Part shown: positions 1-64,000 of the stretch, piece after piece
How positions within the stretch are numbered: position 1 is the first letter of the stretch
Layout of the letters: each line of letters starts with the position of its first letter
NCBI RefSeq assembly: GCF_006345805.1
Contig: NC_042998.1
Coordinates: forward strand, 150,598,001-150,662,000
DNA from: Octopus sinensis
Lineage: Eukaryota
DNA: 64,000 nucleotides
Direction of reading: 5' to 3'
Notes under the pieces: generated by a model
Databases searched by the model: none
The model's input: only the letters and a program-made list of their open reading frames with translations
Told to the model about the DNA's origin: nothing
Position numbers and translations under genes: made by a program

Positions 1-1299
1 GCCTTCTTGCTTAGCCTTTCTTGTATTCTTTCTTTTTCTTTTTTATTTGTATGTTTTAAGTCGCGCGGGAGTGGTAGAACAATAGATATGACAGAGACAA
101 CAACAAGCAACGCCGACAACCATGACAGTAACACCAACAGATCTAAAGTTAGAAACGAATAATAAAGAATGTAAGGAGTGTTAGGGAAAGTAGATTAAAG
201 GAAGTATCAGTTGTGGGATGAGGTTGGTACATGTAGAGATCAAGATTAATTAAATTAATTAATCTTTATTAATTAAAGACAACCAAATTGTTTTTTTTAT
301 TTATTTCAGGTGATATACCTACCACATCTCCTCTCGTGCTTAATCTCCTCTATTGTGTTTAATCCCTAGGGTCTCTTCTGGAACAGAATATCCTAAAATA
401 ATCCGCCCGAAGTACAAATTTGTGGGTTTCTCACCTCCAGTTTTGACTTTACTCCAAATGTTCATAGTAAAGATCGATAATATCGATCTTGTTAACCTGA
501 TAGACACAGCATATGTCATTCATGGTCAGCATATTGACTCGGAAGATTGATTGTTGACTCCCTGGAGACTATTTCCCTTCTTCGTTTGGAGTCGGTTTCA
601 ATTTCCGCTAGGTGTTATTTTTCCATCTCTCAATGATAAGCAAGTTTCAAAAAATCTCACAAGTTGTCTTGTATGATATTTCTTTTACCTTTCTTCGCTT
701 TTTTTTTCTTATCCAAATACATGCCACTGGTCACCCTGCGTTATTTCTCTTAGCTCAAATCTTAATTATGCACATTACCTTAGGCCATAAATGTTTTTTT
801 TCTTCTTCTTCGTTATGTCTGAGTCTTATGTCACACTACGGGTCAAGCTATAACAAAGCTGTGCTGAAGACATTCATTGTGGAAGAAACACCTATTCAGA
901 AGTATCGTCTCGTATCTCGACATAAAAAAGATTCTTTTCTTTAGTGATTTGTTAATCTATAAGATTGGTTGCTGATTTCTTGAGGCTATCTCTCCTTTCT
1001 CATTCCAATTCGGTTGCAATTACCGCTAAGTGTTTGTTTAACTTCCCTAGAAGGGAAGATAATTTCAATAAACCAAGAAATCATCTTGGATTTAGAATTC
1101 CTTTTTTTGTATATCTGTCTATCTCTCCCCCTCTCTCTCTCTCTCTCTCTCTCGCTGATACTATCACAAACATATATATATGTACACACATATATAGATT
1201 CAAACATACATACATACATACATACATACAGATATATTTATTAATGTTCGTTTTTATCTTATAACAGAAACAATTTTTCATTAAATTGAAGGATTTGGT

Positions 1300-1870
1300 A
1301 GAGTATAAATTTATTATTCTTTAACAATAGTAGTATTGACTGTGACTTCGAAGTTTCGGCCATCAGTGCCATCATCGGACTGTAATGCATTTAAGCTCAT
1401 CATGGCTTTATATAGTCCTTGTTAAGTTAAAATTTTCTAGGGTAAACTGTGTCTCGTTGAATGATAATTAGGTTGTATGGGCGGTTGTGGCAGCAAGATG
1501 TTATGAAGAATCTTTATTAAATTTTGGAAAATGCTAATTGTTAGAATTTATTCATGCATTAGTTGTGTATGCTTAGGTGTATCAACTTCAAGTCGTAGGT
1601 GTTCACAAAAGAATGCAGTTTGGTTGTTGTCAGTTTTATTTAGACATTGATAGGGCATTTACCTTTTGTTTTGAGAATGTGAAGGTTAAATCTTAGAGTT
1701 CGGTCCACTGTTTTCACCTATATATTTATATGTGTTACTTGGTATGTCAACTTTTAGGGATTGGTATTTAAGGCCAATAGTATTTATGATCTTTATACCA
1801 GTCTATATTGGGAGGGTGTCGGTTATCATTTAAGCGTGTTACAGCGTTGTAAACTTTGTTAATCAAATGT
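1300..1870 (-). mobile_element. Degenerate Penelope-like element 3' end (GIY-YIG remnant plus pLTR with HHR)
   Basis: Minus strand near 1700-1730 reads Y-K-Y-I-G-E-N-S (YIG motif remnant). It is followed by a TATA-like ACTATATAAAG (~1406-1416), an HHR-like motif (1339-1383) and AATAAA. Confidence 0.6.
1339..1383 (-). ncRNA. Type I hammerhead ribozyme motif, probably decayed (U4C)
   Basis: Minus strand: ACAGU CCGAUGA U GGC-acugaug-GCC GAAA CUUCGAAG UC/ ACAGU. Palindromic helix III, 4 of 5 bp in helix I, core CCGAUGA instead of CUGAUGA. Confidence 0.6.
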
Positions 1871-2199
1871 TTTAATGTTGACAAGAGTATATATATTTAT
1901 ATATATATATGTAGGGTAAGGAAGGGCTGGCCCATCCAATACGAGTATTGATTCCTCCTCTTGGACGAAAATTTGAACCATTAACGCCGGTGGCGAATGT
2001 GGCTAACGAGGCCGATCTCCGCGTAGAACACGCGATTGCTTGGGCCACATGTGAATGTCGGAGTGGATCGTGGTTACTGCTGTCTGACCTTCCGTCAATG
2101 TTGTTTTTCCACTTCTTTTCTTAGTCTTTTTTTTTTCAAACAATATTACATTATTGTTTATGTTTTGTATTAAGCCGGGACGGTTGGTTACGTCTCAAA

Positions 2200-3010
2200 A
2201 GACAGAAAGTCGAAGCCAGTCTGCATCAGAGCTGACTTTAGCTGACCTTTGTAGCATGGACGAGGCATCTCTTTGTCATTTCTTGGTTGCCAGTTCCCTG
2301 AAGAGGAATTGAGGTGGAAGTTGTTCATCGTTCATCCTGGCGACATGGCCGGCCCATCGAAGACGATGTTTGAGGATTAGTTTCTCAGTGCTCTGGCTAT
2401 TCTATAACTCTTTCCAGTTATCGGGGACATAGTCAAACCACATGATATTCAAGAGTCGACGAATTTTTTTTTCTTTTTCTGATGTCGCGACGATACAAAG
2501 TCCAAGTTTCTCAAACATATAAAAGCGTTGATAGACCATACTGCCTGGTAGACCATAATCATCGTCTTCAAAGTTAGGTCGTTGTTTTTGAATACACGCT
2601 TTGTTAGTTTACCGAAAGCTGAGTAAGCCGATTCGATTCTTCATTCCACATCTTGCACAGAATTGTATTCAGTTGAGATCATACTTCCATGGTATGCAAA
2701 ATGACTAACTTGCTCCAGCGATGTGCCCGAAATAACGATACTAAAGTCCGGAAGGACAGGATTCGGGGCTGGCTGGGCGAGGACTTAGCGAAGCTAAAAC
2801 GTTGATATACCCTGGTGAAATGATTGACAGCTAGCTGCAGCTTTAACCGTGAGTAACGGAATGCCACGTTGATTTCGGCGAACTGAAGATCTGAGATTCG
2901 CTGGGTACTGGTGAGATTCTTTGACCGAAACTTCGCCATGTTGAAGAAACCGTCATCAAACCGATATCTGATATTCACTTCGTGGACGATCCGGAGGAAG
3001 CTCATGGATC
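2200..3010 (-). mobile_element. RTE (BovB-like) LINE, degenerate RT C-terminal fragment
   Basis: ORF 2679-3005 contains IRYRFDDGFFNMAKFRSK...ISDLQFA, the RTE-type segment before the ADD motif. Downstream minus-strand remnants read AFGKLTKRVF and ETWTLYRR, with many stops and frameshifts. Confidence 0.75.
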
Positions 3011-3599
3011 ATTGCAGCGGGATGTATGAGAGAAAAACAAAGGAGCAAGAACTCAACCTTCTTTCAGTCCACTGGGTTATCACATGTGGATTGAAACAAA
3101 ATTGTTTTCCCTTATACGTATATGTGTGCGCACATGTGTGTGTGCGTGTGTTTTCGTGTCTATGTGCGTGTGTGTGTGTGTGTACATATATATATATATA
3201 TAAACATATACACACATATGTATATTTATGAATGTGTACATAAGTGTGTGTCTCTGTGTGCGTATGTGTGTGCGCGCATGAGTGTGTATGCGTGTTTGTG
3301 TTTGTGCGTACGTGCTTGCGTGCATATGTATGTATTTCTATATCCATATATACGTATACACACGCGTGCACACATATACCACACTATTGTAGAAAATCCG
3401 TTCATTGGTTGAAAATTTGGCAAAGTTAATCGAGATATTCTTAATCAATCGATGGCATACCTGGGGTAGCATGATGGCCCATGAACGTAATAGATCTCAC
3501 GTTAAGTTTATGGTACAATTAATATAATTCTAAATCAAGATCTAGTGTTACATATGAAAAGTTAACTATTTTGCTGCATTTGTGAAATATAAAGAGACT

Positions 3600-4075
3600 G
3601 AAAGTTCCGGACAAGAAAATGGAGGCGTTTTCTTACTGATACAGCCGATATCTGATTTCGAGGACCAAATGAGATTAATTGAGGGGTTAAAAAGGAAATC
3701 CCATTTACGACCCTTAAGAAAGAACTAAGGGATTTGGAGTTCTACAGGCTCAATTCTGTCACCAACTTAGAGCCTGCTTATTAAAGAATGTGCGTTGTCA
3801 TTGAGTATCCGGCTTCGCCTTCATAGAGTTTTTGGTTAGTTCATAACAAAAACAGGAATAGTTTAAACTTTTTAGATATTACATAGGATATGAATTTTGG
3901 ATCGTTTTATCCGTGCCACAAACCCAACGAGAAACTCCGTTACATACAAAGACTATCAGGCCACCCCAGGTATGTTGTTGATGGATTAGTTAAGAATACC
4001 GCAGAGTTTCCAGACTTGCCGCCAATGAACAGATTTTTTTGCGATAATGGGGAATATGATAATGAGGCTCATACG
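3600..4075 (+). mobile_element. Penelope-like element RT thumb fragment
   Basis: NFLDIT*DMNFGSFYPCHKPNEKLRYIQRLSGHP matches the PLE FLDV...YRKPN...YIH..SNHP motif. Confidence 0.65.
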
Positions 4076-4789
4076 AGGATGTATATATGTATACATTCAC
4101 ATACATTCCATGTAGGTATATATATTTAAGTGTATGTGTGTGCTTGCGCGTGATAATAATGTATCTGTCTAGATTTGTATGTCTATGTTGGTATGTTTGT
4201 ATGTAGACGTATAAGAATGTCTATATATGGAGTGTGAATAAGTGCATGTATATGTATGTGTGAATATGTGCGTGCTTGTGCTCGTGTGTGAATACATGAA
4301 AGTGTAATATATATCTATGTATACTTGATGTATACATATTTACATCCACAAACACATATAATGCGTTTGTATATTTGTGGGTGGATGTGCATATATATGG
4401 GTATTTACGTATGAGAATATACATTACGTATATATAAATATCTAATGCATACACGCATATTTGCTTATACTCGTACACATATAGATATACACTGTCTGCC
4501 CATGTATGCGCATGTGTATATCTAGATGAATATGTATGCATATAAATATGAAAAGGAGCAGTACACACACATATGTGTGTGTATATATGTATTTACACAC
4601 ATACGATCAAATGCATGTATATAATATAAGAATATGTGTGTATGCTGTGCCTGTGGGGGGAGGTATATGTTTGTGTGTGCTTATGTTGAATGTACCTTAT
4701 ATGTGTCTATATTTAAATATATATGTATATATATACGTTCGTACACATATAAATACATACTCTGCGTATGTTTACGTTCATGTATGTAT

Positions 4790-5289
4790 GCATGTGTGTA
4801 TATATATATATGTGTGTGTATGAATGTATACACACATATATATATATATCCGTGCGCATATGAGTGTACTTGTGTGTGTGTATGTGTGTGTGTGCGTGTG
4901 TGTGTGTGTATGTGTGTGTGTATGTATGTGTGTGTGGTGTGTGTGTGGTGTGTGTTGTGTGTGTGTGTGTGTGCGTGTGTGTGTGTGTGTATTGATTGAT
5001 TGCTAGCTGTGATAAAGCCAGTCACATCTGGAAGTGAGCCACCATTTAGATTTTATCACGGAATACTCTTGGTATCGCTTTATATAAAATATGAAACGAT
5101 TTATCACGGTGCCATCTCTCTCTTACTCCCTCTTTCTCTCTCTCTCTCTCTCTTTCTCACTCTCTCTCTCTTCTCACTCTCTCTCTCTTCTCACTCTCTC
5201 TCCCTATCTCTCTTTCTATATATATGTATATGTATATGTATGAATGTATGTATGAATATACGCATATGTAAGTATATATATACGCATGT

Positions 5290-5338
<49 letters not shown>

Positions 5339-5385
5339 TACACATATACATACATACATACATACAAACATACATACATACATAC

Positions 5386-5416
<31 letters not shown>

Positions 5417-5718
5417 GCACTTATACATATACATGCAGACATGCATACGTGTGTGTTAGACAGAAGAGGAAAGAGACGAGAAACAGACTGTGTATCGGTG
5501 TTTGTGCGCAGGTCTCTTTACGCACAGATATATATATAAATACATATGTATGTATATTTATATATATATATATATAATATATATATATGTATATGTATAT
5601 ATATATGTGTGTGTATGAATGTATACACACATATATATATATATCCGTGCGCATATGAGTGTACTTGTGTGTGTGTATGTGTGTGTGTGCGTGTGTGTGT
5701 GTGGTATGTGTGTGTGTA

Positions 5719-5786
<68 letters not shown>

Positions 5787-6061
5787 ATTGATTGCTAGCT
5801 GTGATAAAGCCAGTCACATCTGGAAGTGAGCCACCATTTAGATTTTATCACGGAATACTCTTGGTATCGCTTTATATAAAATATGAAACGATTTATCACG
5901 GTGCCATCTCTCTCTTACTCCCTCTTTCTCTCTCTCTCTCTTTCTCACTCTCTCTCTCTTTCTCACTCTCTCTCCCTATCTCTCTTTCTATATATATGTA
6001 TATGTATATGTATGAATGTATGTATGAATATACGCATATGTAAGTATATATATACGCATGT

Positions 6062-6132
<71 letters not shown>

Positions 6133-6155
6133 TACATACATACATACAAACATAC

Positions 6156-6187
<32 letters not shown>

Positions 6188-6330
6188 GCACTTATACATA
6201 TACATGCAGACATGCATACGTGTGTGTTAGACAGAAGAGGAAAGACGAGGAGAAACAGACTGTGTATCGGTGTTTGTGCGCAGGTCTCTTTACGCACAGA
6301 TATATATATATAAATACATATGTATTGTAT
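4790..6330. repeat. Tandem duplication, ~792-bp unit, microsatellite-bounded
   Basis: The unique block GATTGCTAGCTGTGATAAAGCCAGTCACATCTGG... occurs at ~5000 and ~5792, and the block CAGAAGAGGAAAGACGAG... at ~5460 and ~6232. Confidence 0.9.
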
Positions 6331-6747
6331 ATTTATATTATATATATATATATAATATTATGTATATGTATATATATGTAAATGTATATATGCATACATA
6401 TATTATATATAATATATATATAATATATATATAAATATACACATATACATACATATATATGTGTATATATATGCATATATATATATATACACATACGTAC
6501 ATATATATGTGTGTGTGTGTATGTACGGTATATACGTATGTATATATATACATATACAAACATATATGTATAATATATACCCACCATTACACACATGCAA
6601 AAAAAATGGATTATTTTTACTGGCATAAGAATTTTGCTACATTTATGTGTTTTTACGTGTATGTATGCGTTCATGTGAACCCACATGAATATCTATCTAT
6701 CCACCTATCTAGCTGTCCCTCTCCCCATTCTCCCTTTATATATATAT

Positions 6748-6819
<72 letters not shown>

Positions 6820-6848
6820 TGTATGTATGTATGTATGTATATATATAT

Positions 6849-6926
<78 letters not shown>

Positions 6927-7156
6927 TTGTGTGTATTCGAACGACACTCACAAACACGCACACACACACATATTATTCACTCACAACAACTATCACTAAT
7001 TCTATCTTTTTACACGCCTATGACTCCAACTTCCTCCATTTCTCTTCTATTCTGCTTTTCTACTATTTGTTCTCATTATATATGAAAGTGTGTGTGAGGG
7101 ACGGAGACAGGCAGACAAAGAGAAAGAGGGAGAGAGAACGTGTGAATGTATGTAAC

Positions 7157-7188
<32 letters not shown>

Positions 7189-7307
7189 ATATATATATAT
7201 GAAGGTATGTATATTCGCATGATTATATGTATCTATAATTCTATGTATATATGTAAATAAATGTGTGTATATATGTTTCAGTTACGAAAGGAGAGAAAAT
7301 ATTCCAA

Positions 7308-7348
<41 letters not shown>

Positions 7349-7349
7349 C

Positions 7350-9897
7350 ATATGAGGAGGAGGGGGAAGAGGAGACGATGGGGGAGAAGGAAGGTGAGGA
7401 GGGGGATGAAGGAGGAAAGAGGGAGGGGGGAGAGAGAGAAGGGAGAGAGGGAGTGAGGGAGCAGAGGGAAGGGGAAGAGGGAGGGAGAAAGAGGAAGAAG
7501 GGAAGGGGAGTAGGGGTGAAAGGATGAAGGACTGAAGAATAGGGGTCGGGGGGAGAAAGGATAGGTGAGGAGGGGGGTTAGATGAGGAGGGGGGAGAGTT
7601 GAGACCAAATGGCGCGTATAAGAGCGAAGAGAGAAGATTAATTCCTGTTCACGGCGCAAACGGGAATCCGGATGGCCTCTGTGTAAGGACAAACCGAACA
7701 CAGATAGGTGTTGCAAGGAGTGACCGGTGGAGCGGAAATGGCGTGAGACCGGTGTGTCGTTCGCAAGGTGGATGTCACGAAGGTGTTCCGCGAACCGGTC
7801 AGCCAAGCGGCGTCCCGTTTGTCCGATGTACAAGGAATTGCAGAGAGAGCAAGAGATGCAATAGATAATATTGCTGGAGGTGCAGGTGAAGGAGTGGATG
7901 ATGGGATAGGGTCGATGGTGGGTGCTAGTGAGGCGGGTGGTGTTGGAGAGGTAAGGGCAAGTGCGGCAACGTGGGCGGGAGCAGGGGAACGAGCCGGGTT
8001 GGGAGGTAGGGTCAGGGAAGGAGCTATGGACCAAAACGTCTCGAAGGTTGTGGGCTCGTTTGAAAGAGGGAGGGGTCGGTTAGGTTAGTAAGTGAAGTGA
8101 GAGTGGACGGGTCGGACTGGAGATGACGGAAAGCTCGAAGAATGGTGCGTTGGAGACGTAGGGTCGTGGGGTGGTAAGTGAGGGGAAAAGGGAGGCGGGA
8201 GACTACAGGGCGGGTTGGGGAGAGAGAGCAGATACACGGTCCACGGACCGTGCTCTGGCAAGGGCGGTGTGGATAGTGGTGAGGGGTATCCACGTAGGGT
8301 GAAGTGGTGAGCCATACGTTGAGGACTGAGTCTCAAAGTCATGGTCGTCACTACAGAGCCTACGTAGACGGAGGAATGGGAATAGGGGATGGAAAGCTTG
8401 GTGTGTTCTGGGTGGGAGGAAGAGAAGTTGAGGTATGAGTGTGAGTCTGTGTGTTTGTAGTGAATGGAGGTGGTAAGAGTGGAGTGAAGAATGCTAACCG
8501 AAATGTCGAGGAAGGAGACAGAGGTGTTGGAGATAGTGGAAGTGAAGTGGAGGGCTGGATGGAAAGATTGGACGAAAGAGAGGAAGGAATCTAGATGTTC
8601 GCGGGAGAGTGAGGTGGCACCGATAATGTCGTCAATATAACGACCATATAGTTCAGGGTGGGACCAGTGAAATTAGAGAATATTTGGGCCTCAACATAGC
8701 CAACGAACAGGTTCGCATAGTTGGGGCCCATTCGCGTTCCCATGGCCACTCCCGAGACCTGATGGTAGAACTCGCCCGCGAACGAGAAGCAGTTCAGAGT
8801 AAGGACGAGTTCGGCCAGACGAATGAGTGTGGAGGTGTCAGGTACAGGGTTAGAGCGGAGGTCAAGAAAGTGTCGAAGGGCCTGCAGTCCTTCGTGGTGA
8901 GGGATAACAGTTATAGAGGCTTTGGATGTCCATAGTAAAAAGGATTTTGGAGGAGCCGGGAGGAAAGGAGAAAGAGTTGAAAAGCCGGAGAGCATGGTTG
9001 GTATCGTGGATGTGGGAGGGAGAGAGATGCCACTAGGGGGGCAAGGACACGGTCGAGGTATTTAGAGATGAGCTCCGTGGGGCAGTTACAGGCAGAGACG
9101 ATGGGGCGGCCAGGGTTGTTGGGTTTGTGGATTTTGGGGAGGAAGTAAATGGTGGGGGTGGGGGGTACGTGGGGTTCGCACAATTAGGTTGGATGCGGTG
9201 CGGGGGAGACGGGAGGACGAGATGAGGTCTTGGACAGTAGAGGATACCGTCTGTTGGTAGCTACGTGTGGGGTTAGAGGGCAGAGGGGAATAGAAGGAGG
9301 TTGTCATTGAGTTGGCGGAAAGCCTCGGCCCTATAGAGGTCCGCGCGCCACACCACTACAGCTCCACCCTTGTCAGCCGGTTTGATGATAATGTCAGCGC
9401 GCCGTTGGAGGGAACGAAGAGCCAAGAGCTCAGCCGGGGAGATGTTGAGGCGGCGTTGGCGCCTGGAGAAGTTGAACCGCTCCAATGCACGCTGACAAGC
9501 GCCCGCGAAAAGATCCACTGCTAGGATCTGGCCAGGGGCAGGCGTCCACGGGGATGGTCGGCGGCCCAGGCCAGTGAAGCAGTCGTCCTCTTCGTGGGGG
9601 TGGGTGGCGAGTCGTGGTAATGCGCACCCAACCGGACACGGCGCACAAAGCTGTGGACATCAACTCGCGTCTGGAATTCCTTACAGGATGGAGTGGGGGG
9701 ATGAAACGCAGACCCCTACCAAGGACGGAGCGTTCAGCCGCAGAGAGGGGAAGATCGGGGGGAATGGTAACAACAGACGGAAGTGGAGAAGGGGTGGGTG
9801 GAAATAGAAGTAGGAGGGGTGGTAGGTCTCGTGGAGGTCTGAGGGGGAGGGATTGGGGGGGGGGGTGGGGGGTTGTTGGGCGGGGCAGTAGGGTTAG
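7350..9897 (-). mobile_element. Neptune-type Penelope-like retroelement (RT + GIY-YIG endonuclease), frameshifted, near full-length ORF
   Basis: Motifs [52 protein letters not shown] (8628-8639), Cys linker CSRPRCRTC and NIIYCISCSLCNSLYIGQTGRRLADRFAEH. Flanked by (TA)n on both sides. Confidence 0.95.
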
Positions 9898-10564
9898 ATA
9901 TATATATATATGGTCTGAATCTTAATTATCGTGGTTATTAGATCAGTAGCCTGCTTATTTGGGTAACGGTGTACACTGTAGGAATACAAATAAATATGTC
10001 TATTTCATCACCCATTCACAAGATAAAATGAAATAATCTCATTTTGATTTTTGCCTTTCGGTAGTTCGAGATTTCCTGATGAAATGGCAGGCAATTCTAG
10101 CGTATATGATAATAATGATGTAATATTGTAGGCTACTATGCTGCTGAGACATTTGTAGCATGTATTGAACAGTCATTGTATATTTATTTTAATTTGTTGC
10201 GTATGTGTGTGTAACTGTGTCTATGCGTATACAAAGAGCCGCAAGCAGAGAAAGAGATTGAAATGAAGAGAGAGAAAAAGAAAAGTAAATACAGGTAGAG
10301 TCTAAATTTATTGAAATCATTTTTGCTTCTCGTGGATATGTCCCAGTTAATGAGTGGCAAGTGAGTCTCGCTTTTTCTCAGAGAGCTGTCATGTTGTACT
10401 TACAACCTAGAAGTTTGCATGAACAAGATCATCTTCGTATTGTGTTATCAGATCACGAAACTTAGAGTAGCTCACATATAAATCCCATGTGTGCAAATGA
10501 CAAGTATCTCTCGTTGAATAGAGTACCTCTTGGTTGATCCCACCGATAATGGAAGGTTACTCTG

Positions 10565-10604
<40 letters not shown>

Positions 10605-10645
10605 CTATCTATCTATCTAATATAGATATATATATATATATATAT

Positions 10646-10685
<40 letters not shown>

Positions 10686-10689
10686 TATA

Positions 10690-11035
10690 CTAGCAGTATC
10701 GCCCGGCGTTGCTCAGGTTTGTAAGGGAAATAACTATAAAGCATTTTTAGAGAGTTATAGCCAAAAAATAGCAAAAAAATGGAAAAAAATGATTGTAAAA
10801 GTTTTTTTGAGAGTAAAAAATGGTGGAGTTGCGTCCCTTAGACAGTTTGCGGTTTGTGTTTCTGATTCTCGACCCCATGTCGAATTTATCGATTTTTTTC
10901 AGAACTGGGGGAACTTTTCAAAATTTTCGCTGCGTTAGTTTTGAATTATGACATTGGGCTATGTGTGTGTCAAGTTTCAGGGTGAGGGTACAAGCAAACA
11001 GACACACAGAAACACGCACAGACAAACTGCCGTTT

Positions 11036-11040
<5 letters not shown>
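10690..11040 (-). mobile_element. Non-autonomous Helitron-like element
   Basis: Plus strand begins ACTAG (minus-strand 3' CTAG-t) followed by the subterminal hairpin CCCGG-cgttg-CTCAGG. Contains GTCAAGTTTCA, also seen in the 29461-30425 element. Inserted in (TA)n. Confidence 0.6.
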
Positions 11041-11119
<79 letters not shown>

Positions 11120-11335
11120 ATATATATAATATATATATATATACATATATATATATAATATATCTATCTATCTACCTACCTATATAAATATATATGTATG
11201 TCCATCTGTCTCACTCTCTCCCCTTTTCTCTCTATATATGTATACATACATATAAATACATACATGCATACGTACGTATACACACACATGCATGCATATT
11301 CATATACATACATATGTATATACATATATATATAC

Positions 11336-11413
<78 letters not shown>

Positions 11414-11421
11414 CGAGATAG

Positions 11422-11468
<47 letters not shown>

Positions 11469-11479
11469 GATAGATAGAT

Positions 11480-11514
<35 letters not shown>

Positions 11515-12619
11515 GTTCGGAGAGTTTATACCGAACTTTAATATAATGATCGTTACTCAAAGAACTCCAAACCCCATTAAATGAAAACTTCCTAGATAAA
11601 AGACAATGTTTTGCTTATCAGCGTCACCAGTGCAGCAACAAGACCATCACTTCGTATGTTACCGCTACTACAACAGCAACTGCTCCTATGAACGAGCACG
11701 CTGCCTGGTATCTCCATCAAGTACCATCCCCTCCAGCTTCTCTTATTATCTTCACTGTGTCTGATCCTCGTAAAACCATCAGTGTGTGAGGTTAAAACCT
11801 ACAGTGCATGGATTTTTCTAAGACAAAGTACTTTCGCCAGATGTGAACCACATGCCTCAGTACTTGGGCCAAAACACTGATTCTCTGCACCTGATATGAT
11901 GCCGCAGAAACATGATTTTTATTTTTCCGCAACAGTAACCATAGCAACGCCGTTCTACCATGCTTGGTTCTGTCATGCAGTACGTTTAGTCTGATATCTT
12001 AGCTTATTGCGGTAGAGGATGTAAAACTATTTGAAGTTACATATTGTTGTTGTTGTTAGGAATAATGACTATGGTATGGAACGGCTGTGTGAGGGTGGGG
12101 CTTGTCAAAAACTTCGAGTAGGGTCAGGGGAGTAAAGATCTATCATTTATTTATTTATTGTGTAGTTGAGTCTGTTATATGGCAGGATGAGTAAAACGGC
12201 AGGCAAAAGTAATTTCGCAGCTTTACATTCTGAGTTCGAATTTTGTTGATGCTTTCCCTATATAAAGCGACCTTCAAGTAATATATACATACATACATAC
12301 ATATATATATACATACATATACGAATTCGACTAAGTGAAATCATGTAAGATAGCAATAAATCCTCCCCAAAAATTATATCAAATATATATGGCGGTGAAT
12401 AAGCAGTGTCGTTAGAATGTCATACATTCTCATACCTTGCGTTCTGAATTCGAATCCCACCGACGTTGACTTTGCCTATCCCCTCTAGAGCGGTGGATTA
12501 GAAAACACTCTTAGGCGACTGAGGTTTGTGAATATATAATTTTTAAGTGCAAATTCATAAGAAATGTTACCAAGAATTTTCTAGTTCACCGCCCTAATGA
12601 TTATAATGATGAACATAAA

Positions 12620-12678
<59 letters not shown>

Positions 12679-12804
12679 GCTGTGTCGCATCTGCAATAGA
12701 CTTGCTCAAAACCACCACAAGTTGTTGCGGCATGATTAGATAGCGAAAGTGCTACATTAGAAACTATGCGAAAAGTGGGAGGCAGAGAGAGGCAAGAGGT
12801 GGTA

Positions 12805-14072
12805 CGAGGGGCGTTCAATAAGTAATGCCCCTGACCCACTTCCCATGGCAGTAGAGCAACGAAACTTGGCACAGTTATTAGTCTTTTTTTTACATAGGAA
12901 CCACTCAGAGTAACGCATTTCTCCCATCGTTTGATGCATCTCTGGAGATGGTTTTTGTAGAAGACCCCAGTTTGGTCCTCCAACCACGACGTGACTTCAG
13001 AAATCAAGGCTGCATCATCTGGGAAACGATTTCCTTTCAAAAACAACTTCATGGCTGGGAAGAGGTGAAAATCAGAGGGTGCAAGGTCAGGAGAGTAGGG
13101 GGGATGGGGAGGAGTTCATAGCCGCATGCCTGTGCTTCTGATCTGGCGACACGCGAATTGTGGACCGGAGCGTTGTCTTGCAGGAGGAGGATGCTTTGCT
13201 AATCTTGCCCCGCCTCTTGATTTTGATCGCTTCTCTTAATTTCTTCAAAAGTGAAGCATAATAGGCTCCTGTAATCCAGGAAATCTGTCATCACTACTCC
13301 GTCCTGGTCCCAGAAGACTGTGAGCATGACCTTGCCAGCGGAGGGCTGCACCCTTGCCTTCTTTGGAGGAGGTGAGTCACGGTGCTTCCACTGCATTGAC
13401 TGGGCTTTGGTCTCTGGATCATAGTGATGGACCCAGGTTTCATCCTGTGTAATCAGTCTTCTGAAAAATTTTGACTCATCTTCTTGGCACATCTCCAAAT
13501 TCATCCTCGAGCACTCGACGCGTTCTTGCTTCTGGAAAGGTGTGAGCAACCTGGGAATCCATCTGGCAGACACCTTTTGCATATGCAAATGGTCATGAAT
13601 GATAGTTTCCAAAGACCCGGTACTAATCTTGACCCCATGGGCTATTTGGCGGATAGTTATGCGTCGATTTTCCAAAATGGCAGCCTCAACTTGACGGACA
13701 GATGCTTCATCAATGGCAGAAGGGGGCGACCAGATCTGGGAGCTGTTTCCACAGAGTTCCGACCATGTTTGAATTCACGATGCCAGCGTTTTACAAGGTC
13801 ATATGATGGGGCATCATCACCATAAGTTACTTTCATTTCATCAAAAGTCTCCCGTGGTGTGCGTACTTTCAAATACAAAAACCGGATCACTGCTCGACAC
13901 TCAACTGGCTCCATTTCACACTTGACTCTGTTCAAACACCTGTAAATCAGAAACCACAGAGCTGTAATTTGCCACTTAATCTATAGAGATATAAATAATT
14001 GCACATGCAAAATTTCAGCTAGATCAAACAATTGCAAGTGGGTTAGGAGCATTACTTATTGAACGTCCCTCG
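12805..14072 (-). mobile_element. Full-length mariner (DD34D) DNA transposon, inactive
   Basis: 37-bp TIRs (12805-12841 and 14036-14072, 3 mismatches) and TA TSD (12803-12804, 14073-14074). Transposase motifs WIPRLL, ITQDETW, QDNAPVH and YSPDLAPSDFHLF are spread over several frames. Confidence 0.95.
12880..13914 (-). pseudogene. Mariner transposase, frameshifted
   Basis: ORF pieces 13657-13935, 13199-13675 and 12594-13052 join into a mariner transposase with HTH and DD34D domains. Confidence 0.9.
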
Positions 14073-14332
14073 TATAAGCACAAACCACAGAGAGTGGCGG
14101 AGTCGGGGACTAGCAAAATCGTCTGGGATTTCCCAATCAAAATAGATGAGGTGATAGAGCATAACAGAACAGACCTGGTAGTCCCCCCCCCATCCTGGTT
14201 CGGCCAGAATAACCAGGAAATAACCAGGATAGCCGAAAAGAACGAATAGCATGGTACCACGAGCTGCAGGTAGGTAAGCCCGCTACGCATGCAAGACTCC
14301 AGGAGCTCCAACAAAACCTGTGATAAAGGGAA

Positions 14333-14391
<59 letters not shown>

Positions 14392-14499
14392 CACATATAT
14401 AAATGTATATATATCTGTATGTATATATATATAAAGATGTATGTGTGTGTGTGTATAGATATATATATTTCAAGGATTTTAATGAAAAAGCTATATATA

Positions 14500-14540
<41 letters not shown>

Positions 14541-14699
14541 TATAAAAGGACGTATGTATATGCATATGTGTGTGTGTGTGTGGTGTGTGTGTGTGTGTGT
14601 GTGTTAAGACTACCATTGTTTTCATGTTAAGAAATTTTCTTAATATCTTACCAATTTTTCAAGCTGATCAAATGGAGGAATGGTGTTCTTATCCATTTT

Positions 14700-15970
14700 G
14701 GATGAAACCAAGAAAGTTCTCGGGAATTCACAATAAGGTCCTGTAAAGAAAACAAGAAATCAAGGGTCACTACTCTTGGATGACACCTGTTGAGTGATTC
14801 TCTCTCTTGGGTTTGACTTTTTGGGTTAAAATCTGCTGGATGAGGAATTTGTTCCCATTATGTTATTTTATATTCTGGGTATGTCTAATGTTCGTATGAT
14901 TGTGTGTTAAGGGATTTCATCAGTGGACGTGTCTTCTATGTGTGGAGATCGTTTGTGGTATATACTCAATGTTCACGTTCAGGGAAAGAAACTATTCTGG
15001 TGGGATCGACGGAGTAGGTGGTGGTTCCTCTTTGAAATGCTGTAGTGTAAAATATTGCTTGTGTATGCAGAGAGTGGTTTCATCCCTGATGTTTATGATA
15101 TTATCTTTTGACAATATGATGTTTAGCTTTTTAGTAATACAAAGCTCGCATTTGGTGCCCTATCCCCTGTATTTTCTGACTTTAGTAATAAAGCTCCATG
15201 TTATCTGGGAATTGCTTACTCTTCATTCTTTCAATATTCATATCATATTGAATAGCGATGTCACATGTCTTTATTTTTGTTCCTGAATGACGCCAGATGT
15301 TGTGTGTATCTTCCCTTGAACGAGTTGCCCGTCATCCCGATATATGTCTTTGCTACTCCGATTTTGGTTTTGTTTATAAGTTCTTTTCCCAGACAGCCGT
15401 AAATCCATATTAGATAATATCATATGATATATCAGAGCATATTCAAACTTTACTCAATGGATATGTATTACTGAAATTATTGAATGGTTTAAGAAAATAG
15501 AAGATAAACCCAAATGCAAATTTATCCAATTTGACATCGTTGAGTTTTACCCCTCGATCTCCAAAAACTTGCTTCAAAAAGCACTTGAATTTGGTAAGGC
15601 ATATGTTACCATAACAAACGTTGATATAAATATAATTATGAACGCAAGGAAGTCGTTACTTTTTCCTAATAGTTCCTACTGGGTAAAAAAGAATGAGAAT
15701 AAGCTATTTCATGTGGCAACCGGGAACTATAATGGTGCAGAGATAGCTGACCTAGTTATCCTTAGAAAAGAAATAAAAGAAGCCAATATGGATTTATATA
15801 AGAACGATAGCCTGGAAGTGGTATACAATAAAAACGGACACGATATGGATAGGATACGGGGAAAATTATGCAAAAGATTTAACCAATTAGGTCGAAGAAC
15901 ACAATTAATACCAACGTGATAGAAGTCAATTTTCTAGAAATGAACATGAAAATAAGAACAGGTAAATTTA
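14700..15970. mobile_element. Penelope-like element with inverted 5' RT segment
   Basis: Minus strand ~15400-15050: KTYIGMTGNSFKGRYTQHLASFRNK...KCELCITKKL...CIHK (GIY-YIG). Plus strand ~15410-15970: FIQFDIVEFYPSIS, VATGNYNGAEIADLV, LYKND (RT). Confidence 0.8.
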
Positions 15971-16004
15971 TATATAAGTGTGTTGTTATTATTATTATTA
16001 TTCA

Positions 16005-16190
16005 ATGGTTAGCACGTCGAGCTAAATGCTTAGCGACATTTCGTCTATCTTAACGTTCTGCGTTCAAATTCCGCCGAGGTTGACTCTCATCCTTTCGGGA
16101 TAGATAAATTAAGTAACAGTGCAACACTGAGGTCAATGTAATCGACTAACCCTCTGCCCCCAAATTCCAGGCCTTATGCCTATAGTAGAA
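16005..16190 (+). mobile_element. SINE fragment (same family as 51086-51318)
   Basis: GTTAGCACG..AAATGCTTAGCG..GTTCAAATTCCGCCGAGGT..CATCCTTTCGGG matches the 51086 copy. Confidence 0.75.
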
Positions 16191-16218
16191 GGATTATTAT
16201 TATTAATATTATTATTAT

Positions 16219-16773
16219 TGAGTGAGAGAGCAGTTCATGCCATCAAAGTGACACTGGGGTAAAATATACGAAGCCCAATATACCCATCATGACTACCCGT
16301 CTGATAAAGGTACACCAGGCACATGCATCACAACCATATGTGCGCGACATGGTGATCTCATATCAAGATAAACAGCACATGACCTTGCAGGTGGAGCCCA
16401 TTTAGAATTTTCTTCAGATCGAGTAACCCATCCCGCTCAAAAGGTCCCTGAATAAGGGTTGTTTAAGGATGTTGAAAGAACCACCCATGTTTCCAGAGGT
16501 GAACTATTCAAACCCCAAAGAATCCCTCTCAACACATGGCTATGATGCTCCCCCACTACTTCTGCTCGTGATCAGAGATGCACATATCGTCAGCCACTAA
16601 GGGACATGCTCAACTGGTTAAGGTCAAACAACTGACAAGCAAATCTGTGGTATTGAGCAGAATATTTGCTGTAGCCCATCTTTTATACCAAGACAAAACA
16701 ATGTACATGATAACACTTCCAATCCGTTAAGATCAGAAGCCATGAGAGCCACTGCCTGGTACTGCATCAGGGC

Positions 16774-16775
<2 letters not shown>
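16219..16775 (-). repeat. ~550-bp interspersed repeat with (TAA)n tail; probable non-LTR 3'UTR or non-autonomous retroposon
   Basis: Reverse-complement homolog of 21820-22340. Both end CTGCTCTCTCACTC(AAT)n and sit in TAA tracts. Confidence 0.75.
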
Positions 16776-16779
<4 letters not shown>

Positions 16780-16816
<37 letters not shown>

Positions 16817-16915
16817 GTCATTATTATTATTATAAAAATGGTCCGTGGCATTTCTTCTGGCCTTTTACTTTCAAACTCCGCGGAGGTCAGCTTTATCTTT
16901 CATGCTTTCGGGTCG

Positions 16916-16981
<66 letters not shown>

Positions 16982-17160
16982 GTCATTATTATTATTATAA
17001 AATGGTCCGTGGCTTTCTTCTGGCCTTTTACTTTCAAACTCCGCGGAGGTCAGCTTTATCTTTCATGCTTCCGGGTCGATAAAATAATACTAGTTGGGCA
17101 CTGGAGACAATGTAATCGACAACCCACCACTCAAAATTTGGCCTTATGTCAAATATTAGA
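16780..17160 (+). repeat. Local ~160-bp duplication of a SINE fragment plus (ATT)n
   Basis: AAATGGTCCGTGGC...CAAACTCCGCGGAGGTCAGCTTTATCTTTCATGCTT occurs at ~16836 and ~16999. Confidence 0.85.
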
Positions 17161-17402
17161 AAGAACTACTTTTATAATTAATTTTAATGAACAAAAGTTA
17201 CTAAGTGGCTTAAAACCCGAGAGTTTTATGCCATGTGTGTGTTTATGAATATATATATATATATAATATATATATATATCTATATATATATATATATGTA
17301 AATACACACATACATACATACATACAAACAAACATACATATATATCTACATTCATACATACATATATATATATATTAACATATATACATACATACATATA
17401 CA

Positions 17403-17435
<33 letters not shown>

Positions 17436-17929
17436 GTATGTATACATTTACTTATGTATGTATATACGTATATATAGATAATTGCACTCTCTTCCGAATT
17501 CTTTGATTGACTCCTTCGTAATTAGATAGCAAGCCTAATTAATTAACGCACCAAATAATACTTTGTACTCCACAAGACTTTCCTTTTTCACTAAGCTCCA
17601 GACATCTTTCCGTAAGCAACGCTGAAGGCTTTCAAAGACATCATTTCCACCACCCCACCTGCCCCGCCCCACAGCTACATCGTCCTCCCTGAAATCTAGT
17701 TACCTTGTGCCTATGTTAGATAACACTATTATTTTCGTTAACGGTGGGGGGTTGCAACCGAGAGAGGGGGGAAGGAGAATGCTGGTTTGGGGATAGGGTG
17801 GGGGGTGAGGACGAAACTGTAACAGGAGATATTGTTTGTTTTTCCTGACTTACGCATGTTGTTTTTGTTATTGATGTTGCTGTTGTTGGTGTACAGTTTC
17901 AAGATATGTATGCGTTTGTATGCGTGTAT

Positions 17930-17972
<43 letters not shown>

Positions 17973-18254
17973 CATGCGTGTGCACTTGTATGCATGTGTG
18001 TATGTGTCTGTGGGTGTGTGTCACTTCAGTTTCAATGTTCGCGCGCGCGTGTGAGACTGCTTGTGTGAGCACTTCTGTGCATGACTTGAATGAATAAATA
18101 CCAGCGTATGGTTGTGTGCGTGTGCATGAATATATATATATATATATGAATGTGTGTCTATTTGTGTGTGTGTGTGTACGCATGTATGTGTTCATAGATA
18201 TATACGTGGCGGGTGTCAACAAATATGCCCATTTATATATGTAAATATATATAT

Positions 18255-18290
<36 letters not shown>

Positions 18291-18854
18291 AGTATATATA
18301 TTTATATATACTCACACATACATACGTATATATGCATATGTATGTGTGTGTGCTTGCATGTGTCTGTCTATGCGTATGTGTATATACATAGAGACACATT
18401 TATATGTCTGTATATATGTATGTTTGAGATTTTGTGTAAATTTGTATGTATGCGTGTTTGTGCGTGTACGTGTGTGTTCTTGTGTGTTTATGTGTTTGTG
18501 TTTGTGTGTGTATGTGTGTGAGTGCGTGCATGTGTGTGTGTGTGCGTGTGCATATGTGTGTGTGTGTGTGTGTGCGTGTCAGTGTGTATGCATAAGTTTG
18601 TTGTGTCATGGCATGCCGATAATGACATTCTCTTCTGCAAGCACCGATGCAAAGACGCCTGGAATTCCTATGACTTGCACAGATTTCAAACGAAGCGAAG
18701 AACAAGATTCTTGAAACAATAAAAGAAAAGAAAAAAAGAATGTTTATATAGCATGCTCGTCTCTGTGTGTGTCTGTAGGCGACTGTGTGCGTGTATAATT
18801 AAGTGTCTGACAGTGTGTGTGTATGTAGATATGGGTATGTGTATAAATACATGC

Positions 18855-18914
<60 letters not shown>

Positions 18915-19058
18915 AATGCGTGTGTATATAAAAGGGTGTGTAAGTGTGGATATATGTACATACGTGTGCGTGCGTGTGTATATGCGTGTCTGTGTGTACA
19001 TATATGTGTTCGTCTTTGCTTGTCGACGGAGAAAGTGAATGTATGTATGTGTGTGTGT

Positions 19059-19100
<42 letters not shown>

Positions 19101-19289
19101 GCACACACACACACATAATATACATAAACATATATATTAATCTGCATGCATGTGTGTGTGTGCGTATGTACCCATGTATGTATGTCTTATTTAAAAGTGT
19201 ACTGAGTGTGTAATTGTGTCAAAGTGAGCCTGGAGTGCGAATGTGGGTATGGTGTGTGGAAGGGGGTGAGTGTGTGCATGTGTATGTGT

Positions 19290-19328
<39 letters not shown>

Positions 19329-19775
19329 TGTGTGTGTGTGTGTGAAATATGGATGTATGCAATAAGTTTAACAACAACGAGAACAACAAAAGCCACATCC
19401 ACAACAAGACTATAGAAACATGCCTATACAGTCGCTTTGAGATCGATCATATTGCATGTCATCTCGGGCAAGTATCTTCTACCGCCAACTCGGCTTCATA
19501 AAATTGCTGGAGCGCTTGTTAGATGAGATCTCTACAGTTCCTCCTTGGATCATTCTGTTTCTACGTTATGGCCTTGATCCATCGCCCGATTTAACACTAC
19601 CACCTGATCCTTAGATGACATTAACGGAAACAAGCACTGTGGCCTGGTTCAAAGTCTTCAAACTTCCTCCCACATTATTCTGGGAAATCCACGAATGGGT
19701 CAAAAGCGTCGCTTTTCCTTCTCTTAGTACAATAAAAGCAAAAATAAGAAGGAAAACAAAAACAAAGCAAAGTTA

Positions 19776-19809
<34 letters not shown>

Positions 19810-19810
19810 G

Positions 19811-19875
<65 letters not shown>

Positions 19876-19885
19876 TATAATAATA

Positions 19886-21815
19886 ACCACACTAACTTTG
19901 AACAGTGACAATGAATCTCTAAATGCTGGTGATGTAAAAATTCATGTGGCATTTTCCTCTCTCAAAACTGCTCAATGATGCGCAGTACGGATATAAAATG
20001 TTTGATAAAAATATAAATCATCTCATTTACATGGATGATTTAAAGCTCTTTGCAAAAAATGACCAACAACTCAAGGGCTTACTAGCGATTGTCAAACAAT
20101 TCAGTGATGACATCAGAATGCAATTTGGCCTCGATAAATGCGCAAAAGCTACCTTTATCAAAGGAAAAATGACAGAAACATCTAATGTTAACCTTGACCA
20201 GCAGAATGTCATAAAAGAATTAGACCCAGCAGAGAACTACAAGTATCTAGGGATAATTGAAGGAGAAGGAATAAGGCATTCAGAGATGAAGGAAAGGATC
20301 AGGAGAGAATGCTATCGCAGAGTAAGAGCAATACTCAAGACAGAGCTGAATGCGAGAAACAGGATCGAAGCGATCAATGCATTAGCCATACCAGTCGTGA
20401 CTTACAGTTTCAGTATCGTTAACTGGTCAATCACTGAAATATGTAATCTTGACAGAAAAATACGAAAACTGTTGACAATGCATAGAATGCACCACCCTAA
20501 GGCAGATACAGAACGACTTTATCTGCCAAGAAAAGAGGGAGGCCGTGGACTTTTACAACTGGCAATAACAATGAAGATTGCTACAATTGGCCTAGACACC
20601 TACCTGAAAAACTCTGAGGACTGGATGTTAAAACTTGTCTCAAAACATGAAAACAAGAAAGCATCATACTCAGTAACAAAACAAGCAAAGGAATATCTAA
20701 GTGAATTCCGAATACAACAAATTTCGGAATTAGAGATAGACATACAAGAAACAGGCACAGAAAAAGCTAGGCGCATGAAAACCCGTGCTAAATCTGCGGC
20801 CTTAGATATTCTGAATGATAAATGGCAAGAAAAACCTCTCTATGGCAAATACCCAAAGAGAGCAAATAATGCAGATGTTGACAAAGCCCTGACCCATCAA
20901 TGGCTAATGGCCTCTGGCTTAAAATCTGAAACAGAGGGGTTTATCATAGCAGCTCAAGATCAATGCCTACCAACAAGAAACTACCAGGCCAACATATTAA
21001 AGATCAGAAGCAGTCCAACGTGTCGTATATGCAAGCAACAAAATGAAACCATTGACCATGTGGTCTCCAAGTGCAGTCTTCTAGCGCCTACAGAATATCT
21101 CAACAGGCACGATAGAGCTGCACAATATATTCACTGGGTAATCTGTAAAAACCTGGATTTGCCCCATGAAAAAAACTGGTGGGAACACAAACCACCCCCA
21201 GTGCTTGAAAATGACCACATTTCACTCCTCTGGAACTTCGCCATTCAAACTGACAGAAAGATAGATGCAAATAGGCCAAGACATCATATTGAAAGACTTC
21301 AAACAAAGAACATGCCTCCTCATTGATATGACTGTCCCAATCGATATAAACGTATCTGTCAAGACCTACCAAAAACTGAGCAAATATAAAGATCTTGAAA
21401 TAGAAATCAGCAAAATGTGGAAGCTGAAGACTAAAACAATACCTGTTGTCATAGGTGCCCTGGGAATGATAGCAAAAGGGGCAGATAGCTACGTAACTCA
21501 GATACCAGGAAACCCAAAAATGGCAGAAATTCAAAAGATAGTGCTCATGGGAACTGCTCATATCCTACGCAAAATACTTTCTATGTAATCTCAAGGTTTA
21601 AAACAAACATAAGTTTCGGTTTAAAAAAAAAAAAAAAAAATTTTTTTTTAGACATTCATTAGTACAACACCCCACCCCCCAAATATATGGCACACCAGGC
21701 ATAACAACAACATGAACTTCCAACCCTGTTGTCTCTTGAGGTCTCTGGGTGAGACTTGGAGCCAACTTGTACAAATATAAAGCAAAAGTCAAACATAGAA
21801 TAATAATAATAATAA
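19886..21815 (+). mobile_element. R4/Dong-type non-LTR retrotransposon (RT + CCHC + RLE), 5'-truncated
   Basis: YMDD (20028-20039), YKYLG, RLYLPRKEGGRGL, CRICKQQNETIDHVVSKC zinc knuckle, NRP/DI..LIDMTVP..K..KY.DL RLE domain. One frameshift near 21275. 3'UTR ends in (TAA)n and the 5' end abuts (TAA)n. Confidence 0.95.
19944..21588 (+). pseudogene. R4/Dong RT-RLE ORF remnant (460 aa + 107 aa)
   Basis: ORFs 19944-21326 and 21265-21588. The RT QGD motif is deleted at the 5' end (CGIF is joined directly to PLSKLL). Confidence 0.9.
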
Positions 21816-21819
21816 TTGC

Positions 21820-22340
21820 TGTTACAGGTAGTAGCATCATGGCCTCTGATTTTAACTGATTGGATGTGTTATCATGTACATGTTTTGTCTTGGTATAAAA
21901 GATAGATTACAGCAAATATTTTGCTCATTACCACAGATGTGTTTGTCAGTTGTTTGACTGTAACCAGTTGAACATGTCCCTTAATGGCTGACGATATGAG
22001 CACCTCTGATCACATGCAGAAGTAGTTGGGGAGTATCATAGCCAAGTGTTGAGAGCAAATCTGTTGGGTATTTCAGGTCCGGAAACATTGATGTTTCGTT
22101 CAACATCATTAAACAACCCTTATTCAGGGACCTTTTGAGCGGGATGGGCTACTCAATCTGAAGAAAATTCTAACTGGGCCCCACCTGCAAGGTCATATAC
22201 TGTTTATTTTGATATGAGATCACCATTATCGCGCACACATAGTTGTGATGCATGTGACAGTTAGTAATGATGGATATATTGGGCTTCGTATAGTTGTATC
22301 TCAGTGACACTTTGATGGTATGCGCTGCTCTCTCACTCAA
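21820..22340 (+). repeat. Second copy of the ~550-bp (TAA)n-tailed repeat
   Basis: Inverted homolog of 16219-16775, followed by a long (AAT)n. Confidence 0.75.
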
Positions 22341-22358
22341 TAATAATAATAATAATAA

Positions 22359-22422
<64 letters not shown>

Positions 22423-22439
22423 GCAATAATAATAATACT

Positions 22440-23200
22440 CTTAATTGTAAATCTGCGAAATCAAGATTGACATGACTTGGTTCTGATGATAATAACAAAG
22501 TAAACTGTAACTGTGGAGGCACTCAAACTTGCCCACTGGAGCAGGCTTGCAAGATTAGCTCAGTCATTTTCGAAGGTTGAAGCACTTCAGTTCTACAAAA
22601 TAACAAAACTCAAAAGAAAAAGTATATTGGTATATGCGAAAGTGATTTTAAAAAAGATACGCCAACCACCAGTCTTCTTTCCGATAAGAAGAAAACTACA
22701 AAGTTAGCCTGAAACCAACAATACACCACACACCATCAAGTGAAACATCATAGAACGATCCATGCCATCCGTTAATGAGTAATGAAAGTGCAGATGCCGA
22801 AATAACTCATATCCTTTCTATATCTAAGAACTCTACCGACCTACAGAATTCTAAATCCGAAATTTTTAATAAGTATAACTATCTCTCGATTAAGGATGAA
22901 GTCACCCAAATTTTAAAATTTACCCGTTGATTTGATTACATTAACCATATTAATTCCCATTCTAACGGACCAAAGGGACGCAGCTCTTATCTTCTTTCCC
23001 ACTATACTTCTTTTTTCATTTTTTCTCGTTTTACTTTTTAGCTTTTACTCTTTTCCTCTCGTACTTTCTGGGTCTTTCTTCCTTTTTGTCAAAGAGCAGC
23101 CATATTGTAAGTCTGCATGTTTGACTGAAAATAAATGGAACTCTATACAAGCTTGTCTGACAATTGTATTATCAAAAGTATGAAACTAATTGTAGTTTGA
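22440..23200 (+). mobile_element. Penelope-like element GIY-YIG/3' fragment (CxCx5C linker type)
   Basis: NCNCGGTQTCPLEQACKISSVIF...KKKYIGICESDF..RYANHQSSFR, interrupted by stops and frameshifts. Confidence 0.75.
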
Positions 23201-23350
23201 ATTTAAATCCTGAATTTTGAATTATATTTATCTCACTGGATGAAGTACTTCTTTGTTGATCACACCAATAAGAGAACAAGATACTGCATATGCATATGTA
23301 TGTATATGTATGTATATACACACATATCTATCTATCTCTCTCTCTTTCTC

Positions 23351-23439
<89 letters not shown>

Positions 23440-24136
23440 TCTTTATTCTTTCAGGATCAGTAATAAAGTACCAGGCCAGGATGGTGGAAATGTTAAAGGG
23501 AGGAGATAATGTTTTGCAGTTCTCTTCTGGCGTTCTGAGTTCAAATCGGAATTTCGGTTACCGAAAAAAAAAACCGTGGTATTTCTGTCATGAGTTACAA
23601 CCGACAGGTAAAATCGGTAACGGATGAATGAAGGAAAAAAAATTCTTTGGTTCGAATGGAAAATCGGCTAAGATGTAATGTAAAATTTGTATATCTCATT
23701 TAGTTTTTCATATAACCTGATATATGCCATAATAGCTAACAGCTAAATTACGAGCTAAAGCAATCAAAGATTGCTTCGATATTATCCTGAATGATTTCGA
23801 ACGTCCATCTTTATTTATTGGTGAGATGCCAGAACAAACGTTTATGATCTAAATGAAGCAAACTAACGTGAAAAAATTGTACCACCTAAGCATCTGATGT
23901 GATACAGATACATAAGAACTAATTATTTACTGGTTATTTACCATAATGTCCCTTCATTGGAATGATATTTTCCATTCTTCACAAAGAAGATAACATCTAT
24001 AATTAGACCTTGAAAAATAATCTTAATTAAACTTGAACTCTCTACATCATGGCAGTGATGTAACAATGTCGACAGTCAAATTGTTGAGGAGTCGTTTGGA
24101 CAATAATGATCCCGGGCTGGTACACGCATTTATATA

Positions 24137-24410
24137 TAGGTTAGTTAAAATATGTTTGTGACGTATTTCAACTTTTAAAGGCAAATTCACTGCTGTTGCT
24201 GCGGAGAAAAAAAAATTCTCTTTTATGGTGAACAGGTGTAAAAACACCAAATTTATCCCGTGCTGCTCCCTGTCAGATTCCCAGATAGGGGCAAGCATAT
24301 GGTATTTTTACACCTTTTTATCATAAAAGAGAATCTTTTTCTCTACACTAGCTGCAGTGAACTTGCCTTCAGCAGTTGAAATATGTCACAAATTTATCTT
24401 AACTAACCTA
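24137..24410. mobile_element. Foldback element/MITE (~275-bp imperfect hairpin)
   Basis: TAGGTTAGTTAA...GTGACGTATTTCAAC...GGCAAATTCACTGC...CTCTTTTATG...AGGTGTAAAAA is mirrored by TTTTTACACCT...CATAAAAGAG...GCAGTGAACTTGCC...GTTGAAATATGTCAC...TTAACTAACCTA. Confidence 0.85.
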
Positions 24411-24461
24411 AACTTCGCTTACACCTAAACATTGCTTGGCGCTGACACTGCTTTAACATAA

Positions 24462-24496
<35 letters not shown>

Positions 24497-24710
24497 TAAG
24501 AAATTAGATTAATGACAAGAGAATAAGAAATTATGTCATAAACTTCATTAGCTTACAATGCACTCATAACCTAACGGTTTTGTACTCGACTGCTGCTTTG
24601 TTCTGAGCATATGTATGTTGAGTTCTAACCCTAGGTTATTAATATCGCTGTGCCTAAACGAAATAATAATAATAATAATAATAATTATAATAATAATAAT
24701 AATAATAATG

Positions 24711-24741
<31 letters not shown>

Positions 24742-25146
24742 CAATAATAATATGTACATATATGTGTGTGCTTGTGTATTATTGTGTCTGGGGAGAGTCA
24801 TTCACTTTTAGTGCGTTATTACTTAACACACACACCGGTTCGATTTCCACTCATTTACTTATTTGCTTTTTCTAAAATTGTCATTGCGTCTTGCAACCTT
24901 TTCAGTAGTCGTTCACTCTCAACGACTATTGAAAAGGTTACAAGACGCAACGAAAATTTTAGAAAAAATAAAGAAGTAAATGATTGGAAATCGAACAGGT
25001 GTGTGTGTTAAATAATAAGACACTAAAAGAGAATGACTCTCTCCAGACACAATAAAATATGCTTCAACACACGAATTCAATTCACATTAATCTTGCATTA
25101 ATCTTGCAAACCAAATACAATAAGGAAATATATATTTATATATATT

Positions 25147-25194
<48 letters not shown>

Positions 25195-25389
25195 TGTGTG
25201 TATGTGTGTGTATGTGTGTGTGTGTGTGGTGTGTGTGTGTGTGGTGTGTGTGTGTGTGTGTGTGTACGGAAGATCCAGTGGAATAATCAGAAGGTAGCCA
25301 GATGCCACATAAGTGTCCTAGGAATCAGCGATCACATTTGTGTGAGAGTTAATTTCATGGAGAAGCGAGACGTATTTTGGAAAACATAG

Positions 25390-25603
25390 GAAAAATTGAA
25401 AATGGAGACAAACACCCAAGTTGTAATTAAATCATTTATATCTTCATATCATCGACTTATGTTTCGATGGATGCATTCAAAATAAACCCAACAGGATGAA
25501 TAACGTGGAGCAATGCATCGATCTTATCAGGGAGGATATAAACAACTGTGTGTATCAATTAGACATTTTAACAGATGTAAGAAACTCCAATATGTGACGT
25601 TTG

Positions 25604-25648
<45 letters not shown>

Positions 25649-28270
25649 TATATATCATATATACGTATAGATACATACACATATAAACACACATATACAT
25701 ACACAGGCACACATGCACACATATATAAATACACATGCATATACATACAGGAACACTTACATACATAGATGCATATACATATTTGGAAAGCGAAGTTGTG
25801 AAGGGAACGCAGTCATTTAAAAATGCCGTTGAGAAAACAGTCGTCATGGGACGAGGGAAGAAGAGAAGGTATCGAGGAAGAAAGAGGGAACGAAAGAACG
25901 AAAATTAAAGGAGAGAGAGAGGTACGAGCAAACAGAGAATAGATGATAGATAGAAAGAAAGATAAAGGGGAGAACAGAGAGTATGGGAAGTAAGAATAAA
26001 GAATAGATAAGTTGCAAAAATGATTATTAGGTGAGGGTAGATATTTAAGAAAGGCAAAACAGCGTTTTTTTCCAATGCAAACACCTGTAAATACGTTCAT
26101 TAAAAGTGTTTACCAGTTTATGCTTAGAAAAGAGAATAGGTAGTTGTTCGTCCGTACAAAGAGGACAGAAAGATTTCCCTTTATCATGTGGAAATAATCT
26201 TGATAAAATTTTCCAGAAAAACGTTTATTAGAGTCTTTAAGGTGCCAAATTAGCTTACTAAGTCCTGTAAAATTACGCATATGACTGCATTTAAAAGTGA
26301 AAACATAGTTCTTGATACGGCTTTTCAACTCCGTAGACAATCCAATATAAAAGAATTCTGTAGATCCAGAGGTAATTTTGCATTGGTAAACAACATTTTT
26401 AATACTGCAATTGAGGACGCAAGTTTTATTCGAGCCACAGTTACAAAGACTAATATCATTGATATTATTATTCAAGGAGAGATTATAGTTAATATTATTA
26501 ATGTTATTACAGTTATTAAGAAATACTCTATTACCTTTGAGAATATAGTTGTTATGCAAGGATATAATCTGCAGGAGGTTGCTGGTGCTGGAGAAGCAAA
26601 TTCTGATAGGGTGGGTGTTGTAAATTGAGTGGTAACTGGAATTTATGGGAAATTTCTTTCGATAGCTTTATGAAATGGGCGGGCAAAGTTACTTTTAACT
26701 TGTTTTCCGCATGGAACAATCAACTAGATATTTTTACCAGGGTTACGCGATTTATGGAAAAATTTATTATTAAAAAACTTAATGTCTTTTTTAAAGAACG
26801 GAAAAAAAGAGTGGGGAATGATAGTTACGTCCCTTTGACTATTTGTTTTTAAAATTCCGATGGTAACGACTAAGGCTGTTATGATGTAATGGGATATTAT
26901 TCGGATTATTGTCTACGAGAGGAACGATGTGCGTATTTTTGTTGTCATTTTGTCTGTTACTATTAATATTATTACTACTATTATTGTTAGTAGTATTATT
27001 ACTGTTATGATTAGAGGAAGAGTTAAGGACAAGATGGTTATAATACTTAATTTATTTCTTATATCCTGTTTTATATAACGCTGAATTATAGAAATCAGAG
27101 TTATTATTGAAAATGGTTTCATTGGCAGATGATTTAGAGATTCAAAGCGATATGTTTTTAACTAATTTGTTTGTTATATTGGTAGGGTGATACCTAAAAA
27201 GGCTGATGTATTTCAGGTTAGTTGAAGGTTTATGATATGGGAAATATGAGGCCGTATTTAAGTTGAGAGTAAGATCAAGGAAGTTAACCTTAGTTCTATC
27301 ATCATTCTATCTTAGTTCTATAATCATATGGGCCTAATACTTAGGCCCATATTACTAAAGAATTTGACAATTTTGCGTTTAACCTTTTAACGTTTTTGAT
27401 TAGAGATATTTTGGAGGTAAAGGGAAAAGTCGTCGCGATATAAACTACCGAGTATATATAGAAATTGGCTATCCATTTCTGATAAAATATAAATACCTAC
27501 CAAATCAGCTATTTGTGCGGAATCGCTACAACCCATAGGGATATCAAAGCAGTAGGGTCGATCTTTATGAAGCCAAAATTTGTTATCAAGTTGGATAATA
27601 GATTTTTTAGTTGCTATAACAACATTAATTTCATCCCGGGTGAGGCTGGCTTTATTATGCGTGAACCATAGGGCTTTATTAAGGTTGATGTGATTGATAG
27701 AGGAATAATAACTATAGATATTGAACTGAATAAATTTAGTGTTTAGTTTATTATCGATAGAGTTGTGAACCAGTCCACAACCTGGAACGAGTTAAACCAT
27801 AAATTAAGTTTAAGTATTTTCGTTAACGAAGGAATGTACTTATCAAGAATATTTTTGCTAAGTATACCGATATCCGAGCTGGAGGGGCAGATAAGACGGA
27901 GAGTTGGATTATTGAAGAAGCTAGGTTTGTGATCCGTTAAGACAAAATGGAGTTGCTTTGGAGATAAAGGCTCAGTTTTCATTTGCAAGTTATATTTTTC
28001 CATAATTTTCTCAGCTTCTAGGTTAGCCTTTCTGATAGCATTTTTACTAGTAGCCATGTATATTTTTTGTATTTCCTTCCTGAGTAGCTTTAAGTAAGAA
28101 TCTGTGTTTAAATGATACAGGTTACCAGTTTTATCCGATTGAACAAGGATGCCTTCCATGCTGTTTATTTCTTTGGTAATATTACGTAGATATCTCAGAT
28201 ATCTATTTCTTAAGGGTGAACGATGGAATTTAACATTCTTAACAATAAACGGGAGGTCCTCTTCAAACTG
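25390..28270 (-). mobile_element. Penelope-like element (YRDD RT, CxCx5C linker, GIY-YIG), degenerate
   Basis: SDKTGNLY, DHKPSFFNNPTLRLICP, FDIPMGCSDSAQIADLVGIYIL, YRDD (27429-27440), CNCGSNKTC, VVYQCKI..FFYIGLS. A decayed HHR lies in the 3' pLTR at ~25448-25537. Confidence 0.9.
25448..25537 (-). ncRNA. Decayed hammerhead motif in PLE pLTR
   Basis: CUGAUAA (C3.A8 mismatch), long helix II (GAUGCAUU/AAUGCAUC), GAAAC-AUAA-GUC. Helix I is broken. Homologous to 41475-41560. Confidence 0.55.
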
Positions 28271-28462
28271 TGCACACACACACAAATATTTTAGAATGGT
28301 AATTTTTATTTCCAAATTAATCACAATGCACTATGCACTCGTTCTTCATTATTCTTCTTCTTCTTAATTATTCTTCTTAGTTTAGTGTCCTTTGTTTGAG
28401 ATCTTTCATCCCACATCCTATGATTTCTTTAGCGACTCTTCATTCCACGTGTCTTGTTTTCT

Positions 28463-28615
28463 CTTTAGTTCCTGTCTACCAAATCCATTCGGAAGGCTTT
28501 GGCCGGCTCGAACCTATAGAAGAAGATACTTGACTAATGTGCCATGCAGTAGGACTGAACTTGGAACCATGTGATTGAGAAGCAAATTTCTTACCACACA
28601 ACCATGCTTGCGCCT
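28463..28615 (-). mobile_element. tRNA-derived CORE-type SINE, 5' part
   Basis: Reverse complement of the GGCGCAGGC.TGG.TGTGTGGTAAG...GGTTC.AGTCC head seen at 28864 and 46995. Confidence 0.75.
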
Positions 28616-28863
28616 ATATGTATGTGTGTGTCTCTCTATATATATATATATTCAAATTTAAATACAAGTTGCAGAGATGGACAAACAATTTATTCATGGA
28701 GATTTCACTTGACGTACCAGTGAAAATCCATACATAGGCACGTGTCTGTGGAGTGCTCAGCCACTTGCACGTTAATTTCACGAGCAGTCTGTTTCGTTGA
28801 TTAGTTCAACTGGAACCTCCGTCATCGTAACCTACGGAGAGCCGTAGTAGTATATATACTATA

Positions 28864-29345
<482 letters not shown>

Positions 29346-29360
29346 AATATATATATTCAT

Positions 29361-29427
29361 AACACTTATGAGAACGGAACCAAGGGATAAGCTCCGGTTT
29401 CCAGCGAATCACCCGGTACGCTAGCTA

Positions 29428-29461
<34 letters not shown>

Positions 29462-29528
29462 TAGCTAGCGTACCGGGTGATTCGCTGGAAACCGGAGCTT
29501 ATCCCTTGGTTCCGTTCTCATAAGTGTT
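29361..29528. repeat. Perfect 168-bp palindrome (68-bp arms around (TA)16)
   Basis: 29361-29428 is the exact reverse complement of 29461-29528. Confidence 0.95.
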
Positions 29529-30425
29529 TCGCTAATCCATTAACAACAATGCAAAGTATGTAGCCCTTAAAACGGATTTTGCGCATTTATTGAGAATACC
29601 GAACAGTCTTACACAGGATCTTGTTTTCAGTAATTCCCAGTAAGTTATGAATACCCAAATTGTGAAGTCAGTTATGTAATAACATGAAATTAGTTACCCG
29701 ATAGTAAGAATTCAGATAAAGTAGCCCTGAAAAGGGCTTTAATGCATTCCCAGAGTACATAGAATATAGAAGGAATACTAATAAGGTATGTATACTAAAA
29801 TTGTGAAGCATATTACGTAATAATAGGCTAGTCAGATATGAGATAATAACAATTCAAAGTAAATATCTCTGAAAAAGCTTTTGTGCGTTTGCAGGGAATA
29901 TCACACTCAACGGTGCTAGTGTTAGTATATTCGTGAATATGTCACTAACCGAAATAAGTGGATCTTTTGTTTAGGAAAATACTATTTATTTGTCTAAGCG
30001 TTGTACTGGATAAATTGCGAAAATAACTCAAATAGTTCAAATATTAAGAAATAAGTATACTCAATTTGATTTATATGAAATAATTTACGAACATAAATGG
30101 GGTATTTCCCTTGGCTATATATAAGGATCCCTTTCAGGAGCGAATGGGTTATTTCCCTTTTATGTATAAAAATAATGTATTATGGTTATTTCCCTTGGAT
30201 GTTTAAAATTATATATTATTGTTATAGCTATATGTAGTAGATATAACAATCCCTTCAAGGGGCCCTATTAACGATTTTTCAACAATCTAAGTATGTCACT
30301 AGTTTTCTAGGCATGAGTTCTACTCAGCTGTCAAGTTTCATCAAAATCGATAAAACGATGTAGGAGGAGTTAGATAACAACGCCACAAATAGACACACCC
30401 ATAGATTTCCACCACATATGTAGTA
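29461..30425 (-). mobile_element. Non-autonomous Helitron-like element
   Basis: a-CTAG terminus with adjacent imperfect hairpin CCGGGTGATTCGCTGG. Internal degenerate subrepeats (GGTTATTTCCCTT x3). GTCAAGTTTCATCAAAATCG near the other end. Confidence 0.6.
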
Positions 30426-30814
30426 CATGTACATATCTATATTCAATATCAAAATCTAACTACATATGTGTGTATATATATTTACGTGTGTGTGCGCGTA
30501 AAATATCAACAGCCACAAGAAAAATATAGTAAGAACAGTAGCACAAAAACAGCACCGACTTCCTTTAGAGTTATAATGGAGTTCTTTTTCGTTTTCTCAA
30601 GCTCATGTGGAATCGCTTCATTGTAAATAGAAACCCTTACTATAATTCCGTAGTTATACGTTTATCATCTACACTTTTGTATGTAGTAATTCATATACTC
30701 ATCCATTCCCACACACATACATACACGTGCACACACATACACACATATACATATTTATATACTTATATATATATATATATATACATACATACATACATAC
30801 ACACATACATATAT

Positions 30815-30852
<38 letters not shown>

Positions 30853-30870
30853 ACTCACACACATATACCC

Positions 30871-30941
<71 letters not shown>

Positions 30942-31560
30942 GTTTACATGTATATACACATATACACATACACTCATATTCTGTAAAATTTTGGATTGAC
31001 ACATCGTAATTTACATAAACACATGTGACTTGAATCAGCCAATGAGACAGACATATTCTGACGCCATCTTGAATTTCACTTGGATGTTGTTTTTGTCATA
31101 TCTTACCAACACATCTTGCCGTCTGAAGGCAGAAACCAGTGCTAAGGAGTCAGAAATTTATCTGCAGCCAAATTCGTCACATTCTTACCATTTTTACAGA
31201 AACTTTTTCCAAAATTCCATACAAAATTCTATGATTTATCTCACAAAATGAAGAATTAAGAAAGATGACTTCCTCCGTTCTTTGGAATTAAATTTTCTTA
31301 TCATCCTCTTTTTGAGCATATTTTGTATTTTTATTTATTTATTTTTCTATAGTAAATTTCTCCAGTAAAGTCCTCTCTAGAGCCCGAATAATCTAAAAAC
31401 TTAGATTTCTGCGATTGTTGAGTATTATTTTCCTCATTTCGCGCAATATATCCTGTGGGAGAGAAAAACAAAAAAGAGAAAGAAATGAACAAGGACATTA
31501 ATTTCAAATTGATTAAAGGCAGAACAAATGTCCTTTGAAAATATTGCCTTCTCTCTCTAT

Positions 31561-31622
<62 letters not shown>

Positions 31623-31966
31623 CTCTTTCCCTCTCTCTGTGTCTCCCTCTGTCTCTCTCTCCCTCTGTCTCTCTCTCCCCCTCTCTCTCTATCTATCTCT
31701 CTTTCCCCCTCTTTCTCTCTCTCTGTCTTCCTCTGTCTCTCTCTGTATCTGTCTGTCGGTCTCTCTCTTTCTTTCTCGACTGCCGCTTTCGGCCGTTTAC
31801 GGTCGCTGCCAGAATGTATGTATACAATTACGTGCGTTGACTGCAGCATTGGAGCACTTTAGCTCCTATTTCTAGCATTGTAGGAGTTCCGATAACCCCA
31901 GTCATCTTTAATGACAATTATAGTTTTCCTTTTTGGTAACACATTGCTAAATCGCTACCTTCTTTA

Positions 31967-32007
<41 letters not shown>

Positions 32008-32038
32008 CATCATCATCATCATCATCATCACCATCATC

Positions 32039-32069
<31 letters not shown>

Positions 32070-32070
32070 A

Positions 32071-32138
<68 letters not shown>

Positions 32139-32145
32139 TGTTGTT

Positions 32146-33110
32146 TTATCGAATGAACTTCAGGGATTCAATGACAAAAGTCTGGTTTATGCGGTCCGAG
32201 AGACCTTCAGGATATTTTTCTAACCAGAATTTTATTGCCCCTATTCTGTATTCATATGGAATGCTAGTGTAGAGGTTGATGACATCGAAGGAGACGAATA
32301 GAGCTTGTTCATCCAACAACCAAATTGCAACTGACATTAACTGCAAACCAACAGACTCAAAACAGTATCTCCTTTTCAGTTTATGCCATCCTAAACACAC
32401 CAAAATAAATATTCCGTTCACTCTAGTAAAAAGGATCTGTACAATTGTATCTGACACAACCACTCAGGAACTTCGCCTACAAGACCTCAAAATAACACTT
32501 ATTGAACGTCAGTACCGACCTATACTTATAGAAATTGGACACAAACACACTAAGGACAACAAAACAAAACACCACACCTCACCTTAAACCAGAAACACCA
32601 GAAACAATGAAGCATATAGCACAATTATACAAAATCTCCCTCTGCTCACTCAAGACCCGAAAATGAACAGCATCCTAAATACACACAAACTACTAAAATG
32701 CAAAAGACAAGACAAATCACTCGAGAGATTCATAACAAATGCAAAACAATACCCAATACATACGATACCAACAGTTAAAAAATGCAGACGACCTAACTGT
32801 GGTACGTGCCCACACCTAACTTCACATGTGCTTCCCAGAACCTTACCTATGTCCCAGCATGCTCAGGTTGTGGTCACAATTATCTGGGCCAAACGAGCCT
32901 TACTTTGAGACGCAGAATCAGCTGCATAAAGAACAAATTCGTCTTCCTTAATAGAGGCAGATAGCACTGAGCTGACATATCAACAGATGCGCAAGTAATA
33001 AAACGCCGAATTTTCATATCTTCCCATTATACCAATGCAAAAATTCAGTACAAAAATCTCAGAACAAAAACGCATAAACAAGGAAATCCCTATCTTAAAA
33101 GGTGTGGTTA
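32146..33110. mobile_element. Neptune-type PLE fragment with inverted 5' RT piece
   Basis: Minus 32146-~32300: VSFDVINLYTSIP...LKFI (RT3). Plus ~32310-33110: TDINCKPTDSKQYL..CHPKHTKINIP, KKCRRPNCGTCPHL, CSGCGHNYLGQT. Confidence 0.85.
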
Positions 33111-33281
33111 CTAGGGCAAAAAACGCACACTTTGACAAGTCTTCTCTCATTCCCTTATTTGCCTGTCTTCCTCCCTCTCTCTTTTTCCTCCCTTCCTTTC
33201 ACTTTCTCTCTATAACGTCGTTTGACAGCGTCTACTATCTTTCCCCCGCCGCCTTCGCCAGCGCTGTCACTCTTTCTGTCA

Positions 33282-33317
<36 letters not shown>

Positions 33318-33501
33318 GTCTGTCTACATTCATAGAGAGAATTATTATCGCCACCACCACCACCACCACCACACAATCATGAGAACAAATATTATGAATC
33401 AGATATTTATTGGGTTAATTGATATGTGTGTGTATGTGTGTGTTCTATATATAAATATGTATATATAATGTATATATACAAAGTGTATATATCTGTATTT
33501 T

Positions 33502-33545
<44 letters not shown>

Positions 33546-33561
33546 TATATATATATATCTG

Positions 33562-33603
<42 letters not shown>

Positions 33604-33709
33604 ATTATTTTATATATAATTTGTATACATTTTATATATAATGCGTACACACCACACACACATAATAATGCGTATATATGTACATATATATATTTAATAC
33701 GTATATATA

Positions 33710-34580
33710 TATGGTCGGTTGAGCTGAAAATATGCACACCTATGTTAAAAGTGCTGGCGAGTTTGTATGGCAACTATTTTTTTCCTCAAATGAAAGGTGT
33801 GACCTCTAGGACAAAATTCCTCATCTTATAAAATGTGACCCGAGTAGACCCGAATGAAATCGGGTTATATTAAGCAAAATGTGAAGAGGGGTCTCAATGG
33901 GGCTGGAAGGGGATTAAAATTTACAGGAGCGGGTGTTTAGGAATTCTCTATTACAACAAGCTAAAAAATTTGCGCCAGCCTTTAAATCTTCAATGCGTTG
34001 CTGTCCATCATGAAGAAGTTTTGAATGCTTGCCATGGTGAGTCTACTGTCGTGAGAAAGAATCACCTCAAAACTTGGTGTTTAGGAATTGTCTTTTACAT
34101 CAAGTTCAAAATTTTGCACCAGCCGTTAAACTGCCACTACGTTGTTGTCCGTCGTTAAGAAATGCCAGCCATGGTGACTCTACTATCCTCAGATTCTATC
34201 CCTTCAAACTTTGGTTTCCAATATTTTTTTATTTTTATTCAGCTCGCAAGTTCGTCTGTCCCTTTTAAATGTTAGTGTTTTGCTGTCTGCCTTGAAGCAG
34301 ACCTTTCCATTGTCACTACCTGATATTTATGATTGATCTTTCAAAATATTTCCTTTCTCAACTTACTCAAGATCTTTTTGTTGTTTATAATGGGAGATAT
34401 ATAGATAGAGAAAGATAGAGAGTAAGAGAAAACGAAGGATAGCTCCTATAGAAAGGAAGAGTAAGAGATGTGAATGTTAGAGAGAAGGAGAGAGAAACAA
34501 AGAGGGGAGATGTGGTGATAAAAAACAGAAAGTACAACCACACTCTTACCCCGCGCGTAGAGCGGGTCACCTTAAGCTAG
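33710..34580 (+). mobile_element. Non-autonomous Helitron-like element
   Basis: 3' hairpin CCCGC-gcgtaga-GCGGG (34550-34566) lies ~10 nt before CTAG-t (34577-34580). Internal ~145-bp degenerate direct repeat (33933-34050 / 34077-34185). TA-tract flanks. Confidence 0.65.
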
Positions 34581-34598
34581 TATCATATATATATAATA

Positions 34599-34640
<42 letters not shown>

Positions 34641-35745
34641 TATATATATATATTTTGTATGTATGTATGTATGTATGTATGTATGTATGTATGTATGTAT
34701 GTATGTATGCATGTATGTATGTATGTATGCATGTATGTATGTAAGTATGTATGTATATGTATATATATATACATATATATGTATGTGTGTGTATGTATGT
34801 ATATGTGTATGTGCGTGAGTGTGTATGTATATATGCACACATATATATATCATTCTCATCCTCTTTCCCCCTTTTTCTCTCGCTTTCTTTCTCTCTGTCT
34901 GTCCCTGACTCAGCCTGTTTCTCTGTCTCTCTTTCTCTCTCTCTCTCTTTGTCTCGTTAGTTAGTATCGGTAGTCTTCACAGTCTATCTCGACAATGTGC
35001 TCCAGCATTTCACACCAAAAGTGCCGCTGCTAGATTCTGCCTACAGTATGGTGGCGGGCATACAGTAAGTGACCACAATACGATCGACAGAATGAATTCT
35101 TTGCCTGAATACTAGTCTTGTCAGCAATCGTTCCAGGTGATGCCTAAGGCAACAAGTAGGTGACTGGAAGCCCTGTCAGATATGTGAGCAAAAATGTGAA
35201 GCGACATCGCTGAAAGAGGGACATGAAGTGGGGCTGGGTAGGAACAAGGAGGAGTGGGCCCGGTATATGTCACTTGAAGAAACGCCAGTGTTTCTTAAAA
35301 TAACAAATACCAGGCACACCACCACTCAAATATTGACGAGAATTTTTGCTCTCTCCTTCCCACTCTTTATCAATGAATCTGCGTCTAATATGCAAATTCT
35401 TTCTTCACCATGATGCTGGGTAAGTTTTAAAATATTCAGAAACCATTTTAGTTTAATTAAACTTAGCAATTTTCCCGTCCCCTTTTCAGTTTCATATCAG
35501 TTCCTCGTTTCATAAGCCTCCACACATACACACACACCTACTTTTACTTGTACTTGTTTCAGTCATTTGACTGTAGCCATGATGGAGCACCGCCTTTAGT
35601 CAGAAAAATCTACCCCAGGACTTATTCTTTGTCAGCCTAGAACTTATTCTATCGGTCTCTTTTGCCGAACCGCTAAGTTATGGTGACGTAAACACACCAG
35701 CATCGGTTGTCAAGCGATGTTGGTAGTACAAACAGACACACAAAC

Positions 35746-35786
<41 letters not shown>

Positions 35787-35985
35787 ACACACACACACAT
35801 ATGTATATATATAACATAAGAGGGATCAGCCATCTGAATGTGGCTAGGGTCAGGGCGGGGTGGTGGGGGTGTTACTGATGCATTTAGCCCAGGCCGAACA
35901 TCGACGTCACCAGAAGAGCTGACACCATCTCGGTGTCCTTGCCAGCCAGCAAAGGAGATCAGCCTCCCCGAAGATACGGATACTA

Positions 35986-36028
35986 CACACGGACCGGTTT
36001 CGAGGTTATTGCCTCTTGTCAACGTATG
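35986..36028 (-). ncRNA. Minimal type I hammerhead ribozyme, U3-A8 core variant (copy 1)
   Basis: CAUACG UUGACAA GAGG-caauaa-CCUC GAAA CCGG UC/ CGUGUG: 6-bp helix I (one G-U), perfect 4-bp helix II, palindromic CCGG replacing helix III, GUC cleavage site. Confidence 0.8.
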
Positions 36029-36343
36029 GTAAGCACCGCTCTTCGTTGAGGGACTTCCTCTACCGGCTGGATATATATAGATTTTCACAGTAAACAGTCA
36101 CTGGCGTAGAAAATCTGTTCGAAAACAATAATAAATCTCTGGGCGAGATATAAACAGTAACTGCTCTATAACATAAGAGGGATCAGCCATCTGAATGTGG
36201 CTAGGTCAGGGCGGGGTGGTAGGGGGTGTTACTGATGCATTTAGCCCCAGGCGAACATCGACGTCACCAGAAGAGCTGACACCATCTCGGTGTCCTTGCC
36301 AGCCAGCAAAGGGAGATCAGCCTCCCCGAAGATACGGATACTA

Positions 36344-36386
36344 CACACGGACCGGTTTCGAGGTTATTGCATCTTGTCAACGTATG
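36344..36386 (-). ncRNA. Minimal type I hammerhead ribozyme, U3-A8 core variant (copy 2)
   Basis: Same as copy 1 except helix II 5' arm GAUG (one mismatch). Confidence 0.75.
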
Positions 36387-36460
36387 GTAAGCAACCGCTC
36401 TTCGTTGAGGGACTTCCTCGCCCCAGATTTATTATTATATATATATTATATATATATATA

Positions 36461-36506
<46 letters not shown>

Positions 36507-36545
36507 CATATATATATATAAATATATATATATATACACACATAT

Positions 36546-36616
<71 letters not shown>

Positions 36617-37764
36617 GTATATACGACGGGTTTCTTTCAGTTTCCGTCTACCAAATCTACTCGCAAGGCTTTGGCTGGTCCGAGGCTATAGTAGAACTCA
36701 CATGTCCAGGGTGCTACGCAGTGGGACTGAACTCGGGAACCATGTAGTTCGTAAACAAGTTACTTGCCACACAGCCACTCCTACGCCTACTTTATAAAAA
36801 TTTTGGCGTGAGATAAATTCAGTTTTAAAATGTCGATCAACCCGATGAAGAATTAGGTGAACTGCCTTGCAAAGCGATTTATATCTACCAGCGTTGAAAT
36901 AATCCAGCTTGTACAAACCTGTGCAAATTTCGAACAAGGTCTCCACGAAAACCTTCACTTAAAAGAGTTAATAGGGGTAGGCCATTGGTGTATAGTAGCT
37001 GTTCTGCAGGACCGTCTTCAGGTGCTGAATGGATACTTTTTACAAAGACACATGTTCAAGGGGGTCTAACGAAATAAATATTTATCGGAGCCGTTTAACA
37101 TTGTGGCTTTGCTCGGTAAAGATGTAAATTGTCACAACTTTTGTACCTGTTGGCTGTCGAATATCATTAATAAAAATTTAGTATTTTGAGGGTAAGCCTA
37201 CCTCAAATTGAAACAGAAATCTGATATCAGTACATGGTTCATTACCTCTCCAAAACTAATGTATTACAGGACACGGAAGAAAAATATCCCGTAGTTTACA
37301 CGACCAGTAATGTAGTGCTCGTAAAGTTAGGCAAGTATTAGTGGTATATTCATGTAGCTAATGTCTGATCGCTTTTTTTTTTACAATCCCCATCTTGGTT
37401 TGAACTGGATCATACGGCGCGCTCGCTATTACTACGTTTATCAAGAATGTTAAAGCCGAGGGTTTGTTTCTTTTTGTCACACCCTGTGTAATATGTGCAT
37501 TCAGGTTGAGAAATAAAATACCATTTGATGGCTGAGACGAGGTGCCAAATGCGATTTGGACCGAATTTTTACTTTCTGAGGGAAATGATTGTAACGACAT
37601 TGACGTTGAACTGTTTTGGTCCCTGCCTTCTTGGACAACATCAAGGGTGGGACCATGGACATTTGCTGGTCTCCAATGAGAAATAATTGGCCAGAGTGGC
37701 ACCTTGAAGTGGAACTTTCATGAGACATAGAGAGGCTTCGGATATATATGTTTGTGTGGATGGA

Positions 37765-38205
37765 GTGCAGGCGTAGGTGTATGGCAGAAGCTTACTGTCC
37801 AGCCAAATTGTCAGGGTTTACCCCTCCTGATGAGCCCTATGTGCCACGCAGTGAGACTGAACCCGGAGCCAGGTGTTTAAGGCCTTGTGAGAAGATTTAG
37901 TATACAGGGCCTAAAAGAAGCCAGTCGCATATACATGTGTGTGTGTGTGTGTGTGTATGTGTGTGTGTGCGCGTGCGTGTTTGTGTGAGTGTGTGTGTGT
38001 GTCTTTGTCCCCACCACCGCTTGGCAACTGATGCTGGTGTGTTTTCATCACTTGTAACCTAGCGATTCGGCAAAAACTCGATAGAATATGTACCAAACTT
38101 TAAAAGAAAAAAAAAGGACTAAGGTCGATTCATTCGACTAAAACCCTTCAAGGCAGTGCCCCAGCAGGGCTACAGTCTAATGATTGAAACAAGTAAACGG
38201 TAAAA
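37765..38205 (+). mobile_element. CORE-type SINE, degenerate and rearranged
   Basis: Head GCAGGCGTAGGTGTATGG. Tail GTAACCTAGCGATTCGGCAAAA...GATAGAAT...CCCCAGCAGGGCTACAGTCTAATGATTGAAACAAGTAAA. Confidence 0.65.
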
Positions 38206-38622
38206 AGTAGAGAATATATGCATACACACTAATACATAAGATACATACGTACACATAAATACATTAGCATACATACATACATACATACAGTAGAAATTGT
38301 AAACGTATTCATACCACGGATATTGTAAAGCAAACTTGATTGTGTGATGGAACTAATATCTAGAGGGGAAAGAGTATGTGTGTGTGCGCGGGCGCGTGTG
38401 TGGTGGAAAGAAAATGAAATAAAGGTGTAGAAAGTGAGTTGTAGGAATGTCGGTAAGGAGGGAATGGATCCGAGTCCGGCCGATGTGTCACGTAAACGGA
38501 CGTGCAAACAGACAGCCAGAAAAGCACCACTCAAATCACGTGATCTGGTACTCTTGTCACGACGCTAATTACCGACTCTGACAAACAACGAAACAAACAA
38601 ATAAACGTGATCAGTCGACTTT

Positions 38623-38679
<57 letters not shown>

Positions 38680-38781
38680 CGTGCGTGTGCGTGTGTGTAT
38701 ATTTGCGTGTTGAGTGTCAATGCTCCTGAAAGCTCTAGTGAGTAGAGGTAACTGCTGATGCAGGAAAACTAATATACATAC

Positions 38782-38828
<47 letters not shown>

Positions 38829-39911
38829 TGTGTGTGTGTGCGCGCGCGCGTGTATGCATCAATGTACGTATGTATGCATGCATGTGTACACACGCACATA
38901 TTTATATACATGCATATATGTTTGTTGTGTGTGTGTGTGTATGTGTGTATGTGTGTGTGTGTGCGTGCGTGTGTGTGTATTTATATATATATATATATAT
39001 ATATATGGAGTTAAACACAGGTGATATTCAAATCTTTTAACTTCCGAAATATGGTTCAAAGAAAACATTGGTATTATTCCAGAAGAAATATAATTGTGTA
39101 AAACAATGCAATCTTTCAGTAATCACTCAAAGAATTTAGTTAGGAATATTTCACTTAGACTTTCTTGATTATCTGCTAATCAACGATAAAACTGAATGTT
39201 ATAACTCTGCCTTTTTTAAAACAGGCTATAAAGAAAAAATTACCTATATTAACTCTATTGACATTAATTCTACCTCTTATTAATCAGGACATGAAATTAA
39301 GTTATAACGATATTAACAATTTCAATTTTATTTCGAATAACAACACCAAATCGAGTAATGTAATTCTGCAGCGTAATTATTTAAGACCCCTTTTTTTTTT
39401 AATTATAAAGGTACATCGAGGACTATTAAGGATAAGTACTCTAATAACAAGGTATGTCCTAGCAAAACTGTTTGGTTAATAATTCAATATGGTAAGCAGA
39501 TCAAATCCAACCTCCCTTGCCAGTTTCGTGAAGCTATAGAAAAGAATTTCCCAAGAAATTCAAGATACTATTCGGTTATTAATTCACACCGAATTAGGAT
39601 AGGTTTTTCTAACAAAAAGAATCTTTCACAAATCATCTCTTCGCATAATAAGTTGTTAAATACAAATCCACTCAATGAAAATAGTAACATTGATATTGTT
39701 AACACTAACTATTATTTAAATAAGAATAGTAGTCGTCTTAGTGTTTATGATGTTGATTCCAATCACATTCGTTTCTTTAGCAGTAATTCTAAGATAGAAA
39801 CTCTATTTATCAATGTAAAATTACTTCTAGTACTTCATCTCAGTTGTCCAAAAGAATATCTAATCTTTACTCTACATTTAGACATATCAATAAACGTAAC
39901 AATACTGGGAT

Positions 39912-40957
39912 TTTTAAAATTTTATTTTATTTATTTTATTTTATCTAGTTTCAGCTCACGAGCTGTGGCCATGCTGGGGCACCGCCATTCGGTGTTGCTA
40001 CATGATTTTACTTCACGAATGCTTTTTAGCAATTGCCATTTGGTGCATGAGAGAGTTCGATGCAGCTGCCCTCATCTGCACCTCCTGCCGTGAAGTTGGT
40101 GCATCTGGGACACCTGACAGGAAGAGATCCAGTTTTATTTTAAAGACATCTGCATCCACCCCATGCAGGTCTCTCAGGTCCTTCGGGAGGATATTGAAGA
40201 GCTGTGAACCTCTGAAGCCCAGGCTATCACAGTATCTTGTCCTACATCTTGATGGCAAATTTGGAGTCCTTGGCACTATGCAGTGGCACCCAGTTCTAGT
40301 ATTTGTGTAACTCTCGATGCCAAAGTTTGGGACAAGTCCTTCCAGGATCTTCCAGATATATATTATGGCATATCTTTCTCGCCTACGCTCCAAGGAATAG
40401 AGTCTTAATCTCTTGAGTCTTTCCCAATAGCATATATGCTGCACAGAGGCTATCTTCGTGTAGCTTCGTTGGATCGCCTCAAGTTCTGTGATTAACTTGA
40501 CACTGGATGGTGACCATAGCTGAGAGCAATAGTCAAAGTGGCTTAGGACAAGTGTCCTCCAGAGGACCATCATGGTTTCCTGGTCTCTTGTTCTAAAGGT
40601 TCTAAGAATCCATCCGGTCAGCCGCCTACATTTCATTGCCAATTTAGCAACATGCACATGAAAGGTTGCATCATTACTTATGTAAATACCCAGGTCACGC
40701 ACTGATTGTGCCTCTGGGATTGCAATCCCTCCAGGTCCAGTGTATTTATTGGGCATTGCATTTAGTTTTGCATGCTGATAGCATAAAGCTTGAAACTTGC
40801 TATTCTTTTCAGCCCACTTGTATATTTTGTCCAGCTCACATTGCAGGTGCATAGTGTCTTCAGGGTTCTGTATTGCCTGTGAAACTTTTGTATCATCTGC
40901 ATTACCTGGGATCGTTGCTCTCTGCGTGGCTGAGGGCATGTCTGAAAGGGCCATAAT
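39912..40957 (-). mobile_element. CR1-group LINE, 5'-truncated (RT C-terminus, 3'UTR, (TAAAA)n tail)
   Basis: 313-aa ORF 40013-40954 with ADDTK, RDLGI, DYCSQLWSP, LEAIQRSYTK, LYSLERRRER. The TTTTA repeat at ~39920-39945 is the tail. Confidence 0.85.
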
Positions 40958-41474
40958 TGGTAAATTAATTTGATATATAAAGGATCATAATAAACAATTT
41001 GATTTGGAATGGAATATTTTATCTATATCTTTTCTGTATGATGAAGGTAAATCTTTTTGTTCGCTTTGTAACAGTAAAATGTACTTTATCATGTTCTCAG
41101 GGAATCCCTTTGCAAACACGTTTATAGAACGCGTTTATAGTTGCAAACATTGGCAGAAACATACCTTTGGTTCCTATGAGTGATTTCTACCATTCTATAA
41201 AATTCGACATTTTACTGTCTTCTTACATTTCACTTCCACTAAATATATCTACTTCCAAGCCTTTAAGCATTATTCCTATTCACCTATCACTCTCTATCTC
41301 TTCACTATTAGTTTTCTGATAATTTCTTCCTTTCTCCTCTTTCTCTTCCTATAAACTACCTTTGACGTTTTATCTAATAACAGTTTTTTTTTAAACTTGC
41401 TAGCGTTCCCTTCATCATATACGCAGTCATCACATTCTGTAAAAATGTCTTATTGATGTGTTTGGTTACTTTCT

Positions 41475-41560
41475 TTCCCTGATGAGAAGATTGCATTGTT
41501 TTACACCATTTTATTCCTTCTGGAATAATACCAATGTTTTCTTCGAAACATATGTCGGAA
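41475..41560 (+). ncRNA. Type I hammerhead ribozyme with intact core in PLE 3' pLTR
   Basis: UUCC CUGAUGA GAAG-(long extended stem-loop)-CUUC GAAA C-AUAU-G UC/ GGAA. Palindromic CAUAUG helix III, predicted cleavage after 41556. Confidence 0.8.
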
Positions 41561-41769
41561 GTAAAAAGATTTGAATAACACCTGCGTTTAACTCCATCTA
41601 TTTATCTATATTATCAAAAACATTTCACCTAAACTTGGAGTTTCTACCCTTATAAGTAGGCTGTTACATCCTTGGTACTTATGTGAATTTTTGCTACCCT
41701 GGTAACTAGTTATTGATCTTTTCTGTGTTATTTGTAAACATTGAAAAATACATATACATTTATATATAT

Positions 41770-41803
<34 letters not shown>

Positions 41804-42063
41804 ATATATATATATATATATAATATATATATATATGTATGTGTGTGTGTATGTATGTATGTATGTAGTATGTATGTATGTATGTATGTATGTATGTATG
41901 TATGTATGTATGCATGTATGTATGTATGTATGTATGTATATGTGTGTATGTATGTATTATGTATGTATGTATGTGTGTATGTATGCATGTATGTATGCAT
42001 GTGTGTATGTTTGTGTGTGTGTATGTATGTATGTATGTATGTATGTATGTATGTATGTATATA

Positions 42064-42350
42064 GGGTGCATGGCCTCGTGGTTAGAGTGTTGCACTCACT
42101 TTGCGAGATCATGGTCCCAATTCCCAGACAGGGCGTTGCGTTGTGCTCTGGACCAAAACACTTCATCTCACGTTATTCTGCGGTCACTTCGGCACCTGAC
42201 GTACGTACACCGTACACCTGTTCAGACAACGTCGATTTGATTGGCTCATTTACAGTACAAATGATAGGCTAATCACTATAAATAAATCATTTGTGCACGT
42301 CGTTCGGCAAAAGCTGAACACACATAAGTCATCTTCGATGGGAGAAGCCA
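42064..42350 (+). mobile_element. tRNA-derived SINE (degenerate)
   Basis: A-box TGGCCTCGTGG followed by a degraded B-box and a non-tRNA body. Confidence 0.6.
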
Positions 42351-42374
42351 TTATATATATATATATATATGGTC

Positions 42375-42437
42375 AGATAACCGAAGAGATGGTGTTGTGG
42401 ATTTCCACCTCGGCATCCGAAACTCAGAGTTTCATCT
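42375..42437 (+). ncRNA. Hammerhead-like motif (CCGAAGA core), probable solo pLTR remnant
   Basis: AGAUAA CCGAAGA GAUG...CAUC c GAAA C-UCAGA-G UU/ UCAUCU. 5 of 6 bp in helix I. Adjacent to (TA)n. Confidence 0.45.
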
Positions 42438-42699
42438 TGGCTACCGAATAATTGTCACATATTATTTTACAGATAAATTTCCTCTATTTACATAATATTG
42501 AGGTCTCTTTCTTTCTTTTGTTATCTTACCATTTTTACCAATATATATATATATACAACCACGCGCGCGTGTGTGTTTATATTTGTGTGCTTATGTATGC
42601 ACAGCTGTGCATAACATTTATTATATATGTGTTAAACTGTAAAACGATACTGATTGCAATATTTTGTCTCAGAGAAACTCCTCAATGAATCTTGTGCGC

Positions 42700-44050
42700 T
42701 GGAAACAGAAAAAAACGTCAATGGATTGCTAGAGATATTGTTTGGACCTGATTTGATCTTCTTGTGATTCATGCCGTGGATATTCTAATCTTAATTGAAA
42801 ATACTTGTTCCAATATAAAAATCGGCAAAACTAAACATTTACTGATTTGTGCTAAAGCCAGCCAGGCTAGAATTGAATTAATTCGTCAATCCAGCCATCT
42901 TTGATTCACATTGAGAATGACTTTTGAGTTCTTCACTTCATCTCATGATTTTTTTACTTTCGCTGTTATACTTATTTTTACTGCTCAGTAGGTGTTGTCT
43001 AAGCGGTATGATATAGAACTCAAAGACCGTCTGGACTGATCTGATCTTATACCTCTACCTCCGTTTAAAATTGATCCTGTTAGAGTCACTGTTGTCAAGT
43101 TACCAGTCATCGTTAGCATCATTGTAGTCCTGATGTCCAAGCCACAGATTTCTTCAAGTGGCTAGACTCATATTCAAAATGGTGGTACTAGCACTGACAC
43201 TGCAAAAGTATTGTGGGATATAGTTTATCTGAATGCCAACATCTCTGGCTTCCATATCTTTTGAAGTCTGTCAAAATATTCTTTTGTCATTCCAGCTTTA
43301 CTCAACTAATACAATACTCTCGTCGATTCCAAGGTATTTGTAACATTCATCACCGATGTCGCGCTTCGCTAGGTTATTACCCACGTGATTAACAAAATCT
43401 GACATTCATGACTTCACGTGGAATACGCTCCAGCGACGATTTCATCTTTAGCTGCTCTTCTTTTGTAGCCTATCCATCGGTATAAATTCGATATACCATG
43501 ATTTGATGACAGTGAGCATTAGGGTGCATCAGAGAGAGTATTGAGAGACGATGCGGCAGATGAGCGGCGAACAGATGCAGACGGCTGCTGACAACAACCA
43601 CAATGAACAATGGTCAAGAGCAGCACAACGACCAGCAGCTAACTTTTTGACGATCATTACAATTATGCCAAGAACAATAACATTTAAACTCTCTCGGCAT
43701 TTTAGTAACAATAGTATTTGCTTTTTGTGTATGGAAAGAATAAGTTTTGATGGTCGAAAATCGCAACTTTCTCCGGCGTTCCTTTTCATACAAGTGACAG
43801 GAGAGATAAACAGAGCATTGATATCCATGTACTTTGCCTGGTCGACAATCTTCGCTCGTTTCATTATCCAATACGAAAAATTGTTCTGATATTAGAATAC
43901 TATAACCATTTCTAAATGTCTCTTGGTGTTCATAAATATTACGGCTATAAACCAAAAAGGTACCCGTTGACAAGAAAGAATGTATTCCTTGCAGATCCTA
44001 ACATGTAGCCTCGACATTTGTCATCAACAGGATTGAGAAGCTGGTCGCTA
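42700..44050 (-). mobile_element. Highly degenerate R4/Dong-type LINE RT region
   Basis: Minus-strand remnants DFRP, ECYKYLGIDE, KEYFDRLQKIWKPE, HNTFAVSVL, GLDIRTTMMLTMTG, GGRGI are collinear with the ORF at 19944. Confidence 0.65.
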
Positions 44051-44821
44051 CCAATACAAACAACATTAGAGACACTTTGTCACCCTGTAATATTTCCATT
44101 GATATTCTAATTCGTTTCGTGCTTGCAATAGTTATTTTAATCCATCGAGATTTCTGTCTGGACCATGTTGTAGTCTATATTTATGTATGTTTTCATGTAT
44201 GTGTGAAAGTACGCATGTTTATATATAAATATATATGTATGAATGTTTGTATGCGTGTGTAAATGTATTTCTCATTCTTATGCTTGCCTTCTGATGAAAA
44301 ACTAACATCCGAAGCGTCTACAATCTTTCTCTTCATTTTTAAGTGTTAGATTATTATTATATTTGTTAAAACTTGCCCTCCTGACCTTTCTCTTTTTCTT
44401 ATTGTTTTCTTCATTACATTTCCAAGTATGCAAAGATGCATGTATTCATACATATTATATGTATATATATGTATAGGTGTATGTACATATGTATGAATGG
44501 TCGTATGGTTCCATATAAAGGTGAGTATGTATATGTATGTATACATGAATAGATGTATTGATGAACGAATGCATGCATATATGCATGCATGTATAGATGG
44601 ATTCATGAAGGCGTACATGCATATATATATATATATGCATGTATGTATGTATGTATGTATGTATGTATGTATGTATGTATGTATGTATGTATGAATGAAT
44701 GTAGGTATGTGTAGGTGTCTGTATGCATACGTGTGTGTACTTGTGTGTGTGTATGCGATATAATGTAATATTTTCTTGTTAGTCTATTGTGGGTTATCTA
44801 TTTATCAATCATTTTACTGAC

Positions 44822-44889
<68 letters not shown>

Positions 44890-45204
44890 TTCCCTTTCTG
44901 TCTCTCTCGCCCGATATATACACATTTGTACGACAATAACTTTCGAAAGGTTTGGTCGTTATCGTTCTCCAGTATTTCCGTATTGTTGTCGTCCTTGGGG
45001 CAAAACATTCAGCAGCAACAGCAATAGTAGTAATAGTAGTAACGGTGGTGATGGTGATAGTGATGGTGATGGTGGTGGCGCTAGCGTTGACAATAATGCC
45101 CTTGTTGCGGTTATTGTTTCTTGTTCTCGGAATTGCTATACTTCTTCCAGTAAATATAATTGGATGTGTGCGTGTGTATATAGGCGCATGTGTGTGTGCG
45201 TGTC

Positions 45205-45250
<46 letters not shown>

Positions 45251-46505
45251 TGTGTGTGTGAGTGCGTCTGCGTGTGTGTGTGTATGTGTGCGTGCGTGCA
45301 AGAGAAACAGTAAGTAAATGACAATTTTACAACAACGCGATGACGGGGCGCAGCGTGGAAACGAGGTGCGACTGTTATGTGTGCATGTTTATTTCTGTAC
45401 TATTTTATGTGCAGTATGTGTTTATATCTATAGGTGTTTGTAGGTGTTTGTTTATGTCTTTCGTGTGCGCTCATTTATGTGTATGTGTGCTTGTACCATG
45501 TGGATATGTGCGTCTGTCTTTGGTTGTGAAGCAGGACTGTGTCAAGTAGGTGGATATATTTTAGTTGATGCAGCGACATAATAGCCGACAACAATGGCAG
45601 CTGTGAATGTAGATGTGTGATGTATATGTCTGACTATATATACGTGTATATACGTATACACACATACACAGATATACATACATACATACATACATACATA
45701 CATACATACATACATACATACATACATACATACGTGTGTGTGTGCGTGTGTGTGTGTGTACATATATATATACATATATACACACACATATATTTATATA
45801 TTTATAAATATATACATGCACATACATATGCATGTATACATGTAAGTGAACGAACGAAAGTAGCACTCAACACGTAAAAGAGTAAAGAACTTTTATTACA
45901 AGTTGATGCTGACTTAACCCTAGAATTTCATAGGCACAAATCATTATAAGGTGACTGTGTATGCACATAAGTATATGAGAGTGTATGTGTTTGTGTGCCA
46001 ATGTTTGTAATAGTGAGTGAATGGGAAGGGAGAAATAAAGGGGAGAGAAAATGGAGATAGAAGTGAAGTTAAGTACAGAGCACTAGTAAAATGCACAGGA
46101 CAAGGAAAACCACAAACATGGATGCTGTCACCACGCCAGCTTTTGACTGAAAGTCAAAATGATTTCAGTTCTTTAACAGCACAACGACTCGCTTCAGATT
46201 GCCTGTAAATTTATAGCAAGTGCTATTAGGGAATGTGTCATGAAGACAGGACGGTATAAGATGAATGAGACAGGATGAAACTAGTATACGTAAACAGACG
46301 GATAATTAGAAAATATTAGGCGCAGCAAGTATTTAAAACTATCAATTTTACAAAAACAATACCGAGAAAAATTAGTGTTTATGGCTAAGACATAAAGAAC
46401 ATTGGATAAAATAAGAAAGAATATAAAAAGAATATCAAATAGTGAACGACTTACGAGAGGTGTGACAAAGAATAAACTTTGAGTAATGGCAAATATAGGT
46501 AACAC

Positions 46506-46595
<90 letters not shown>

Positions 46596-46596
46596 A

Positions 46597-46677
<81 letters not shown>

Positions 46678-47392
46678 GCGTGGCTGTGTGGTGAGATGTT
46701 CGATTCCCAACAACATTATTCCGGCTTCAGTCCCATTGCGAGGCACAACGGGCAAATGCATGTATTTATGTGTGTGACCATGAGTCTGTTTTTGTCCCAT
46801 GCCACCGTTTGATAGCCGTTGTTGGTATGTATAGGTCCCCGTAACTTAGCAATTCAACAAAAAGGACCGAAGAACAAGGACCAAGTTATAAAAAATACTG
46901 GGATCGATTTATTGGAGTAAAATTCTTCAAGGCGGTGCCCCAGCATGGCCGCAGTCTAATGAGTAAAAAAGTAACAGCTAAAAGATACGTATAAGCGCAG
47001 GCGTGACTGTGTAGTAAGAAGCTTACTTCCCAACCACACGGTTCCGGGTTCAGTCCCACTGCGTGGCACTTTGGGCAAGTGTCTTCTACAATAACCTCGG
47101 ACCAACCAAAGCCCTTTGAGTGGATTTGCAAGACGTAAACTGAAAGAAGCCTGTCTTGCGTGTGTGTGTGTGTGTATATGTGTGTTTCTTTGTGTCTGTG
47201 TTTGTCCCCCATCACTGCTTTACAACTGGTGTTGGTGTTTTTACGTCTCCGTAACTTAGTACTGCGGCAAAGAGACTGATAGAATAAGTACTGAGCTTAC
47301 AAAAAGTCATGTGGTCAACTTGTACTAAAATCCTTCAACGTGGTCCCACAGCATGGCCGCAGTCTAATGATTGAAAGAAGTAAAAAATAAAA
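46678..47392 (+). mobile_element. Two tandem CORE-type SINEs (46678-46975, 46995-47392)
   Basis: Heads GCGTGGCTGTGTGG and GCGCAGGCGTGACTGTGTAGTAAG..GGTTCAGTCC..TTGGGCAAGTG. Tails CCCCAGCATGGCCGCAGTCTAATGA. Confidence 0.85.
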
Positions 47393-47709
47393 GATACATA
47401 TATATATATACTCATAATATATAGTTCATTACATAATTTGCTGTTCCCTTGCGATTTGTTAAATTTCTTAAACACACATACAAATATAAACTATACATAC
47501 GTTTACATATATACTTATATACGTACATACTTGTTACTGTGTAAATTTTTATACTTCTTTCACGCAGTACAGTGAATGAAATATATATTGCATAACTAAT
47601 GAAAGGCTGTCAAAAGCCCTATTCTGCCTGTCAACTATCCACTACGGTGAGAGCTTACATAGCAAATAAGTATTAAATTTTATCGATTCAAGGGACGGGA
47701 AGCGAAACA

Positions 47710-47757
47710 TCTCCTCTGAGGAGCGGCTAACTAACCAGAAAACGGTCCCTCAGGAGA
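47710..47757 (+). ncRNA. Degenerate hammerhead-like motif
   Basis: UCUCCU CUGAGGA ...GAAA...UC/ AGGAGA: 6-bp helix I and canonical CUGAGGA, but helices II and III are eroded. Confidence 0.45.
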
Positions 47758-47867
47758 CACCTTTTTCTGCACATCAAATGCACATAAGGATATTTTTACA
47801 TTATTATAGTTTCTCATCACAACTAGGCCTGTAAATGTTTGAATATATTTTATTCTTTCTGGTTCAT

Positions 47868-47920
47868 GAATTAATACTGGTTCATGAATTAATACTGGTT
47901 CATAATTAATACTGATTAAT
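47868..47920. repeat. 18-bp minisatellite x~3
   Basis: CTGGTTCATGAATTAATA repeated. Confidence 0.85.
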
Positions 47921-48216
47921 TAATGAACAATGATCAAGAGCACAAATAATCAAATTAAGCTACCTAGTAGATGGTTCAATTTACATGTCTAAAAATAATG
48001 ATCTATCCCTGACATAACATCCAGTGACGTAGAAAACGAATATATATCAAATAATTTAGCCCTATCGGGAATGTGTGGCAAAAAGTTGGTAGTCGGGGAA
48101 ATTTAAAGCTGGAACATTTATACTAATACACTTGCACAATGATGACGCCACGACGGTCTTGATTGTGCAAGTGTATTATTACAGATGTTCTGGAAGACAA
48201 AATTGCTTCCCAATAC

Positions 48217-48605
48217 GCGTGGCTGTGTGATAAGAAGCTTGCTTCCCAACCACACAATTCCGAGAACTGTCCTACAGTGTGACACCTTGGGTGAGTGTCG
48301 TATACTATAGCCTCGGGCTGACCATAGCCTTTTGAGTGGATTCGGTAGACGGAAACTGAAAGAAGACCGACGTATATATACATACATGTGTGTGCGTGTG
48401 TGTGTGTGTGAGTGCTTGTCCTTCATCAGCGCTTGATAACTGATGATGGTGTGAATACATCCCTGTAACTTAACGTTTCAGCAAAAGTGACCGATAGAAT
48501 GAACATCAATCTTTAAACAATTATGTGCTGGGATCGATGCGTTCGACTACAAAACTTGAAAGCAGTGTCCCAGCATGGCCGCAGTCTAATGACAGAAGCA
48601 TGTAA
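48217..48605 (+). mobile_element. CORE-type SINE
   Basis: GCGTGGCTGTGTGATAAGAAGCTTGCTTCCCAACC...CCTTGGGTGAGTG...CCCAGCATGGCCGCAGTCTAATGAC. Confidence 0.8.
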
Positions 48606-48642
48606 AGGATTATATATATATATATTTATTTTATAGAAGGAG

Positions 48643-48689
48643 CTTCTACAGGACTAGAACTGTTTCATTCAAAAGAAATCATCAGGAGA
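48643..48689 (-). ncRNA. Type I hammerhead motif (GUA site), partly decayed
   Basis: UCUC CUGAUGA uUUC-uuuu-GAAu GAAA CAG-uucuaguc-CUG UA/ GAAG, followed by AATAAA and (TA)n. Confidence 0.55.
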
Positions 48690-49314
48690 CACAATATGTC
48701 AAGTGCTACTAATAATTACATATGTTGGGAAATGTCTCAGCATTGAACAGAACAGTTGAATGTGTGTGTGTGTACGCGCGTAGGTATGTAAGTATACATA
48801 CATACACACAATTTAAATAAAAATTAACCAATGGAATAACACAGTGATATGAATTGGTCCCTTTTTAAGCTTTGGCCGAACAAGACCATGGAATACTATT
48901 TTGTTTGTCGTGTCCAGTAATGTAATTTGAGAAGACTAACATTAATCCAAAGAACTGGTCATCACACCAATACAAGTTACTGGTCATTCCAATGCTACAA
49001 GCGAAGGCTCTAAACCAAGGTATTCGTAATCCCTTGTTTACAGTAAAAAAAAAACTCTTTTTCGAAAACTTGGTAATTATGATACATCCTTTAGAGGTGG
49101 AGACAAAGCCTATATTGCTCTCTCTCTCTGTTTTTGTGTTCGTATGTATAAATATATAGGCGTAGGAGTGGCTGTGTGGTAAGTAGCTTGCTTATCAACC
49201 ACATGGTTCCGGGTTCAGTCGCGTGTCTTCTACTATAGCCTCGGGCCGACCAAACCTTTGTGAGTGGATTTGGTCGAAGGAAACTGAAAGAAACCCATCG
49301 TATATATGTATATG

Positions 49315-49398
<84 letters not shown>

Positions 49399-49399
49399 A

Positions 49400-50168
49400 T
49401 AATAAAAGGGTAAATAATTTTTTTTCGATGGTTTTTTAGACAACCAACAATTATTTACCGGTAAATTTCGGTATGTAAATATGACTTTTAGCGTCGGGAA
49501 CTTCTGTAGAGTTCAGTATATATAGTAGTATATAAGTAAAAGGGCAGGCAACAGGTTGCTCTGCCGCATACCGAAAGAATTAGAAATGGCAGTCAGAGAC
49601 TGTTTAATTCCATTTTCTACAAGTGGAGGCTCCATATACGACATAACCCTGCGATTCACATACGCAAAATCGGAGTAGCAAATAAAGGAAAACAATCTCT
49701 TACCGTTAATGGTGAACATGTTTCTAGATCGTAGGCGAGAAATTGCCTAAAGTCTTTCGTCAGCACCATCTTCGTTAGATTTATCAAATGCCACTAGCCT
49801 CCACCTCTGATCAGGCGTCATCAGATAGTGGGGGGGGGGAGTGTGCATAGGTTAAAACTAAGTAAACGACTGAGACCGTCAATTTTCCCTCCAAAAATTC
49901 TGCCATGCGCACCACCGGGATAGTCGTAATGGAGTAAAAATCCAATTGGTAATATAATAAAAGGGTAAATAATTTTTTGGGATGGTTTTTTAGACAACCA
50001 ACAATTATTTACCGGTAAATTTCCGTACTCCGATTTCGCGTATGTGAATTGCAGGGTTATGTCGTATATGGAGCCCCCACTTGTAGAAAATGGAATTAAA
50101 CAGTCTCTGACTGCTAATTCTTTCGGTATGCGGCAGAAACTGTTGCCTGCCCTTTTACTATATACTAC
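49400..50168 (-). mobile_element. Non-coding HHR element with direct and inverted repeats (PLE pLTR-like / retrozyme-like)
   Basis: Direct repeat 49401-49470 / 49956-50023 (~555-bp period). Inverted repeat 49523-49677 / 50025-50168. HHR at 49709-49769. Confidence 0.75.
49709..49769 (-). ncRNA. Minimal type I hammerhead ribozyme (CAUG palindrome, GUU site)
   Basis: AUGGUG CUGACGA aAGA..UAGGC-loop-GCCUA..UCUa GAAA CAUG UU/ CACCAU. Perfect 6-bp helix I. Confidence 0.75.
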
Positions 50169-50199
50169 AATATATATATATTATATATATTATATATAT

Positions 50200-50244
<45 letters not shown>

Positions 50245-50555
50245 GTGGTGTGTGTGATATGTGTGTGTGTGGCGTGTGTGTGTGTGTGTGTGTATGTTTG
50301 CGTGTCTGTGTTTGTCCTCCCAACATCGCTTGACAACCGATGCTGGTGTCCCCGTAGCTTAGCGGTTCGGCAAAGGAGCCCGATAGAATAAGTACTAGGC
50401 TTACAAAGAATAAGTCCTGTGGTTGATTTGCTTGACTAAAGGCGGTGCTCCAGCATGGCCACAGTCAAATGACTGAAACAAGTAAAAGAGTAAAGACAGA
50501 TAGATAGGTAGATAGATAGATATCTGTGCATGTATGTGTGTGGGTATATGTGCGT

Positions 50556-50601
<46 letters not shown>

Positions 50602-50689
50602 CTTATCTTTTATTTGATTCAGTGCAGAATTTTTATCGACCCCAGTACTTACATTTTTTTTTTTTTTTTGTAAATCCTGAACTTAATCC

Positions 50690-50816
50690 ATTGGTCTCTT
50701 TGCTGAACCGCTAATGTTACGGGGATGTAAATACACCAACATCGGTTGTCAAGCGGTGGCGAGAAGACAAACACACACATACACACAGACACACACACAC
50801 AAACACAAATATACTA

Positions 50817-50865
<49 letters not shown>

Positions 50866-51012
50866 ACGACGCACTTCTTTCAGTTTCCGCCTTCCAAATC
50901 CACTTTGGTCGGTCCGAGGCTATACAATTCACTTACCTAAGGTGTAACTTAGTGGGACTGAACCCGGAACCATGTGGTTGGGAAGCAAACTTCTTATCAC
51001 ACAACGACGCCT
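50690..51012 (-). mobile_element. CORE-type SINE
   Basis: Reverse complement of head (GGGACTGAACCCGGAACCATGTGGTTGGGAAGCAA) and tail (GCTGAACCGCTAA.GTTACGGGGA). Confidence 0.8.
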
Positions 51013-51085
51013 ATATACATACATTTGTGTATAGGTGCGCGCGCGTGCGTATATATGTAGCGGTATTTGAACTAAATTTGAACTA

Positions 51086-51318
51086 AGGCGGCGAGCTGGC
51101 AGAAACGTTAGCACGTCGGGCGAAATGCTTAGCGGTATTTCGGCTGCCGTTACGTTGTGAGTTCAAATTCCGCCGAGGTCGACTTTGCCTTTCATCCTTT
51201 CGGGGTCGATAAATTAAGTACCAGTTACGCACTGGGGTCGATGTAATCGACTTAATACCTATGTCTGTCCTTGTTTGTCCCCTCTGTGTTTGGCCCCTTG
51301 TGGGTAATAAAGAAATAG
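51086..51318 (+). mobile_element. tRNA-derived SINE, second family, well preserved
   Basis: AAGGCGGCGAGCTGGCAGAAACGTTAG head, GAGTTCAAATTCC B-box, conserved GCCTTTCATCCTTTCGGGGTCGATAAATTAAGTACCAG domain. GGTATTTGAACTAAA on both flanks looks like a TSD. Confidence 0.85.
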
Positions 51319-51344
51319 GTATTTGAACTAAAAACGTTGTATAT

Positions 51345-51395
51345 ACTCTACTAATCCCAGCCTCTACTAATCCCAGCTTCTACTAATCCCAGCTT
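51345..51395. repeat. 16-bp minisatellite x3
   Basis: (C/T)TCTACTAATCCCAGC repeated. Confidence 0.85.
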
Positions 51396-51829
51396 CGGCA
51401 TAATATTTTTTTAGTTAGGCATGATTAAAGCAACAAATTGTCAAGAAAAGGATTTAGTCGGATCAAATCGCTTTTGGATGACTATTTTATGGAACCTGAG
51501 AGGATGGAAAGCAAAAGCTGTGCTTGGTGAGATTGAACTTGTATTGTCAAAACACTCCACCGACCCCTTGCAAGAACCTCTACTGCATAACCGCCCTTTA
51601 GAGCTGCCTACAATAATAACAATTTATATCAATAAGCACAACTCGTTAGAAGCTCTATCAGCAGTCGTGTTCTGTGAGGGAGTAAGCACAGATTTAGAAA
51701 AATGATTCCAGATCTTCAAACCAATTGGCAGCCATTTCTCTTTTGCGTTGTTTTTATGTAATTTTTTTGTCTTTTTCTGTTTCGTTTATTTATTTATGTT
51801 CTTTTTTTTTATTTGAACGAATAACCAAT

Positions 51830-52334
51830 GGAAACGATGTTCGTGTCGCCTTTGATGTTGCTGTTGTTGTTATTGCCGTTGTTGTGATCATGGTAGTTTT
51901 GTTGTTTTTATCGCTAATGTTAAAGACGAGGTTATGATGTGTGAACGTTGTTGATGTTGTTGTTGTATCATTCGATGAAAAACGCGGTGACGAAAGCAAT
52001 GGTAACGGTGGTTGTGGTAGCAAAGCTGTATGGTCTTGGTGACGTTGTTGTTGTTGGTGGTGGTGGTGAATTTTTTTTTGTGCTGCTTTAGTTGCTGTTG
52101 ATGGTGGCAGTCGTCGCCCTTTTGGCAATAATGGCGCTGGTGGAGACGGCGGAAGTGACAGTGGTCATGATGGTGGTTGTGGTGGTGGTGGATTTGTTGT
52201 GGTGAATTTTGTCGTGGTGGTGATCGCCGTCGTCAACGTTTTCCTGATGTTAGCGATTTCAGTGCTGTTGTTGGTTGTGGTAGATTTCCAATAAGAAGTT
52301 AGGTTGTTGTTGTTGTTGTTGTAGTAGTAGTAGT

Positions 52335-52412
<78 letters not shown>

Positions 52413-53092
52413 ATGGCGGTGGTGGTGATGTTGGTAGAGATTTTGTAACGTGATTGATAACTTTAATGGTAAAAATGGTAGTACTCTCAGCGGTAAGGGT
52501 TGTGAAGGTGATGGTAGCGGCTACGGTGGTGAGGGGTGGGGTATGGGAGGGGTGGGTGTGATGATGACGGTGGTGGCGGTGGTAGGGATGATGGTGGAAG
52601 ACGTCCTTGTATTAGTGGTCTGTCGTGGTTGTAGTGGTGGACGTGGTGGAGGAAGAGGTAGGAAAAAAGATGGTGGCGGAGTGTAGGAGGCGTAGTGATG
52701 CTGGTATTAGCTATTGTAATGATGGTGGGGAGGGTGACGGTGGCAGCAGCGGTGTTGGTGGTGTAGATGGTGGCAGTCATGACGGTGATGGTGGTGGTCA
52801 TGGTGGTGATAGTGGTGATAGTGGTGGTGGTGGAGGTGGTAATGGTGGTGGTGGTGGTGGTGGTGGTGGTGGTGGTAGGGTTGGTGGTGGATGGTGGTAG
52901 TTATCCCGCTCCATCTCCAAACCAATTCTTTGATATAGATGAGTGATAGCACGGAATTTGCCAATCGAACGATGATCAGGAATGGGCCTACTTATGACCC
53001 GCGGTGTGTTCAATAATTGGAGGTGGGTTGGGGAAGAATCATTATACAGTTGTGTGTATGTATGTAATCGTGTGCAGATGTGAGTGTGTCTC

Positions 53093-53128
<36 letters not shown>

Positions 53129-53297
53129 CATATACACGCACGATCACATATACATATATATTACGTATCTAAATGCACGCAAGTATGTATATACACATGG
53201 TTATGCATGTAGATGTATGTATGTATGTATGTATGTATGTATGTATGTATGTATGTATGTATGTATGAATATGTGTGCATTTATGCAAATACATAAG

Positions 53298-53349
<52 letters not shown>

Positions 53350-53500
53350 CACACACACATGTATATATACGATATACATACATATATAACACATATGTAC
53401 ACACTCATATATACATACATGTATGTGTCTGTGTGTGATATGTGTATGTATGTATATGTGTGTGTGAACACCATATTAGGAATATATTTAATATACATGT

Positions 53501-53551
<51 letters not shown>

Positions 53552-53555
53552 TATA

Positions 53556-53604
<49 letters not shown>

Positions 53605-54036
53605 ATTACATATATATACACTGAAAAATGTATGTAGAGAAATATNNNNNNNNNNNNNNNNNNNNNNNNNNNNNNNNNNNNNNNNNNNNNNNNNNNNNNN
53701 NNNNNNNNNNNNNNNNNNNNNNNNNNNNNNNNNNNNNNNNNNNNNGTTATTAATGTCTTTGTCATATCTGTTATTCCTATTGTTGTTGTTGTTGCTGTCC
53801 ATATTATTATTATTATTATTATTGCTATTGTTGTTATTGATGCCTATGATATGGTTCTGCTTCTTTTTTTTTCTTGTTGATCATTTTGTTCTTGTTACTG
53901 CTCTTCTTATTTCCCTTCCTATTTTTATTATTGTTATTATTATCAATATTGTTATGTTGTTGTTGTTACTGTCGTTAATTTAATTTTTGATGTTGTTTGA
54001 GGTTTTGGCTGTTATGATTCTTTGTTTATGATTATT

Positions 54037-54107
<71 letters not shown>

Positions 54108-54381
54108 CATTATTGTTATTATTATCATTATTATTATTATTATCATCATCATCATCATAATTATTGTTATTGTTGTTATTATTTTGTTGTTGTTTTTATC
54201 GGAACAGTGAGTGTCGGAAATGGTAGCGCACCGGATTAAATGTCTTTCGGAATTTAGTTATGTCCATTTACGTTCTTCAGATCAAAATCCCCTCGAGGGT
54301 CAATAAAATAATACCAGTGAAGTAATGGAGTCGATTAATCGACTGGTACCACCTACAACATGTGTAGATTTTTACTTTTAC

Positions 54382-54433
<52 letters not shown>

Positions 54434-54465
54434 ATTATTACTATTATTATTATTATTATTATTAT

Positions 54466-54498
<33 letters not shown>

Positions 54499-54513
54499 CA
54501 CTACTACTACTAC

Positions 54514-54580
<67 letters not shown>
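51830..54580. repeat. Extended low-complexity field: (GTT)n, (GTA)n, (GGT)n, (TA)n, (ATT)n
   Basis: Consecutive trinucleotide and dinucleotide tracts. Similar fields occur throughout the window. Confidence 0.95.
53646..53745. other. Assembly gap (100 N)
   Basis: Run of exactly 100 N, a typical scaffolding placeholder. Confidence 0.99.
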
Positions 54581-56412
54581 TGCTGCTGACATCGTTCAGA
54601 CGTGCTAAAATTTTGCTTCAAGAATTCTCGACGATTTTGATTTTAGAAAATATTTCAAACTGGATCTGTATTTAAACATTTTGGAATGTCTTCCGTTGTA
54701 CCGGAACTAGACAACAAAGTCACGTTTCTTTGTTTTGATTTGTCTTTTTATTATTTCTTTTTATATTTTAACGTCAAGTTTCAATGAAATAAATGTTTCA
54801 TGTTCTACCCACAACTAGCCCCCAAAAGAATAACAGCGGATGAAGTAAAGCTTTTAACAAACAAAAAGTTTTAAAATATATTAATACCAACAAGTAAATT
54901 ACAGAAAATGATAACAGAATATAGCATTCAAACAAAGACATGTTGTTGACAACAGTAACATCAACAACATGTACATATTTTATGAAATGAAATTGTGATG
55001 AATCTAAACCATATGTATGTGGTATGCGTCATTTTAAAAACAGAAAACTCCGAAAATAATGCAAATCCAACTCATACGAGACTCTGCTTAACTCGAACTG
55101 GCCTCACAATATTTGGAAAGGAAAACACAAGGATCACAGTTAAGGAAACCAGCGATCTCTGTCTTGTAGTTCAGTTTCCTGGCACTGCATGAGTAGGTGG
55201 TCATTGCAGACACAGGTTTCGACGATATGTGATTGGGTGGAGGTCATCATGTTCTTATGACTCCACTAAACCGCAAAATAATACTATTGACAGCTCTGTG
55301 AAGGAAGGTCTTAAAACTGAGGGTCCTGGGTAGCAAATCGAACTACTACTACACATATGGAGTAATAAAAACTATTTTCGAATTTTCTGTCGAGAAAACC
55401 TAATAGTAAAAAATCACAACAACAAGTCATGGATGTTGCTAGACCCAAGCTGGCACAACAGCGTAAGGTGTCACTAGGAATATCTCTAGAGGTAACCAAG
55501 AGACCAAACAGCTCCTCACCTCTTGAGCACAACCAGTGAAGCTAATGGGAATTAATCAGAGCAACAGTTAACAACAGCTGAAATAAAACTATCAGAAGGC
55601 AGCCCTTCCAGGTATATCACCTCAACCACTTATGAGGATGGGGACAAGACGAAAATCGAAGATCAACAGTCGTTTACATAAAAAAAGAAACGTAAAATCC
55701 AAAGACATTAGAAAAAAAATTTAAAGTATGAGTGGAGTACACATCCGGAGAGGAAGCGACACGCTCTGCTGAGTTACAACCATTCACTTTTAGAAGGGAG
55801 TTTATCATCTGTGAGAAATAAACTGCCCCATTCTTCAAATGAAATAAAATCCTCAACTCTTCGCAAGGCTAAAATAAGTATGTAACAAACACCTATATAA
55901 AGTACGTCTGTGCTTTTCAGAAGAAGTACGAGTCGAGAAGAAGACGGGATCACACTTCAAATAGACATAAAATAGATAGACTATTAGTAGAAATTTAATA
56001 CATTACCAGGGGTTATACGTCAAAGATCCGCAGGTAGTGGGTCCTCGTTTGCCCGCTGTAACCTAAGAACACCTCTTAGAAGCGCTAGAAATCTCTAGTT
56101 ATAAACAATAGAAAGAGGAAGTAGAAAGGTTGCTTCATCAACAAGGTGTGGTTCCCTGAATATCGCAGATATCGGCTTTTCATCTACGTGTATGTGGTTA
56201 AACTGAATGTTGTATTAAATGAATATGTTTTATAAAACTATTTTGACCAATACCCGAGGTCATTTATGTTTTTTAATGCGTATTAAAATTGTATTTACTT
56301 CAATTGCATATCCGTCAGTACCCTGCATCTCATCCCACTCAACTTGTATTTATGTGTTTAACGTAAATTGTATTTTAATGTACCTTCCGAGTTCTTATAT
56401 AAAGAAAGATGA

Positions 56413-56452
<40 letters not shown>

Positions 56453-56584
56453 GTCTATAAATTCAACTTCACAGGTGAAAGTTGTAAATTGTCATATGAT
56501 CTGATGTCAGATGTAATAGCCAAATACCTATTAAATCACAACCTATCGACATAGATAAGGTAAAGATACACTGATTAATATGTT

Positions 56585-56870
56585 TGTTTGTTCTTTCTCG
56601 AACCATGCTTGGTCATAAGGGCCGGTTTCCCGGTTTTCTTGGCGTATAGATTTCCGGTCCGTCGCAGGTGAGCTGCAAGATGCAGGAGGAAAGAGTGAGA
56701 GAAAGTTGTGGCGAAAGAGTCGGCAGAAGTTCGCCATTACCTTCTGCCGGAGCCGCGTGGAGCTTAGGTGTTTCGCTCATAAACACACACATCGCCCGAT
56801 CTGAGATTCGAACCCGTTATCCCTCGACCGCGAGTCTGTTACTCTAACCACTCGGCCATGTGCCTCCACA
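56585..56870 (-). mobile_element. tRNA-derived SINE (copy 1; duplicated at ~57885-58168)
   Basis: Minus strand GTGGAGGCACATGGCCGAGTGGTTAGAG (A-box)...GGGTTCGAATCTC (B-box), then a non-tRNA body. Confidence 0.85.
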
Positions 56871-57689
56871 CTGATTGATATAGTTCTTCATATTTTCATA
56901 GATTCGGGAGAAATTATCTGAATACATTTATACTGATTTTATATTTTATGTATTGATGCAGTTCTGAATGGTAATTATTGACATGAAATTCATTTTCGCC
57001 ATAAATCAATAAGTAAAGAGCAAATAGCTTTTAAAGTCTGCAAATTTGGGGTAATTTTAGCCAATCGAAAGCCACAAACATATAGGTGCCTATTTCCATA
57101 ATAACAAGCCAAGCTATTACTAAGCTATCCAGCCACATGGTCTTTTTCGCTTATTAAATGCTTAAAACACGGTAGGTATGAGGTGGTAGTGAGATGTGCT
57201 AAAAATAACAGCCAAATAGGTCTTAAATCACGCACCATTTCTTTTTTGATTTTTGCATAATCATATGAATTCCCGTGTGTAGGATACAATTTCGTAAAAA
57301 TTTTCTGAAGGGTTATATGGCGTGCGTAAAGCAGAATTCCGTCGATATTTCAATTGCTGACAGTTAACACATGCAGTCACGCACAAAATGACAGCTTCCA
57401 AATCATATTTTTTGACTGGGTAAAAATTATCAAATGTTAAAGCCCTGTAACTTCTTTTTTAACTTTTGTCTAACAAGTGAATTAGGTCCTGAGATTCAGG
57501 GTGAAAAATTACATCAATACACCAAATTTGAAAAATTACCCGTAATTTTAAAATTTCAGAAAGTGCAACCAAACAGAAGCAATCCGGATAAAATATATAC
57601 CAGATTGAAATAGTAGCGAGTGCAAAAAGCAGTGCCACAGCATGGGGTCGTGTACTGATTGATACTAGTAAAACAATAATCTAGTATAC

Positions 57690-57729
<40 letters not shown>

Positions 57730-57884
57730 GTGTGTGTGTGTGTGTGTAAATGTCTATAAATTCAACTTCACAGGTGAAAGTTGTAAATTGTCATATGATC
57801 TGATGTCAGATGTAATAGCCAAATACCTATTAAATCACAACCTATCGACATAGATAAGGTAAAGATACACTGATTAATATGTTT

Positions 57885-58168
57885 GTTTGTTCTTTCTCGA
57901 ACCATGCTTGGTCATAAGGGCCGGTTTCCCGGTTTTCTTGGCGTATAGATTTCCGGTCGTCGCAGGTGAGCTGCAAGATGCAGGAGGAAAGAGTGAGAGA
58001 AAGTTGTGGCGAAAGAGTCGGCAGAAGTTCGCCATTACCTTCTGCCGGAGCCGCGTGGAGCTTAGGTGTTTCGCTCATAAACACACACATCGCCCGATCT
58101 GAGATTCGAACCCGTTATCCCTCGACCGCGAGTCTGTTACTCTAACCACTCGGCCATGTGCCTCCACA
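57885..58168 (-). mobile_element. tRNA-derived SINE (copy 2)
   Basis: Matches 56585-56870 within the tandem duplication. Confidence 0.85.
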
Positions 58169-59004
58169 CTGATTGATATAGTTCTTCATATTTTCATAGA
58201 TTCGGGAGAAATTATCTGAATACATTTATATGATTTTATATTTTATGTATTGATGCAGTTCTGAATGGTAATTATTGACATGAAATTCATTTTCGCCATA
58301 AATCAATAAGTAAAGAGCAAATAGCTTTTAAAGTCTGCAAATTTGGGGTAATTTTAGCCAATCGAAAGCCACAAACATATAGGTGCCTATTTCCATAATA
58401 ACAAGCCAAGCTATTACTAAGCTATCCAGCCACATGGTCTTTTTCGCTTATTAAATGCTTAAAACACGGTAGGTATGAGGTGGTAGTGAGATGTGCTAAA
58501 AATAACAGCCAAATAGGTCTTAAATCACGCACCATTTCTTTTTTGATTTTTGCATAATCATATGAATTCCCGTGTGTAGGATACAATTTCGTAAAAATTT
58601 TCTGAAGGGTTATATGGCGTGCGTAAAGCAGAATTCGTCGATATTTCAATTGCTGACAGTTAACACATGCAGTCACGCACAAAATGACAGCTTCCAAATC
58701 ATATTTTTTGACTGGGTAAAAATTATCAAATGTTAAAGCCCTGTAACTTCTTTTTTAACTTTTGTCTAACAAGTGAATTAGGTCCTGAGATTCAGGGTGA
58801 AAAATTACATCAATACACCAAATTTGAAAAATTACCCGTAATTTTAAAATTTCAGAAAGTGCAACCAAACAGAAGCAATCCGGATAAAATATATACCAGA
58901 TTGAAATAGTAGCGAGTGCAAAAAGCAGTGCCACAGCATGGGCGTCGTGTACTGATTGATACTAGTAAAACAATAATCTAGTATACACTTGTGTGTGTGT
59001 GTGT

Positions 59005-59039
<35 letters not shown>

Positions 59040-59272
59040 ACGTTTGTTTCTCCACTACATTGTACTGCGTTTTAGTCTCACAGCAAGGCACTGTAAGCAA
59101 GTGTCTTCTACTACGGCCTCATGTCAACCAAAGCCTTCTGAGTGAATTTAGTAAATAGAAAATGAAAGAAGCCCATCCTGTGTGTGTGTGTCAACTTTTA
59201 CAAACACACAATCCATAATACATATTACAAACATATACAAGCATACACTCACACACAAACTCAGGCATGCAT

Positions 59273-59334
<62 letters not shown>

Positions 59335-59755
59335 TCGCTCACACACACACACACACTCACGCATAAACATAAATATGTACAAGTACATACAATAAGCACA
59401 TACAAATGTACTGACGAGTGAATACATACAAAGATACAGAAAAGCACGCATGTGCGCGCGCGCACACATACACACACACACACATACAAATAGAAACATA
59501 TGCGAGCTGATGATAAACACACAGGCACGCATACATTCACCCACACACGCATACATACACACAAGTGCGTGCGCGCACACTCACAGGCACACACACACAC
59601 ACACGCACACAAACACACACACGCACACACATGCACACACAATCCGAGCAGCCAATCATCAGCTTTGCTGCTGATCTCGATGACCTTCAACGAAAAATCT
59701 GTCTCTGAATATTTGGTTTAAAGGTGGTATTGTATAAAGACATTCATTTGAGAAA

Positions 59756-59820
59756 TGAACTCTGACCTTTGAACTGCAAATGTTGACCTCTGAACTGTTA
59801 GGGGTCAGAGTTATTGACCC
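59756..59820. promoter_or_regulatory. Cluster of nuclear-receptor half-sites (DR1 array): candidate enhancer
   Basis: TGAACT-c-TGACCT-t-TGAACT, TGACCT-c-TGAACT and GGGTCA-n7-TGACCC within 65 bp of otherwise unique sequence. Confidence 0.45.
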
Positions 59821-60243
59821 AGTTAGGGCAGCGGGGATGGAGGTGGGAGTGAGGGGTTTCAACATGCCGACTCAGAAAGGAAGACATTCAGAGAGGAGGC
59901 GAAGGTATGGGGTAGGGGAAGGAGTTGGTAATATATAATAGATGGGTAGAGAGAGAGAGAGAGCAAAGGAAATACAGGGACATAATGAATATGAGAGAAG
60001 GGGACAATAACTGAGACCCACAGATTATGTCTACAGAGAAAGACAGAGAGGAGGGACTCTTTGTTGTCGCTTGATCTGTTAGAAGTAACAGCCAAATACC
60101 ACTGAAATCACAAACCATCGACGCAAATAAAGTAAAGATACACTGGATAATATAGTTATTCATATTTACATAGAGTCGAGAAAAATTATCGACCACTGAA
60201 TAGATTTATAATGGATCTGAACACACCCACTTCACTACGCACG

Positions 60244-60318
<75 letters not shown>

Positions 60319-61454
60319 CTTCAACTAAAATCTTAACGAAAGGACTTCCGATTTTTACAAGTTGGAGTCGTGGAATTTACAACTTTTACCTGTGAAGTTA
60401 AATTGATAAACATTAACACACACACACACACACACACACCACACACACACACACGCACACACATGCACACACATTCACACATGCACACACATTCAAACAT
60501 ACACACACATTCACACATGCACACACATTCACACACACTCAGATATGCAACGCTCCATCATGGCCTTATCCCTGATAAGGTGGTGCAGGTTGAATGGTGG
60601 TGGTAGTGGTGGTGTTGTTGTTCTTGATGGTGGTGGTGGTGGTGATAATGGTGATTGTGGAGTGTGATGTGTTCGTGATTGAGGATGGTTAGAGATGATC
60701 TTGATGATGCTAATGATGATGAGATGATGGTGGTGATACTGGTGATGCAGATGATAGTGATGAAAATGGTGATGTGCTCAAGTTCGGTCACAACTAAGCC
60801 TCTTGCTTTGTTTTATCCATTGCAGCTAAGGTCATGATGGAGTCCCGCCTTTATCAAGGAAGTTACAGCCGTGACTATACCCTTTTTTAGCCAGACACAT
60901 CACACCATCTACAACATTATGAAGCATGTCCTTCCTTTTTAACGCGGCAGGATATGATTTGAAGGAGGTATATCTGTTATTTATAGCAGGTTGGCCAACC
61001 ACCAAGCGTCTCACATGCGAGTTCCGGTTTTGATTGAAATACGTTGCTGTACAGCCATAGGTCAACTCTGATTAAGCAGGTCTTTGATCAAAATCATTTC
61101 AGCTGTGGCCACCACGCCCTTTTAGTATATCTACGACTAACTTGTTCAACGTATCCGGTTTTTTCAAGCCGAGCATGGGTGTGATTGATGGTTGTTGCTG
61201 TCATCCAACAGACGTGTATTGAAGTCACGCGCGGGTTCCCATCACCTCAAAACCACCACCATCATCACTGCCACAGACAACACTATTACCACAAACATAT
61301 CATACATAAACCATCAACAACAACAACTACAGCTGCTACTACTACTACTACTACCAACACCACCACCACCACCACCACCATAATTACTGCTACTACTATT
61401 ACCACCACTACCACCAAAACTACTACTACTACAAGATAAACAACTACTACTGCA

Positions 61455-61516
<62 letters not shown>

Positions 61517-62309
61517 AGTGCCAATAACAATAGCTACGACAGCAATCCTTTGATACTTTGATACTTTGATACACGACATCACTCCCACAAACTACCCTCA
61601 TGGCATAGATAAAGAGGGTGATTGACGTTGTCACCTCATACCGACGCTCTGCAGACCAATATCGAAGGAACGCCACTACGACAACCAAAATGCTATTAAT
61701 TCCCAAACAGCAACGCTAATACCAATAACGAAACCATTCCATGCATCAACCCAAACATTTTGCCAGCAATACCATCGTGAGAGACACTAACACCAATAGT
61801 TTGTGGCATAAGCACTACAACCTCCACCATCACCACCGCACGACCAAGATCACCACCACTACAACAACTATACGAGGCGCAATAATTTGTAAAAAACGAA
61901 CAGCGGATATTGGAGAAAGTAGACAGTGAAAAAAACACGACATGGCAGCCATGTTGTTGATACAAATAATGTCAACACCATGTGGTCAAAACTGTTTCCA
62001 TCTTCACCACCGCCGCCACCATCACCACCACTATCACCACTACCACACCACCGACAACAACAATAACTGCATCAATGCAACCGTCATCATCACCACCCCT
62101 ACTACCAGTAACAACGGCACCGTTACCTCCAACGCTGTCACCACCAACACCAATATACTTGAACTGACAGAAACACCATCAGAAAGAATTGAACTGCAAA
62201 CACAACCAACAACAAAAACATACCCATTTACAACAGAAACAACAATAACAATATAACAAACCATAGTAACACAACAATTAAAGAGAATATTGATTTCAAA
62301 TTTTTGCGC

Positions 62310-62495
62310 AAGGCCAGCAATTTCGGGGAAGAGGATTAGTCGATTAAATCGAGCCCAGTACTCAACTGGCACTTATTTTATCGACCTGAAATTATGAAAG
62401 GCAAAGCTGATCTTGGCGGAATTTGAGCTCAAAGCATAAAGATGGAAAAAATGCTGCGAAGCATCTTGTCCGGTGTGCTAACGATTTTACCAGCT
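62310..62495 (-). mobile_element. SINE (51086 family)
   Basis: Reverse complement motifs TTATTTTATCGACC..GAAAGGCAAAG..GGCGGAATTTGAGCTC..TGCTAACGATT. Confidence 0.75.
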
Positions 62496-62657
62496 CCGGT
62501 TTTTTTTCTTTTATATGAATATAAACTACAGTTTATATACACACCTATTATTTTTAAGAAATCAGTTCCCCCAAAATATTAGGTATTGAACCAGTATTTC
62601 CTTGGATGACTCCATCCTTTCATGAGGCTAACATTACCTCTAATTGAACTATATATA

Positions 62658-62724
<67 letters not shown>

Positions 62725-62978
62725 CGTGTATCACATTTAGACGACAGAGAGAAACAACAATAACAGCATCGAAACAATAATTGCGATCCATTATTCTTAC
62801 CTCAAGTTGGTCTCTCCGCAATCTCTACAACAAATCATAATAAAACCACAAACAAAACACTCCCACACACTACACATCATGAAGTTAGTACACGGACCAC
62901 ATCTACAACCAAGACTACCTGGATCTATGACAGACAGTTTGTTGCCGCAGCAAACTTCGAAGTCACTGTTAACAGCAT

Positions 62979-63305
62979 AGGCGTAGCTGTGTGGTAAGAA
63001 TCTTGCTAAGCGCGGGTGTGGGTGTGTGGTAAGAATCTTGCTTCCCAACCACATGGTTCCGGGTTCAGTCTCACTACGTGGCACCTTCGGCTACTGTAGC
63101 TGCGGGCCAATGCAAGGCCTTATGAGTTGGTAGACGGAAATGGAAAGAAGCTTGTCCTATATGTATGTGTTTGCCCCAACAACACGTGACAACTGATGTT
63201 CGTGTGTTTATATCCCCATAAAAAGAGACTGATAGAATAAGTACTAGGCTTACGATGAATAAGTTTTGGGATAGATTTCTTCGACTAAAGCCTTTTAAGG
63301 CGGTG
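62979..63305 (+). mobile_element. CORE-type SINE with duplicated head
   Basis: GGCGTAGCTGTGTGGTAAGAATCTTGCT occurs about twice, then GGTTCCGGGTTCAGTCT and the tail GATAGAATAAGTACTAGGC. Confidence 0.8.
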
Positions 63306-64000
63306 ATCCGGTTTCTATGGCGCCCAAGTGCCCAAGATCACGATAATCCCAATGAACAGAAGGCCAGTCAGTCGCGAGGTTCACTCATTGACAGTTAGGT
63401 GAACTGAAGTGTTTTGCTCAGGAACACGACGTACCGCTCGCTTGCGATCGTGAGTAGCCTTCACCAGCCTAGACAAACATGATAATGAAACACATAGACT
63501 GTCCCCAAACAAAGCGCTGGAACAGTAGCTAGTGCATTGAAACCTAGGCACAAGTTGGCCGTCACCGCTGTGGCCATTCTCAGAATCTGTGGGCTTGCAG
63601 AGATAGATTAGGACAATGGACAGAGTATAAATTCAGATTGGGACACTGGACACCCCTGGACTCAGTACTGGGCCTCACACTGGACGCCACGTGATTTATT
63701 GCTAGTGGCGGTTGTAGTAGTAAAGCTGAAGATGTGATGTGACTTTGAAAATAGATCTGTGGACTGGACCTTTGTAAATTCAGTTGGTTGTCTCCGTGTC
63801 ACAGAATTACATGATTAAGGAGGCTGAACAAGGAAGACAACAAAACATCATCATCATCATCATCATCATCATGTTCGTCGACGTCGTTGCCGTCATTGTT
63901 GTCGTTATCATTATCATCAACGTCGTCGTCGTCGTAGTCGGCATCGTCACCATCATTATCATCATCGTCATCGTCACCATCATCATCATCATCATCATCA

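Follow-up and report, generated by a model that had tools for sequence, protein, structure and literature searches.

The window analysed here is a 64,000-nucleotide stretch of the Octopus sinensis genome (NC_042998.1, positions 150,598,001 to 150,662,000, forward strand). Its minus strand carries two near-identical copies of one sequence, at 36419-36167 and 36060-35810, which agree at 248 of 255 aligned columns and are separated by one substitution and six single-base indels. Both copies read CAUACG, UUGACAA, helix II, GAAA, CCG, GUC and CGUGUG in that order, and the predicted cleavage-site cytidines lie at 36350 and 35992, 358 nt apart. An earlier note on this DNA had described a near-identical tandem pair of minus-strand hammerhead ribozymes with a UUGACAA core and no coding capacity, and all of this was borne out: the core is present in both hammerheads, and stops interrupt all six frames of the dimer. 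A single 139-aa stop-to-stop frame is found at the dimer, and it extends into the flanking microsatellite.

Read along the minus strand, the element is preceded by a (TA)n/(TG)n microsatellite (36437-36625), the likely insertion target. At the upstream edge of the element, 20 nt of the unit's own tail recur in inverted orientation (36417-36436, plus strand; approximately unit 272-293). This short arm, absent from the earlier note, is joined to the longer arm at a GAG microhomology; inspection of the locus placed the reverse complement of unit 269-298 next to the flank. The non-coding upstream unit (36063-36419, minus strand, unit positions 2-358) contains hammerhead 1 (36336-36396, minus strand), with its core at 36380-36374 and a predicted cut after 36350, and a tail of ~43 nt (36124-36166, minus strand). 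The downstream partial unit (35810-36062, minus strand, positions 1-254) contains hammerhead 2 (35978-36038, minus strand), with a predicted cut after 35992, and stops at position 254 in a TA run; a further (TA)/(TG)n microsatellite follows (35727-35809). The predicted cut-to-cut monomer of 358 nt (35992-36349, minus strand) is a candidate circle. The TATA-like run that had been noticed in the spacer, CTATATATAT, is present at 36080-36071 on the minus strand as a candidate promoter, but its sequence is not kept in other subfamilies of the element, and no pile-up of 5' ends was seen behind it among family copies.

The repeat search of the window was dominated by microsatellites, and those at the element are flanked in turn by two very high-copy SINE-like repeats (35518-35739 and 36625-36790). 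Elsewhere in the window, three decayed frames (15428-15919, plus; 26110-28330, minus; 39377-40093, plus) resemble Naiad-type Penelope proteins in their motifs and gave no Pfam match. Fragments at 12594-13774 (minus), 19938-21326 (plus) and 40013-40984 (minus) resemble, by translation, what we take to be a mariner-type transposase and two LINE reverse transcriptases. A further hammerhead-like motif at 47710-47757 (plus), with a CUGAGGA core, a 6-bp helix I and a weak helix II, is probably a decayed copy of another family.

The two hammerheads of the tandem are not equivalent. The sole substitution between the copies (T at 36371) affects helix II of the upstream hammerhead, which reads GAUG against CCUC with a U·C mismatch, so the GAGG/CCUC helix described earlier is correct for the downstream copy only. 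Helix II is lost from the predicted fold of the upstream copy (-10.3 versus -17.4 kcal/mol). Hammerhead 2 is intact, with a U3-A8 pair, a CAAUAA loop 2 and a palindromic CCGG. Helix I of the motif spans 6 bp and is extended, past an internal loop 1, by a second segment; helix II is 4 bp long and carries loop 2. Those dimensions bear directly on its classification. Canonical metazoan type I hammerheads are described as having a helix I of 6 bp, a helix II of 4 bp and a helix III of 1-2 bp with a palindromic loop; in minimal hammerheads helix I is short, helix II spans 7-8 bp and there is a bulge (PMC4209133). The minimal motif of Penelope elements (PLEs), which the earlier note had proposed, is bulged after position 9, its helix II measures 7-8 bp and its helix I 4-5 bp, and its loop 1 is poorly defined; at this locus helix II is 4 bp, there is no bulge, helix I is 6 bp, and loop 1 and helix Ib are conserved. 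That part of the proposal was consequently abandoned, also because the locus gave a full-length alignment to Rfam Hammerhead_HH9 (RF02275), sharing its UUACC loop 1 and six-nucleotide A-rich loop 2. The alignment (25.9 bits, E 0.00028) is below the gathering score of 52 and, unlike HH9, helix III here is only a palindrome.

The Rfam results also qualify a second claim, that the U3-A8 core is the reason standard tools miss the element. A scan of 6 kb returned 71 matches, none of them a hammerhead, and a narrower scan gave the sub-threshold HH9 alignment; a control scan of the locus of a C3-G8 sister returned no hammerhead match. The locus with the unusual core was thus weakly matched, and the one with the standard core was missed. 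A strict CUGANGA pattern does miss UUGACAA, by definition.

The structure is supported by covariation. Among 27 subfamily representatives, which were hand-picked across subfamilies and are related to one another, 97% of cells pair and both sides vary in 14 of 19 pairs; controls in which the alignment was slid gave at most four pairs with changes on both sides. Most rows were found by patterns that include the core and helix II, so the fair test is given by helices Ia, Ib and III, which lie outside those patterns; here five of six, three of four and two of four pairs covary, respectively. The covariation in helices I and II on which the earlier reading depended is present. The 3-8 pair is UA in 14 representatives, CG in eight, UG in three and something else in two. 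The palindrome of helix III is conserved among the family, and self-duplexes were predicted for all six variants examined (-8.6 to -12.5 kcal/mol), a hairpin for none. This supports cleavage as a dimer, as had been suggested, and as is described for salamander and PLE motifs (PMC7229834, PMC6765202). With a core containing a 3-8 pair, GAAA, an NUH cleavage site and three covarying helices (within the limits of hand-picked, related rows), the ribozyme is a canonical, loop-stabilised type I hammerhead with a palindromic helix III, for which cleavage is predicted.

The unit belongs to a large family. A DNA search gave at least 125 BLAST matches, with 40 of 1709 candidates scored. An exact pattern for the core plus helix II (GAGG/CCUC, C at position 7) with U3-A8 matched the genome 375 times and its reversed control 0 times, so the motif is not a product of chance. 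The same pattern with C3 and either A or G at position 8 gave 838 matches; U·G cores gave 95 and C·A cores 33, leaving ~805 C-G cores by subtraction. Watson-Crick states thus make up 1180 of the 1308 matches with C at position 7; a further 212 matches carry another base at position 7, and U-A accounts for 89 of the first 100 among them. Hammerheads are spaced by 348-360 nt in 31 of 33 cases, with up to six per locus at ~353 nt, and copies that extend upstream enter the unit's own spacer. PLE protein matches occurred at eight of 120 family loci when nine ORF fragments from the window were used as queries, and none was continuous with the unit. The units are therefore non-coding tandems of a few hundred nucleotides, each with one type I hammerhead (one of the two at this locus carrying the helix II mismatch), dispersed in many copies that lack LTRs or an ORF of their own. 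The unit is a member of a dispersed non-coding superfamily that fits the animal non-LTR retrozymes, and the claim that it is non-autonomous and retrozyme-like is supported, no ORF being linked to it in the loci examined. The proposed search of the genome with the unit had asked whether U3-A8 is fixed: it is fixed in several subfamilies, but the superfamily as a whole also contains C-G, U·G and C·A cores.

Several related sequences were encountered in these searches. A sister branch (L068:7430-7800, L095, L112, L118, L147), with C3-G8 and a UGGG/CCCA-type helix II, shares the tail. In contigs of sequencing run X16, the depth over the tail region greatly exceeds that over the remainder of the unit, which hints at many more copies. 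A further U3-A8 hammerhead family (L087:3644-3705, minus strand; L133; L161) has a UUGAAAA core, a GGUC/GACC helix II and a GUA site; it sits beside a copy of the retrozyme family and near a PLE fragment.

The extent of the family also bears on whether the tandem arose by local duplication of a decayed repeat, or in assembly, with U3-A8 itself a product of decay. Six of the seven positions at which the copies differ are single-base indels within runs, a pattern expected of sequencing error, and C7-G8 is a CpG, so a G8A change may come from decay. However, 23 of 84 insertion arms elsewhere contain at least two cut sites, contigs of the independent run X16 span the family's head-to-tail junction, and U3-A8 is fixed in several subfamilies; we regard an artefact or decay as highly improbable. 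The element is genuine and young; both its class and its core variant were already known, the latter appearing here in canonical and tandem form, and the function of the element is predicted.

The history of the 3-8 pair was examined on a tree of 34 chosen rows, built with positions 3 and 8 masked. This unrooted tree of 250 columns calls for seven or more changes among the four states, a count that recombination between subfamilies could inflate. Single clades were rejected for C-G (p-AU 9e-6), U-A (3e-84) and U·G (2e-5). One C·A group has a C-G group as its sister, within a clade that also contains the U-A subfamily of this locus. The U·G and C·A intermediates are multi-copy subfamilies, each with its own loop 2 sequences, which implies that mismatched intermediates have spread and that efficient cleavage may not be needed for copying. 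Private mutations showed no significant deficit in the core (1 seen against 3.7 expected, p 0.11), and single copies thus look neutral; a stronger contrast between the core and the rest was set aside, since the loci had been picked by core pattern.

These observations suggest that U3-A8 is a working substitute for C3-G8 that was gained or lost several times in the superfamily, with activity predicted from the sequences. The claim that the pair is compensatory and not decay is thereby supported by covariation. The variant itself is already in print (Perreault 2011, PMC3088659; Cervera 2014) and is not new. The same compensatory change is reported from nature, with ~1,300 hits in Schistosoma, and is described as active in vitro (Perreault 2011, PMC3088659; the Schistosoma Cercyon min-HHR, PMC4209133), the in vitro activity being cited by PMC3088659 from other work. 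As those sources describe them, the Schistosoma motifs are minimal, a bulge accompanying a long helix II while helix I is short, and most occur singly, unlike the canonical, tandem octopus motif.

The means by which the unit is copied was sought in the ends of its insertions. From 112 loci, some selected for near-full length (L001-L030) and others by core patterns (L031-L090), 10 overlapping duplicates were dropped, and 54 had enough sequence at ≥85% identity. Their 85 3' ends comprise 46 at unit 245-256, 36 at 290-304 and three elsewhere, so that 82 lie in two windows that define fixed ends ~43 nt apart, at unit ~254 and ~297, and bound the tail. TA runs adjoin 62 of the 85. Among 31 inverted loci, 29 have one end of each kind, two have an end at 254 with another point, and none has the same end twice. 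The copy in the window obeys the same rule, with a long arm to 254 and a short inverted arm to ~293.

Two fixed ends, one on each arm and mostly in (TA)n, constitute the signature of a Penelope two-start tail. The PLE protein is described as cutting both strands of AT-rich DNA, with reverse transcription from two internal sites that bound the tail (PMC11167929), and PLE tails as being 30-40 bp long and often present at one end only (PMC8557442). The octopus insertions share this anatomy with Poseidon PAc (PMC11167929) and with Naiad/Chlamys, including the non-autonomous MRC1 (PMC8557442): two internal starts bounding a tail, a tail at one end, 5' inversions and AT-rich targets. They differ from these elements, as described there, in having no ORF and a tail of ~43 nt, and no partner enzyme was identified among the PLEs sampled. 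The insertion ends, read from sequence, therefore point to Penelope as the likely source of mobilisation, as had been claimed.

The locus could in principle be a pseudo-LTR, solo or in partial tandem, that remained when an ORF-bearing Penelope element was truncated at its 5' end: PLEs, too, show partial tandems, tails, 5' inversions and TA targets (PMC8557442). The genome does contain PLEs with TA-ended copies and open frames of 762-883 aa. One autonomous family (L128:2350-2400, L137, L142, L143, L150, L152), with ~780-aa frames encoding RT and GIY-YIG, carries a U3-A8 hammerhead of its own ~600-800 nt behind the ORF, with a UUGAUAA core, a CAUG palindrome and TA-run ends, so the variant core also occurs in an ORF-bearing PLE of the octopus. 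That hammerhead is, however, a different motif of the minimal type, and the units have no DNA match to the sampled PLE ends. Of 5029 GIY-YIG candidates, 150 were scored, and the 48 partly overlapping PLE loci drawn from these included no autonomous PLE that shares sequence with the unit. Matches to the unit beside PLE loci L157 and L147/L160 were considered as a partner link and rejected, as they are separate insertions set off by microsatellites. Extension of copies into their own spacer and loci with up to six hammerheads also argue against truncation. The attachment of copies to a PLE ORF, which the earlier note had asked to be checked, was continuous at none of the 120 family loci; as the queries came from the window, other PLE families are possible. 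A truncated autonomous element is therefore an unlikely origin, and the non-autonomous unit mobilised by a Penelope enzyme is the preferred reading.

The arms also narrow down the probable template. Of the 84 with a fixed-point end, 61 run across the cut site and 41 are longer than one unit, so most insertions were not copied from a cut linear monomer. None of the 84 5' ends falls within 72±4, the cut site, which is weak on its own as ~2 would be expected by chance. At nine subfamily-diagnostic sites, copies within a locus disagreed in seven of 233 comparisons, versus 37% between loci, from which it follows that each insertion derives from one variant. The template was likely either a ligated circle or an uncut multimer; both fit, in nearly even balance with a slight lean to the circle. 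At -113.2 kcal/mol, the monomer in circular form folds more stably than all 100 shuffles (z -3.1), a result to which the hammerhead stems contribute. The 358-nt circle may be regarded as a candidate product, one of the two ribozymes at the locus being damaged. Were cleavage to proceed through a double-hammerhead fold, the cut at 35992 would be expected to depend on the damaged upstream core, and less monomer should be released from this locus.

An uncut template would allow the units to be non-autonomous Penelope derivatives copied from linear multimers, with the hammerhead loosely kept and no circle in the life cycle, an alternative that we consider possible, though well short of even. It explains arms that run through the cut site equally well, and mismatched-core subfamilies have spread. 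In vitro, ribozyme mutants are reported to have no effect on PLE insertion, with unprocessed RNA the main substrate (PMC11167929). However, long-term covariation of all helices and repeated returns to a Watson-Crick 3-8 pair imply selection for cleavage, the unit length is steady, and circles have been shown for the coral, mussel and axolotl retrozymes (PMC7229834).

Contigs from sequencing runs guessed to be RNA cover the unit and not the unique flanks of this locus; strand, ends and circles are not readable from contigs. The main contig piece in X5, X9 and X8 (corresponding to window 35847-36200) is the C3·A8 variant. One X9 contig continues ~600 nt past the element into unrelated sequence, as if a weakened copy lay inside a host transcript, and the neighbouring SINE-like repeats are covered far deeper than the unit in these runs.

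Tandem type I hammerhead repeats that yield circles have been described in animals (Cervera and de la Peña 2020, PMC7229834), and retrozymes have been linked to PLEs, with one of nine predicted Xenopus dimers cleaving (Li, Clavereau and Pollet 2026, bioRxiv 10.64898/2026.07.22.740005). As presented in these two sources, metazoan non-LTR retrozymes share with the octopus family non-coding tandem units (350-390 nt in mussel, 330/350 in axolotl), a canonical type I hammerhead in each unit, a weak palindromic helix III, dispersal as monomers to multimers and PLEs in the same genome. The octopus family differs in its U3-A8 core and four 3-8 states, and is known here from DNA, its expression and circles being predicted. 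Its PLE link comes from insertion ends, as against co-occurrence and pLTR phylogeny in those reports, in which the copying of animal retrozymes is so far proposed. A literature search that took in few subscription papers found nothing on the octopus family, a tail signature at retrozyme insertions or a four-state walk of the 3-8 pair, although supplements (e.g. of PMC4209133, PMC7229834 and the preprint) may list such variants.

The explanation that best accounts for these observations, and one that we hold to be probable, is that the locus arose by a single insertion of a non-LTR retrozyme, a dispersed and non-coding repeat of 358 nt, likely copied into a TA microsatellite by a PLE enzyme acting in trans. 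Arrays would be transcribed, and two hammerheads would pair through the palindromic helix III and cut. A PLE reverse transcriptase-endonuclease would then nick both strands of a TA run and reverse transcribe from unit ~254 and ~297 on one template, each arm being primed from one nicked strand, and the two cDNAs would join at a microhomology. A more specific proposal, which we advance tentatively as somewhat short of an even chance, is that a dimeric Penelope enzyme copies a single ribozyme circle of ~358 nt repeatedly from the two fixed starts, one per nicked strand, and that the 3-8 pair walks between C-G and U-A through U·G and C·A intermediates that are still able to spread.

As the tandem hammerhead and U3-A8 were already known, the useful parts of these observations are the fixed-end rule and the shifting 3-8 pair. 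The occurrence of one end of each kind links retrozymes mechanistically to PLE reverse transcriptase and names two start sites, and the four natural 3-8 states are matched variants with which to measure how much cleavage spreading requires. If the proposal is true, retrozyme mobilisation and the fitness of compensatory intermediates would be testable in one system.

Follow-up and report, generated by a model that had tools for sequence, protein, structure and literature searches.

Animal non-LTR retrozymes are short elements, with units of 51–972 bp and less than 50% GC, that carry type I hammerhead ribozymes, form self-paired folds and encode neither reverse transcriptase (RT) nor endonuclease (PMC7229834; bioRxiv 10.64898/2026.07.22.740005). 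Their status as non-autonomous PLE derivatives has already been proposed, and in the available portions of these sources the retrozyme–PLE link so far consists of co-occurrence and pLTR similarity. Non-autonomous PLEs have been described in algae (PMC8557442), where Chlamys elements such as MRC1 are short PLE derivatives that form pLTRs and target microsatellites. Endonuclease-bearing PLEs have as standard traits inverted truncated copies and one-sided tails of 30–40 bp (PMC3846280, PMC8557442), and in experiments with a purified PLE protein both strands of an AT-rich target were nicked and extended, with cDNA begun at two internal sites that bound the genomic tail (PMC11167929).

The window analysed here, a whole 64-kb stretch of octopus DNA, consists of AT-rich animal sequence with many microsatellites and the decayed remains of mobile elements. 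It holds an element that resembles the retrozymes in its short unit (554 bp, 38% GC), type I hammerhead, self-paired predicted fold and absence of RT and endonuclease, and that resembles the pLTRs and tails of endonuclease-bearing PLEs (PMC3846280, PMC8557442, PMC11167929) in its inverted 5′-truncated copy, an extension on one side only, a joint with microhomology, a direct repeat that opens with a palindrome, an AT-rich (TA)n target and an ATG in the hammerhead upstream of the cut. With the Chlamys elements it has in common small size, pLTR-like structure and a microsatellite target; those belong to green algae, mostly lack canonical hammerheads according to the available part of PMC8557442 and form multi-copy families, whereas this element is known from one copy. 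We favour, with moderate confidence, the reading that PLE enzymes inserted a non-autonomous PLE derivative of about 554 nt that belongs to the animal non-LTR retrozyme type.

The element occupies 780 bp (49397–50176) and lies inside a host repeat, whose (TA)n tract it interrupts. Its order on the minus strand is inverted B′, A1, U, hammerhead, 30 nt, B, x and A2, an arrangement that the initial annotation had recognized and whose limits are refined here. B (49517–49677, minus strand) is the direct copy and B′ (50026–50176, plus strand) its inverted, 5′-truncated counterpart; 152 of 157 aligned columns are identical, leaving 5 substitutions, to which 11 gap columns are added. The direct pair consists of A1 (49952–50027, minus strand), a 76-bp repeat, and A2 (49397–49473, minus strand), the 3′ end of the direct part, which has a 14-bp palindrome at its start (49453–49466); the two agree in 73 of 76 aligned columns, with 3 substitutions and 1 gap, and B′ and the start of A1 overlap by 2 nt (TA). 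From start to start A1 lies 554 bp upstream of A2, in agreement with the period of ~555 bp annotated earlier, a value that derives from a single 76-bp repeat in one copy. Between the repeats, U is a single-copy segment of 181 nt (49771–49951, minus strand), and x is a 43-nt stretch with short hairpins (49474–49516, minus strand) that together with A2 forms an extension of about 120 nt, the ‘tail’, on only one arm of the inverted pair.

In all, the locus contains 1.14 periods and one hammerhead and is no tandem array, unlike active retrozymes, for which the available source text takes hammerheads in at least two consecutive units as the criterion; monomers are nevertheless common in retrozyme families. 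The period also exceeds the 170–400 nt of the retrozyme circles shown by northern blot, and the inverted 5′ piece, the tail and the (TA)n target are undescribed for retrozymes in the accessible parts of those papers. We detected no second copy within the 64-kb window, none in bacterial or archaeal genomes by exact 26-mer search (protein patterns confirmed 0 of 518 candidate stretches) and none among phages or plasmids.

The host repeat is abundant and two-part, contains a (TA)n/(TG)n tract whose length varies greatly, and is the landing pad for both hammerhead elements of the window, the second of which (35810–36440, minus strand; hereafter the 35811 element) also lies in (TA)n and ends its direct part at a motif similar to the one described below. 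We take the host repeat to resemble a SINE. Its left half at the present locus (49130–49305, plus strand) is similar to 10 other places in the window at 69–85% identity and its right half (50290–50500, plus strand) to 9 others at 68–85%. The two halves are paired in eight places, a count that leaves out five further half copies; in six of the eight they are separated by just 18–197 bp of simple sequence, and the remaining two hold, within (TA)n, this element and the 35811 element. The flanks align in register with the uninterrupted copies, which are paralogous and not an allelic empty site. The element is an insertion. Tandem Repeats Finder places the unstranded target tract at 49301–49401 on the left, where it overlaps the element by a few TA bases, and 50170–50244 on the right; because (TA)n runs on from both element ends, a target-site duplication is unreadable, a limit of (TA)n targets also noted in PMC8557442.

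The hammerhead lies at 49770–49708 on the minus strand and was assigned to type I, PLE-type variant, by descriptor and by comparison with 56 motifs in the available part of the PMC4209133 supplement, counted by eye. It has the CUGACGA and GAAA boxes, a GUU triplet of the NUH kind, an ACAUGU palindrome (positions 15.2–16.2) and a closing helix I of 7 bp, made up of six Watson–Crick pairs and one G-U, with the cut predicted between 49715 and 49714. The boxes, the 6-bp helix I, the CAUG palindrome, the GUU site and a cleavage position near 49714 had all been annotated and hold; the description of the core as canonical does not, since an unpaired A flanks helix II on both sides and the G10.1–C11.1 pair that closes helix II on the core in the canonical type I form is absent. 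Helix II is itself interrupted, with 3 + 5 bp around an internal loop. Among the PLE-type motifs an extra base after CUGANGA is the consensus, and 24 of 56 have U at position 17, so that GUU is no sign of decay; G10.1 is missing from 5 of 56, and in 1 of 56 an additional A stands in front of GAAA, which makes the helix II junction rare but with precedent. The element thus has in common with the palindromic PLE hammerheads of Drosophila, rotifer, shrimp and mosquito the extra base, the long interrupted helix II, U at position 17 and a 6-nt helix III palindrome, a short palindromic helix III being the mark of this described variant (PMC4209133), whereas its helix II is closed by A-U rather than G-C, it has the extra A before GAAA and its 7-bp helix I is longer than in the motifs listed there. 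From retrozyme hammerheads it differs in being a PLE-type variant and not a canonical motif.

Taking a descriptor match with helix I of at least 6 bp plus the palindrome as the criterion, such a motif arose once when the element was dinucleotide-shuffled 5,000 times and once among 150 shuffles of the whole window. Rfam returned no match anywhere in the window at the gathering score and no hammerhead in the element at E values up to 10, and the A-flanked helix II broadens hammerhead descriptors to motifs of a kind that Rfam misses; one Rfam miRNA match (E = 4.9) is at chance level. In isolation the lowest-energy fold pairs the hammerhead core (−14.3 versus −1.4 kcal/mol for the open-core fold), and the computed palindrome duplex of −7.8 kcal/mol would permit a dimer, a form proposed for hammerheads of this class (8 of 9 predicted Xenopus dimers did not cleave; bioRxiv 10.64898/2026.07.22.740005). 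By descriptor there is no hammerhead on the opposite strand of the element. A second CTGATGA at 49824 sits in a plain hairpin with no GAAA partner and was rejected as a ribozyme, as were hammerhead-like matches at 21988, 41479 and 47716, in which helix II or the palindrome is missing; the hairpin at 47710–47760 (plus strand), which spans the last of these positions and has CTGAGGA, GAAA and a 6-bp closing helix but no helix II or palindrome, is probably a chance match.

Both outer ends of the element stop just past CCCTTTTA and then TA-rich sequence. In A2 this motif lies at 49410–49403 (minus strand) and continues into (TA)n; B ends in a second copy (49544–49537, minus strand) followed by a TA-rich run borne by the template, and the corresponding motif at the outer end of B′ (50150–50157) again leads into (TA)n. 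The two template sites, 49544 and 49410, are 134 nt apart, and twin CCCTTTTA-(TA) ends at this spacing are what two internal starts of reverse transcription would be expected to leave. The 8-mer itself is present anywhere in 833 of 20,000 shuffled units. Of a looser form, CCCT[CT]TTA, the window has 10 occurrences, 6 inside the two hammerhead elements. This form stands directly before 4 of 130 (TA)n edges, and 3 of these 4 are ends of those elements; it was derived from these very ends after the fact, so its counts are descriptive.

Together, the partial tandem, the inverted 5′-truncated piece, an extension at one end only, the AT-rich (TA)n target and the PLE-type hammerhead make insertion by PLE machinery, the architecture that the initial annotation had advanced, well supported. 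Compared with published PLE pLTRs and tails, in the portions available, the element has no RT or GIY-YIG ORF between its repeats, its extension of about 120 nt is 3–4 times the published 30–40 bp, its two start sites have one common motif, and its inverted piece and the adjoining direct repeat are without sequence overlap. It is also no autonomous PLE, with 780 bp in total and no telomerase-like RT or GIY-YIG ORF. We found no RT or endonuclease in the element, none of its six frames nor either of two further frames matching any Pfam family, and within the window no sequence link to PLE ORFs; three end or B motifs were absent from the accessible part of the PMC8557442 supplement.

On the favoured reading, the endonuclease and RT of a helper PLE would have placed the unit into the (TA)n of the host repeat, with a more-than-unit or circular RNA as the presumed template and a target presumably nicked on both strands. 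The first nick would prime cDNA at the downstream CCCTTTTA-(TA) site and copy 631 nt (one unit plus A1), the second would prime at the upstream site and copy about 151 nt (B′), and the two cDNAs would join head to head over 2 nt of microhomology, leaving the 120 nt between the start sites as the one-sided tail of x and A2. Cleavage by the hammerhead would require two copies to dimerize through the palindrome, and this locus, with one hammerhead, is probably an inactive end product. A Neptune/Nematis-type PLE is the likeliest helper; the (TA)n bias has been tied to PLE clades with a CX2-5CxxC linker (PMC8557442). The window contains a broken PLE at 7282–9921 (minus strand), of Neptune/Nematis type by motif. 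Its frames are RT-like and include a CxxxxCxxC linker and a weak GIY-YIG match (E = 0.002), its 3′ stretch is pyrimidine-rich, and (TA)n tracts flank it left and right; it has no hammerhead by descriptor and no sequence in common with the element.

Folding of the 554-nt unit gave z = −4.4, with 0 of 100 shuffles as low, and as a circle the modelled RNA is 64% paired, retrozyme circles being typically self-paired. In the predicted structure 49948–49861, within U, pairs with 49703–49620 (minus strand) into a rod with the hammerhead at its tip, 51 of 66 pairs having a calculated probability above 0.8; the 5′ arm begins at the A1–U junction, and U contains a side hairpin besides. On a 90 × 90 grid the best duplex scored −64.7 against −39.4 ± 4.3 in shuffles (0 of 400 as good), while the antisense strand on the same grid reached −39.3, with 188 of 400 shuffles as good. 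These predictions indicate a strand-specific rod in which the ribozyme is flanked by two paired arms of about 90 nt. The high self-pairing expected of retrozyme RNA is thus found in the circle fold and is weaker in two broader comparisons: a duplex of whole U with the whole 3′ part was matched by 148 of 300 shuffles, and among 80 control tiles 4 lay as far under the folding energies of their own shuffles as the focal 340 nt (80 of 151 tiles, up to position 51001, after removal of simple-repeat, N and element tiles; each tile folded on one strand against 12 shuffles). A stable fold is also predicted for the antisense unit (z = −2.7). A G-U bias of 10:0, 10:0 and 5:0 in three alignment settings disappeared (10:9) under the loosest of the four, and base composition alone predicts a share of 0.67.

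The element had been called non-coding, a label that is in doubt, as a long frame on the hammerhead strand is nearly open. It runs from helix II to the right end (49399–49746, minus strand; 77 codons, one TGA, 38 codons), and its first ATG, at 49719–49717, lies within helix III, 5′ of the predicted cut. A second open frame of 68 codons (49824–50027, minus strand) crosses the A1–U junction and reads A in the same frame. Round the unit up to 159 codons are read with one stop, a length attained in 38 of 5,000 shuffles on the A1 circle and making the label ‘ORF-less’ doubtful, against 137 of 5,000 on the A2 circle and 900 of 5,000 for the stop-free run; on contiguous DNA, reading from the hammerhead as far as the right end gives 116 codons interrupted by one stop, which 33 of 4,000 shuffles equalled, and the whole linear direct part was equalled by 286 of 4,000. 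The frame criterion was chosen after inspection of the data, and the statistic weakens with the choice of scope. Such a frame is a further departure from the retrozymes as they appear in the available sources. The translations have no relatives among Pfam or PDB sequences and none in a 90% protein cluster set (0 of 141, 0 of 3 and 0 of 14 candidates); one match to a 735-aa protein in a representative search, six short stretches at 33% identity, was read as repeat-summed noise. We regard the frame as suggestive only; nothing speaks for reading its single TGA as selenocysteine. An intron after the hammerhead was rejected, the single donor-like site (49703) being at about chance level and absent at that place in the 35811 element.

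The plain reading of this frame, and the simplest, is a decayed 5′ end of the parent PLE ORF, because in an anole PLE the start codon likewise sits within the hammerhead, upstream of the cut (PMC11167929). Much the same evidence bears on a different account of the locus, which we judge possible though rather unlikely: that an autonomous PLE left ordinary truncated ends here, in the form of short cDNAs of 555, 76 and 151 nt joined at one site, so that the 554-bp period would be a mere truncation length, U–hammerhead–B a pLTR and the helix III frame a real ORF start. According to the sources as far as available, most PLE insertions are 5′-truncated and most PLE hammerheads are single; pLTRs include the first ORF codons (PMC11167929, PMC3846280). 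The 116-codon frame fits this account, as do the lengths of the two internal B/B′ indels, 6 nt and 3 nt (the TA-rich end holds another, of 1 nt), and the silence of 2 of the 3 upstream substitutions, and all end signatures fit it equally well. It demands, however, a third cDNA that ends exactly at the start site, and it leaves aside that the 68-codon frame runs from A1 into U and that the rod arm begins at the same junction. The translations, moreover, resemble no PLE or other protein, although PLE N-termini are poorly conserved, and from the 35811 element it is clear that this genome does contain short tandem units. Because a stand-alone 554-nt unit requires A1–U to be a junction in the template, a single copy cannot prove it; the frame across A1–U, the rod arm starting there and the parallel with the 35811 element lead us to lean towards a template junction. 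Of the annotated ORF-less element mobilized in trans, then, the stand-alone unit is favoured and the absence of an ORF is the doubtful part.

A stronger form of the stand-alone reading, that a rod-folded circular 554-nt RNA spread by PLE enzymes is a protein-coding retrozyme with a frame of about 150 codons, strikes us as improbable. Were it true, with the AUG in helix III, cleavage would split the start codon from its frame, only the uncut or re-ligated circle would be translatable, the twin end motif would be the family’s cis signal for PLE reverse transcription, and the element would link genome-borne retrozymes with coding viroid-like circles. Zeta-type circles of that kind, as described in the available sources, carry a ribozyme on each strand and a frame that runs right round without a stop, whereas the element has its ribozyme on one strand only and stops in every frame round the circle.

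Very unlikely in our estimation is a MITE or other DNA transposon with terminal inverted repeats of 150–160 bp (B′/B, 49517–50176) inserted at TA, in which the hammerhead-like motif would be a passenger. The arms are 97% identical over aligned columns, both end TA-rich, and long perfect inverted repeats exist elsewhere in the window. Yet x and A2, about 120 bp, lie outside the B arm and are left unexplained, so that the terminal inverted repeats are not at both outer ends; A2 repeats an internal segment and is absent from the uninterrupted host-repeat copies; the rod pairs U with half of B, which makes B part of the RNA fold; and the same end motif closes both A2 and the unrelated 35811 element. 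That the locus merely reflects rearrangement or misassembly of AT-rich DNA full of repeats, with a hammerhead-like motif arisen by chance, a view to which the long (TA)n tracts bounding the region and the lack of an Rfam match or of a second copy in 64 kb might lend themselves, is hardly credible given a chance level of 1 in 5,000 for the motif, B and A copies that diverge (5 substitutions and 11 gap columns, and 3 and 1) unlike collapsed or doubled reads, and host-repeat halves in register around the element.

For the non-autonomous PLE derivative that we favour, what is new here is the twin CCCTTTTA-(TA) ends, the strand-specific rod and the frame whose ATG lies in helix III. The presence in a single window of two short hammerhead units, unrelated to each other and each with marks of PLE insertion, namely the inverted 5′ piece, two end sites and (TA)n target, would be structural evidence of PLE mobilization, and the repeated end motif is a precise candidate for a reverse-transcription start signal. 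We found no report on octopus hammerhead retrozymes or on inverted retrozyme ends in the literature covered, which excluded most subscription papers, and the family may already be catalogued in repeat libraries. Most likely the element adds one more case to a known class of small passenger elements, from which it departs in a few details; as it stands, it is a single, probably dead copy of a known kind.

The absence of sequence kinship with the 35811 element, noted in the initial annotation, is confirmed: the best local score of 21 was equalled in 75 of 200 and 92 of 200 shuffles on the two strands. The 35811 element nevertheless has a matching layout: it comprises 1.7 units with a period of 358 bp and two hammerheads with a U3–A8 core, and its unit forms a rod around its hammerhead (z = −3.75). 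Its 5′ piece of about 20 nt is inverted from a site about 40 nt further on and was missed by the inverted-repeat search. One period has a long nearly open frame (27 of 4,000 shuffles), the other does not stand out (2,330 of 4,000).

Elsewhere in the window, broken frames at 15428–15919, 26110–28330, 32146–32908 and 39377–40093 are by eye presumably PLE remnants, though none had a Pfam match; a further RT-like frame at 40013–40984 likewise had none. Remnants of a Mariner-type transposase (13199–13980) and of a non-LTR RT with zf-RVT (19938–21588) are also present, as is an assembly gap, a run of 100 N at about 53645–53745, 3.5 kb from the element. A perfect 65-nt inverted repeat (29380–29509) is centred on (TA)n, each arm ending in CTAG before the TA run, and similar hairpin-plus-CTAG ends lie beside (TA)n at 34556–34585 and about 10689–10720; we assume these to be Helitron-like. 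A second long inverted repeat, of 135 nt (24779–25055), is 90% complementary with a 7-nt spacer.
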